From positions 39,620,001 through 39,684,000 of the forward strand of contig NC_086097.1 of assembly GCF_963921235.1 (NCBI RefSeq): a stretch of DNA of 64,000 nucleotides, written 5' to 3'. Position 1 is the stretch's first letter. Each line of letters begins with the position of its first letter. A program made the translations under genes and the position numbers. This document shows, one piece after another, positions 1-64,000 of this stretch. The DNA comes from Mobula hypostoma (taxonomy: Eukaryota). A model generated the notes under the pieces. It saw nothing but the letters and a program-made list of their open reading frames with translations, was not told the origin of the DNA and did no database searches.

Positions 1-3000
1 GGGGGACCAATATCCTGGCGGGGAGGTTTGCTAAGGCTACTAGGGAGAGTTTAAACTAGAATTGTTGGGGGGTGGGAACCGAACTGAAGAGACTGGGGAA
101 GAGGAGGTTGGCTGACAAATAAAGAAAGCTTGTAGACAGTGTGAGAGGGAGGATAGGCAGGTGATACAGAAGGGACGTGCTCAGATGGACGGTTTGAGAT
201 GTGTCTATTTTAACGCAAGCAGTGTTGTGAACAAAGCGGATGAGTTTAGAGCGTGGATCAGTAGAATCAGATTTATAGAATACTACAGCACAGAAACAGG
301 CCATTCAGCCCATCTAGTCCATGCCAAACTATTAACTTGCTTAGTCCCATCGATCTGCACCTAGACCATAGCTCTCCATACCCCTTCCAACCATGTACCT
401 TTCCAAATTTTTCCTTAAATGTTGAAATCGAAACTGCAGGCACCATTCTGCTGGCAGCTCATTCCACACTCTCATCACCCTCTGAGTGAAGAGTTCCCCT
501 TAAACATTTCACCTTTCACCCTAAACACACGATTTCTAGTTCAAGTTTCACCCAACCTTAGTGGGATTAAAAAAAAAACGTTTACACTTACCCTATCTAT
601 ACCCCTTACAATTTTTTCCTACCTACATATCTCCCTTATCCCCGAACCTGATTATCCTGGCCTGTTATTCCGATGGGAACATACAAGTTTTGTACTCTCA
701 AAATTTCACTTTTGAAGGCTTCCCACTTACCAAGTACACCTTTGCCAGAAAACAACCTATCCCAATCCACACCTGTCAGATATTTTCTGATGCTATCAAA
801 ATTGCCATTTCTCCAATTTAGAATCTCAACCCCAATACCTTTCTCCACAATTATCTTGAAACTAATGGAATTATGATCACTAGATCCTGAATGTCCCCCT
901 ACTCATGCTCTGTCACTTGCCTTGTCTCATTTCCTAATAGGAGATCTAGTATCACACTCTTTAGTTTGGAACTCTCTGTGTATTGATTAAGGAAAGTCTT
1001 TTGCACAAATTTGATAAACCCTTTCTTATCCAGACCTTTTACAACATCGGGATCCCAGTCAATATTTGGAAAGTTAAAATCAACTTGGAGTTATGATGTG
1101 GTGGCCATTACAGAGACTTGGATGGCTCAGAGACAGGAATGGTTACTTCAGTGCCGGGTTTTAGATGTTTCAGAAAAGACAAGGAGGGAGGCAAAAGAGG
1201 TGGGGGCATGGCACTGTTGATCAGAGATAGTGTCACGGCTGCAGAAAAGGTGGACGCCATGGAGGATTGTCTACGGAGTCTCTGTGGGTGGAGGTTAGGA
1301 ACAGGAAGGGGTCAATAACTTTACTGGGTGTTTTTTATAGGCCACCCAATAGCAACAGGGATATCGAGGAGCAGATAGGGAAACGGATCCTGGAAAGGTG
1401 TAATAATAAAAGAGTTGTCGTGATGGGAGATTTTAATTTACAAATATCGATTGGCATGTCCCTAGAGCAGGGGGTTTAGATGGAGTGGAGTTTGTTAGGT
1501 GTGTTCAGGAAGGTTTCTTGACACAATATGTAGATAAGCCTACAAGAGGAGAGGCTGTACTTGATTTGGTATTGGGAAATGAACCTGTTCAGGTGTCAGA
1601 TCTCTCAGCAGGAGAGCATTTTGGAGATAGTGATCATAATTCTATCTCCTATACAATAGCATTGGAGAGAGATAGGAACAGACACGTTAGAAAAGTGTTT
1701 AATTGGATTAAGGGGAGTTGTGAGGCTATCAGGCAGGAAACTGGAAGCTTAAATTGGAAACAGATGTTCTCAGGGAAAAGTACAGAAGAAATGTGGCAAA
1801 TGTTCAGGGGATATTTGTGTGGAGTTCTGCATAGGTACGTTCCAATGAGACAGGGAAGTTATGGTAGGGAACAGGAACCGTGGTGTACAAAGGCTGTAAT
1901 AAATCTAGTCAAGAAGAAGAGAAAAGCTTACAAAAGGTTCAGTGAGCTAGGTAATGTTAGAGATCTAGAAGATTATAAGGCTAACAGGAAGGAGCTTAAG
2001 AAGGGAAAGTGTGTATGGAACTGTAGGAAATAGCAGAGGTACTTAATGAATACTTTACTTCAGTATTCACTATGGAAAAAGGTCTTGGTGATTGTAGTGA
2101 TGACTAGCAGCAGACTGAAAAGCTTGAGCATGTAGATATTCAGAAAGAAGATGTGCTGGAGCTTTTGGAAAGCATCAAGTTGGATAAGTTACCGGGACTG
2201 GATGAGATGTACCCCAGGCTACCGTGGGAGGCGAGGGAGGAGATTGCTGAGCCTCTGGCGATGATTTTTGCATCATCAATGGGTACGGCAGAGGTTCCGG
2301 AGGATTGGAGGGTTGCGGATGTTGTTCCTTTATTGAAGAAAGGGGGTAGAGATAGCCCAGGAAATTATAGACCAGTGAGTCTTATTGACATTGCTTTGTG
2401 GATCCAGAACTGGCTTGCCCACAGAAGGGAAAGAGTGGTTGTAGACAGGTCATATTCTGCATGGAGGTCGGTCACCAGTGAAGTGCCTCAGGGATCTGTT
2501 CTGGGACCCTTACTCTTCGTATATTTTTTATAAATGACCTGGTTGAGGAAGTGGAGAGATGGGTTACTAAGTTTGCTGATGACACAAAGGTTGGAGGTGT
2601 TGTGATTAGTGTGGAGGGCTGTCATAGGTTACAGCGGGACATTGATAGGATGCAAAACTGGGCTGAGAAGTGGCAGATGGAGTTCAACCCAGATAAGTGT
2701 GAAGTGGTTCATTTTGGTAGGTCAAATATGATGGCAGAATATAGTAATAATGATAAGACTCTTGGCAGTGTGGAGGATCAGGGGGATCTTGGGATCCGAG
2801 TCCATAGGACGCTCAAAGCAACCGTGCAGGTTGACTCTGTGGTTAAGAAGGCGTACAGTGTATTGGCCTTCATCAATTGTGGAATTGAATTTAGGAGCTG
2901 AGAGGTAATGTTGCAGCTGTATAGGACCCTGGTCAGACCCCACTTGGAGTACTGTGCTCAATTCTGGTCGCCTTACTACAGGAATGATGTGGAAGCCATA

Positions 3001-3478
3001 GAAAGGGTGCAGAAGAGATTTACAAGGATGTTGCCTGGATTGGGGAGCATGCCTTATGAGAATAGGTTGAGTGAACTCGGCCTTTTCTCCTTGGAGTGAT
3101 GGAAGATGAGAGGTGACCTGATAGAGGTGTATCAGATGATGAGAGGCATTGATCGTATGGATAGTCAGAGGCTTTTTCCCAGGGCTGAAATGGTTGTCAC
3201 AAGAGGGCACAGATTAAAGTTGCTGGGGTGTAGATACAGAGGAGATGTCAGGGGTAAGTTTTTTACTGAGAGAGTGGTGAGTGCGTGGAATGGGCTGCCG
3301 TCAACAGTGGTGGAGGTGGATACAACAGGGTCTTTTAAGAGACTTTTGGATAGGTACATGGAGCTTAGAAAAATAGAGGGCTATAGGTAAGCCTAGTAAT
3401 TTCTAAGGTAGGGACATGTTCAGCACAACTTTGTGGGCCAAAGGGCCTGTATCGTGCTGTAGGTTTTCTATGTTTCTA
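1..3478 (+). mobile_element. CR1 LINE, 3' part (end of ORF1, decayed EN-RT ORF2, 3' UTR), interrupted at about 264-1083
   Basis: 3-59 reads GTNILAGRFAKATRESLN* (CR1 ORF1 esterase-like end). ORF fragments carry APE motifs (YFNASS, AITETW, GDFN, SDHNSI), RT motifs (PQGSVLGP, FADDTK) and the CR1 C-terminus (RPHLEYCAQFWSP, RGDLIEVY). Ends in a TTCTATGT-type tail near 3466-3478. Has stops, frameshifts and two internal deletions (about 2003 and 2385). Confidence 0.93.
264..1083 (-). mobile_element. Antisense CR1-family fragments (3' end about 264-610; endonuclease-region piece about 690-1080) inserted in the first CR1
   Basis: Host reads GCGTGGATCAGTA (to 263) and resumes CTTGGAGTTATGAT (1084). 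Minus ORF 636-848 (LNWRNGNFDSIRKYLTGVDW) resembles CR1 ORF2 downstream of the endonuclease. Confidence 0.75.
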
Positions 3479-3744
3479 ACACTGTTCTGTTGCCTCCTGG
3501 GAACCCACCAATGGACAACCCCTTGGGAGAACATCATGCATGATTTGAGTGAAAAAAAATGTAGGCGGAAGCTGCAGCGTTTGTAAATTTCAAAAAGAAA
3601 TTAGTAATTGAAAGAAAAAACACTCAAGTCTGGGGAGGTAAAATAAGGGAATGTGACAATGGATGGGTTTACCAAAGAGCTGACACAGACATAACAGACC
3701 TAATGGCTTCCTTCTATTTGAGTCATTTTATGATTCTATATTGC

Positions 3745-4115
3745 TAAAAATGTTTATTATAGCCACACGTACCAAAGAACAGTACAAAACTAATCTTGCA
3801 TACCATCCATACAGATCAGTTAATTACAATGGTGTATTGAGATAGCACAGATAAAACAATAACGGACTGTAGAATAAAGTTTTACAGTACAGAGAAAGGG
3901 CAGGCGGAAGGTAAGTTGCAAGGTCACAATGAAGTGGGTTGTAAGATCGAGGATCTGTTCAATAGTTTTAGAACTGTAGGATGGAAGCTATCCTTGAACC
4001 CGGTGATATGAGCTTTCAGGCTTTTCTATCTTCCGCTTGATGGGAGTGGGAGAGAGGAGGGAATGTCGAGGGTGGGTGGGATCTTGGATTATTCTGGCTG
4101 CTTTACTGAGGCTGA
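3745..4115 (-). mobile_element. Rex1/Babar-like LINE 3' end fragment
   Basis: Shares the TTTATTAT..CAC..GTACCA 3' UTR and C-terminal coding remnant with copies at about 8020-8320 and 38520-39000. Confidence 0.55.
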
Positions 4116-4534
4116 TGGCCTCATTTCTGATCTAACAGGATGTCCTTTTATTCTGAGGCTGTACTCTTTGGTCCTAGACTTTCCCCCTACTGGAAACATC
4201 TTCTCCACAAACTCTCTATCTGGCCTTTTCTATATTTGGTATGTTTATTTTTAAACATAATTTTCACAAGTTTTATGTAATTAGGATCCTGTGATTGCCT
4301 ATCATTTAGTGCACAAAATAAGGATGATATCTAATTTCAAGGTAATTCTGCCTCTGAAAATTGCTTGTATTGAAGTCGGTGAAATGCACCTATGTTACAA
4401 TATCATGTGTTGAGCATGAGAATGAAACTTAACTAATTTCTTCTCACTATGTCTTATTTGAGACTAAAATATTTTCTTGTTTTGACCTCCACTTTTGCTC
4501 CCTCAGTCCAAGTTAAATGGCTATTCTACTTTTA

Positions 4535-4748
4535 CAAACTCCATTTCCAGAAAAGTTGGGATATTTTGCAAAACGCAATAAAAACAAAAATCTGTGATAT
4601 GTTAATTCACGTGAACCTTTATTTAACTGACAAAAGTACAAAGAAAAGATTTTCAATAGTTTTACTGACCAACTTAATTGTATTTTGTAAACATACACAA
4701 ATTTAGAATTTGATGGCTGCAACACACTCAACAAAAGTTGGGACAGAG
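4535..4748. repeat. Left terminal inverted repeat of Tc1 element
   Basis: Reverse complement of 5925-6138 with scattered substitutions. AAAAGTTGGGA occurs at both the outer and inner ends of the repeat. Confidence 0.95.
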
Positions 4749-4754
4749 GCATGT

Positions 4755-5777
4755 TTACCATTGTGTTACATCACCTTTCCTTTTAATAACACTTTTTAAT
4801 CATTTTGGAACTGGGGATACTAATTGTAGTAGATTTGCAATTGGAAATTTTGTCCATTCTTGCTTGATATAAGACTTCAGCTGCTCAACAGTCCGTGGTC
4901 TCCGTTGTCTGATTCTCCTCTTCATGATGCACCATACATTTTCAATAGGAGATAGATCTGGACTGGCAGCAGGCCAGTCAAGCACACGCACTCTGTGTCT
5001 ACAAAGCCACTCTGTTGTAGCCCGTGCAGAATGTGGTCTGGCATTGTCCTGCTGAAATAAGCATGGACGTCCCAGGAAGAGACGTCGCCTTGATGGCAAC
5101 ATATGTCTCTCTAAAATCCTAATATACGTCTCAGAGTCAGTGGTACCTTCACATACATGCAACTCACCCATGCCGTGGGCACTGATGCACCCCCATACCA
5201 TCACAGGTGCTGGCTTTTGCACCTTTTGCTGATAACAATCTGGACGGTCGTTTTCATCTTTGGCATGGAGAACTGGACGCCCGTTTTTTCTGAAAACTAG
5301 CTGAAATCTGGACTCATCTGACCACAGCACACGGTTCCACAGTCTTTTGGTCCACTTGAGATGAGCTCGGGCCCAGAGAACTCGCCGGCGTTTCTGCATA
5401 GAGTTGATGTATGGCTTCCTCTTTGCGTAATACAGTTTCAAGTGGCATTTCTGGATGCAGCGACGGACTGTGTTGAGTGACAATGGTTTTCCGAAGTACT
5501 CCCGAGCCCAGGTGGCTATAATTGTCACAGTAGCATGACGGTTTCTTAGGCAGTGCCGCCTGAGGGCTCGAAGATCACGCGCATTCAACAGTGGTTTCCA
5601 ACCTTGCCCTTTACGCACTGAGATGTCTCTGAATTCTCTGAATCTTTTCACAATATTATGTACTGTAGATGTTGAAAGACTTAAATTCTCTGCAATCTTG
5701 CGTTGAGAAATGTTCCTTTTAAACTGACTAACAATTCTCTCACGAATTTTGGCACAAAGGGGTGAGCCACGACCCAT
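4755..5777 (-). pseudogene. Tc1 transposase (340 codons) with one premature TGA at 4800-4802
   Basis: ATG at 5777 (MGRGSPL...), paired-like HTH N-terminus, WSDESRF, FQQDNARPH, SPDLSPIENVW with 34 residues between the second D and the E. After ...VSPVPK* the frame continues LKSVIKRKGDVTQW* to TAA at 4755-4757. Confidence 0.93.
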
Positions 5778-5924
5778 CCTTGCTTGCAAAGACTGAGCCT
5801 TTGATGGAGGTTACTTTTATACCCAGTCATGATACCTCACCTGCTACCAATTAGTCTGCTTAATGTGGAGTCTTCCAAACCGGTGTTACTTGAACATTCT
5901 GTGCACTTTTCAATCTTATTTTAA

Positions 5925-6138
5925 CTCTGTCCCAACTTTTGTTGAGTGTGTTGCAGCCATCAAATTCTAAATTTGTGTATATTTACAAAATACAATTAAG
6001 TTGGTCAGTAGAACTATTGAAAACCGTTTCTTTGTACTTTTGTCAGTTAAATAAAGGTTCACGTGAATTAACATATCACAGATTTTTGTTTTTATTGCAT
6101 TTTGGAAAATAGCCCGACTTCTCTGGAAATGGGGTTTG
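5925..6138. repeat. Right terminal inverted repeat of Tc1 element
   Basis: CTCTGTCCCAACTTTT...GGAAATGGGGTTTG followed by TA. Confidence 0.95.
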
Positions 6139-6931
6139 TACATCATCCTTGCCTTTAACTATCTTAAATATCTAAAAATGACAAGTAATATTGAAGCAAA
6201 CTGCAGAGACTTCCATGGATATATAAATAAGAGGGTAACTGGAGTAGGTTTGAGGATCAGAGTAAAGCACAACTTTTTTTGTTCTTATTTTAAACAGCTG
6301 CACCTTTTCCCCCACCCATGTCTGCAGCACTGTAGCATCTCCACTCCAACTTGGTCCTTTCCTACCCTTTCAATTCCTCCTCAGAGTCTTAAAACATGCA
6401 TTGGCCGGGGTTAGTCATTTCTAAGTCTTGGCCATTGACAGTATCTTTTGAATGAGGTTTGGAATGGGAATTGGTTTATTATTGTCAAGTGTAACAAAAT
6501 CCTGTGAGAAACCTAGTTTTGCAAGTCGTGCGTACATTTTATTTCAAAACACGAGGCATTGAATTATACCAAGGAAAAGCCATAATGAATGCAAGATATA
6601 GGTCAAACTATAAAGGTGAAAAGATGATGAGATAATTTTCCTTGCCAAACAATTCAGGTAGAGCCTGGAGATTTTGGTAGTGGCTGTTTTTTTTTAATTG
6701 TTGACATAATTTTGGCAAATACTGACTTTGAACTAGATTTTTTAACTGAGAGTTATACCTGGAATTCAGATGTCCCAACAGAAATGTCCTGGATTGCACA
6801 TTAATACAGTATATGACCAAGAGCACAGCAGATCTTGCAATTGGTTTATTATTGTCACATGTTCTGGTTTAAGATGGTGCTGGTGTTGCCAGTGACTATC
6901 TGTCAGCAGCAAACAAAACAATGAAAACTAC

Positions 6932-7343
6932 GAAATGTCAACTGTACCTCATCCTATAGATGCTGCCTGGCCTGCTGCGTTCCACCAGCATTTTTTGTGT
7001 GTGTTGCTTGAATTTCCAGCATCTGCAGATTTCCTCGTGTCTGCGTTTTTAAATTCACTACTGCGAAGCCTCTTCCAGTGATGCCTACACTGAAGAAGTT
7101 TAGATCTTTTCTTCGACGGATCTCTTTTGCCAATCAACTTTCCAGCCCTTAGATCCACCCCTTCCCTCCTGTCTTCTACTATCATTTTGGAATCCCTCCC
7201 TCCCCCTCCTACTTTTGAATCTCTTACTATCTCTTCTTTCAGTTAGTCCTGATGACGGGTCTTGGCCTGAAACGTGGACTGTACCTCTTCCTATAGATGC
7301 TGCCTGGCCTGCTGCGTTCCACCAGCATTTTTTGTGTGTGTTG
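6932..7343 (+). mobile_element. Non-coding mini Penelope-like element with tandem pseudo-LTR ends
   Basis: 12-bp direct repeat AATGAAAACTAC at 6920-6931 and 7344-7355. Terminal block CCTATAGATGCTGCCTGGCCTGCTGCGTTCCACCAGC... occurs twice (about 6953-7006 and 7290-7343) and matches the 3' end of the PLE at 24926-26609. Confidence 0.85.
7245..7280 (+). ncRNA. Minimal hammerhead ribozyme motif, cleavage triplet mutated (GUG)
   Basis: AGTC CTGATGA CGGGTCTTGGCCT GAAA CG TG GACT: stem I AGTC/GACT, both core boxes present, G at position 17. Confidence 0.65.
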
Positions 7344-8454
7344 AATGAAAACTACTAAATACCTTAACACTTCATTGTTAGCAGTGATCTTTATTAATGG
7401 AGAGGCAGGGTTGAGGCAGGGTTGAGGCAGAGGCTGGATCAAAGCAGAGTTAAAACATCCCCAAGAGCTAGGAAAGACCCAATGTTTGATTGATTTAAGT
7501 GCCGGGCCAACTTGGAAAGGTTGGGCTTGGGCTAAATTGAGGCAGCGATGTCCAGGCCCCAGAGGGGAACAACCTGGATGATTTAAGATTTAGAAAAGTC
7601 ATAGTATTGGGACCGGAGCTGAGGGATGGGTTGGTTCTGCTTGTGATCCATGACATTTACTCAGCTCTGCACTGAACTGAGGCTGTGGTCTCCAGGTGCA
7701 GTGATGCCTGGCTTTTGCGTCTGTGGTCTAGCAATGTTTACTCTGCTCTGTGATAAACTGGTCCTGTGGCCTGCTCCAGTTGCAGTAATGCCTGGCTTCG
7801 CGTCGTTCGTAAAATTTCAGTTCTGAATGCCATTTGCCTACTTTTATTGTTTACAGGATTTGTGTTTTTTTTTCTCTCTGCACATTCAGTGTTCGATGGT
7901 CCAAGTTTTTCATGGGTTCTTTTGGGGTTTCTTTGTTTTGTGGCTGCATGTAAGACAAATCTCAAGGTTGTATAATGTATATATACTTTGTTAACAAATG
8001 TCATTTAACTTTGAACAAGATAAGAAAAGCTTGTCTTGCGTACTGTTCATACAGGTCGTATCATTACACCGTGCACTAGTCAAAATAATAACAGAATGCA
8101 GAATAAGATGTTACAGTTATAGAGAGGGTGCAGTGCAGGTAGACAATAAGGTGTGAGGTCATGACAAGGTAATATGTGAGGTCAAGGGTCTATCTTATTG
8201 TACTGGAGGACCATTCCATTGACCTATGACAGTGGGGTAGAAGCTGTCCTGGAGCCTGCTGGTACATGCTTTCAGACTTTTGTATCTTTTGCCAGATGGG
8301 AGAAGCATGCCGACAGGGTGGTTAACTCACTAGAATAATGGCCAAAAGACCTGGTGCTGTTGATCTTCAGGCAGGAGTTTAAATTAAATCACAGCGGATG
8401 GGGAATTAAAAATTTGATAACTAGTCCTCAATTTTAAACAATATCAATGATTTA

Positions 8455-8662
8455 TAAGCAAAGCGATTCTGCAGATGCTGGAAATCTTGAACAACACATG
8501 CAAAGTATTAGAGGAACTCAGCAAGTAAGGCAGCATCTATGGAGAGAAGTAGACCGTCGACATTTCCGTAAGAGTTTTAGCCTGAAACTTCAACTGTTTA
8601 CTCCCCTCCATAGATGCTGCCTGACCTGCTGATTTTCTCCAGCATTTAGTGTGCGTTACTCA
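8455..8662. mobile_element. Old inverted pair of Penelope-like tails (degraded foldback)
   Basis: GGAACTCAGCAAGTAAGGCAGCATCTATGGAG ... CTCCATAGATGCTGCCTGACCTGCTGA in inverted orientation around a degenerate ribozyme region. Confidence 0.7.
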
Positions 8663-9794
8663 ATATCAGCTGTGGTCACCATGAGATCTCAGGATCATTT
8701 TGAGGATTACTAATCATTAATTTTCTTTCGTCATGAAATCAGCAGTGAATGCAAAACAATGTGGCTGGGTTGGATTTTCTTTTCTACTGCTGATTTGCAT
8801 ATTGCTTAAAGCCCTAATGTCTGTTACGATTAAAACTAATAACCATTCTACTTCCTAAAGTGGTAATTGGTTTTGAAATTACAGGGGCATTTGCAGAGCC
8901 AAACACTGCTGATGGTAAAGTTCCTTTTTCTTGACAGAGGTAAGCACACGACCTCACGCCATGTTTGCGGCTAGGAACTGACGTTGTTATCTTATACCAT
9001 TCTCTGACTACAAGACTGCAAGGCATCACCAGTGTTATGACAGAATCAGTTGATACCATCTTACCTGCTCTATTATCTCTTGCAGTCTGAAAACAATGGC
9101 AGCATCAAAAATATTACCACAAGCAAACACCAAAGAAAGGTCTTCTCAGACAATGTCGTGAGCCCTGTAGGCCTTTGCGGGTTGCCATAGAATGCCGATC
9201 TTCTAGGTTTCTTGAGCACTTGTATTTACTTGCTGTGTTATAGAGAATGATTTATCTCGCAGTATCACTCAGTTGTCCCTCCAAGGCTCTGCTGGCATTT
9301 CTATGCCTAACCTCTACTTTCAGTCTCTTCATGGGTATTCTGCTGCTCCTCCACTCCTGGGTTGAGTCATGAGCTTGCTGTCCATGCTGCTGGGCTGATC
9401 AGGTGCCAGTGACCACCGTGACAGAGAGTCTGCTATTCCTCCACACTCGGATACGGTTCTGCGAGTGTGCACCATGACTGACAGTGTCTCAGAGACAGTC
9501 TGATGACTCCTAACCAACATGAACGATGGAGTGTCCACTTTCCATATTCCCCCTTCTACCTTGACATCCACATAATTAAAATCACTGGAAACGCCACAGG
9601 AAATCACTGTACAACTTATGAATTAGGACCAAGTGGATAACTGACCCTTCTGTGAGAAACCTTTTAATAAAAGTGACTGATTCGATTCTAAATTCAATTC
9701 CACATTCTGGTCCACCTCCAATAGCTTTTTGTTCCCTTTCTCATCCTGTTTCTATTTACCTGTGCCTCAAAATACTTTCACTGCCTTTTGAGTA

Positions 9795-10465
9795 GACAGA
9801 TGGACAGATAGATACATTATTGATCCCAAAGGAAATTACAGTGTCACAGCAGCATTACAAATGCACAAATATACAAAATTTAGAAGAGATGCAAGAAAGA
9901 ATAAAAAAAAACAAGTTGCCTCAAACAGTCTAACAGGATGGAGTCACCACTTCCCCGGCTAAAGGTTGACTCCTTGTACCCTAATGGCTGAGGGTAAGAA
10001 TAACCTCACATAGCGCTCTTCAGAGCAGCACAGTTGTCTTAGTCCATTACTAAATGTTCTCCTCTGTTCAGCCAAGGTGGCATGAGAGAGTGAGAAACAT
10101 TGTTCAGAATTGCCAGGGTTTTCTGGAGGGCCTCCAGTGTGTCCAGTTTGACTCCTATAACGGAGCCAGTCTTTCTAATCAGTTTGTTGAACCTTTTGGC
10201 ATCACCTGTGTCGATGCCTTTGCCCAAGCACACCATCCCATAGAAGATTGTATTGGCAACAACAAACTGGTAGAACATGTGAAGGAGAGGCCTGCCTACT
10301 CCAAAGGACCTCAATGTCCTCAGGAAGTAGAGGCGACTCTGGCCCTTCTTGTACACAGCTTCTGTGTTAGTGCTCCACTCAAGTCTGTCATCCAAGGTGC
10401 ACCCCCAAGTACTTTTAGGTCCTCACCATCAACAGGGAGCAGCGCAGGGTTAGTCTTCCTTAGTA
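9795..10465 (-). mobile_element. Rex1/Babar-like LINE 3' fragment
   Basis: ORF 10039-10395 LEWSTNTEAVYKKGQSRLYFLRTLRSF is the typical C-terminus. Short tandem (TCTA/TCTG) tail near 9795-9815. Confidence 0.8.
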
Positions 10466-10559
10466 GTCTAACTTAGTAGCAGGAGTTCCAAAGAATCACA
10501 AGCTTCTGAGAGCAAAAAAAAAGTTGCCCCAGGAAATTGGGATGTCCAGCAATTAGCCA

Positions 10560-11200
10560 ATAGCCAAGACAAGTGTGGATTTTTTGACGTTGTCAAGGCT
10601 AGATGCCAAGGGTCCTCACAACTGAGAACTGGAACCAAAGGTAAACTTATCAAAGATCGAGCAGTTGGTGTTTATTGGAAGGAACATTTTCAATGCTTCA
10701 TGAATGCTCTTGGCTACATTCCATTACAAAGAGGGTTGTGATTGAATTAATGATGTCTAATAATATGCTAGTATAATTGTAGCTGCTCTAACTTGATGTG
10801 ATGCACTTGACTCCATTTTCTAACGACTTATTTTCACCTCTGACAAGAAACTGACAAACTTTCACGTGTCAGATGAGAAGCGACAAGCCCTTAGCACCAA
10901 CTGGCCCCTTCTGAAGCTCTGAAGCCTCACTGGGAGAAGCTTCAGTCATGAACTGACAACCACATCTCCCATGTCTGGGAAGAGAAAGATATGCTGGAAG
11001 ATCTCAGAGATATTGTAATACAACCATCTTCAAGGGAGAAGGCAGGTGCAATTGTAGTAAATACAGAGATGTCTTCCTGCTGTCTACCATGTGAGCGCTT
11101 CCTGCTTTCCACCACTTCCTTCTAGTAGTTTAGAATTGCTTCCTCAGTTGTATAGTGGATTCTGTCCATTGAAAAGAACTAATAATCCAAGTATCTACTC
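10560..11200 (+). mobile_element. Highly degraded LINE fragment, probably RTE clade
   Basis: Patchy remnants only (e.g. RWKEHFQCFMN-like at 10675-10705; TIFKGEGR.NCSKYRDVFLLS-like at 11020-11090). Confidence 0.4.
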
Positions 11201-11461
11201 TTTGATATAGAGTCACTAGGCACTACAGTGCAGAAACAGGCTCTTCCACCCACCTAATCTCTATTGACCTGTTTTTCTATTCAGTCCCATCTACCTGCAC
11301 TCAGACCATAGCCATCCATACCCCTCCCATCCATGTTTCTGTCCAAAACTCACTTAAATGTTGCATTTGGACCTGCACCTACCACTTCCACTGACAGCTT
11401 CATCAACACTCGCACCACTCTGAGTGAAGACGTCCCCCTGAAATAGTTCACCATTCACCCT

Positions 11462-13334
11462 GACCTCAGAGGTTGGGAAGATGTTGGAGTCAATTGTTAA
11501 GGATGAGGTTGTGGGATACTTGGTGACACAGGACAAGATAGGACAAAGTCAGCATAGTTTCCTTAAGGGAAAATCTTGCCTGACAAACTTGTTGGAATTT
11601 TTTTGAGGAGATTACAAGAAAGATTGATAAACGGGATGCAGTGGATGTTGTATATTTGGACTTTCAGAAGGCCCTTTGACAAGGTGCCACACATGAGGCT
11701 GCTTACCAACTTAAGAGCCCATGGGATTACGGGAAAGTTACTGGCAAGGTTAGAGCATTAACTGATTGGTATCAGGCAGTGAGAAGGAATAAAAGGATCC
11801 TTTTCTGGTTGGCTGCCAGTGACTAATGGTGCTCTGCAGGGCTCGGTGCTGTGGCTGCTTCTTTTAATGGTATATATCAATGATTTAGATGATGGAATAG
11901 ATGGCTTTGTTGCCAGGTTTGCAGATGATATGGAAATGGGTAGGCTACAGAAGGACTCGGACAGATTAGGAGAATGGGCAAGAGAATGGCAAATGAAAAT
12001 ACAATGTTGAACAATGCATGGTCATGCATTTTGGTAGTAGAAATAAATGCGTAAACTATTTTCTAAATGGAAAGAAAATCCAAAAATCTGAGATGCAAAG
12101 GATTAACTTGCAGGTAGAGTTGGTGGTGAGGAAGGCAAATGCAATGTTAACATTAATTTCAAGGGGTCTAGAATACAAGAGCAGGGATGTGATGTTGAGG
12201 CTTTATAAGACTCTGGTGAGGCTGTATCTTGAGTATCGTGAAAAGCTTTGGCTCCTCATCTAAGAAAAGATGTGCTGGCATTGGAGAGGGTTCAGAGCAG
12301 GTTCACAAGGATGATTCCCGGAATGAAAGGGTTATCATACAAGGAATGTTTGATGGCTCTGGGTCTGTACTCGCTGGAATTCAGAAGGATGGTGGATCAC
12401 ATTGAAACCTTTTGAATGGTTCAAAGGCCTAGACAGAGTAGATGTGGAAAGGATGATTCCCATGATGGGGGAGTCTAGGACAAGAAGGCACAGCCTCAGG
12501 ATAGAGGGACATCCATTATTGTGTGCAGTTTTGGTACCCTAATCTGAGGAAAGACATTCTTGCCATAGAGGGAGTACAAAGAAGGTTCACCAGATTGATT
12601 ACTGGGATGGCAGGACTTTCATATGATGAAAGACTGGATCGGCTAGGCTTATACTCTCTGGAATTTAGAAGACTGAGGGGGGATCTTATTGAAACGTATA
12701 AAATTCTAAAGGGATTGGACAGGCTAGATGTAGGAAGATTGTTCCCGATGTTGGAAAAGTCCAGAACGAGGGGTCACAGTTTGAGAACAAAGGGGAAGCC
12801 TTTTAGGACCGAGAACTTCTTCACACAGAGAGTGGTGAGTCTGTGGAATTCTCTGCCACAGGAAACAGTTGAGGCCAGTTCATTGGCTATATTTAAGAGG
12901 GAGTTACATATGGCCCTTGTGGCTAAAGGGATCAGGGGGTACGGAGGGAAGGCAGGTACAGGGTTCTGAGTTGGATGATCAGCCATGATCATACTGAATG
13001 GCGGTGCAGGCTCGCAGGGTCGAATGACCTACTCCTGCACCTATTTTCTACGTTTCTATGTTTCTATGTTTCTAAAACAGAGATGTGGAAAAAGTTCTTT
13101 AGCCTGAGAGTAGTGAATTTGCGGACTTTATTACCACAGGTAGCTGTGAAGGCCAGGTCATTGGGCATATTTAAGTCAGAGCTTGATCAGTTTTGATTAA
13201 ACACGATATCAAAGCCTGTGGGGAGAAGGTTGGGGAGTGGGGCTGAGGAGGGAAAATGGATCAGCCATGATTGAATGGTGGAACAGATTCGGTGGGCGAA
13301 ATGGCCTAATTCTGCTCCTATGTCTTATGGTCTA
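11462..13334 (+). mobile_element. CR1 LINE RT and 3' end (second subfamily), interrupted at about 12519-13074
   Basis: QHSFLKGKSCL, YLDFQKAFDKVPH, QGSVL, FADD. Ends CCTATGTCTTATGGTCT. Homologous to 58990-60317. Confidence 0.9.
12519..13074 (+). mobile_element. 5'-truncated CR1 (third subfamily) nested in CR1
   Basis: ORF 12523-12969 uninterrupted (VQRRFTRLI, RGDLIETYKIL). Tail (TTTCTATG)n at about 13045-13074, after which the host resumes AAACAGAGATG. Confidence 0.9.
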
Positions 13335-16051
13335 AACCTATGACATATTTTTCTAGTTTCTTCCAACCTGGGAGGAAAAATTTGTTTGTATTTACCCTGT
13401 CTATGCCCTTCATGATTTTGTACACCTCTATGTGATCATCCCTCTATGCTCCAGGGAGTGAAGTCAGAAGCACTTTATTTCCAGTATGTGAAACATGGTA
13501 GAATTGATTGTGGTTCGGTGCCAAGCCTAAAACACAGGACAATACCATAACAGACAACTCAACAGCAACCAACAATATACAAGACAGTAGTGCAAATGGT
13601 CATGAGCAATAAACAATGAGCAGAACGGTCACATGCACAAATGTCAATAATCAAACTTAAATAGATGTGAACATATGAACAGATTAAAGAGAGCAGCGAA
13701 GACTATTTAACCCATTGAACCTTTTCCTATAACTCAGCTCCTCGAGTCCCAGTAACATCCTTGTAAATGATTCCTGTTAATACAGTCCTGCTCAATCTCA
13801 GAAGCTCAGAAACCCAATAATAAGGGATTAAAAGATTTAATTAATTTCTTTATTTATGTTTCAATTAGTTTGTCAACATTCTTTTTTCCTTTATTTCTTT
13901 GTTTGTACTTAGGTTGACTTAAAGTTAATTCTACTTTTGCCATTCTTTTCCTTTCTCTATCTTTAAAGTAGGTCTTCTGTCAGTCGTGTTGTTGACAATA
14001 TCCCTGATGCCATGTTGTCCTTATCAACTTTCACTTCCAACAACCTGGCAATACAAAGCTATTTAGAGCCAAAATGTATCGTCCTCTCTAGAACTTGCCA
14101 AGTTTATAAATAATACTAAATAGACTAAAAAAAAAATCAGTGCTTTATACAATGTTTCTCAAATTCTTTTGGGAATTGGAATGGAATGAATGTCAAAGGC
14201 AGAGGACAATTTCCATGCTGATGCCATAATTCAACACGTTTAGCTCTACCAAAGTGAGTCTGCACAGCCGAGTCCTTAGGCACTTGGCTCAACTTGCTTC
14301 ACCGTCGAGTGACAGTGTCAGTCAATGTCAAGTGTCAACTGAATTCATGAAATGAACACTGTTTCATAACTACTTTTCTGAAATTTAAGACCAAATGACA
14401 CTTACGATGAATGTTTAATGCCTGGACGGTAAAGTAATCAAAGCATACACATACCAACTGCCACTGATAACAGGCACAGTCAAGGATGGAGTTATTTGTT
14501 GCTGGCTCACTTATACAGGTCATCATCATGACCTTTTTGACTTAAAACCGGTCGCATGGTACATGAAACTCTGCATCCTGTGAGAGGATGGAAATCCATA
14601 GGAGGATCACTGTGATGCCATTCGATTTGCTGTACCACTTTCTTGGTGCCTTGTAAACTGAGGTTTGGTTTCCATGTACAAATCAGATGACAGATTTCCC
14701 TTCCTGCGTTTTTCCTGTGGCTTAGAGTTTCTCTAAGCACGTGAGTATTAAGAACTGTTCGCAAACCACACAACCATTCCTGATACTTTTTTACACTGGA
14801 GCACTTTGGTTCGGAGAATTTTCAGGAATTTCATTCTCTCTTAGTAAATGGGACTAGCTTAGGTGGGAATGTCGGACGGCATGGATCAGATGGGCTAAAG
14901 GGCCTGTTTCTGTGCTGCAAAACTCTGAGGGAAGTTTTCTTTGTTCATGTCTGCTTGAAATTGACAAAATATCTAATATCTCTTCCCATGCAAAGTTCTT
15001 CTGTTCTCCCCTTAGAGATACAACGGGAGGCTGATAGATAGCCACGACTCCTGCAGTTTGCTTACCAAGACTTGCTTCCAACCAATGCTGTCAGGCAGAT
15101 TATCTGCCCACCTCCTCACTGCCGAAAACAGGATTTAGCTGAGAGCAAATAAAGTACTGTGTTTTTTTTTTGCATAGTTATATACATGTCCTTCTCTGTC
15201 AGTTGTGTTAAATACACAATATAGTAATGTATTTAGACTGTATTTTGAGTATATCAGACTATACAGTAGGCTACCATATTATATTTTTTGTTATTTTAGT
15301 CACTCAAATCTTTACTGTGGTTTTTACGGTCTGTCCCTGGTGTTTCTTCTGCTACTGAATAAAATCCCTTCCAACTTCATTCGTATGACTTCTTGTAAAT
15401 GAGCATTCAGTGGAGGAAGAGGTGGTCTGATCACCGGAGATCTACCTGAGAATCCTCGACTTTGTTCCTCCTTGGGCTTGTTCCTGAGATGAACTTCCCC
15501 TCTCTTCATAAATCATGAATTTTGATACTTGTTCAGTAAATACCAGAGAGTTACAGTCAGAAACCTTCGCCGTGCTCCTCTCTCCATTTAATCTGAATCA
15601 GTTACCCTACAGGTCAGTGGAGAACGCTGCTCTGGGTGTTAACTGCATCAACACAGAAAAACCTTGACAGCTGTGTGATACGTGGGCGTCAGTTCAGAAG
15701 TGTGATCTACATGGTAAGCAGAAGCTCAACATGGCAAAGCCAGTCCGCCAGCTGAAAATCAGCAGAACCTTCCCAAGTGCAAAGAACTGTTGGCAGAATG
15801 CACACATGGACAGCTTTGCTTTATTATGGGTGGGATGATGAAAGGAAGATGTTTGAATTGATAATGAAACTAAACTGGGAATAACACCCAAATTGAAAAG
15901 AACAGATCTTGAACTATATTTAAAAACCCTATAAACTATCATGTGCCACAAAGAGGGCAGTTAATCAGGCACAGCTCCTCCATTGGTCCTATTAAAAACA
16001 ATACTGGAAACACTCAGCTGGTCAGGCCACATGGGTGCAAAAAGGAACAGA

Positions 16052-18530
16052 GTTCAGAATCAGAATCAGCTTAAATACCACTGGCATATGTCATGAAGCA
16101 GTACATTGCAATACATAATAATAAAAATGCAAATTACAGAAAGAACTGTGTGTGTGTATATATATAAAAGTTAAATTAAATAAATAGTGCAAAAAAAGTA
16201 ATGAGGTAGCGTTCACAGGTTTAATGTCCATTCAGAAGTCCGATGGCAGAGGGGAAGAAGCTATTCCTAAATCATTGAGTGTGTTCCTTCAGGCTCCTGT
16301 ACCTCCTCCCTGATGGTAGCAATGAGAAGACAGGATGTCCTGGGTGATGTCCTCAATGACAGATGTTGCCTTTTTGAGGCATTGCTCCTTGAAGATGTCC
16401 TGAATGCCGGGGAGGCCAGTGCCTGTGATGGAGCTGACTGAGTTTAAAACTTTCTGCAGCTTATTTCGATCCTGTGCATAGGCACCCCCACCCATGCCAG
16501 GTGTTGATACAGTCCATTAGAATGCTCTTAACAGTACATCTGTAGAAATTTGCGAGTGTCTTTGGTGTTGTACCAAATCTCTGAAAACTCCTCATGTCTC
16601 TGTCTAGCCTCTATCATGCGTTCTTTGTAACTGGATCGATATGTTGAGCCCAGAATAGATCCTGAGAGGAACTTGAAATTGCTCACCCTTCCCTGTTCAG
16701 ATCCCTGAATGAGAACTGGTGTGTGTTCCCTCAACTTACTCTTCCTGAAGTCCACATTAATTCTTTGGCCTTACTGATGTTGAATGCAAGGTTGTTGCTG
16801 TCACACCACTCAACCAGCTGATCTATCTTGCTCCTGTATGCCTTTGTCACCATCTGATATTCTGACAACAATAGTTGTGTTGTCAGAAAATTTATAGATG
16901 GCATTTGAGCTGTGCCTAGCCACACAGAGAGTAGAGCAGTGGGCTAAGCTCACGTCCTTGAGGTGCGCCAGTGTTGATTGTCAGCGAGGTAGAGATGTTG
17001 TTTCAAATAGAGGCTCAGGTTCTGGCTTTTTTAATCAGAACTGTAGGAATGATTGTGCTAGTTACTGAGCGGTAGTCAAAAAATTGAAGCCTGATGTAAA
17101 TATTAATATTGTCCAGGTGATCCAAGGTGGCATGAAGAGCCAATGAGATTGCATCCACTGTAGACCTATTGTGGTGATGGGCAAATTGCAGTGGGTACAG
17201 GTCCTTGCTGAGACAGGAGTTGATTTTAGTCATAATCAACCTCTCAAAGCACTTCATCACTGAAGATGTCAGTGCTACTGGGCAACAGATGTTAAGGCAG
17301 CTCACCCTGCACTTCTTGGGCACTGGTACGATTGTTGCCCTTTTGAAGCAGGTAGGAACTTTTGACTGCAGTATTGAGAGTTTGAAAGTGTCTTTGAATA
17401 CCCCTCCCAGTTGGTTGGCACAGGTTGTCAGAGCCTAACTAGGTACACCATCAGGGCCGGACACCTTGCGAGGGTTCACCCTCTTGAAAGACCTTCTGAT
17501 GTCAGCCTTTGAGGCAGAGATCACAGGGTCAACAGATGCTGCAGGGATCTTCACAGCTGTAGTTTTATTCTCCCTTTCAAAGCAAGCATAAAAGGCATTG
17601 ATCTCATCTGGGAGGAAAGCATCACTCCCATTCATGGTTTAGGTTTTGCTTTGTAGGAAGTAATGTCCTGCAAATCCTGCCAGAGTTGACATGTATCTGA
17701 TTCCACCTCTAACCTCAATTGGAATTGTTCATCTGCTCTTGAGATAGCCCTCTGTAAGTCGTATCTGGCTTTCTTGCATAGTCCTGGATCACCTGACTTG
17801 ATTGCCACAGATCTAGCCTTCAACAGACTATGAACCAACTGGTTCATCCACAACTTTTGATTTGGGTATGTACAGTATGTTCTTGTTGTAGATACACGCA
17901 CATCCACACTGGTTTTAATGAAATCAGTGATAACCTGTGGCGTATTCATTCAGACTTGAAGATGAATCCCTGGATAGTGTGCAATCCACTGATTCGAAGT
18001 CCTGTAAGCACGACTCCGCCTCCCTTGTCCATACCTTCTTGATCCTCTCTACTGGTGTTGCAATCTTCAGTCTCTGCCTGTACTCAGGGAGTAAAAGTAC
18101 GGCCAGGTGATCAGACTTTCAAACGTGCGAGTGTGGGTTCTCACGGTAAGTGCTCTTATTAGTAATATAACAGTGGTCTTGTGTGTTAGCTCATCTTGGT
18201 CTACAAATGATATGTATATTGGTGATGATTATTTAGAGGCATTTTCAAGCTGGCCTGGTTAAAATCTCCTAAAATGATGGAGAAGGCATCGGGATACGCC
18301 GTTTCATACCTATTGATTCCATTACTCAGTTCATCTAGAGCCTGTTTGACAGGGGCCTGAGGTGGGATATTCACCAAGATGATGGCTGCAAACACCCGTG
18401 GCAGATAAAATGGATGACACTTGATCATGAACTGCTCCAGGTCGGGTTAGCAGGATTGGGACAGAACTGCCACATTTGTGCACCACAAGGAGTTCACTTT
18501 TTGCCTGAAGACCCCACGTTACATGCATGT
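16052..18530 (-). mobile_element. Rex1/Babar-like LINE, decayed EN-RT
   Basis: FYLPRVF..IPPQA and GDFNQA (endonuclease), PVALTSSVMKCFERL, QFAHHHNRST, KAKELMVDFRK-like C-terminus, (TTCTGA)n tail at about 16052-16069. Confidence 0.9.
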
Positions 18531-19077
18531 TTTTGACTTCACTTTATAATAACTCCAACTTGCTCTGTCTGAAAACTACTCTGGACCAAAGTTCCACTTT
18601 ATTCTTTGCTGCTGCTGCAAACAACTTTTTTTTCTAACTTTCAGATGTCAAAGATTGCAAATTCCATCAGCCCCAGGATTTCAATAGATCTGCTCTCCAA
18701 CCTTCCAATTTGCTTTGATGCCATCACTCCCCAGTTCCTGCCTGACCATGTTTTCACCATCCTTTCTGATCTTCCCCTCCCTAATCCTCAATGATCAGTC
18801 TTCAGCAGAAGCCCCAGCTTGTCCCCATGACAACACACGCTTCAGACGTCTCTGACTATATGCTCACTTCTTCAGTCAGGTGTCTTCACTCTGGACTACA
18901 GATCATTTCTCTCCATTCACCTAGACTCCTCCCTGTAACTTCTAACCTGTATACATCAATTCACTGCTATTGCAAATATGATAATGACCCCTCGATTTTT
19001 CAGGTCTCCTCTCTCACTATAACATACTCGTTCCGAATTCTCAGTATTCCATTTGCTAAGAGTCAACCTTAAAATTC

Positions 19078-19235
19078 AGAAGCAGAGTTAACATTTGCGG
19101 TCAAAAATACTTTGTTGACTTCTAATGTTAACGTTTTCTCTCTCTGTAGATGCTGACTGACCTAATGAGTGTTTCTGGCATTTTCAGTTTTAGTTTTAGA
19201 TTTCCAGACTTTTCATTTTTTGGGGTTTTGCTCTT
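19078..19235 (+). mobile_element. Very old Penelope-like tail remnant
   Basis: TAGATGCTGACTGACCTAATGAGTGTTTCTGGCATTTT resembles the PLE terminal block. Confidence 0.45.
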
Positions 19236-20849
19236 TCACTTCATTTACTGGAATATTAGTTACTAGAATGTGTGGGACTGTAAAATGCCAGGAATGAAAA
19301 TATTACCATAAATTGAAAGGAAATTATCAAAATTCAAAATTGTGTAAATCTATTCTTTGAAATGTTTTAAGATTATTTTTGTGTTGTGAAGGATTAGCTC
19401 TTAAAAATCAAATTGATATTATTTACAGGTCACAGGACAGAAGGTAAAAGCCTTAAATTAAGTTTCTACTCAATCGTTTGTACTGTCCCAGTGACACCCA
19501 ACAATGAGATGGGATAAATGAATGTCAATAAGGGTGCTAAAAAGGTCACCCTACCCCAAATCTCTCTTAAATCGAATGTTCTGAAAAACATTAAATTTAT
19601 GGGCCGATTATTTGAAAAAAAAATCTATAGGTTTAAATTTATCAGTTGTAATCCTCAATAAGAGCCAGATCCAAAGTAACTCTGCATGAGTATCTGAATT
19701 CACCATTTGCCCTCGTGCCATACCTACCTGGTATAGAGAGCCAGTCTCACTGCCCCTCCCCATCTTTCAGAAGTCTAGGGTCTGTGGAATGGTTTGGATG
19801 GCAGAACAGCTCTTGTTGGTCCTAAGAAGGGACTCGCTCATCAAAGTGTCCCTGATAGCTTTTGACAGCCATTGTAGCTCCAGCTCCACTGTGCCAGTTG
19901 TGAAATTTGTGACGAATGACTAATCATTTTTAAATGCTTCTGAATTTCAATGTCATTTAAAGACAAGTAAATACAAATGAATAACAAGCATTATTTTACA
20001 ATATTAAAATTAGTGGAGCGGTCAAAAACAAAATGGTTAAAAGCATTAAAGAGGCTTGCCTTAGCCTCCTAATCCACGGGCTTGCACTCCCCAGTATGAT
20101 CTGGGATCCTGGGGTATCCCACTGAGTGTGGGCTCTGCACGTTGCCCTGTCGAATCAGCAGTACAGAGATCCAGCCCTACAAAGTGTAAAGGCCACAAGC
20201 TCTCTGTGAGGTGGATTGGCCAATGTTCCTCCCTTGTTAAAATAATCAGTACAATGAGGATCACTCTAGGTAGAAAGCATTAATATTCTTTAGCATGGAA
20301 TTCCTATTGTGTTAGTACTGGATTGGCACGATGGACAAAGAAGATTGCTTTGTTAGAGGTGTTGAATAATGAATTTATATTGTGAACAATGATTAGAAGG
20401 TGGATGTTTTGCTGTTGTCCAGACCTAGTGAGTTTATTGAAAAGAGAATTTGCTAATATCAGTCACACAAGTGATAGAGGTTAATAGTGTATAAGAGTTT
20501 TAAAAAAATCTGATACTGTTATAACAGATATCTTGTGTTAAGGAGCCGAAGGAAAAAGGGCAAAGTGGGAGCTTTGTACATGGGGCATAGTAGGCTTCTG
20601 ACTCATTGTTGCTATTATCAGCACTGTATATGTCTAGACTCTGACAAGCAAGAAGGTTGTGCGTGAAACATATTACCTTTTACAAGAATACTAAGTCAAA
20701 AAATACACTCAACACTAATAATTGCCATGAAAATCACCAGTATCAATGATTAAGTGCAAAAGTTTCATTTTGGTAGGGCTATTTAGAAGGCAGAGAATTC
20801 TTCACTCTTTTTCTAGAATGATGCTTTTTTACTTGTTCGTACATTCTTT

Positions 20850-21032
20850 CTGTTGCATTTGAGTTTTCTCCGGGTGCTCCAGTTTCCTCCCACAGTCCAA
20901 AGATCTACTGGTTAGTAGGTAAATTGGTCATTTTCTGTGATCAGACTAGGGTTAAATGGGTGTGGCTTGTTGGGTCGGAGGGGCTCTGTTCCACGCCGTA
21001 GCTCTAAATAAAATAAACACAAATAAATAAAC
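20850..21032 (+). mobile_element. V-SINE (HE1-like) partial copy
   Basis: Central domain GTTTTCTCCGGGTGCTCCAGTTTCCTCCCACAGTCCAAAGA, LINE-like 3' end and (TAAAA/TAAA)n tail. Confidence 0.75.
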
Positions 21033-21162
21033 AACCTCGAATCTTGTAGGAAAGCATACCTTTACCACTGTCTTCCTGTGCCTTCACTTTCAGAGAATTA
21101 TATACTTCACCCGAAAGTCTCACCATTAAACAATGCTACTCAGAACCCCACCATTCACTGTG

Positions 21163-21470
21163 TTCAAAGTTCAAAGTGTATTTATTGTCAAAGTATGTGT
21201 GCTATGTACAGCCTTGAAATTCATCGTCTTGCAGGCAGCCAGAAACACAAAGAAACCCAAGAAAACCCACTTAAAAATAGACCATCAAACATCAATTGTG
21301 TTGGGGGCAGTGGGGGGAGAACAAATCATGCAAACAATAAAAAGTAATCAAATAACACTCAGAATCAAAGTTCATGAAAGTGAGTCCACAGCCACGAAGC
21401 CAGTTCATTGCCGCAGCTGGTCCGGGAGCCTGTTCATTGCAGGCCACAGCCTCAATTCAGCACAGAGAGT
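21163..21470 (-). mobile_element. 3' fragment of the Rex-tailed non-coding family seen at 6866-8016
   Basis: (ACTTTGA)n tail at about 21163-21177 and visible similarity to 7770-8016. Confidence 0.6.
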
Positions 21471-21492
21471 TTAGTACCCAGGTGACTTAAAT

Positions 21493-21572
21493 CAGGGGTT
21501 CACAATCATTTCTATGTCATGGTCCTCTCCCATTAACTGAGTGATCCATGGACCCTAGGTTGGGGACCCTTG
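21493..21572. mobile_element. 80-bp hAT/Charlie-like MITE
   Basis: Termini CAGGGGTTCACAATC ... GGTTGGGGACCCTTG. Related copy at 52769-52849. TSD not preserved. Confidence 0.6.
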
Positions 21573-22349
21573 ATTAAGATCTAGTTCATTTAGGCCTTCC
21601 TCAGTTCACCATTCCACTGCTGGTGTCATCTGCACACTATTCATGCCACCTACATTCTTTTCCAAAACATTAATATACGTGATGAAGAATAAAGGAGCCA
21701 GGCAGATCCATGCCCCACTCCACTGGATACAGTCCTCCATTAAATGGTGAGGACGAGGGATTCAAATTATAGTTTATTCTTGCTCCTAATTCATTTTTGA
21801 TTGTTTATATTTGAAATGGTAACTTACGGTAATGCACACAGATCTCATATCCACTGCAACTCCCTTTAATTAGCTTATCCTGTCTACTTGTGTAGAAAAG
21901 TGAACAGTATTTGCATCAAGTGCTTTGCCTGAGTATAGGATTGCACAGTTGATATAATAAGAGTTAATTGTTTTTTTAATTTTCATATTTTGCCTTTTAG
22001 GAGTTTAAAGATTAGAAATAATTCGATAGAATTTTGGCATAGAATATGATTACAAAAAAAATGTAGAATGTCGTGTGCAAGTTTGTGATTGACATTCTCA
22101 GCTGGGTGTCTTATAATTTACATTTTTATTATGTCTAATGGACCTATTATTTGTTTTACCCCGCAGAGATCAGCCAGAACTCTTTCCACAATGCTCTCCA
22201 AACTCAGAAACTATTTATTTTTAAAGTGTCTGTGCATTTATTTTCTAAAATGTGGTGCTGACAACTGAATGCCTTATTTTAATTCTTTAGCATCACAATT
22301 GCCTTGAATTCTGAACACAAGGTTTTGCCGATGCTTGGTATCTTGAGCA

Positions 22350-22445
22350 CTCTTGAAGGATCTTGACACAAAATGTCAACTGTTTATTCCCCTCCTTAGA
22401 TGCTGCCTGAATGGCTGATTTCCTCTAGCATTTTGTGTGTGAGCA
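22350..22445 (+). mobile_element. Penelope-like tail remnant
   Basis: AAATGTCAACTGTTTATTCCCCTCCTTAGATGCTGCCTGAATGGCTGA matches the PLE terminal block. Confidence 0.6.
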
Positions 22446-23179
22446 TGCCTTGTTTTAAATTCTGTTTCTTTTTCCCTGTCCATAATTTCCCTCCCAGCTG
22501 TTGAATGATTAAGAAGAGACTAATTTGGTGAAAGTGTTAGAATACTGTTCTCTGATTGGCCAATGCAGTGCTAGGGTGGTCAGCAAATTTTGCTGGATTG
22601 CGGCGGTTAATTAATGGATATAATTGGGATTTGACTACGTACATGAAACACTATTTGGGAAGAACTAAATTTTCTCAGCAGATCGTGTTTGTTTTCTTTC
22701 TAATTTTGAAGCAATTAGCAAACATGAAAAGAACCTTACTCTTGGATATTCTGCAGGAAGAAGTTCTGTAGATAGTAACTGTATTTGAAAAGATCAAAAA
22801 ATCAGTAAACGACTGATCTACTTAGCATACCTCCCATGTTAGTACAATGCGGACAAATGAGAGAGGTTTTCTTGATTGGGACATGGCACAATATAATTCT
22901 AGACCAAATTCCTTGTTACGTTATTTACTTAAAATATGTATCTCTATTGTTAGCATAAATACCAGAGGCATTGTATTCCTACTGTGGGGCAGTATCTTGG
23001 GAGGAGATGGGAAGTAATATACCAATATGCAGTTCTTTCAAATTTGCTCTTCCTGACAGGGATAGAAGATCAGATCTCTTACGAATATGTGATTGTGCAT
23101 TCCAAAAATTGAGATTGAAGTTATAGAAGACATTCAGTTCTCATTTTCCAATTGAATAATCCCAATGGCAGCCTTTGAT

Positions 23180-23660
23180 AGAAAAAGATGTATGTTTAAA
23201 AAAAAAGCTTGTGAAATTAATTGTTGGCAAAGCTAGTCTGATACTTGAGAAGAAATAAACATAACAGGCTAGGAGTTTACAGTCAAATTATAGTGGAGTT
23301 GGAGTTGATAACGGATGTGTGGTGCCTAAAGGACCATTGATTTTACTTTAAGTAGACCACTCATCGAGCAAGTGAATTGCATATGAAAGGTCTTGGAATT
23401 GTGACTGGGCAAAACCAATATACTTTAATGAAAGGGATGTTATGATTGAAAAAAGAGTTCCTTTTGCGTATACTAAAGGGGAAATCAGCAGTTGTAGTTT
23501 AATTAGATTTTCATAAAGGTAATTGCTGAAGACCCATTGAAGGGTTCTAACAATGGTGGGGACATGTGGCATCAGATAGAATGTTTTAAAGGTCGGGAAT
23601 AAATAGACCTGGGGAAATCCATGGCTGTAATTCATGAGGTATTTCAAGGATCAGTGCCAG
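23180..23660 (+). mobile_element. Old CR1-like fragments
   Basis: Weak remnants of CR1 3' UTR and RT (LDFHK..., SQGSV). Confidence 0.35.
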
Positions 23661-24925
23661 TGCAGAAATAAAAACAGTGGACTTCAAAGTTCAAAGTTGA
23701 AAGTAAAAGTATATATTTCACCATATACAACGCTGAAATTCATTTTCTTGTGGGCATACTCAATAAATCCATAATACAATAATAACAATAATATAATCAA
23801 TGAAAGACCGCACCATACTTGGGCATTCAACCAGTGTGCAAAAGGCAACAAACATCAACAAACAAGATGAATGGAATAATACTAATAAATAAATAAGCAA
23901 TAAATAGCGTGAACATGAGATGAAGAGACCTTAAAACTGACTCCATAGGTCAGGAATTACCTTGTTTAATGGTATTCACCCAGGGCAAAAAGAAGGTTGG
24001 GACCCCCCCACCATAGGCTGTAGGAACATTTCAGTGATGGGACAAGTGAAGTTGAATGAAGTTATCTCCTCTGGTTCAGGAGCCTGATGGTTGAGGGGTA
24101 ATAATTGTTCCTGAACCTGCTGGTGTGAGTCTTGAGGCTCCTGTACCTTCTTCCTGATGGCAACAGCGAGAAGAGAGCAAGGCCTGGGTAGTAAGAGTCC
24201 TTGATGGATGCTGCTTTCCTGTGACAACACCTTGTGTAGATGCGCTCAATGATGGGAAGGCTTTACCTTTGGTAGACTGGGCCATATCCACTACTTTTGG
24301 TAGGATTTTCCATTCAAGACTTTAGTGTTTCCTTTCCAGACAGTTAGTCAATATACTCTCCACTACACATCTACAGAAGTTTGTCAAAGTTTTAGATGTC
24401 ATGCTAAATTCAAGGAATGAGAGGCATTGCCGAGCTGTCTTTGTAATTGCACTTGTGTGCTGGGCCCAAGACAGCGCACAATAATAACAACGAGCAATTT
24501 AAAGTTGCAGACCCTCAGCTCCTCTGATACCCCAAATGAGGACTGGCTCTGGACCTCCGGTTCCCTCCTCCCAAAATCAATAATCAGCTCCTTGGTCTTG
24601 CTGATATTGAGTAAGAGGTTGTTGTGGCACCACTTGGCCAGATTTTCAATCTCCCTCCTATATAGTGATTCATCACCACCTTTGCTTTGACAGTGGTGTC
24701 ATCAGCAAACTTGAATATGGCAATGGAGCTGTACATAGCTACACAGTCATAACTGTAAAGCGAATAGTACAGGGGCTAAGCACACAGCCTTGTCGTGCAC
24801 TGTGCTGATGGAGATTGTGGAGTAGCTGTTGCCAATCCAAACTGACTGGTGTCTACAAATGAAGAAATCGAGGATCCAATTGCACAAGGAGGTATTGAGG
24901 CCAATGTCTTGAAGTGTATTGATTA

Positions 24926-26609
24926 ACGCAAACAACAGGAATTCTACAGATGCTGGAAATTCAAGCAACACACATCAAAGTTGCTGGTGAACGCAGCAGG
25001 CCGGGCAGCATCTCTAGGAAGAGGTACAGTCAACGTCCAGGCCAAGACCCTTCGTCAGGACTAACTGAAGGAAGAGTTAGTAAGAGATTTGAAAGTGGGA
25101 GGGGGAGGGGGAGATCCAAAATGATAGGAGAAGACAGGAGGGGGAGGGATGGAGCCAAGAGCTGGACAGGTGATTGGCAAAGGGGATATGAGAGGATCAT
25201 GGGACAGGAGGTCCGGGGAGAAAGACAAGGGGGGGGGGAACCAGAGGATGGGAAAGGGGTATAGTCAGAGGGACAGAGGGAGAAAAAGGAGAGTGAGAGA
25301 AAGTATGTGTGTATAAAAATAAATAATGGATGGGGTACGAGGGGGAGGTGGGGCATTAGCAGAAGTTAGAGAAGTCGATGTTCATGCTATCAGGTTGGAG
25401 GCTACCCAGACGGAATATAAGGTGTTGTTCCTCCAACCTGAGTGTGGTTTCATCTTTATAGTAGAGGAGGCCGTGGATAGACATGTCAGAATGGGAATGG
25501 GACGTGGAATTAAAATGTGTGGCCACTGGGAGATCCTGCTTTTTCTGGCGGACAGAGCGTAGATGTTCAGCAAAGCGGTCTCCCAGTCTGCGTCGGGTCT
25601 CGCCAATATATAAAAGGCAACATCGGGAGCACCGGATGCAGTATATTACCCCAGCCGACTCACAGCTGAAGTGTCGCCTCACCTGAAAGGTCTGTTTGGG
25701 GCCCTGAATGGTGGTGAGGGAGGAAGTGTAAGGGCATGTGTAGCACTTGTTCCGCTTACAAGGATAAGTGCCAGGAGGGAGATCAGTGGGAAGGGATGGA
25801 GGGGACGAATAGACAAAGGAGTCGCATAGGGAGCGATCCCTGTGGAAAGCAGGGGGGGGGGAGGGAAAGATGTGCTTAGTGGTGGGATCCCATTGGAGGT
25901 GGCGGAAGTTATGGAGAATAATATGTTGGACCCGGAGGCTGGTGGGGTGGTAGGTGAGGACCAGGGGAACCCTATTCCTAGTGGAGTGGCGGGAGGATGG
26001 AGTGAGAGCAGATGTGCGTGAAATGAGGGAGATGCGTTTGAGAACAGAGTTGATAATGGAGGAAGGGAAGCCCCTTTCTTTAAAAAAGGAGGACATCTCC
26101 CTCGTCCTGGAATGAAAAGCCTCATCCTGAGAGCAGATGCGGCAGAGACGGAGGAATTGCGAGAAGGGGATGGCGTTTTTGCAAAAGACAGGGTGAGAAG
26201 AGGAATAGTCCAGGTAGCTGTGAGAGTCTGTAGGCTTATAGTAGACATCAGTAGATAAGCTGTCTCCAGAGACAGAGACAGAAAGATCTAGAAAGGGGAG
26301 GGAGGTGTCGGAAATGGACCAGGTAAACTTGAGGGCAGGGTGAAAGTTGGAGGCAAAGTTAATAAAGTCAACGAGCTCAGCATGCATGCAGGAAGCAGCG
26401 CCAATGCAGTCGTCGATGTAGCAAAGGAAAAGTGGGGGACAGATACAGGAATAGGCACGGAACATAGATTGTTCCACAAAGCCAACAAAAAGGCAGGCAT
26501 AGCTAGGACCCATACGGGTGCCCATAGCTACACCTTTAGTTTGAAGAAAGTGGGAGGAGCCAAAGGAGAAATTATTAAGAGTAAGGACTAATTCCGCTAG
26601 ATGGAGCAG
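24926..26609 (-). mobile_element. Penelope-like element, 5'-truncated, with 13-bp target-site duplication
   Basis: AGTGTATTGATTA at 24913-24925 and 26610-26622. Encodes RT C-terminal half plus GIY-YIG, followed by a pyrimidine-rich 3' UTR and terminal repeat. Confidence 0.95.
25356..26597 (-). pseudogene. PLE reverse transcriptase (C-terminal half) plus GIY-YIG endonuclease, open frame but 5'-truncated
   Basis: GVAMGTRMGPSYACLF, YIDD, LPFLD, VYYKPTD, Cys pair CKRNKCYTC, GVIYCIRCSRC..LYIGET, RFAEH. No stop in the 389-aa ORF track entry. Confidence 0.93.
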
Positions 26610-27321
26610 AGTGTATTGATTAGTTTTGAGGGGATTAATGCATTGAATGCTGAGCTTTCAGGTGAGGCGACACTTCTTGAAGAGCACCTTTGCTGTTTGG
26701 ATGTTCCAGGGTGAGTGAAGAGCCAATAAGATGGTATCTTCTGTGGACCTGTTGCTCCAGTAGGCAGATCCAAGTCACTTCTCAGGCAGGAGTTGATAGG
26801 TTTCATCACCAACCTCACTGTGGGTGTAAGTGCTACTGGATGATAGTCATTGAGGCAGGTCACCATGTTCTTCTTGGGCACCGCTTGAAACATTTGGGTA
26901 CCTCAAAATGCCAATGCGAGAGGTTAAAGATCTTAGTGAACACTCCAGCCATTTGATCAGCACAGGTCTTTTAGTACTCGGCCAGGTATCCCATTTGGGC
27001 CAAATGCTTTTCACGGGTTCACCCTCCTGAAGCCTGCTCATATGTTGGTCTTGGAGAGTGAAATCAGAGGATCACCAGGGGCTGTGGGTGTTCATGATGG
27101 TTCCTCCCTGTTTTGATGATCAAAGCAAGCATAGAAGGCATTGAGGTAGACAAAATCCAGTAAACACATTTTAATTGACTCTAAGTTAATTTCTGGACTG
27201 AATAGCACAACAATTCTAAATCTGCCATCAGCTAGGTTATGTTTAAAATTATTTCCTAAATATTGGCAATATTGAAGGCTTGTGATTGGTGTTAAGTCCC
27301 CCCTATTGTTTGTCGCCTGTG

Positions 27322-27848
27322 CTAATGATTTGGTTGAGCATGTAAGTTTGTTGATGACACCAAACATTGAAAACTAAACACAGAGTGGTGTGGACAGAGA
27401 AAAAAAGATATTTAAGAATACAAATGGGTCTGAAGGTCTGGGAAAGTGGGCCGGGGGGTGGCCGATGGAATTTAACTCAGACAGGTTTGAATTGACGGAC
27501 CTGGGAATAAGGCCAAGGCATAAATGGTAAATGACAGGACTCCGGAGGCTGTTGTAAAACAAAGACCTAGTGATAGAAAGTTCCTTAACATTGGTGACAC
27601 AGGTGGCGACGCTGATAAGAAAGGCATTTGGCATATTTGCCTTCATTGGTCAGGGCACTGAATACAGAAGCTGGGGTAACATGTTAGAGCTATATGAGAC
27701 AATGGTGAGACAACACTTGAAGTATGGTGTTGTAGTTCTGATCACCTAGCTCATGGAAGGATGTCATTAAGCTTGAGAAGGTGCAGAAAAGAATCACAAG
27801 GATGCTGCCAGCACTGGATAGCCTGAGATATAATGAGAGGCTGCAGAC
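27322..27848 (+). mobile_element. Decayed CR1 RT/C-terminus; continues at about 30268-30462 after a Gypsy insertion
   Basis: KFVDDTK, RQHLKYG, EKVQKRITRMLP. 3' UTR GGGCCTGTTCGTGTGCTGTACTGTTCTATG near 30430-30460. Confidence 0.75.
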
Positions 27849-27851
27849 ATT

Positions 27852-28078
27852 GCTGTAGTGTATTTAAAATTTCAGTAGTATTTTAGCAAAATTGTAAAGA
27901 TAGTGTTTGATTAAGCATTCTTTATTGTTTACGTAATTTATTATGGTATATATGTAAGAAGCACGTTAATGGCATATGTCATTATGCCACCGTGTCACAT
28001 GTGAGCACCTCACTAAAAGAAAACTAATTACACAAATATCTCCGGCTGCTGTGTTTTTCTGGAGTTGCAAAACATAAC
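27852..28078 (+). mobile_element. Putative 5' LTR of Ty3/Gypsy relic
   Basis: TG...CATAACA bounded AT-rich block followed by a PBS-like GTGGTGATG. Pol remnants lie downstream in the same orientation. Confidence 0.5.
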
Positions 28079-28121
28079 AGTGGTGATGTGGGAGTTTTAA
28101 AAGGAACCTGAGATGACTACT

Positions 28122-29030
28122 TGTCACAAGGTGGTGGCTGCGAACGGATCCAAGTGCAAGACACAGACACTGAAGTACTAGGGACAGGACTAGGATACAG
28201 GGTGAGGGCTAGGACATGGACACAAAAACCGGGAACCCAGAACAGGACTGGACAAGAGAGCTAGGAGCCCTGGCTTGGACTCTGAGCCAGAGACTGGACA
28301 AGGACCCAGAACCTGGGTCTTGCCTCTGGCTCAGACCCCAGAACTAGGCAAGGACGTGACTTGGCTGGCAGGCAGGACGAGGCTGGAGTCTTCAGACTTG
28401 AGGCGAGGCTTGAGACCAGTGACTTGGGGCGAGGCTTGAGACCAGTGACTTGGGGCAAGGCTTGAGACCAGAGACTGGAGGCGAGGCTTGAGACCAGTGA
28501 CTTGGGGCAAGGCTTGAGACCAGAGACTGGAGGCGAGGCTTGAGACCAGAGACTTGAGGTGAGGCTTGAGACCAGAGACTTGAGGCTCCTCCTGGTCAGG
28601 GCGCGGATCTCCACCCGATGGAGGCAAGGGACAGGAAGGGACAGAACCAACCGCAGGGTAACCGCAATCTGGCCTGACTTACCCGACAGAGGCAAGGGAC
28701 AGGATGCATCGCAGGGTAACGGCAATCTGGCCTGGCTTACCCGACGGAGGAAAGGGACAGGAAGGGAGCTAGGTTCAGGGTGGCTCCAAGACAAGACTTC
28801 TGGCAAGACAAAGCGAGAGTTACCAGCAAGACAAGCCAAGGCTTCAGGCAATGCAAGGTGAGACAAGAACTTCTGGCGAGATGAGAATTACCAACAAGAC
28901 AAGGCAAGGCTTCAGACAAGGAAACAGAAGGCAGGGAAAGGGATACAAGGAGTAAGGACAAGAACAATCCAGCAGCCACCCCCTGGTCTCTGGAGGTATT
29001 TATGCAGCCAACCCCCTGGCTCATCTGATT
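28122..29030 (-). mobile_element. Antisense LTR-like fragment with internal minisatellite
   Basis: Minus strand has a TATA-like CATAAATA near 29000 and ends ...TTGTGACA at 28122. Internally repetitive. Confidence 0.55.
28396..28586. repeat. 26-bp minisatellite, about 7.3 copies
   Basis: Unit ACTTG(A/G)GGC(G/A)AGGCTTGAGACCAG(T/A)G, head to tail with no spacers. Confidence 0.95.
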
Positions 29031-30268
29031 CGGTCATTCCACAAAATGAGTTTGAGCAACATTTCAAAGATACTGAACTGAAGCCTGCAGTTATCTAACT
29101 TTTACTGGAAAAAATAACTCCGGTGGGAATGACATTTGTAACAGTGAAATACAGCAACCAACAAGCCATATTGGGGTTGTACAGGAGGGCCAGCATTGTG
29201 GGGTTGTGAGTGACTGAGACAGCTACAACTTGATTGGAGATCCATCCACCATTTGCATGCCTCATTCCCTGCAACAGAGTCAAATGAAAGCAAATTAAAA
29301 AAGGTTCTGCATGATGCCACAGTAGTGCTCAAGGAAACTGAAACATATTGAGGGTAAAATAGCATTAAATGAAAATGCCACACCCAAGTTTTACAAAACC
29401 CATCCAATACCTTATACTATCTGTCATAAAGTAGCTAATGATCTTGATTGCAGGAAGGCCAAAGGAATTCTTTCCAAGGCTGAGAGAAGCCCGTAGGCAC
29501 CTCCGGTGGTCCGAGTAGCCAAGAAGGATGGGTCTGTCAGGATCTGTAGTGATTTTAAGATCGCCATCAACCCAGGTTCATTTTTGGCAAGGCGTAGCAC
29601 CTGCTTAGCCCCCAACTTCCTCGCTGATCCGGATCACATGAAGCCATGGGAACAGGTGGAGAATGGCCATATGAGCAGCTGGTGCATATCGCAAGCCCTG
29701 GTTATGCAACCACTGATGCCAAGCAGACCATTCTGAAGAGTCACCTGACTTGTAAAGACACTATCCAGAAGAAGGCAATGGAAAACCACTTCTGCAGAAT
29801 TTGCCAAGAACAATGATGGTCATAGACCATGACCACGTATGTCATGCTACACAGCACATAATGATGGTGATGATGACCATCCCAGTACTGAAAGTATACT
29901 AGTAACCTCTGCCCAGGGTAGAGGATATCTTGATATCTGTTATCATGATAAAGGGCTTTATCATGATAATAGGCTTGTTTTTGGAGTAGCACCTGCACCT
30001 GCACCCTGGTAAAACCCTATGGACCAGGTACTGCAAGGCTGCCCAGGCTCTCAGTGCTACCTGGATGACATCATTGTTACTGGTGGGGATGACAAGGAAC
30101 ATCTCCAAGACAGTGTTAAAAAGATTAGATTAGAAGATTAAGGACTCAGAGCATTATGCAACAAGTGTGAATTCTTTAAACCGAGCATCACTCACTATGA
30201 TCATACCACTGACACATAAGAATTACATGAGTATGCTGGGAAATTCCAAGCAGTTGTGAATGCTCCAA
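29030..30268 (+). mobile_element. Ty3/Gypsy pol relic (protease end to RT)
   Basis: VAKKDGSVRICSDFKIAINP (29510-29575), FGVAPAP, CYLDDIIVTGGDDKEHLQ (about 30055-30108). Confidence 0.85.
29577..29876 (+). mobile_element. Short SINE-like insertion with RTE-type tail inside Gypsy pol
   Basis: Interrupts AINP|VLK with an imperfect CCATC(AA)CCCAG duplication. Contains GAAGAAGGCAATGGAAAACCACTTC and an (ATG)n tail. Confidence 0.5.
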
Positions 30269-30624
30269 GAGTGGTGGGTGCCTGGGGTGGTGGTAGATGC
30301 AGATACATTAGAAACTTTTAAGAGATGTTCAGTTAGGCACAGGATATGGACAACGTGTAAGCAGAGGAGATTCGTTTAGTTGACCATTTGATTACTGATT
30401 TAATTGGTTCGTGCAACATTGTGAGCTGAAGGGCCTGTTCGTGTGCTGTACTGTTCTATGTTGAATGTGGCATGTTCAAGGACACCATTTCACTTTCCCA
30501 ACATGGGACACGATGTGTACCGGCTGAGAGACCAGGAAAACAATAAGCAAAATTGAAGAATGCCGTATTGTCTCAAAAGTAAATACATTGATCACACTTT
30601 CCCAATCCACAAAGGGTCACTTGC

Positions 30625-30970
30625 TATACTGAAGTAATCTTCCAAGGTCGGGTATGTAAGAAGGGCCCATAGGATCACTGGGGACCCGAGTCACCCCAAC
30701 CACAATCTATTCCAGCTGCTACCATCCAGGAAACGGTACTGCAGCATAAAAGCCAGGACCAACGGGCTCCGGGACAGCTTCTTCCACCAGGCCATCAGAA
30801 TGATGAACTCATGGTGATTGGAGTGTACTCTATATTCCATTGACTGTTCTATTTATTAGAAATTATTATAAATTACTATGATTGCATATTTAGATGGAGA
30901 CATAACGTAAAGATTTTTACTTCTCATGTTTGTGAAGGATGTAAGAAATAAAGTCAATTCAGTTCAATTC
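30625..30970 (+). mobile_element. Rex1/Babar-like 3' end
   Basis: DPSHPNHNLFQLLPSRKRY..DSFFHQAIR, AATAAA and (AATTC)n tail. Confidence 0.8.
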
Positions 30971-30974
30971 ACTA

Positions 30975-31290
30975 GTTGCTCTCCATGTTCACATTTTTTT
31001 TGAGCACAGTCGTCAACCAGAGATTTCCAGTGAATTTTGATAAATTGAGACGCGAGTCCTTGGCTATGTTTCAGCTTCTGATGGCTGGTCAGAGGAGCAT
31101 GATTGACAAAGCTGTGACTGAAGAAGTATGTAATTTTGATCCGCACGTAAGTGGCTTAGGTTGTTTGTATGTAGTTCCACCTGCAGTGTCTTCCTCCTTC
31201 CCAGAGCTGAGGAAGGTGCCATTGATTTTCACGCTGACCGACTTCATTTTCTTTGGAAGTCAATAAAGCATATCTTTTCTTCCATATCTC
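30975..31290 (-). mobile_element. Very degraded RT fragment (RTE-like)
   Basis: CFIDFQ and LVDDCA remnants on the minus strand. Confidence 0.35.
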
Positions 31291-33616
31291 TTTCTTAATT
31301 AAACAGTGGAAGTTGGTTCATGATAAATGATTCCCCTGGCCAAGCAAAGATAGATATCCCTTTTTCAATATGATCTTGTTTAGTATTCAGGATCCAAAAT
31401 GAATACTTCATTTGTAACTTTGGCCTGCTTAGAATTCTACTCACTCCCTGGGAAGGTACAATGATTCACAAGATTACCGCAATAGCCTAAAATCTTGTGT
31501 GCCTGAAATATTCATAAGGTCTGCAGTAGCTTAAAATATGCCATTCAGATGGGCTATAAAATCTAATGGCATTCCTTTAACATGAATCATTCATGGTGGA
31601 TAAAGGCAATAATTAATATGACAATTATTGCTTAAAATCAATTGTCAAAATCAAAACCTAGTTAATTCAATGAATTGTTCAATTGAGTTGTATCAAGTTT
31701 TGCATTCTCTATGTGGAAAGTCCACTGTAACTTACATAGTCAGTTCCTATACCAGAGAGGTAAAGATCTCACTTTCTGTGCAGTATTCTAAATTGAAACA
31801 AATATCAAAAATATGTGCAGCTATTGCCACACAAACCTTGTGTCTTTATGTTAGACCCTGGAAAACATTAGTTTCCTATCCAAGATATTACAACTCTTTA
31901 ACTTGCTCCCAAAACCTTCCCTTCTGCTTCCAACTCCTTCCTTGGTCTACACACCATTTACAAGCTGTCCTTGAATATTATTCAGGCATTTTGAATTCAT
32001 TGTCACCATATCTCTAACTTCTATTGCAATTGTACGGTTCTGCTACGCACTCAAACTGTCAGTATGGCAATATATTTTTGGTGAGATGTAATCAGTAGAA
32101 CTGAACATAAATGTGAATGCTTATGCTTTATTAACATTCCTATGTCCCTGGCCTTGATGCTATCAAATTCCTTGAATGTTGCTTTGGTTTAAGGCAAGTA
32201 GCAAGTTAGCTGTTCTTAACTCAGCTTGCTCTTCATTTCTGCACTGTTTCTTCACCCTTGTGGTCTTGCTCATCTCTACATTTTCCCTTATGGCAGATGA
32301 AACCTCAGCTACTTGCCTTCACCGCCTGGTGGCCCAGTTTCTGCTTCCTTCTTTCTTTCTGAGGCAAGTCCCTTGGATTGAGAACGGCTTGTTCTACTTC
32401 AGTTTTGTCGGGTCCTGTTGGGACCAACAGCAGACTTTGCCTCAGGTAATGCAGAGTTTGCTGTACTCTCCTGTAATAAGAGTTTTCTCTTTTTCTCCCT
32501 GCCTGATATTCCAGGTTACCCTCTAAAAATCATCAACTAAAACTTCTAACTTTGCAACTTCTGGCTTCAGATTTTCTGTTGGCAATTGCCCTGAGATACC
32601 ATTTTGGATGACTCACACAGAGCAACGTGAGTAAAATCATACCAGTGACTGCTATTTTAATTTATATTGGAGGAACACATTCCCAAAATATCAAAATGGA
32701 TCTTACAGAAATTTCGTGCAAATAAACTAAAAGTTGTGCTTTCATGCTTTTGACAGCATTTGCTTTATTTGTAATGCCTTTGCATACCTGGAGGTGAGTT
32801 TTCCAGTGGCTGGTTCTTCTAATTTGTTCCAGACATTTAGAAGAAAAGTTCTTTGCTCTAAGCCAGTTATCCTTTGAGTATATCCTTGACAGGCTGCTTA
32901 TTTGAGCATGGATCCTTTACATTCTGAGGCTTGAGGCATATTCCTACACATTAGGGCATGTTGGCTTGCTGTCATGAGGAAAAGCAGGTACCAAGGGATC
33001 ATTCCCTTTCTGATCTGTGGATGAATTAAATTATGCAGTTTTTAAGACCCCATACATTGTGGAAGATTGCACCATACACTGTCCAGATGAATTTCAGAGA
33101 GGTGGAGAGGAAGCCCATCTCCAATTGCCTCCTCTTTATTGCTTTAATTTCTGGTGGCCATCTCCTTCATACAACCGTCTCTGCCCCTTTCACCATCCTA
33201 CCCTTAGCATGAACCTGATACAGCTGAATCTTCATCTGGTGTTCTCACTGCTAATGGATGATAACTTGGGATGTGTTGTTGATAGTGAAGGAAGTTATTG
33301 TAGATGACAATGGGATCTTGATCATTTAGGTAAGTGGGCCAGGGAATGGCAAATGGATTCCAATACAGATAGATGTGAGGGTGAGTAGGGTTATACGGTA
33401 TGAATAGAAGGGCACTAGGGAGTGTAATGGAGTACATGGAGAATGGTGTATGGTTTTGGCCACCTTGACATATGGAAAGAAATAAGAGTAATGGCCATGA
33501 ACATTGGGAAGATGAGCAATTGTTAACCATTCCTTTCTGCTTCATTTGGAAGACACTTTGCAATAGTATCTTCTGATGCATGCACACAAGATTCATTAAA
33601 ACTTGCCGTACATTCA

Positions 33617-33721
33617 CAAACAAGAGAAAATCTACAGATGCTGGAAATCCAAGCAACACCACACAACATTTTGGAGGAACTCAGCAGGCCAGGCAGCATC
33701 TAAGGAAAAGTGTGTGTTGCT
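33617..33721 (-). mobile_element. Penelope-like tail-only insertion
   Basis: GTACATTCA direct repeat at 33608-33616 and 33722-33730 flanks the PLE terminal block plus a short inverted GTGTGTGTTGC. Confidence 0.75.
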
Positions 33722-33781
33722 GTACATTCAGTTGGTCTGCTCCAAACCAGTGTCATAGTCGTCTTTCAACTCTTCTACTGT

Positions 33782-34290
33782 GAATAGGAGGGATGTGGAT
33801 ACTACAGAGAGAGTGCGGAGCAGATTTACAAGGATGTTGCCTGGATTGGAGAGCATGCCTTATGAGAATAGGTTGAGTGAACTTGGCCTTTTCTCCTTGG
33901 AGCGACAGAGGATGAGAGATGACCTGACAGAGGTGTATAAGATGATGAGAAGCATTGATCGTGTGGGTAGCTAGAGGATTTTTCCCAGGGCTGAAATGGC
34001 TAACATGAGGGAGCATAGTTTTAAGGTGTTTTAACGTAGGTACAGAGGGAATATCAGGGGTATGTTTTTCACACAAAGAGTGGTGGGTGCGTGGAATGCA
34101 CTGCCAGTGACGGCAGTGGAAGTGTATACAACAGGGTCTTTGAAGAGACTCTTAGGTAGGTACATGGGGCTTAGAAAAATAGAAGGCTATACGATAGGGA
34201 AATTCTAGGCAGTTTCTAGAATAGGTTACATGGTTGGCACAACATTGTGGTTCGAAGGCCTGTAATGTGCTGCAGATGTCTTTGTTCTTT
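33782..34290 (+). mobile_element. CR1 3' fragment (same subfamily as 1-3478)
   Basis: RFTRMLPGLESMPYENRLSELGLFSLE, colinear with 2980-3478. Confidence 0.9.
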
Positions 34291-34327
34291 GGAGTCTGGC
34301 TTAACACTTGACAATTTCTATGTGATA

Positions 34328-34531
34328 TGTTGTTGCTGTCCCTTTTCACACCTTCTGGCACATCAGGTGGCATTTTGCCATGTTCATAGCATTTGACTTT
34401 TTTTTTGTATGAGGCCGAGTTGCTAGCTTGACGCGCAACACAGCATGAATGGGAAGTGTGCAAGGAGCCGGCCAGATTCGAACTTGAGACCACTTGCTTC
34501 AAAGTCCAGTGCTGATGCACCACCAGCCGAC
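34328..34531 (-). mobile_element. tRNA-derived SINE
   Basis: Minus strand GGCTGGTGGTGC (A-box-like) ... AAGTTCGAATC (B box), short CAA tail. Confidence 0.55.
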
Positions 34532-35387
34532 TTCATGATGTGTTAGCACCCTGATATTTTCTGGTTCTATTCTTGACACACGGAACAATTTTCTGTAGCA
34601 GTGGGGGAAGTTGTTTTGAGGGTCTGTCTCAGATTCAGATACCTTCCCTCATTATAATCACACTGCATTTCAACGGGAGAATTAATGGCTGTGTTAGAGG
34701 ACTAACATGAAAGATGACACTTCACAAGTTTGGGGAATGTGTACACTCATTAGTGAAGGTGACAGAGATCTGGGGATAGAAGAACAAACAGTGTCTAATT
34801 TCAGTGTTCACTGTGACTCTCTATAGGATACTAGTATCACACAAGAGCATGCAGGGCACACTTGTCTGTGTGATTAATCAGTTTCAACACTTCGCTGCTG
34901 TTGCCCCTCCCTGTGCTGCGCTTGTCAGATCATTGGACTCTCTGCAACATCCCTGAAATGCTCTGCTGCTTAGAAATGTTCCCACGCACGGCCTTTTTAA
35001 TACAGTAGCTCTTCTACCTCAGTGTTCAGGTACTTTGCATTGTTGCAAGAGGTACAGTTGTGTTATTTTACAATTTTTACTAAAACCAGATGGTCTTCTT
35101 TTACTTTCCTTTGCTGTTGTAACTTCCTGGTGACTGATATTTACCTTTAATTACAGAGAGCTTTTAACTCACAGAGTATTCTGCTTCTGCAACTTCTGTG
35201 CATATGTTTTCTAATCCTCCAAATGCTTTTTACGATCAGACTTAGAATTTATTATCACTGACATATGTTGCAAATTTTTTTTTTGCAGCAGCAGTACAAT
35301 GACATGGGTATTGACAGGATTATGACAACGTCTCTCCCAATTGGATTTCAATCATTTAATCACAGGGCTTCTGATGAGCCCTTTTTA

Positions 35388-36110
35388 AATTCAAGATTAA
35401 GTTTAAGTTTGCTGTCCTCTGACTGCACTGATTATACAACCAAATGAAACAATATTCTTCTGGACCATGGTGCGCCCATGCGGTATATATCACACACAGC
35501 AAATAAACCAAAGTATTATACTATGAATAAGTTAATGAAGTATAATTCAAAATGCATGTAGTAAAGTGCAGCACAGGTAACAGTAAACAGTTTGCTGTCC
35601 TAGTGACGAGACCTCGATGGTGGCAGGGTTTCCATTTGTCTCACAGCCTGAGAGACGAAGCTGTTACCCACTCTGGCAGTCCTAGTCCTGATTCTCCTGT
35701 AGCTTGTTCCTGATGGTGGTGGGTCAAAGAGATTGTAGGATGGGTGGTGGGGACCCCAACAGAGCTTTGGGCTCTTCGTCTGCACTACTCTGGGTAAATG
35801 TCACAAATATGGGGGAGGGAGACTGTGATGATCGTCTTGCTGGTTTTTACTGTCATCTACGCAGTCTTGTCATCTGATACCTTGCAGCTTCTGTACCACA
35901 CAATGATGTAGCCAGACAGGACACTCTCTATGGTGCTCCTGTAGAAAGTTGTTACAATGTGTGCAGGGAGCCTTGCACACCTCAATCTCCTCAGAAAGTA
36001 TAGACGCTGCTTTGCCTTCATGATTAGTGAGGAGGTGTTATGGGTCCAGGTTAGGTCATCCGTTATGTCCACACTAAGGAACTTTGTGCTCTTCACTCCC
36101 TCCAAGGTGC
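35388..36110 (-). mobile_element. Rex1/Babar-like 3' fragment
   Basis: KFLSVDITDDLTW, KAKQRLYFLRRLR, FYRSTIESVL. Confidence 0.85.
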
Positions 36111-36639
36111 GTTCCTTGCATTCGTGATTCATCTTTTATCCAAGACAATTGTATACAATTTAATATTATTCAATGAAATTTAATGCCTGCTTTTGTAATT
36201 TGTTGTAGATTCTCGTATGGAATGACCGTGGGTTAGTTGTCTGTATTTTTAATCTGTTGTATTATTTGAAAATGTGTTGCTGGTATAGACTGTTTATATG
36301 TTGATAGTTTATTGCAAATTCATAAGATAAATGTTGTGTCCACATTATAATAGGACGATCAAATAAGTGAAGATAGTTCAGGAAATCAAGTAGAAAAACA
36401 CGTATTAATTTGTAGGGGTATAAATTTAAACCACAAGAGTCAAAATGAGAGACAAGGAAGTAAAGGGTAAAACTAAGTTGTCCTTCACATCACAGAGACA
36501 TGAAACTCCAGGTTTAGGCTGATATGTAAAATATTTTAATGACCCCACAGCCTGGGAAACAAGAAACACTATTATTCACGCAAAATAGTAAGACCTAAAA
36601 CACATTAATTTCTACACCTATTATAAAATATTTTTGCAC

Positions 36640-37705
36640 TCAGTCAAAATCAAGGTCAAGTTGATTGTCCTATGTACAAGTCTAACAAAAAACCTACTTG
36701 CAGCAGCATCTGAGCACATAGCACCAGATATGCAACATTCACAAGAAAAACACAAAATAGAAATAAATGATACACAATTTATATAAGGAAAACACAACTC
36801 GAACAAAAAAGGCCAAGTCCATTTTAGTGCAAAGCGAAGAAATAATCACCGAGTTGCTGTACTGCAGTGATTAGGATGGCGCTGCTTGGTTCAAGAACCA
36901 AATGGTTGAAAGGAGTTGGCTGCTTTTGAATCTGGTGGTGTGGGACTTTGGGCATCTGTGTAGCCTGCCCAATGGTACCAGCTACAAGATGGTGTGGCCT
37001 GGATGGTGGACGTTTTGATAATGGATGTTGTCTTCCGTAGATACCGCTGATGGTGGGGGGGGGGTGGTATGTGCCCTTGCCCTGCGTCCACTACCCTCAC
37101 AGTTTTTTTCCATTCCTGTCACTTTCAACAATGCTTTTGTAGAAGTTTGTTCGAGTGTTTGTTGACAAGCCAAACCTCATTAACCTCATAAGAAAGTAAA
37201 GATGCTCTGGCATCTTCCTTGCATGTATGTGCTGGTCCCAGGACAGCTCATCAAATAGGTTCAAGCCCAGGAATTTAAAGCCACCGAATCTCTCTACTGC
37301 TGATCCTTCAATGTAGACTGGAGCATGTTTACCCTCCCTTCCTTTCATAAAGTCAACAAACAGCTTATTACTGATGTTGAGTGAGAGTTTGTTGTTGTAG
37401 TGCACTCAGCCACATGCCCCTATCTTGCTCATGTAAGCTGACTCATCACCATCTGTGATTTGTCCAACAACAGTGTCATAGGCACATTTATATATGGCAT
37501 TGGAACTACTGTATGCTTCCCACACAATCATATGAATATAGGTGCTAGGGCAGGAGCTAAGGATGCAGCTGGAGGTGCAGCTTTGTTCACGATCAGCCAG
37601 GAGGAGATGCTGTTACCAATCCTCACAGATTGAGGTCTGTGATGAGGATGTTGAATACCCAGCTGCAGAGGTAGGTACTGAGGCCCAGGTCTTGAAGCTT
37701 GTTAG
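36640..37705 (-). mobile_element. Rex1/Babar-like RT and 3' fragment
   Basis: FKFLGLNLFDELSW, LYFLMRLMRF, (TTGACC/TTGATT) tail near 36643-36665. Confidence 0.8.
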
Positions 37706-38174
37706 TAACAATCAACTAGAAACAAATTGGAAGATAATTGGTAGCAATCAGAAAGTTGGGACAAGCATAGAATATATTTGCTGAACAGAGAAATTCATGG
37801 ACCATAAGGCATTGTACAGAGATATCAAAGAGGGTTTAGATATTCTCTTTACAAAAATGGCTTTGTGAAGTATTATGTTAGTTGCAGAAGAGTGCTAATA
37901 GGAAGAAGAATTAATACCAAGTCAATATTTTGCCCTATATGAATTTCAAGACCTGGGACTATCTAGCTCTGCTACTAAAAAGGCAGCAAACAGATAGGTC
38001 AAAAGAAGACTGAGCACTATAGAAAACTAGCTAAAAGATATATAATTTTTTAAAATTTAAGTTTATGTGGCTGCAGAATGCAAACATCTATAAAAGACCT
38101 AAGGCAGCCAGGGAGGAGATGTTGCGGATTCACTAGTGTTGGTGGTTTGTATAATCTGATCTGGTGGTGTTGTC

Positions 38175-38495
38175 ATGGAGTCATACAGCACAGAAACAGG
38201 TTCATCAACCCAGCAAGTCCATGCCGACTGTATTGTTCACCCAGCTAGTTCCAATTTCCTGCATTTGGCCCATATCCGTCCAGGTCTACTGTGTTTCTAT
38301 CCAAGTGCTTCTTAAATGATCCTATTGTTTCTGCCTCAATCACTTTCTCTGGTAGTTCATTCCATGGACTCAGCAGCTCCGCATGGAAATGTTTCCCCTT
38401 GGGTCATTCTCACCTTAAATCTATCCCCTTAGGGTTGGACTCCACTACCCTGAGGAAAATACTGTTACTATCCACCTTACCTATGCCTCTTTATC
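38175..38495 (-). mobile_element. CR1 3' end fragment
   Basis: ATACAGCACAGAAACAGG... 3' UTR as at 275-330. Confidence 0.7.
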
Positions 38496-38519
38496 TCTCT
38501 GTACCTCACTCTGTGCCTT

Positions 38520-39008
38520 GCAGCTCTCTGGATTGTGTATCTGATTGTTCACAATTGCCTAGAGTTGTGGACACAGCTCTGCACATCATGGAAACCAGCC
38601 TGCTCTCTTTGGAATTTCGTCTATACTTCCTGCTGCCTTGGCAAGGCAGCCAGCAAAATCAAAGACCCTCTCACTGTGGACTTTGTCTCTTCTGCCCTCT
38701 CCCATCGGACGGAAGATACAAAAGCCCGAAAGCGTGTATCACCAGGGCAGCTTCTGTCCTGCTGTTATCAGATTCTTGAATAAGATGGACTCTTGTCCTC
38801 ATAATCTACCTTGTTATTATCTTGCACTTTATTGCTTACCTGCACTGCATGTTCCCTGTAGCTTTTGCCTTTTATTCTGTATTGCTACTGTTTTACCTTG
38901 TTCTACCTCAATGAAATGTGTGATGATTTGATTTGTATGAACAACACACAAGACAAGCTTTTCACTGTATCTTGGTGCATATGACAATAATAAGCCAATA
39001 CTTCCAAT
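38520..39008 (+). mobile_element. Rex1/Babar-like 3' end
   Basis: CLGKAASKIKDP, LPSDGRYKS, and a UTR ending ACAATAATAAGCCAAT. Confidence 0.75.
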
Positions 39009-40261
39009 CTGTTTTATTTAAGACTGTGTTGTGCAAGAGTTGGAACAGTTGAATAACTGATTTTATCCCTTCTTCCCATTAAGTAGATTTACATTTCAAA
39101 TTGCTTTCTATGTTAAGCAATTTACAATTATTTGGGCAAATTTGGACTTGTCTTGGCATTTTTATTCTTTTACCAATCACATCAAAATTAGTTGGGGGCA
39201 CATTTTTCTTGACAGCTTGCAATGACTTTCCTTTCTCAGCATAAAATCACCGGGATAGAAGCTTTATCAGTAACTGGGCTAATCACTTACTTTTATTCAT
39301 TCAGTATGAACAAGTTCAGCATTTGATGCCTATCCTGATTCGCCCAGAGAAAATGGAGACACGTTGCTTTTTGATCTCTTGCAGTTGTAATGAAGATCTG
39401 CGCAAGCTGATGCTCGCAAAATGAATTTAGACTCATTTTTGTTTGGTAGGCGACAATAACCATTTAATAGACCTAAACTGATCAAAGGCTCTGTGCCTTT
39501 CTTCTTTTACAGTTCCTCAGAATCAGGGATAATTTGCTTCCAATCTGGTTTTGTGGGTTCTTTGGTTTTATTCACTCTTTGAAATGCAATAATGATTTGC
39601 TTACAACCTCCTGACAAGAAATATGAAGATTTTGTTACCCTCTTAATGAACACGAAGAAGCTGCAGGATCACCCAATGGGATATGTACAGTAATTGTGTT
39701 TATTGCTCGCTAAGACTGGTAACGAGAGGAAGAGGAGAGTGGTTGTTCCAAGCACTGATCAAACGGAGTAGAGCGTTTGATGTTGAGAGATTGCTGGTGG
39801 TTTCACGTCAACAAAAACAAGAAATCCCAGCAAGGTGAAGGGAGAAAATGGTTAAATCTTCAGGTGAGCAAGGTCGCTTGGGCGATGTCATTAATCAGAG
39901 GAAAGAATGGAAAAGTTTCCACTTTCACAGATTTAACAGCAGGAATTGTTTTGATCTACATTACAATCTGACAACATATGTTATATTTTATCTGTAATGT
40001 GAATGCCCTGAGTTCAATGGAAAGTGGGACTGGAGTCTGATGAGGAGATGTCATTGTGCCATAAAAGTCACTCCTCCCTCTGTGCTTCAATAGTACACAC
40101 TGAGAGATTACGGAATGATAGAACACACCTCTAAGTGCTCCCAGAATAGATGTAGGAATATTTTTATTTTAAAAGACCCACTCATGTGATCACGAGTTGT
40201 CGAGTTCCACCGACAACAGAGTTTGTGACTTTGTTACACTGCAATACATGAGTCCACCTGC

Positions 40262-40360
40262 TACAGTCCTGCCGAAGGATTCCGCCCGAAACCTCGACTG
40301 TACTCTTTCCCATAGATGCTGCCTGGCCTTCTGAGTTCCTCCAGCATTTTCTGTGTGTTG
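40262..40360 (+). mobile_element. About 100-bp Penelope tail-only insertion beginning at a degenerate hammerhead
   Basis: TGCTACAG at 40259-40266 and 40359-40366. AGTC CTGCCGA AGGATTCCGCCC GAAA CC TC GACT. Confidence 0.75.
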
Positions 40361-40959
40361 CTACAGACTCATCATGTTTTCCCAGTTCTTCAAGTGGCAC
40401 CGTCACCTTGCACTGAATCAAATATAATTTGATTTTTATAAGTTCCCCAACATGGTTCTGTGGTGTTCAATGACTGTTAGATATATAATATGACAGAATT
40501 TAATTGCGGGCACACAAAGGTAATTGACAGGCATCCAAGTACCCATTAACTTATGCTTTGAGTCTTGTAATATGGAATAGGTGGGGAACAGGGGACATTA
40601 AACTTTTTTTCTCTATTCCATTCTGTAACAGATAAATATCTTTCTCACGCAGAAAGTGCTGACATTTGTCATTGCTTTTGGGGATTAGGTAGGATCCAAA
40701 AATGCAGCATTGAATGAATTGGGGCTATTATTATCTAATCGATCTGCATCAACTCTTTCAATAATGACCTTGAAGCACTTGAAAGCTCAATAAGTAATCT
40801 ACCTACCTAGAAGTTATCTCCTGAATTTGTTAAGAACCCATGCCTCTAATGAAATAAAAATAGAAAATGCTGTCAAAACTCCACAGGTCACACAACATTT
40901 GTAGAGAAAGAAACAGACTGAGGAAGTGCAAGAAATATTGAAGGTCATAGGCTTCATAA

Positions 40960-41620
40960 ATCTAAAGGACTTCCAGAATTCATCCCAGGATGATTGGGGG
41001 AGATCGCTGGGGCCTTGTACGTAGATCTTTGCCATGGATGAGGTAGCAGAAGACTGGAGGACAGATAGTGTTCGTTTGTTCAAACAGGGCAGTAAGGATA
41101 AATATGGAAAGTCCAGGCTGTGGGCACTATATTAGTGCTGGGGAAGTTGTTGGAGAAGATTCTGAGGAACAGTATTTATGTTCACTTGGATAGGCAGGGA
41201 CTGATTAGGAGTCAATCTGGTTTTGTGTGTGGAAAATGATGTCTCAATGAGTTTTTTGAGGAGTTTCCCAAGTATTTATTTATTAAGATGCAGCACTGGA
41301 TAGGCCATTCTGGCCCTTCAAGCCAGGCTGCCCAGCAACCCCAGATTTAACCCTAGCCTAAACACAGGACAATTTACAAAGAGCAATAACCTACCAAGCA
41401 GTACGTCTTTGGAATATGGGAGGAAACTGGAGCACCCGGAGGAAACCCACACGGCCACAGGGAGAACATAAAATCTCCTTACAGCCGGAGGGGTGATAAT
41501 GAAAGAAAAGCAGTACATATGGTTTCCATGGACTTAGTTTGTTTCTTGACAAGGTCTTGCATAGTAGGTTGTTCAGCAGATCAAGGAATCTGAGCTATAT
41601 TGGCAAAGTGGATCCATAGT
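40960..41620 (+). mobile_element. Decayed CR1 RT fragment interrupted by a SINE
   Basis: EDWRTDSVRLFKQG, KLLEKILR, DKVLHSRL remnants. Confidence 0.7.
41275..41495 (-). mobile_element. V-SINE (HE1-like) partial copy
   Basis: Reverse complement of GGGAGGAAACTGGAGCACCCGGAGGAAACCCAC is the same central domain as 20850-21032. Confidence 0.78.
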
Positions 41621-42230
41621 GACAGACACAAATGCTGGCGGAACTCTGCAGGTCAGGAAGCATCTATGGAAATGAATAAACACTCAGATTTCGTGCCAAG
41701 TCTCTTTAACAGGACTGGAAAGGAAGTGGGGAGATGCCAGAATAAAAAGGTGAGGGGAGGGGAAGGAGGACTAGCTAGATCGTGAGAGGTGAGGCCAGGT
41801 GGCTGAGAAAGGTAAAGGGCTGGAGAAGAAGGAATCTGATAGGAGAGGTGAGTGGACCATGGGAGAAAGGGAAGGAGGGACAAAAGGGGAAGAGATAGGC
41901 AGGTGAGATGAAGAGGTAAGAGACCAGAGAGGGGAATAGAAGAAGAGGGAAGAAGAATGGAATAAAAAATTACTGGAAGGAGAAATTGATGTTCATGCCA
42001 TTAGGTTGGAGGCTACCAAGACAGAATATGAGATGTTGCTCCTCCATCCTGAAACCTCAACATGGCAAAAGAGGAGGCCATGGATCAACATGCTGGAATG
42101 AGACTGGGGATAGGAATTAAAATGGTTGGCCACTGGGAAATTCTGCTCTTGGCGTATGGAGTGGAGGTGCTCAACAAAGCCGTCCCCCAATTTACATCAG
42201 GTTTCACCAATGTAGAGGAGGCCGTATCTG
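41620..42230 (-). mobile_element. Penelope-like 3' fragment (GIY-YIG end and UTR), older copy
   Basis: LGDGFVEHLHSIRQ..PVANHFNS, colinear with 24960-25620. Confidence 0.88.
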
Positions 42231-42679
42231 CAACCAGAGTCCTTGATGAGGATAGTTTGGACCAAGTGCTGGAGTATGCAAAGCAAGAATCAAGACACAG
42301 CATCAGACTGGAGTGAGAAGTGAGTACAAGCAAGTGCTAAACAGTATCACTGGTTAGGCTTACGACTGAGCACTGAATCTCAGTTCAGGTGCTCTTTAAA
42401 CACTCAATTCTTGGTGCCCAAAGTATGATTGCCAATTAGCGGGACCATCCTGAAACCTCAAAGGAGCTGTGCCAGCTATCCAAACTCCAGAGAGTTAGAC
42501 TGTCCAAATTCCAGAAGCTGGTGCAGATGGGAGTGTCTTGTAACAGGACCCCCTGCCATACGGCCGACTTCCGATGGCCCTGGCTGCTCGGGGAGACTGC
42601 GATGGTAGTCGTGGAAGACAATCGTATCCAAGGTACCTCTTACAGGCACCCAACACTCCTCTGACAGGCTTTATCACTG

Positions 42680-42985
42680 TCTGAAATGGGGGATATGGTG
42701 GCAGGGGTGGTTGCTACTGCACCGGACTGAAAGAAGCTACAGAAAGTTGTAAAATTAGTCAGCTTCATCCTGGTACCAGCCTCCACAGTATCCAAGACAC
42801 TTTCAAGAAGTGGTGCCTTTCTGAGGACCCCCATCTCCCAGGGCATGCCTTCTTCTCATTACCGTCAAGTAGGAGGTACAGAAGCCTGAAAGCACACACT
42901 CAGTGATTCAGGAACAGCTTCTTCCCCTCTGCGATCCGATTCCTAAATGGACATTGAACGGATGAACGCTACCTCACTTTTTTTT
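42680..42985 (+). mobile_element. Rex1/Babar-like 3' fragment
   Basis: KKLQKVV, PSSRRYRSLKA, FRNSFFPSAIRFLN. Confidence 0.75.
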
Positions 42986-42989
42986 AGGA

Positions 42990-43345
42990 TGAATTAAAGA
43001 CTGGGACAGCCAACAAGGGACCTAGAGGTCCTCATTGACCAGTCCATCCACCTTATCGATCATCTGGCAGAGAGTAAGAGCGACTATATTATGAGGCCAA
43101 GGACGGTTAGCCCGAACCCAGTCTCAATCTATTGTGGTTCCACCCCCCAATCTCTGACAATGACCAGCCTGTCCCGCCTCCTGCTCGGGACTCAATGGAG
43201 CCTATACAGATTGGTTACATGAGTCTCTCTGCCGATGAGAGGTCCTGGCGTCGGAATCAATGTTGCTGTTATTACTGCGGGGAAGCAGTCACCTGTGGGC
43301 CGAATGTCCGAAGCTGCAGCCACCTGGAGAACTGCTAAGACTGTC
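42990..43345 (+). mobile_element. Ty3/Gypsy gag C-terminal fragment with zinc knuckle
   Basis: EPIQIG...ERSWRRNQCCCYYCGEA, then after a frameshift SHLWAECP (CX2CX4HX4C). Confidence 0.75.
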
Positions 43346-43685
43346 CAGTATGTTCACGGGATATTTGCATGGAATTCTGCATAGGTATATTCCAACGAGA
43401 CAGGGCAAGGATGGTAGGGTACAGGAACCGTGGTGTACAAAGGCTGTTGTAAATCTAGTCAAGAAGAAAAGAAGAGCTTATGAAAGGTTCAAAAAGCTAG
43501 GTAATGATAGAGATCTAGACGATTATCAGGCCAGCAGGAAGGAGTTTAAGAATGAAATTAGGAGAGCCAGAAAGGACCATGAGAAGACCTTGGCGGACAG
43601 GATTAAGGAAAACCGCAAGGCATTCTACAAGTATGTGAAGAGCAAGAGGATAAGACGTGAGAGAATAGGACCAATCAAGTGTATG
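43346..43685 (+). mobile_element. CR1 ORF2 internal fragment
   Basis: EPWCTKAVVNLVKKK...RIKENRKAFYKYVKSKR, matches 1800-2000. Confidence 0.9.
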
Positions 43686-43834
43686 AAGCAGCACCAATGC
43701 AGACATCAATGCAGCATTGAAAGAGTTAGGAAGCGTTACCAGGGAAGGCTTGGAACATGGATTATTCTACATAGCTAACAAAAGGCAGGCATAGCTGGGA
43801 CCAATGTGGGTGTCCTTTGAGTTTGGAGTTTGAA

Positions 43835-44725
43835 AATGTATCCCTAACTGGCTTTGTATTAGGAGGAGCAGGGTGATGATGGATAGATACTTTTCTGACT
43901 GGAACATGTTATGTACCTCGGACATACATGTTGGGATCTTTATTATTTACTTAGATAAGAACGTATGGGATATGAGCAATCTTTAAAATAATGTTTTTTT
44001 TGAGACATTGTGAGTGTTGCTTACTTTGATGTACTCGTGTTAATTTTGGATAATAATAATAATAATAATAAAAAGATTTGAAAAGAAAAAAAAGAGATAT
44101 GAACAGTAAGTTTGCAGAGGACATGGAAATTCTTGTAGTCCAAGATAGCAAAGAAGGTTGTCTCAGGGTACAGTCAAACAGAGATCAGTTCAAAAGTTGA
44201 AAGTTGTATATGGAATTTAATTCAGACAAATGTCAGGTAATGCACTTTGGGAAATCCTATTCTGGTTGGACATATAAAATAAGGGAGAGACTTCGGGAGT
44301 CCTTGGGTTAAAAGTCTATAGCTCTCCGGAAGTGGCAACACATGCAGATAACGTAATCAAAAAGGCATTTGGATAGGTACTTGTATGGTTGCTCTAGTTC
44401 TTGATCTGGATTCCCTTAACCTGGGGAAAAAGGACTCTGACTATCTACCCTCTCTTTCTTTAGCGTTGCTACATCCTTCCCGTGGTGTGGTAACCAGAAC
44501 CATACAAAAATTCCAAGTGCAGACTAGCCAATGTTTTGTACAGCAGATCGTCCCAACTCTTGTAATCAATGCCTTGACCTATGAAGGCAAGCATGCCAAA
44601 TGAAACCTTTAGTAGTCTTCCCACCTGTTCTCCATTTTCATTGAGTTATGACCCTGCAACCCCAGGGTCTTCTATCAACACTCCTGAGGTCCCTACCATT
44701 GACTGTATATGTCCCGTTAATCTTT
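43835..44725. mobile_element. Old CR1 fragments, plus strand (about 43835-44380) then minus strand (about 44385-44725); (TAA)n at 44051-44071
   Basis: KFAEDME and NSDKCQVMHFGK on the plus strand; antisense remnants follow. Confidence 0.55.
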
Positions 44726-44729
44726 GATA

Positions 44730-45990
44730 CCCACAAACACACTTTTCCTCTGATTCCCAGAGGTTGGTGTGCTGGGATGGTAGTGATTTTTTATCATTGA
44801 TATCTCTCCTTGCTGAGATCTCTCAATAAAGATGTGGGAAGTGGGTCATGTATTCTAGGATCTTGCTATGAATCTTTGTTGCCAGAGGGTCGTGTTGCAG
44901 AGAGGGGCAGGTGGTTCTGTGGCTGTTGAGAATAAGGACCTTATTTGTATGCTTTAGTGAATGAGTTGATGAAGGTTTGGATCTTGGTCTCCAAACGGGC
45001 TCATACGCATGTGTCATCTGTATCGATGAATGAAGCTAGGATGACGGTATTCTAAAGTGGAATAACAATTTTCTTTTGTTCGTGAGTATCTGGAAGATTG
45101 TTGGAGTTGAAATACAGCATTATGTGAGGAAAAACTGAGAAAAATTTGATTGCAATGATGAGGCCTCACTTGACACCTACCTGAACTCATACACTGCCTG
45201 TTGTGGATGGTCATTTGAGGCCATGGCTTTCTTGCTGTCACGTACCAGCCAGGAGATCGAATCAAGGTTCTGTGGGCAAGCAAATTTGAGAAGGTTACTC
45301 CATTGTTCCTCTCTATTGACAGCATTTGGGGGGGAGGGGTCAAGACTGGTTGTGTAAAGTGATTGACGCTTTCCTAGCATTTCTCAGAGTGTGACAGAGA
45401 CCTGGCCATTGTGCCTTCTGATATTTCAATTCTTCAGTCATTAGGAGGGGAAAATCAGAGAGAATACTGCTGATGAGTTTCTCTGTGGCAGATGTTAGTG
45501 GAAAACTATCTGTAGTTACCTCAGCCATATTGTTTTCTGAAGCTGGTCTCAAAAATGGCATCACTAATTTATACTGTTAGCCTTCTGCCAACAGTTCATA
45601 TTTGCGATTGAATTTCCTCACTGCTAAGCTTTAGAACTACAACCGGGATACTGTCTGTTCCTGAGTTATTGTTGTTGCTTCTTTGGCATCTGTCCTTTTC
45701 ATCTTCTTGCCAGCCAGAAGTTGTCATTAGGCTAGACTGTGTGGTTTTCTGTGGAGTGAAATCAAATTCAGAAGTATGATTGAGGAGCTCTTTGAAGTGT
45801 TTCTTCCAATGGGTGCTATCTTCTTCTCTGTCCTTGATAACAGAGAGGTTAATTGTCTGCCCTATGTTCTTGGCTGTTGTAGAGGTGGTATCTTGAGTGT
45901 TTGGACCCTGACAGCATTGAGGAATCTGTGTATGTCATGGTTATCAGTTAAAACACTTGAGCTTCTGGGTTAAGGTGTCAGAATGACATT
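44730..45990 (-). mobile_element. Degraded RTE-clade LINE RT region
   Basis: GVK*GLIIAIKFFSVF (GVKQG motif) and YTDDTCV*ARLETKIQTFINSFTKAY on the minus strand at about 45175-44945. Confidence 0.65.
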
Positions 45991-46204
45991 CAGATCTGTT
46001 GCTAATGGTACTATCCTTGAGAGTCTCACATTCTGGATTTCAAATTCACTGAGCAGCAGAATTAACTGTGACTTGTTTGGTTTGATGTGGATTAGCCACT
46101 GCATACCAGCTAATACATAGGCTTGATAAAATGACACTTTGGTCCAGTGTCAAGAAGGTTGAAGGTGACCAAGGACCAGACAGTGCTGCACGAACACTAG
46201 CAAA

Positions 46205-46308
46205 CTCGCACACACGCTCGCGCATGCGCGCACACACACACACACACATTTGCACACACATGCACGTGTGCACGCATACACATACATAGACACACATGCA
46301 CACTCACA
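46205..46308. repeat. Compound (CA)/(CG)/(TG) alternating purine-pyrimidine microsatellite
   Basis: CGCACACACGCTCGCGCATGCGCGCACACACACACACACAC... Confidence 0.9.
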
Positions 46309-46703
46309 ATAGGATGAGTATTTCAGCAGGTTTTGCACCTACATAATATTTTAATAAAGGATTAAACTGCACAGGTTATCTTAGCTTTGCCAGCTCTCTG
46401 TAGAGGGACATGTTTGTTCTTCAGATGAACTGGGTTGGCTGAGGGAAGCTCGTTCATGAGCAATTTGTTCAAGTATCCACAACATGCCATCGATTCCACT
46501 TTTCAGCTGGGGTCATCTTTGTGTCAAAGCCGATTTTTGCTTCACTCTTCACCTCAAAGTAAGAAGGATGGTGTCACCACGATAACCCATTCTGCATCTT
46601 TACCATCTCCTTCAGTTGTATGTTTGTATTGTTAGGTTGTTGCAGATACAGAAAATATAAGTTGATGTTTTGAGCGTAAGTATGTGAACTGTAACACTCA
46701 GAG

Positions 46704-46927
46704 CAACATACATCAAAGTTGCTGGTGAACGCAGCAGGCCAAGCAGCATCTATAGGAAGAGGCGCAGTCGACGTTTCAGGCCGAGACCCTTCGTCAGGAC
46801 TAACTTCCTTCAGTCTCGGCCTGAAACGTCGACTGCGCCTCTTCCTATAGATGCTGCTTGGCCTGCTGCGTTCACCAGCAACTTTGATGTATGTTGCTTG
46901 AATTTCCAGCATCTGCAGAATTCCTGT
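46704..46927. mobile_element. Young foldback Penelope-tail mini-insertion with 14-bp flanking duplication
   Basis: TGTAACACTCAGAG at 46690-46703 and 46928-46941. Perfect 86-bp inverted repeat (46702-46787 and 46813-46898) with a 25-nt spacer. Confidence 0.93.
46766..46801 (-). ncRNA. Minimal type I hammerhead ribozyme motif (intact core)
   Basis: Minus strand AGUC CUGACGA AGGGUCUCGGCCU GAAA CG UC^GACU: stem I AGUC/GACU, CUGANGA and GAAA boxes, GUC triplet, helix III reduced to the palindrome ACGU. Confidence 0.8.
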
Positions 46928-47717
46928 TGTAACACTCAGAGTGTTGGTTTCCAGCAGGTAAGCTTACAGAGAAGCTGACGGAGATACTGAGTAATTTTTA
47001 CCAGTGGATGCCAGGTCATTCTTTAAGTTGAAGCGTATAGACATGCAGTATTTCAGCGGATATTGCACTAAAAGAAATAACTTCTGCTGAGGATATTTTG
47101 GCTATAAAACCTGTCAATAGAGGAACATGATTCTAATATGTAGCATTCATTAATGGTTGTTCAGTTCACTGAATATTGTACTCTGGAGAGTAATGTGTTA
47201 ATGACTGAGAATCCATTGATTGTGCAGGATCAGGACATTCACTGAAGGTCTGAATTCAGATAAAACATGACCAGGTAGATAAATTTACAAAATACCAGAT
47301 GAAGTCTGGGATGGAATTTAATGTGGTCATTTACCAGTCTGAGTAGAATAGACATGTAAATGTGTCCATGCCTTGTGTCATTTGGTTTAAATAAATCACA
47401 GGAGTATTTATTGGTAATGATTTTTTCCGAACAGTTTCAACAAGTTTCTAAGGTATTTTCTATGTCAGTCCGTCATGCAATTTGTGTTCCTTTGTCATGT
47501 TGTGGGCTTTATAGAAGGAATTCTAGAATTATATTATTATCAAGGACAGCTCTGCATGAAATATTAGAGTTGTTATACAATGGTCATGAAATCTGTTGTT
47601 TTGCAGAAGCAGTACATTGCAATACCTAATAATAAAGACTATAAATTACAATAAATAGATATACAGTATTTACTCCATACCTGACGGTGATGCAACCAGT
47701 TAGAATGCTCTCCTCTG

Positions 47718-48820
47718 TGCAACACATACAAAATGCTGAAGGAACTCAGCAGGCCAGGCAGTATCTATGGAAAAGAGTATAGTCGACATTTCAACAGAGA
47801 CGTTTCATTAGGACTGAAGAAAAAGAAAGATGGGGAGTTGGAGTTAGAAGGTGGAGGGGGTGGGGGGAGGAAGACTCACAAGGTGATCGGTGAATCTGGG
47901 AGGTGGGGGGAGGGTGAAGTAAACTGCTGGGAAGCTGACTGGTGAAAGAGATACAGGGTTGGAGAAGGGGGAGTCAGATAGGAGAGGACAGAAGGCCATG
48001 GAAGAAAGAAAATTGGGAGGAGCACCAGAGGGAAGTGATGGGCAGGTAAGGAAATAAGGTGAGAGGGGAAAGGGATTGGGGAATGGTGAAGATTGGTGGG
48101 CATTACCGGAAGCTGGAGAAATCAATGTTCATGCCATCAGGTTGGAGGCTACCCAGACGGAATATAAGGTGTTGCTCTTCCAACCTGCGTGTGGCCTTAT
48201 TGCGACAGAAGAGGAGGTCATGGGTTGACACGTCAGAATGGGAAGTGGGTGGCCACTGGGATATCCCACTTTTTCTGGCAGATGGAGCATATGTGCTTGA
48301 CAAAATGGTCTCCCAATCTATGTTGGGTCTCACCAATATACAGGAGGCCACACTGAGAGCACTGGATATAGTAGATGACCCCAGCAGACTCACAGTTGAA
48401 GTGTTGCCTCACCTGGAAGGACTGTTTAGGGTCCTGAATGGTAGTGAGGGAGGAAGTGTAGGGGCAGGTGTAGCACTTGATACACTTGCAAGGATAAGTG
48501 CCAGGAGGGAGATCAGTGTGGAGGGACGAATAGACAATCCCTGCAGAAAGCAGAAAGTGGGGGGAGCGGGAAAGATGTGTTTGGTGGTGGAATCTCAATG
48601 GAGATGGCAGAAGTTATGGAGAATTGTGCGCTGAATGCGAAGGCTAGCGGGGTGGTAGGTGAGGACAAGAGGAACCCTATCCCTCGTGGGGTGGCGGGAG
48701 GATGGGGTGAGGGCAGACGTGCATGAAATGGAAGAGTTGCAGTTGAGGGCAGCGTTGATGGTAGAGGAAGGGAAGAAGTAGGAGACCTTCTTCATTCTGG
48801 AATGAAAAGCCTCATCCTAT
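47718..48820 (-). mobile_element. Penelope-like 3' fragment (thumb, GIY-YIG, UTR), frameshifted
   Basis: GVIYYIQCSQCGLLYIGETQHRLGDHF and RLEEQHLIFRLGSLQPDGMNIDF, colinear with 24960-26130. Confidence 0.92.
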
Positions 48821-50964
48821 AGTAATTTGCAAGTGTCTGCTTTACCAGCTTTGTACCTACTGAGTGACAGATGACTTCTTTTTCTCAATCAGTCCCCCGA
48901 GGGAGCACAGGTGACTTGCTACGACTCTGATTTTGTAGCACTTCAGGCAGCCGACAAAGCCAATGTGGGAAGTGTGCACTCTTCCACTGATAGGGCACGG
49001 TGTACCTAAGGGAGTTTATGTAGTGGTGTGCTCCTATTGCTTCTGTAGAACTTCTGCATGCTCCCAGTGCATGGACTCAGGATCCTCAACATCATCTCAA
49101 ATGTTTCTTCTTCACTTTGAGTCGGGGGCGGGGGGGGGGATCTTTAATTCTAGTATTATAGAGAATCTGTTTGAGGGTCCATTGTCAGGCCTGCAAAATA
49201 TGTGACGTGCCCAATGCAATTCATAGTCATAGTCATACTTTACTGATCCCGAGGGAAATTGGTTTTTGTTACAGTTGCATCTTAAATAATTAAATAGTAA
49301 TAAAACCATAAACAATTCTTTGTGTGTTTCTCAAGAGGGTAGCTAGCGTTGCAATGCTAGGTTTGGCAACATATCTACTTTCCATTGTTGGGTTCCACAC
49401 AGTGACAAAAAGAGGAGTTCAGACTTGCTGGAACACTTGGATAAAGACCGCTATCATACCATTGGAAAACCCATTGATTTCAATAAAGATTATGAACTAG
49501 AGATTAGGGCAGTTGAGGAATGTTAAATTTTTTTTTTGAAATTAGTTTAATGTTTTTAATTAAGTAGTTTCATTAAGACTATTTTATTTATTTCTAGGAA
49601 GTGTTTAATTTTTGATATTTTTAAATGAATTGGTTTCATTTCTGAGGATTTTTACTTGACTCTCAATGTCAATTGCTGTGCCTGTGATAAGGAACAGATA
49701 TAATGTATGTCATACAGGCCATACTTTTCAAATTTGTCACTATTTCAATTGGAGCTGAAAATGCAAAAAAAAAACGAGTGATGAAGTGGCTACAGCATCG
49801 TTAAAAAATGGTGATGCTGGACTGTTCCAACAAAAATCCACTGTTGCGTCAATACGGCTCAACAAGAGAATCAGTATAGCATGTGACTGAAGCAATTCCT
49901 CCCATTCTTTTTGAAAAAGCCTGAAAAATAATATGGTAGTGCTTGGTTTAGGCAGCAGGAAGCTCAGCCATGCTGTGTGTGGGTGGGCCAGAGACATGCA
50001 TTTACGGGTTTAATCTCATCAGTCTTTTCTGTGATTCACGAGCGCTGCCTCTCCTAATCTATGCCCAAGATCAATAAACCAGCTGGAAACGCTCAGCAGA
50101 CCCAGAACCTTCTGGAGAGAGAATGTATTTAGTACTTACTTTCACTTGGTGATCTTCTCATTTTAAAATACTGGTCACTGTAATATCATCTGATGGAAAG
50201 AACACACCTCATACAAAGGCTGGAGGAATGGGATTGCTCTCCGAATGGTTTCGTTCTATGTTGTAAGGAAATATGAAAATATGGCCAGTTCTCTCCAGAT
50301 GTACTGCCTGATCTGCTAACAGCCTTTCTTTATTCTTGATTTCCTTCATACGTCCTATTTTACTTTTTGTTAGCTGGGAATATTATTTATATTGAATTTC
50401 TCCCTTTATGGATTCCTTAATATCTTGCTTTGATTCTGAGACAAGGTACTGGGTTGCATGCTATTGAAGCAGCGTAATGACTTCAAGAGAATGTGCGTAT
50501 TGCTGGTTCTGTGTCACTTGATTGCCAAAATTAGGCATGGGGTCAAATATGTAGCATTATTGGCCAGATGGGCCAAACAAATGGCCTCCTTCTGAACAAG
50601 ATCATCTTTGGCTCAGTAATGATGAGCAGGTAGAACACTGGTGTTGAATTTAAAGTTTTAAGTGAAGATAATAAATTACATTTAAATGTCTTTATCTCAT
50701 ATTGATTTCTCTTTATGTTTGATTACACGTTTTGAACGCCATCTCTGACAAAGAATAGGAAGTGAAGGAATGAGACATGGTCAATGTTATACCATTTTTG
50801 GTTGCCCTCTTCTGTATAAATAATAATGATAGAAGACAGAATTATTTGCTGCCAACACAATTACAGTCAATGACATTGTTCTGAAGTCACAAAGGAATGG
50901 ACAAAACAAGCAGCTAAGCTGGGTGCCAATTGCTGTAAAACAAGAAGAAGAAGAAGAGATCCAG

Positions 50965-51645
50965 TGCTCGTGGCTCCAGGAAGGGTAAGAAAGGTGAACC
51001 TGTATTTCTCTACATTGGAGCATTTGGCAGTGGAGATTGTCAGCAGCTTTAAATTCATGGGTGTTAACATATCAATTGATCTGTCCTGGGCCCAGCACAT
51101 AGATGCAATCAGAAGGAAAGTACATAGGCAACTTTACTTTCTTAAGAGGTTCTGCTTCTCATTAAAGATTCTAACAAACTTTTTCTTTGTTGAAGATTGT
51201 TGAAAGTAACCAGACTGGTTGCTTCATGGTATGCTTTTGGCAATTCAAACGCACAGGAATGTAAGAAGCTGAAGAGAGTAGTGGACTCTGCCTAAAATAT
51301 CACAGGCACATCCCTCCCCACCACTGGTATTATCTACAGGAGGCACTGCCTCAAGAGGGCATCATCCATGATCAAAGCCCCCCACCATCAAGGCCATGCC
51401 ATCTTTTTGCACCTACCACTGGGTAGGAGGTACAGAAGCCAGAAGACCTTCTCCAACATGTTCAAGAGCAGCTATTTCCTTTCAACCATTGCACTAAAAT
51501 GGATTTTGTCTTTTATATTCAAATTGTGTTTTGTTGTAAAAATAGTGTTTAATTTACATTTATTTATGTTTTTCTTGTGATGCTGTTGATGCTGCTCCAA
51601 GCAAATTTTTCATTGTGCAAATGACAATAACCTCGACTTTGACTT
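50965..51645 (+). mobile_element. Rex1/Babar-like 3' fragment
   Basis: FKFMGVNISIDLSWAQH, LPLGRRYRS, (GACTTT)n tail. Confidence 0.82.
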
Positions 51646-52164
51646 TTGTTTGGACTTAATTATTTGCTACACACATCATTATGCCATAAGCAGATTATTG
51701 CTTTGAAATTCAGCCACAAATGGGTAGTATTAAATGCCCATTCATTGCAGCATCAGTGCCTTTTATCCTGCCCTTAAAATACTTTTAATGATTTCAATGG
51801 AAATGAAATTTCAGAGGTATGGTACAGTGCATTGACTGGATTATATAGCAACCTTAGCACTATTGTCTACAGTTGAACTTCTAGGTAAATCAATGTTTTG
51901 TCTTTTTGGGTGGGAGATGGATATTGGACAAGACAGTAAAGAAAGTTGCTCAAATCTTCCTTAAACAAGTATCTTACGGTCTTTTACATCCACCTAAGAG
52001 GGAACTCAGTTTTAGATGGAAGGAAGACACCTCAAGCAACACTGGCATTGAAGTACCAGTTCAAATCTCTAGGTTGGACTTGCACCTACATTTTGATTCA
52101 GAAGTGAGTGTGATACGACTGAGCCTTGGATGATTCTTCATTATAATTTTTTCGATGGAGTTAT

Positions 52165-52385
52165 TGAGTCATAGAGAGCTACTGCACACTACAATACAAG
52201 CCCTTCGGCCCATCTAATCTGTGCCATACAATCCTTCTGTTTAGTCCCATAAACCCACACCAGGACCATGGCCCTCCCTACCCCTCTCAGCCGTGAACTT
52301 ATCCAAACTTCTCCTAAATATTGCAGTTGAGCCCCCATTCACGACTTGCACTGACAGCTCGTTCCACACTTGAACCAGCCTCCTC
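52165..52385 (-). mobile_element. CR1 3' end fragment
   Basis: VWNELSVQVVNGGSTAIFRRSLDKF and a CCCTTCGGCCC UTR hairpin. Confidence 0.7.
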
Positions 52386-52768
52386 ATTTTAACCATTTCC
52401 ACAGATCTAATTGTTTGCAAACCTGTCTGTAACAATATGTATGAGGGCAATATTGCAAAATTATGTTCAAAATCTTAACATCAAGCCAGAGCCACTCAAC
52501 CAAGTTCTTAATTTTTATCTTGAAAAGTTCTACTTTGATTTTTAAATGAAATAATTGTTCACTAAATTGACCAATGAATGATGCATGTAATCAGACAACT
52601 GATAGGCCCACTGAATACAGACTTGGCAGAGGGTAATTCAGTTCTTCAAAGTCACATTTTCATATTCTCGGATCATTGAACAGTACATCACAGATACACG
52701 CCCTTCGGCCCAGTGAATACATGCTGACCCAGTACGTCCCAATTTCCTAGGTTTCGACCACATATCTC

Positions 52769-52849
52769 CAGGTACCTCCAAACCATTTTTATACCATAGA
52801 CCCTGACCGTTAACTGAGGGATCTGTGGACCCCGGGTTGGGAACCCCTG
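52769..52849. mobile_element. hAT/Charlie-like MITE, second copy
   Basis: Ends GGTTGGGAACCCCTG. Internal TTAACTGAG.GATC..TGGACCC is shared with 21493-21572. Confidence 0.6.
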
Positions 52850-53617
52850 CTCTCTGGTATCTTCGGCATTTATTTATTTTTGGAATAAAAATACTGTTGA
52901 ACTAAAAGGATGTCAGTAAGCTTAAAGTCCTTGAAAAAGGTGTAGAAGGTGGACAAAATCGATAAAGGTGAATACAAGACTAAAGGTGTAATATGTGATG
53001 TGAATGTGCGCAGTGTACGGAATAAGGTTGATGAACTCCCAGCACAATTACAGATTGGCAGGTATGATGTTGTAGGCATCACTAAATCATGCTTGAAAGA
53101 AGATTATAGCTGGGAGCTTAATGTCCAAGGATGCACATTGTATTGAAAGGACAGGCAGGAAAGCAGAGTGGGTGGCGTGGCTCTGTTGGTAAAAAATGAA
53201 ATTAAGTCATTAGAAAGAAGTGACACGGAGGGGGGGTGTCAGAAGATGTTGAATCATTGTGGATAGAGCTAAGGAACTACAAGGGTAAAAAGACCCTGAT
53301 AGCGGTTGTATTATACAGACACCCAAACAGTAGTAAGGACGTGGTCTACAAGTTACCATATGCAATAGAAAATGCTTGCAAAAAGGGCAATGTTACAATA
53401 GTCATGGGGGATTTCAATATGCAGGTAGATTGGGAAAATCAAGTTGGTGCGGGATACCAAGGAATGGAATTTCTAGAATGCCTACAAGATGGCTTTTTAG
53501 AGCAGCTCACGGTTGAGTCCCCTTGGTGATCAGTTATTCTGGATTGGGTGTTGTGCAAAGAACCGGAATTGATTAGAGAGCTTAAGCTAAAACCTTTAGG
53601 GGAAAGTGATCATAATA

Positions 53618-54529
53618 GTTGTAGATGGTGTGGAGGGCTGTCAGAGGTTACAACGGGACATTGATAGGATGCAAAACTGGGCTGAGAAGTGGCAGATGGA
53701 GTTCAACCCAGATAAGTGTGAGGTGGTTCATTTTGGTAGGTCAAACATAATAGCAGAATATAGCATTAATGGTCAGACTCTTGGCAGTGTGGAGGATCAG
53801 AGGGATCTTGGGGTCCGAGTCCATAGGACACTCAAAGCTGCTATGCAGGTTGACTCTGTGGTTAAGAAGGCATACGGTGCATTGGCCTTCATCAACCGTG
53901 GGACTGAGTTTAAGAACTGAGAGGTAATGTTGCAGCTATATTGGACTCTGGTTAAACCCCACTTGGAGTACTGTGCTCAGTTCTGGTTGCCTCACTACAG
54001 GAAGGATGTGGAAACCATAGAAAGGGTGCAGAGGAGATTTACAAGGATGTTGCTTGGATTGGGGAGCATGACTGATGAGAATAGGTTGAGTGAACTCGGC
54101 CTTTTCTCCTTGGAGCGACGGAGGGTGAGAGGTGACCTGATAGAAGTGTACAAGATAATGAGAGGCATTGATCGTGTGGATAGTCAGAGGCTATTCTCCA
54201 GGGCTGAATTGGCTAGCACGTGAGAGCATAGTTTTAAGGTGCTTGGATGTAGGTACAGAGGAGATGTCAGGGGTAAGTTTTTTACACAGAGTGGTGAGTG
54301 TGTGGAATAGGCTGCCAGCGGTGGAAGTGGAGGCGGAAATGATAGGGTCTTTTAAGAGTCTCCTGGTTGGCTACATGGAGCTTAGAAAAATAGAGGACTA
54401 TGGGTAAAGCCTAAGTAGTGTAAGGTAGGGACATGTTTGGCACAGCTTTGTGGGCCGAAGAGCCTGTATTGTGCTGTAAGTTTTCTATGTTTCTATGTTT
54501 CTGTCTTTCTTCTATGTTTCTATGTTTCT
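53618..54529 (+). mobile_element. 5'-truncated CR1 (first subfamily) nested in CR1
   Basis: Closely matches 2600-3478. (TTTCTATG)n tail. ATAATA on both sides (53612-53617 and 54530-54535). Confidence 0.92.
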
Positions 54530-55099
54530 ATAATATGATTGAATTCACCTTGAAATTTGAAAAGGAGAAGCTAAAGTCAGACATATCAGTATTACGGTGG
54601 AGTAAAGGGAATTACAGAGGCATGAGAGAGGAGTTGGCCAGAATTGATTGGAAGAGAAAACTGGCAGGGGTGTTGACAACAGCAGCAATGGCTGGAATTT
54701 CTGGAAGCAATTTGGAAGGCACAGGACAGACAGTATACATCCCAAAGAGGATGAAGTATTCTAAAGGCAAGATGACACACCATGGCTAACAACAGGCCAA
54801 AGAGAGGGCATATAATAAAGCAAAAATTGGTGGGAAGTTAGGTGATTGGGAAGCTTTTAAATGCCGACAGAAGGCAAGTAAAAAGTCATTAAGAAGGTAA
54901 AGATGGACCACAATAGTAACCTAGCCAATCATATTAAAGATAATACCAAAAGTTTCTTCAGATACATGGTGTAAAAGAGTGGTGAGAGTGGCTATCAGCC
55001 ACCTGGAAAATGAAGCTGGAGAGGTAGTAATAGGGGACAAAGAAATGGTAGACGAACTTAAAATGTATTTTGCATCATTTGTTGCTGTGGAAGATACAG

Positions 55100-55563
55100 G
55101 TAATAGATAGCTGAGGTACTTAATGAATACTTTGCTTCAGTATTCACTACGGAAAAGGATCTTGGCGATTGTAGGGATGACCTACAGCAGATTGAAAAGC
55201 TTGTGCATATAGACATTAAGGAAGAGGAAGTGCTGGAGCTTTTGGAAAGCATCAAGTTGGATAAGTCTCTGGGACTGGAGGAGGTGTACCCTAGGCTACA
55301 GTGGGAGGCAAAGGAGGAGATTGCTGAGCCTCTGGAAATGATCTTTGCATCATCAGTGGGGATGGGGGAGTTTCCGGAGGATTGGAGGGTTGCAGATGTT
55401 GTTCCCTTATTCAAGAAAGGGAGTAGATATAGCCCAAGAAATTATAGACCAGTGAGTCTTACTTCAGTGGTTGGTAAGTTGATGGAAAAGATCCTGAGAG
55501 GCAGGATTTATTAACATTTGGAGAGGCATAATATAATTAGCAATAGTCAGCATGGCTTTGTCA
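55100..55563 (+). mobile_element. CR1 (first subfamily) internal RT-start fragment
   Basis: ELLESIKLDKSLGLEEVYPRL...NYRPVSLTSVVGKLMEKIL, matches 2030-2385. Confidence 0.88.
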
Positions 55564-55565
55564 AT

Positions 55566-58500
55566 TTCCAGATACACTTACATTTACACTTCTTCCCCTC
55601 ACAGATATCAGGTATCAGAACACTTCCATCAAAATATCGACATTACCACAACATCCTATACAAAAGCCCTTATTAGTATAGCAGACAGGTTTACATCTAT
55701 ATACTGCAGAAAAGGTTGCTATGTTTTATGAAAACTATTTGTTTTTGAGTGTACCATACATGTCAAAAAGTCCAAAGGAATCTATTCCATGATTAATTTA
55801 CTCCAACCATAAAGTTCAGGGGCCTTATCGGATATCCAACAAAGTAAAATGCTCTTCCTCGCACAAAAAGTCAGGATGTTAAAAAGTTTTTTCTGATGTG
55901 CATTAATAATACGACTTCTGGGTAAGCCTAAGAGAAAAGACACTGGGTCCAGTTCAAGCTCCATCTTCAGAATCTTTTCCATTTCACCCAAAGTACCACT
56001 CCAGTATGCCTGAAGTTTGGGACAAGTTTGGGTGAAAGTTCCAGTATTTACATTTAGAACACAATGGAGAAACCCCAGTCTTAAATTTTGAGAGGCGATC
56101 TGGAGTCAGATGGGCTCTATGCAGAATTTTGAGTTGCAGTGCTTTAGTTCTATTACAAACTGAGATTTTCTTTGCATTATCACAGATGTCTTCCCACGTT
56201 TCAGCTGTAATTTCTACTCCCAGCTCTTCCTCCCAGACCCTTCCCAGCTGCTCTGCCTCTCCACAAGAACATTCCCTCAGGATGCTGTAAAAAGTACTGA
56301 TGGAGACTTCACCCTTAGAACGAAACACCCTCTTTTCCATGTCAGAATCAGTTAACAATGATTTTTTTTTCTGTATATAATCTCTTATCTGAAAGAAATG
56401 AAAAAGTCCTTGTTGGGTATGTTAAATTTCTGTACTATTTGACTAGAAGACATCATCATTCCTTCATCAAACAAATCTCCTAGATGGAAAATACCCTTAG
56501 AAATCCAAAGTTTAAATCCAGAATCCATTATGCCTGGTTGAAAATCTGGACTGCCGGTTATTGGAGTGAAGGGTGATATTTTCGCTGCATTGCCCTCAAG
56601 ATTGCACTTAACAAAAAAAAAGAAGAAAATTAGAACATCATCCGCATACAATATAATTTTATGTCCAAAGTCTAGATCATGCTGAATTATCTTTGGGCTT
56701 AATATTTAAATATGCTGCTCCATGGTCAGAAATAGCGATATTTCCAATTGTGCAGGATACAACTAAATCTAGGAGCGTTTTGTGGATTAGAAAAAAAGTC
56801 TATTCTGGTGTAACACTTGTGTGGATTAGAAAAAATCTGAAGTCTTTGTCTGAGGGATATAACAACCTCCAGACATCCACAAGTCCTAGTTCTCCACATA
56901 AGCCCATGATTTGTTTGGACTGTGAGGAGAGCAATGGGGGCCTACTAGGCACTCTGTCCATCGATGGGTCCATGAGACAATTAAAATCCCCACCTAAAGT
57001 AATGTTTTGTATTGTAAAGCTTGTAAGTTTGGAAAAAGCATCTATTTGGAATTTGGGAGGGTGAGCTGGAGAGCAGTAAACATTGAGAATACCATATTCC
57101 TCTCCATATATTGAAGCCTTAACAATCACAAAACTCCCATACTTATCCTTAATGCAGTCTAATAAAAAGGTAGGTTCTTCGTAATTAAAATGGCCACCCC
57201 TTACTCCTGGCATTAAAAGATGAAAAATAGACTTGATCAAATCCACTGTGTTGCAGTTTTAGATGTTCTTTATCATTTAAATGTGTCTCCTGCAATAAGG
57301 CTATGTCCACCCTTTCCTTTTTCAGATTTAGTAGGGTTTTCTTTCTCTTGATTGGTGAATGACTCCCCTTAATGTTCCAGTGCACAGTTTTAATATATTA
57401 CTCGTCATAACCCTTTATAACAGCCATTTGACTCCAGAGGAGAAGAAACCCGACTTAAGATCAGCTGAGCAGCAATAAGTGATTAAAAAAAACACACAAA
57501 AAAAAACAAAGTGCCAACAGCACTGAACAAGAGGACTTACCCCACACTTAAAGGGCATATCTGAACCTTCTAGCACCCCATATTCCGCCCCACTGCCAAT
57601 ATGGCATTTAACATAGTCAAAAATGAAAACGGCATAATTTATCAATCCATCGATTTGTTACTGTCATGTTTAAACTCCTTCAGGCTGGAGCAGCACCGCT
57701 AATTTAAGCAAATAATGAAACTACATTAATCAAAACAAACACGTTACCCATCCTATAGGATATTTTGCCGTCGAGTAATGAAAAGGTAAAATAAAGTAAC
57801 CATCGAGCATGTTATCACCCATAACCAGGGCTACACAGTATATACATTCTTTTGCCCAACGTGTCTACAAAAGTTTTAGCTTTGCCAGGAGAATCAAATA
57901 CCTTGGTGGTCCCGTTGCAGGTGATTTTCAGCACCGCTGGGTACAACATAAAGTACTGGATTCCGGATTCCCTCAGCCGCTTCTTTACCTGGTCGAATTC
58001 CTTTTGCTTCCGAATAACGGCTGCCGAAAAATCTTGGAAAAACATAAGCCTGGATCCCTCTTATTTTAAAGCCTGGGCATCAGACCCGTGGCATCTCGAA
58101 GCTTCCATCACTCTTTGCTAATCACTGAAATTATGGAACTGCACGAGGACAGGTCGAGGGCATTGGTCTGGGCCTGGTTTTGGAGACAGCGTACGATGAG
58201 CTCTTTCCACTTTAATGCGTCCAACCTTGCTTTCCAAATCAAGGAAATTAGGCAGCCAGCCCTCAAAAAGCTTTGCTGGCTGGCTGCCTGCCTTCTGTAC
58301 CTTCAGGTAGACTGATAATCCGTATGTTCTTCCTCCTACCTCTGTTCTCAAGATCATCGATACGGTCAGACAGGCTTTGAACTTGCTTTTCTAGCACCTG
58401 GATGCAGCTTTGGGCCTGATCAGTTACAGTCTGTACCGTGGAGACTCGGCCCTTGGCCTCGGTCGTTCTTGTATCAATATTTTTAAGCTCCAGTGTGTGG

Positions 58501-58865
58501 TTCTGGAGTGTTAGACAGAGTGGACCCAGCTTCTCGTCCATCATTTTGGATATGTTCTCCATAACTTCCTGAATTACTTGACAAAAAGCAGGGTCCAACG
58601 TGTTAGCATAGCTAGCAGTGGCTAGCTCTTCAGCCCCGGGCGAGCACTCTGTGCAGTCCATCCTGGACGCCTTTTCAGTACTTTTCGATGGCATGGTGTT
58701 GAAGCAGCTCAAGAAAAAATACTCATCAATGTTCATGTCATTAGATCTGACACCTGGGCATTTAAAGAAAAGTTGGAACGGATAGGCTTATATGTGAAAT
58801 TATCAGTGTTGCGGTGCTGAGCTCAGCAAAGCAGACCTTTCACTGCGCTGCCATCTTGAAAACCC
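55566..58865 (-). mobile_element. L1-clade LINE, 5' end intact, ORF2 internally deleted
   Basis: 5' end GGGTTTTCAAGATGGCAGCG. ORF1 from ATG 58694 (coiled coil, DLENRGRRKNIRI, ERAHR, FQDFS, YPAVLKI). ORF2 from ATG 57408 (WNIKG, LQETH, GGDFN, SDH), fused by deletions to LYADD and the C-terminal KILHRAHLTP..CSKC region. Confidence 0.92.
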
Positions 58866-60319
58866 AGTAATGACCTTTTAAGTATCACCAGATATCTGGA
58901 ATGGTTCCAGAGGACTGGAAAAATGCAAATATCACTCTACTCTTCAAGAAAGGAGAGAGGCAGAAAGAAGGAAACTATATGCCAGCTAATCTGACCTCAG
59001 TGGTTGCGAAGATGTTGGAGTCGATTGTTAAGAATCTGGTTTTGTGCTACTCGGTGGCATATGATAAAATAAGCCATAGTCAGCATGGTTTCCTCAAGGG
59101 AAAGTCTTGTCTGGCAAATCTGTTAGAATTCTTTGAAGAGATAACAAGTTGGATAGACAAAGGAGAATCAGTTGATGTTGTGTACTTGGATTTTCAGAAG
59201 GTCTTTGACAAGGTGTCACACATGAGACTGCTTAACAAGCTATGAGCCCATGGTATTACAGGAAAGAGTCTAGCATGGATAAAGCAGCTGATTGGCAGAA
59301 TAGAAAGAGTGGGGGAAAAAAGGGAGCCTTTTCTGGTTAGCTGCTGGTGACTAGTAGTGTTCCACAGGGGTCTGTTTTGGGACTGATTTTTTTTTACGTT
59401 ACATGTCAATAATTTGGATGATGGAATTGATGGCTTTGTTGCAAAATTTGCAGACAATACGAAGACCGGTGGGGGGGTGTTAGTTTTGAGGAAATAGGGA
59501 GGCTACAGAGGACTTAGATTAGGAGCATGAGCAAAGAAATGGCAGATGAAATACAGTGTCAGGAAGTGTATGGCCATCCACTTTGGTAGAAGAAATGAAA
59601 TGAAAGGATTGACTATTTTCTAAATGGAGAGAAAATTAAAAAAACTGAGGTGCAAAGGAATTTGGGAGTCCTTGTGCAAGATTCCCTAAAGGTAAATTTG
59701 CGGATTGAGTCTGTGGTGAGGAAGGCAAATACAATGTTAGCATTCGTTTCAAGAGGACTGGAATATAGAAGCAAGAATGTAACACTGAGACCTTATAAAG
59801 CACTGGTGAGGCCTCACTTGGAGTATTGTGTGCAGTTTTGAGCCCCTTGAGCTGGATAAGTTTCATGAAAATGATTCCAGGATTAAACTGCTTGCCATAT
59901 GAAGAGGGTTTGATGGCTCTGGGCCTGTATTCACTAGAATTCAGAAGGAACTTATTGAATGGTGAGAGGCCTCGATAGAGTGGATGTGGAAAGGATGTTT
60001 CCTTTGGCAGGAGAGTCTAAGGCCAGAGGACACAGCCTCCGTATGGGGGGGCATCCTTTTATAATGGAGATGAGGAGGAATTTATTTAGCCTGAGAGTGG
60101 TGAATCTGTGGAATTTGTTGCTACAGGCAGCTGTAGAGGCCAAGTCTTTATATTTAAGGCAGAGGTTGATAGATTCTTGATTGGTCAGGGCATGAAGAGA
60201 TATGGGGAGAAGGCAGGAGATTGAGCTGATGGGAAAAATAGATCAGCCATGATGAAATTATGGACCAGACTCAATGGGCCTAATGGCCTAATTCTATTCC
60301 CTTATCTTATGGTCTAAAA

Positions 60320-61020
60320 TTATGTTAGCATCAAGAGAAAGACCACTGTTATATCACCATCAAGAACGCTTCCATGCCCACATCTCAAAACATGGAGGCA
60401 CCTTCATGAACTCCCACAGTCCCCAGTGACGTTCTGATTTTAGTCTCTGAGGCTGATATGAGGGCAGCCTTCAGGAGCGTGAACTGATATCTTTAACTTC
60501 TTGCTTCAGTAGGCTGAGGCACCCACCTGCTTCAAGCAGGCTGTGATACTTAACTCTCAGGTGAGCTGAACGGCTTTTCTGCCCACTTTGAAAGGGAGAA
60601 TAAAATTACACCTGTACTATACCCTGCAGCATCTGGTGATTTCTGTCTCTGAGGCTGACATTAGTATATCTCTGAAGAGGGTGAACCCTTGCAAGGCGGC
60701 AGGCCCAGAGGGTGTACCTGGTCGGGCTCTGAAAACTAGTGCCAAGTAACTGGTGGGATTATTCAAGGCCATCTTCAATCTCTCACTGCTTCAAAAGGGC
60801 TCTAGAAGAAAAGGGTGAGCTGCCCCAACAACCTTCACTCAGTGGTAGCCATATCTAGTGTGATGAAGTACTTTGAGAGGTTGTTCAAGGATAAAATTAA
60901 CTCCTGCCTAAGCAAGGATCTGGACCCATTGCAGTTTGCCTATCACCACGATAGGTCTGCAACAGATGCAATCTCATAGCCTCTTCACTCAGCTTTGGAT
61001 CACCTGAAAAATAATAATAT
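60320..61020 (+). mobile_element. Rex1/Babar-like RT-start fragments
   Basis: KRVNPCKAAGPEGVPG, SVMKYFERL, DPLQFAY; mirrors 17100-17640. Confidence 0.8.
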
Positions 61021-61084
61021 CTCACAACACACACAAAATGCTGGAGGAACTCAGCGTCTATGGAAATGAATGAACAGTTGGATT

Positions 61085-62250
61085 TTTGAATTTTCTGCCC
61101 ATTTGGAAAATAGTCTGTGCTTTTTTTCCTGCTACTAAAGTGCATGATCATACACTTCCTGACACTATATTCCATCTGCCTCTTATTTTTTTGTCCCATT
61201 TGTCTAGGTCCTTCTGCAGCTTCCCTGCTTCCTCAACACTATCCACATGTCCAGTAGCCTCCCTCCACCTATCTTTATATTGACGACAAACCTGGCCACA
61301 CGGCTATCAATTCTCATCTCAATCATTGATATATAATATAAAAAGAAGCAGTCACAATTCAGACCCCTCTGGAACTCTATTAGCCACTGGCAACCAGCTA
61401 GAGATGTTTCTTTTATTCTCACTCTTTGCCTCCTGCCAGTCAGTCCATCCTCTATCCATGCTAGTACCTGAAATGATAGGGAAGTTTAGTAGCTTAGGTT
61501 GGCTGTTTGTTTGTAGGGTTAGTGTCCATATTACTATCTTTCCTGTAATGACGTGGTCTCTTTTCTTGTTAAGCACCCTCATGTGTGGCATCTTCTCAAA
61601 GGCCTTCTGAATATCCAAGTACTGTACACAACATCCACCAATTCTCCTTTATCTACCCTGCTTGTTATTTCCTCCAAGAATTTTAACAGATTTGGCAGAC
61701 AACATTTTACCTTAAGGAAACCATGCTGACTTTGGTCTATTTTGTCATGTGCCTCCAAGTACCCTGAGATCTCATCGTTAACAATCGACTTCAACATCTT
61801 TCCAACCACTGAGGTAAGCTTACTGGCCTATAAGTTCTTTTCTTCTGCCTCCCTCTCTTATTGAAGAGAGCAGTGACATTTGCAATTTTCCAGTCTTCCG
61901 AAACCACGCCAAGATCTACTGATGGTTGAAGGATCATTGCTAATGCCTGCACAATCTCTTCAGCTACCTCTTTCAGAACCCTGGTCTAGGTCTAGGTGAT
62001 TTACCTACCTTCAGACCCTTCGGCTTCTCAATCACTTTCTCTCAAGTAATCGCAACTGCACTTACGTTAGCCCTCTGACACTCTCGAACATACTGGAATA
62101 CCGCAAGTATCTTCCACAGTGAAGGCTGATTCAAAATACTTATTTAGTTCGTCTGCCGTTTCCCATTACTACTTTTTCAGTGTCATTTTCCAGTAGTCTG
62201 ATAGCTACTCTTACCTCTCTTTTGCAGTTTATGTATCTGAAGCAACTTCT
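61085..62250 (-). mobile_element. CR1 RT fragment (second subfamily), preceded by a small PLE tail at about 61022-61082
   Basis: VGKMLKSIV, QHGFLK, DIQKAFEKMPH. Confidence 0.85.
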
Positions 62251-62261
62251 GGTAACCTAAG

Positions 62262-62622
62262 GGACTTGCAAATTTCTACATTTGTACCATGGGGAATAAT
62301 TCTGACTGGTTGCATCACTGTCTGGTCTGGAGGGGCCACTATACAGGATCAGAAAAAGCTGCAGAAAGCTGTCATCTCAGCCAGCTCCATCATGGGCGCT
62401 AGCCTCCCCAGCATCCAGCACATCTTCAAAATCAAAGCCTCAAAAAGTCAGCATCCATCATTAAGAACCCCCATCGCCCAGGACATGCCCTCTTTTCATT
62501 GCTACCATTAAGGAGGAGGTACGGGAACCCAAAGACACACACTCAACATTTCAGGAAAGTTTCTTCCCCTCTGCCATCAGATTTCTGAATGGGCAATGAA
62601 CCTATGAACACTACCTCAGTAC
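62262..62622 (+). mobile_element. Rex1/Babar-like 3' fragment
   Basis: ILTGCITVW, KKLQKAV, similar to the reverse complement of 16200-16560. Confidence 0.8.
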
Positions 62623-63186
62623 ATTTCTGGCTTACTGGGACGCATAGGGACCAGTACATTTTGGGTAATTAAATGGCTGCCACAGGTAGTCAAAGTTTAA
62701 TAGAAGTGGTTTAAATGAGACAAACTACATTTAACTGAGTAATAAATTATGTATTTTAAATGAAATACAGAACAAGTTAGACTGCTACCAATATTACTAC
62801 AGTACTATATAGCCGTCTATTAGTTGCTAATAGTTATCGACAAAGGAATTCAAACAGTGTACTCTGCCATGTTCTTTTGATTGACCATAAATGAACAAAA
62901 TCAGTGCAGACGCCTAGTGAAGATAATGAGGACTGCCTTGATTGCCCTCCTGCATGAAGTAGTATTGAAAAATCACTGCCTTTTCATTCATTGTCAGTCA
63001 GCTCAGATGAATAACATAATACAAACGCAACTGATACTAACTAAAAACTGTTCGCTCAAAGGTCGGTGTAATGTCTAACGGCCACACAAGTGCACATGAC
63101 TGATGCCAGTTAGAAACTGTTCAGCAACAGTCTCTTGTCCCAATTAAGTGCAAGTGTCCCAAATAATTGAAGGAAATCCCGGCTAT
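62618..63186. mobile_element. Possible Tigger/pogo-like non-autonomous DNA transposon
   Basis: Imperfect inverted ends (TTACTGGGAC near 62632; GTCCCAATTAA and GTCCCAAATAA near 63138-63167) around an AT-rich interior. Confidence 0.35.
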
Positions 63187-63189
63187 GCA

Positions 63190-64000
63190 GTGAGGGCAGG
63201 GAATCTTCTGGAGTCAGATGGGGGAATTGCTGTTGCAACCTTCCATCGCTCTCGGGCAGCCAGCAGGTCTGCAAGACACTTCTCCTTTAAGTTGTCATGG
63301 GCAAGTCTTGCCAAGGGCCACCATCCAGTCCGGTCTGGTCTTGTGTACACTGTTCCAGCTGCTTTGGAGTGAGTCCAGCATATACAATTTGAACCTCTTT
63401 TGGTACTTGAACCTCATTTGAACCTCTTGTGAGGCCTACTTTGGTTCTTCTTGCCCAGAGACAGCACGCCATACAGCAGTTGTTTGAGGATTCTGGAGTC
63501 CTCCATGTGTATGACATGTCCTGTCCATTGAAAATGGGCTTTCAGGATCATGGCCTCAATGTTCGTGGTTCCACTCTGCCGAGGACTTCTAGGTTTGTGA
63601 CTTGGTCCTAGGATCAACCTCAGAAAATGAATATGGAAGCTGTCTGAGAGGTCTCCTGTTATCAGTCCATTTTTCACTGTTAAAGTAAAGGAGATTGCTC
63701 ATGATGACAGCATTGTACACCTTGAACTTTGTGGATAGACCGATGTTATGCTGGTTCAACATGTGCAAATGCTGGTGGCCAGGGTTCTGTCTGGCTTTGT
63801 AAATCCTGGCATTGATTTCCTTGTCCAGGGAGACATCACTAGATACGATGCTTCTGAGGTAGCTGAACTCATCTACCATATTCCGTCCTGCTCCCACAGT
63901 GGTGATGGAAGGAGGGGCAGCAGCAGATCCAGGACCAGAATGAAATAGGACTTCCATCCTTACCAGGCTGATGGTGGGGCTGAAGAGACGAGAAAGTTGT
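63190..64000 (-). mobile_element. RTE-clade LINE C-terminal region
   Basis: FSYLRSIVSSDVSLDKEINARIYKA, TKFKVYNAVIMSNLLY, WTGHVIHMEDSRILKQLLYG. Confidence 0.88.

Follow-up and report, generated by a model that had tools for sequence, protein, structure and literature searches.

The window analyzed here is a stretch of 64,000 nucleotides of Mobula hypostoma contig NC_086097.1 (39,620,001 to 39,684,000), and its minus strand carries a minimal type I hammerhead motif within a 224-nt, ORF-less head-to-head insertion (46704-46927; Table 1). Element positions are numbered from the C of the CUGACGA box, which is 0; stem I is thus formed by -4 to -1 paired with +28 to +31, and the predicted cut falls at +27/+28. 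The minus-strand letters of the motif and the location of the predicted cut agreed with the original prediction, both by sequence and by descriptor, and the CUGANGA box, the GAAA box and the NUH triplet are all present. Our minimal-hammerhead descriptor matched once in the 64-kb window and had 0 matches in all 100 of 100 first-order Markov resamples. An Rfam scan of the window returned five matches at E<=1 with no hammerhead family among them, the two best being chance miRNA matches to the inverted repeat; none of the Rfam models finds this minimal hammerhead of Penelope-like elements (PLEs).

Table 1 Features of the insertion, its hammerhead motif and a related copy in the window.
Feature	Position	Strand	Basis or content
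Target-site duplication, left copy, 14 bp	46690..46703	+	sequence; empty site
Short (left) arm, element terminal repeat -8 to about +93/+95, ends at short 3' end site, no tail	46704..46805	-	blastn vs natural copies
Long (right) arm, terminal repeat -15 to about +124/+127 including tail	46805..46927	+	blastn and intact-junction comparison
Target-site duplication, right copy, 14 bp	46928..46941	+	sequence; empty site
Perfect 86-nt inverted repeat made by the two arms	46702-46787 / 46813-46898, 25 nt apart	.	inverted-repeat search
Minimal type I hammerhead motif, 36 nt	46766..46801	-	sequence, descriptor scan, pair counts
Stem I 5' strand	46801-46798	-	sequence
CUGACGA box	46797-46791	-	sequence
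Unpaired A (before stem II)	46790	-	pair counts
Stem II	46789-46786 with 46781-46778	-	pair counts
GAAA box	46777-46774	-	sequence
Palindromic ACGU (reduced helix III)	46774-46771	-	sequence
Predicted cleavage site	46770/46769	-	sequence
Stem I 3' strand	46769-46766	-	sequence
Older 5'-truncated copy of the same family	24929..26600	-	RT end, GIY-YIG domain, 3' UTR of about 300 nt

The architecture of the motif was largely as proposed. Helix III is indeed collapsed to a four-nucleotide palindrome, ACGU (15.2-16.2), which places the motif in the published class of PLE minimal hammerheads (PMC4209133). Stem I comprises four Watson-Crick pairs and one G.U. The short stem II that had been described is also present, in a corrected register: one unpaired A follows the core, between 9 and 10.1, and four pairs come after it, which in the window copy are G.U, G-C, G-C and U.G. 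With this bulge, the first pair (10.1-11.1) holds in 43 of 46 copies (G-C in 24, G.U in 17 and A-U in 2) and is broken in three; in the register without the bulge, the first pair forms in 18 of the 46. The term "intact" is justified for the letters of the predicted ribozyme and reaches no further than the letters. In folding predictions, the monomer's lowest-energy fold (-10.0 vs -6.0 kcal/mol) is one with the core base-paired.

The two arms of the insertion lie on opposite strands, and only the short one retains the motif. A 17-nt gap at 46813/46814 of the long arm removes the 5' strand of stem I together with the CUGACGA box, leaving that arm without a hammerhead; the reference for this gap is the same head-to-head junction, which occurs intact 38 times in the genome. 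The empty site was recovered on a contig of another organism (sequencing run X22), which joins 46542-46689 directly to 46928-47042. The motif was originally placed in a Penelope-like terminal repeat, and terminal-repeat sequence is what surrounds it, albeit as a solo head-to-head insertion with no ORF-bearing element here. Because the arms are on opposite strands and one lacks the CUGACGA box, there is no dimer partner at the locus, and a cis dimer of the two arms was ruled out on the same grounds. A read-through RNA over the insertion is predicted to bury the motif in an 86-bp hairpin, with hammerhead stem probabilities of 0.0; the predicted values are 0.49-0.66 if the RNA starts at -4. The ribozyme of the window insertion is thus predicted to be unable to fold, and the insertion is likely a dead by-product. 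We also considered a single palindromic master element and rejected it, since the loop occurs on either arm and the junctions vary.

The rest of the window is populated by further repeats. Another head-to-head insertion, older and from a related subfamily, lies at 8466-8666, its arms 73% complementary and 17 nt apart. A Tc1/mariner-type transposon, whose inverted repeats of 216 nt match at 95% and which has a DDE_3 frame of 336 aa (4800-5810), spans 4533-6140, and a 26-nt tandem repeat runs for at least seven copies in register at 28352-28611. No host gene was found in the window on scanning 22 of its 31 frames of at least 120 aa. The frame at 58263-58787, which has a weak Laminin_II match, was disfavoured as a host exon and resembles a piece of LINE-1 ORF1, which by its motif we take it to be; Pfam gave no confirmation.

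The motif belongs to a very abundant family. By pattern count, its first 31 nt (-4 to +26) occur as exact copies 37,402 times in the genome. The 111-nt arm is found at 100% identity in four other places among the 40 that were scored out of 781 candidates. For the ORF piece at 25359-26600 there were 239,589 first-look candidates, from which 100 scored relatives show 92-94% identity. The older copy that contains this piece (Table 1) has a decayed hammerhead near 25028-25062. At the fetched loci with long ORFs, a terminal repeat follows the ORF in 20 of 20 cases and a hammerhead pattern in 18 of 20, and an identical motif starts 300 nt after the stop of the RT and GIY-YIG ORF. Partial tandems place the ATG of the ORF at +166, i.e., the motif also lies 166 nt ahead of the ORF.

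The long ORFs encode an RT with a C-terminal GIY-YIG domain in a single ORF, with the motifs DKG, GVAMG, YIDD and GIY-YIG. Pfam reported RVT_1 (E 2e-6 to 6e-4) and GIY-YIG (E 0.001-0.013) in three of three long ORFs, all below Pfam's cut-offs. With these ORFs, the assignment of the motif as the minimal hammerhead of a Penelope-like element was borne out at the family level. The frame at locus L044 has a C-x4-C-x2-C linker at residue 878, and a CX2-5CxxC linker between RT and EN marks the Neptune and Nematis clades (PMC8557442); typed by this linker motif, the family appears to be a young, very abundant Penelope-like retrotransposon of the Neptune/Nematis type. Partial tandems, inverted 5'-truncated copies and a one-sided tail of 30-40 bp, all traits of endonuclease-positive PLEs, are found in the family.

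Copies of the young subfamily end at two sites. In a blind sample of 1.264 Mb, the 3' ends of 42 young copies fell at +88 to +99 (17 copies) and at +117 to +136 (25 copies). All seven head-to-head pairs in this sample have one short and one tail end, as do 48 of 56 pairs at fetched loci, about 25 of which were selected through one shared junction; none of the 56 has two ends of a kind, and eight have an end outside both ranges. If ends were independent, such pairing would have P of about 6e-16. This strict rule of one short and one tail end would fit reverse transcription that is primed from both target strands and starts at two sites. Two similar units of the form CCAGCA...TGTTG, each a predicted hairpin, lie at +72 to +93 and +103 to +126 (window 46875-46896 and 46906-46929), directly preceding the two 3' end sites. 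At a further locus (L149:468-1702), motif-to-ORF RNA from -4 is followed by an 8-A run and then by -4 to +96 again, and this insertion looks like an RT jump from the 5' end of the RNA to a prematurely polyadenylated 3' end.

Conservation of the motif was assessed on 132 copies in the blind sample that were found by the downstream part alone. Of these, 53 kept the pyrimidine-rich native upstream sequence (30 older and 23 young) and 79 were excluded as truncated. Among the 30 older copies, the majority-letter share was 0.90 for the 5' strand of stem I, 0.87 for the core, 0.85 for stem II and 0.78 for the 3' strand of stem I, compared to 0.61 in the upstream flank and 0.66 at +32 to +43. The expectation that the core would be better kept than its surroundings therefore held across subfamilies with respect to the immediate flanks; loop II (0.80) and +44 to +66 (0.91) are as conserved as the core. 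Contigs from four sequencing runs, each labelled as a different organism, show loose ends piled up at -4 and +32, indicating that divergent subfamilies share only this block. The anticipated covariation of the stems did not emerge: stems I and II scored 0.113 vs 0.117 for shuffled alignments, with 331 of 500 shuffles as high, in 46 copies from one genome whose columns barely vary. This alignment retained 46 of the 53 copies, four having failed to map and three references having been dropped, one for a gap and two as duplicates. Core position 6 is C (A6C) in an older lineage, which accounts for 10 of 53 core matches. Its subfamily, with a CUGCUGA/CUGCCGA core, is seen in the window at 40265-40368 and in 10-12 other places in the blind sample.

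The large number of near-identical copies, in the tens of thousands, means that models of the hammerhead can be tested by counting junctions, a junction being scored by pattern wherever two non-native bases stand directly before element sequence. Reverse transcription of cut RNA would be expected to yield copies that begin at +28. Among at least 10,994 copies of one subfamily, 60 junctions were found at +28 and 52 at the control position +24 (p=0.51), corresponding to rates of at most 0.55% and 0.47%; a further 14 loci have a blunt fold at the cut, which the junction pattern misses. Junctions exactly at -4, the 5' edge of stem I, numbered 1,929 of 37,402 (5.2%), about 9.5 times the +28 rate, with the two counts drawn from different subfamily sets. 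A control at -12 gave 154 junctions, a count without a denominator of its own. The excess at -4 and the lack of one at +28 suggest that most templates are uncut and that they frequently terminate at the leading edge of stem I.

Inspection of individual loci was in line with this pattern. We fetched 20 of the first 22 listed -4 junctions: 14 were inverted arms with scattered partner ends, five joined flanking DNA (three of them with a target-site duplication within 7 nt) and one was a same-sense internal join, and none of the 20 had other native upstream sequence or a different subfamily before -4. By eye, G preceded about 23 of the first 100 listed -4 junctions, which is no excess of the kind that a copied cap could leave. 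Four of 20 junctions at +28 pair with a -4 arm via stem I itself, and short inverted matches clearly steer some junctions. Across 30 loci taken in genome order, breaks fell at -23 to -16 (6), -12 to 0 (6), +1 to +8 (4), +13 (1) and +25/+28 (2), and 11 run on; the +25/+28 share (2 of 30) exceeds the genome-wide rate, in small numbers. In a rough by-eye tally of 100 listed copies, about 44 break between -16 and +31, with 13 at -5 to -3 and at most three at +25 to +28. The blind-sample tally at -4 was left out of the rate, as some of its breaks are older subfamilies with other upstream sequence. Judging from these DNA junctions, the RNA probably has its 5' end at about -4, at a start site in initiator-like sequence (the initiator consensus being YYANWYY). 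An internal TATA-less promoter has been described in the pLTR of D. virilis (PMC2377424).

A different origin for the -4 edge is splicing or microhomology, the upstream sequence being the 3' end of an intron at which RT stops or jumps. Branch-like CTCAC/CTAAC, a pyrimidine tract and AG at -8/-7 and -4/-3 do precede the motif, with the AG at -4/-3 in 46 of 51 untruncated copies and the branch-like motif in 19 of 51; in the L146-L148 arrays, a GT of the ORF directly abuts the base that follows the AG at -8/-7, resembling a spliced join, and PMC4209133 places the end of the D. virilis intron at the 5' end of helix I. The second, weaker cluster of breaks at -24 to -15 points the same way. However, the 20 fetched -4 junctions have no common 5' exon, their partners being target DNA or variously ending inverted arms, and few junctions fall at the -12 control within that tract; we consider this origin unlikely. 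Within element positions -24 to -3 (for example L157:1384-1405), the weaker breaks at -24 to -15 could be RT stops near a branch point. It is also conceivable, and in our estimate somewhat improbable, that the motif is maintained as a structure or promoter element rather than for catalysis. Conservation of loop II and of +44 to +66 at the level of the core, stems that covary no more than shuffles, the core-pairing monomer fold and the A6C lineage all speak for this, given that in another hammerhead A6C cut the Mg2+ cleavage rate more than 10,000-fold relative to Mn2+ (PMC7151607). Yet no core residue is lost in the young subfamily, which also keeps the NUH triplet; cleavage, either weak or aided by protein, is known for related minimal hammerheads (PMC4209133, PMC11167929), and conservation begins and ends at the stem I edges of the motif.

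The original prediction had inferred that paired ribozymes process the RNA ends. On this account, put forward in PMC4209133 together with dimer and trimer constructs that showed weak cleavage, two hammerheads in a tandem transcript pair, cut at GUC and set the ends of the RNA that is reverse transcribed, perhaps after circularisation. The family does offer suitable material. Besides partial tandems with two same-direction motifs, we found short same-direction tandem arrays with units of 222 nt (L016:694-1609, the same as L143), 310 nt (L146-L148), 202 nt (L145) and 262 nt (L150). Each unit consists of one hammerhead and the start of the ORF, which is retrozyme-like, and two or more successive units with a whole hammerhead each are present at L143 and L146-L148 and absent at the window locus. 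Stem I across units is predicted at 0.37-0.87 in the short arrays, and junction counts are blind to circles, since cutting and religation would leave the site unscarred. Dimer cleavage is reportedly the subject of Lunse et al. 2017. Against pairing stand the +28 junctions, which are at background while 5.2% of copies begin at -4, a cross-unit ACGU helix III predicted at <=0.001 (by a model that ignores tertiary contacts), the lack of a usable partner at the window locus, stems without covariation above shuffles, the spread of the A6C lineage, and an anole element that inserts in vitro without catalysis (PMC11167929). We therefore regard end-setting by paired ribozymes as distinctly unlikely, and as far as DNA can test it, this functional inference was not supported. 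Cleavage of RNA that is never used as a template may be compatible with the junction data.

Compared to the minimal hammerheads that Cervera and De la Pena (2014, PMC4209133) described in the pseudo-LTRs (pLTRs) of metazoan PLEs, the motif has the same core boxes, a helix III that is only a palindrome, a helix I of 4-5 bp and an unpaired base between 9 and 10.1. The genomic setting is also alike: fish Xena, Poseidon and Neptune pLTRs, mostly solo truncated copies with some pairs on opposite strands. Helix II, in contrast, has 4 bp here as opposed to 7-8 in Schistosoma, the young subfamily has G.U rather than G-C at 10.1-11.1, exact copies number at least 37,402 as opposed to 4,000-9,000 in coelacanth and Xenopus, and covariation was not found here in the 46 copies from one genome, whose columns barely vary. 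Similarly, the family parallels PAc, the Poseidon element of Anolis carolinensis studied by Frangieh et al. (2024, PMC11167929). In vitro, both target strands are cut and extended from two RT start sites; the hammerhead is assisted by protein, and insertion can do without it; the main substrate is RNA that has not been cut, and no reads are reported to end at the cut. Two start or end sites spanning the tail, extension of both target strands, an uncut template and no ends at the cut appear to recur here in the DNA copies. The PAc ORF begins in stem II with the start sites inside the ORF, whereas here both lie in the 5' UTR, the ATG being at +166, and the present element has the Neptune/Nematis C-x4-C-x2-C linker.

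The shape of the insertion has precedents as well. Head-to-head inverted pLTR insertions (PMC3846280, PMC8557442) share the inverted 5'-truncated copy, the palindrome at the junction and a tail of 30-40 bp at one end, with target-site duplications of 8-10 bp as opposed to 14 bp here. The palindromes were read as self-priming on an antisense template (PMC3846280) and the tail as endonuclease resolution (PMC8557442); compared to these readings, the rule of one short and one tail end may fit two primed nicks better. Animal non-LTR retrozymes (bioRxiv 10.64898/2026.07.22.740005), which are short tandems derived from PLE pLTRs with one type I hammerhead each, match the arrays at L016/L143, L145, L146-L148 and L150, unlike the window locus, a single inverted insertion with no tandem array.

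Taken together, we consider it probable that the window holds the hammerhead of a young PLE in a likely dead head-to-head insertion, and that the template of this family is mostly uncut with a 5' end near -4. In the mechanism that we propose, the element protein would nick both target strands 14 bp apart, with the short start site (about +92 to +97) used by the cDNA primed from one nick and the tail site (about +127 to +133) by the cDNA primed from the other. The two cDNAs would then pass through the uncut hammerhead and join head to head just 5' of the motif via 1-2 nt of homology, with one arm losing 17 nt at joining or later. The RNA that is copied would be mostly uncut and have its 5' end most likely at or near -4, the first base of stem I, which would put the hammerhead at the front of the element mRNA. 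Any cutting would occur in trans or in tandem RNA, probably assisted by protein, on RNA that is seldom used as template.

The window motif is a real, ordinary member of the known class of PLE minimal hammerheads in a likely dead copy, and earlier publications already cover the motif and where it lies, the dimer proposal and the inverted arrangement with a tail. For the pile-up of junctions at stem I we found no published report; Lunse et al. 2017 and the supplementary material of PMC4209133 and PMC11167929 may bear on it. The role of PLE hammerheads is described as still open in PMC8557442. The junction counts argue against ribozyme-cut templates and single out -4 and the two end sites as checkable positions. 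A bolder and rather doubtful reading is that the mRNA begins with the hammerhead as its first 36 nt, which would not be needed for template ends and would instead serve as a switch, gated by dimerization or by protein, to take off the cap end; a protein dimer would use two fixed sites on the uncut RNA to prime both target strands. If true, a regulatory role would replace the published model of end processing and circles for PLE hammerheads, and head-to-head insertions would be explained in one step.
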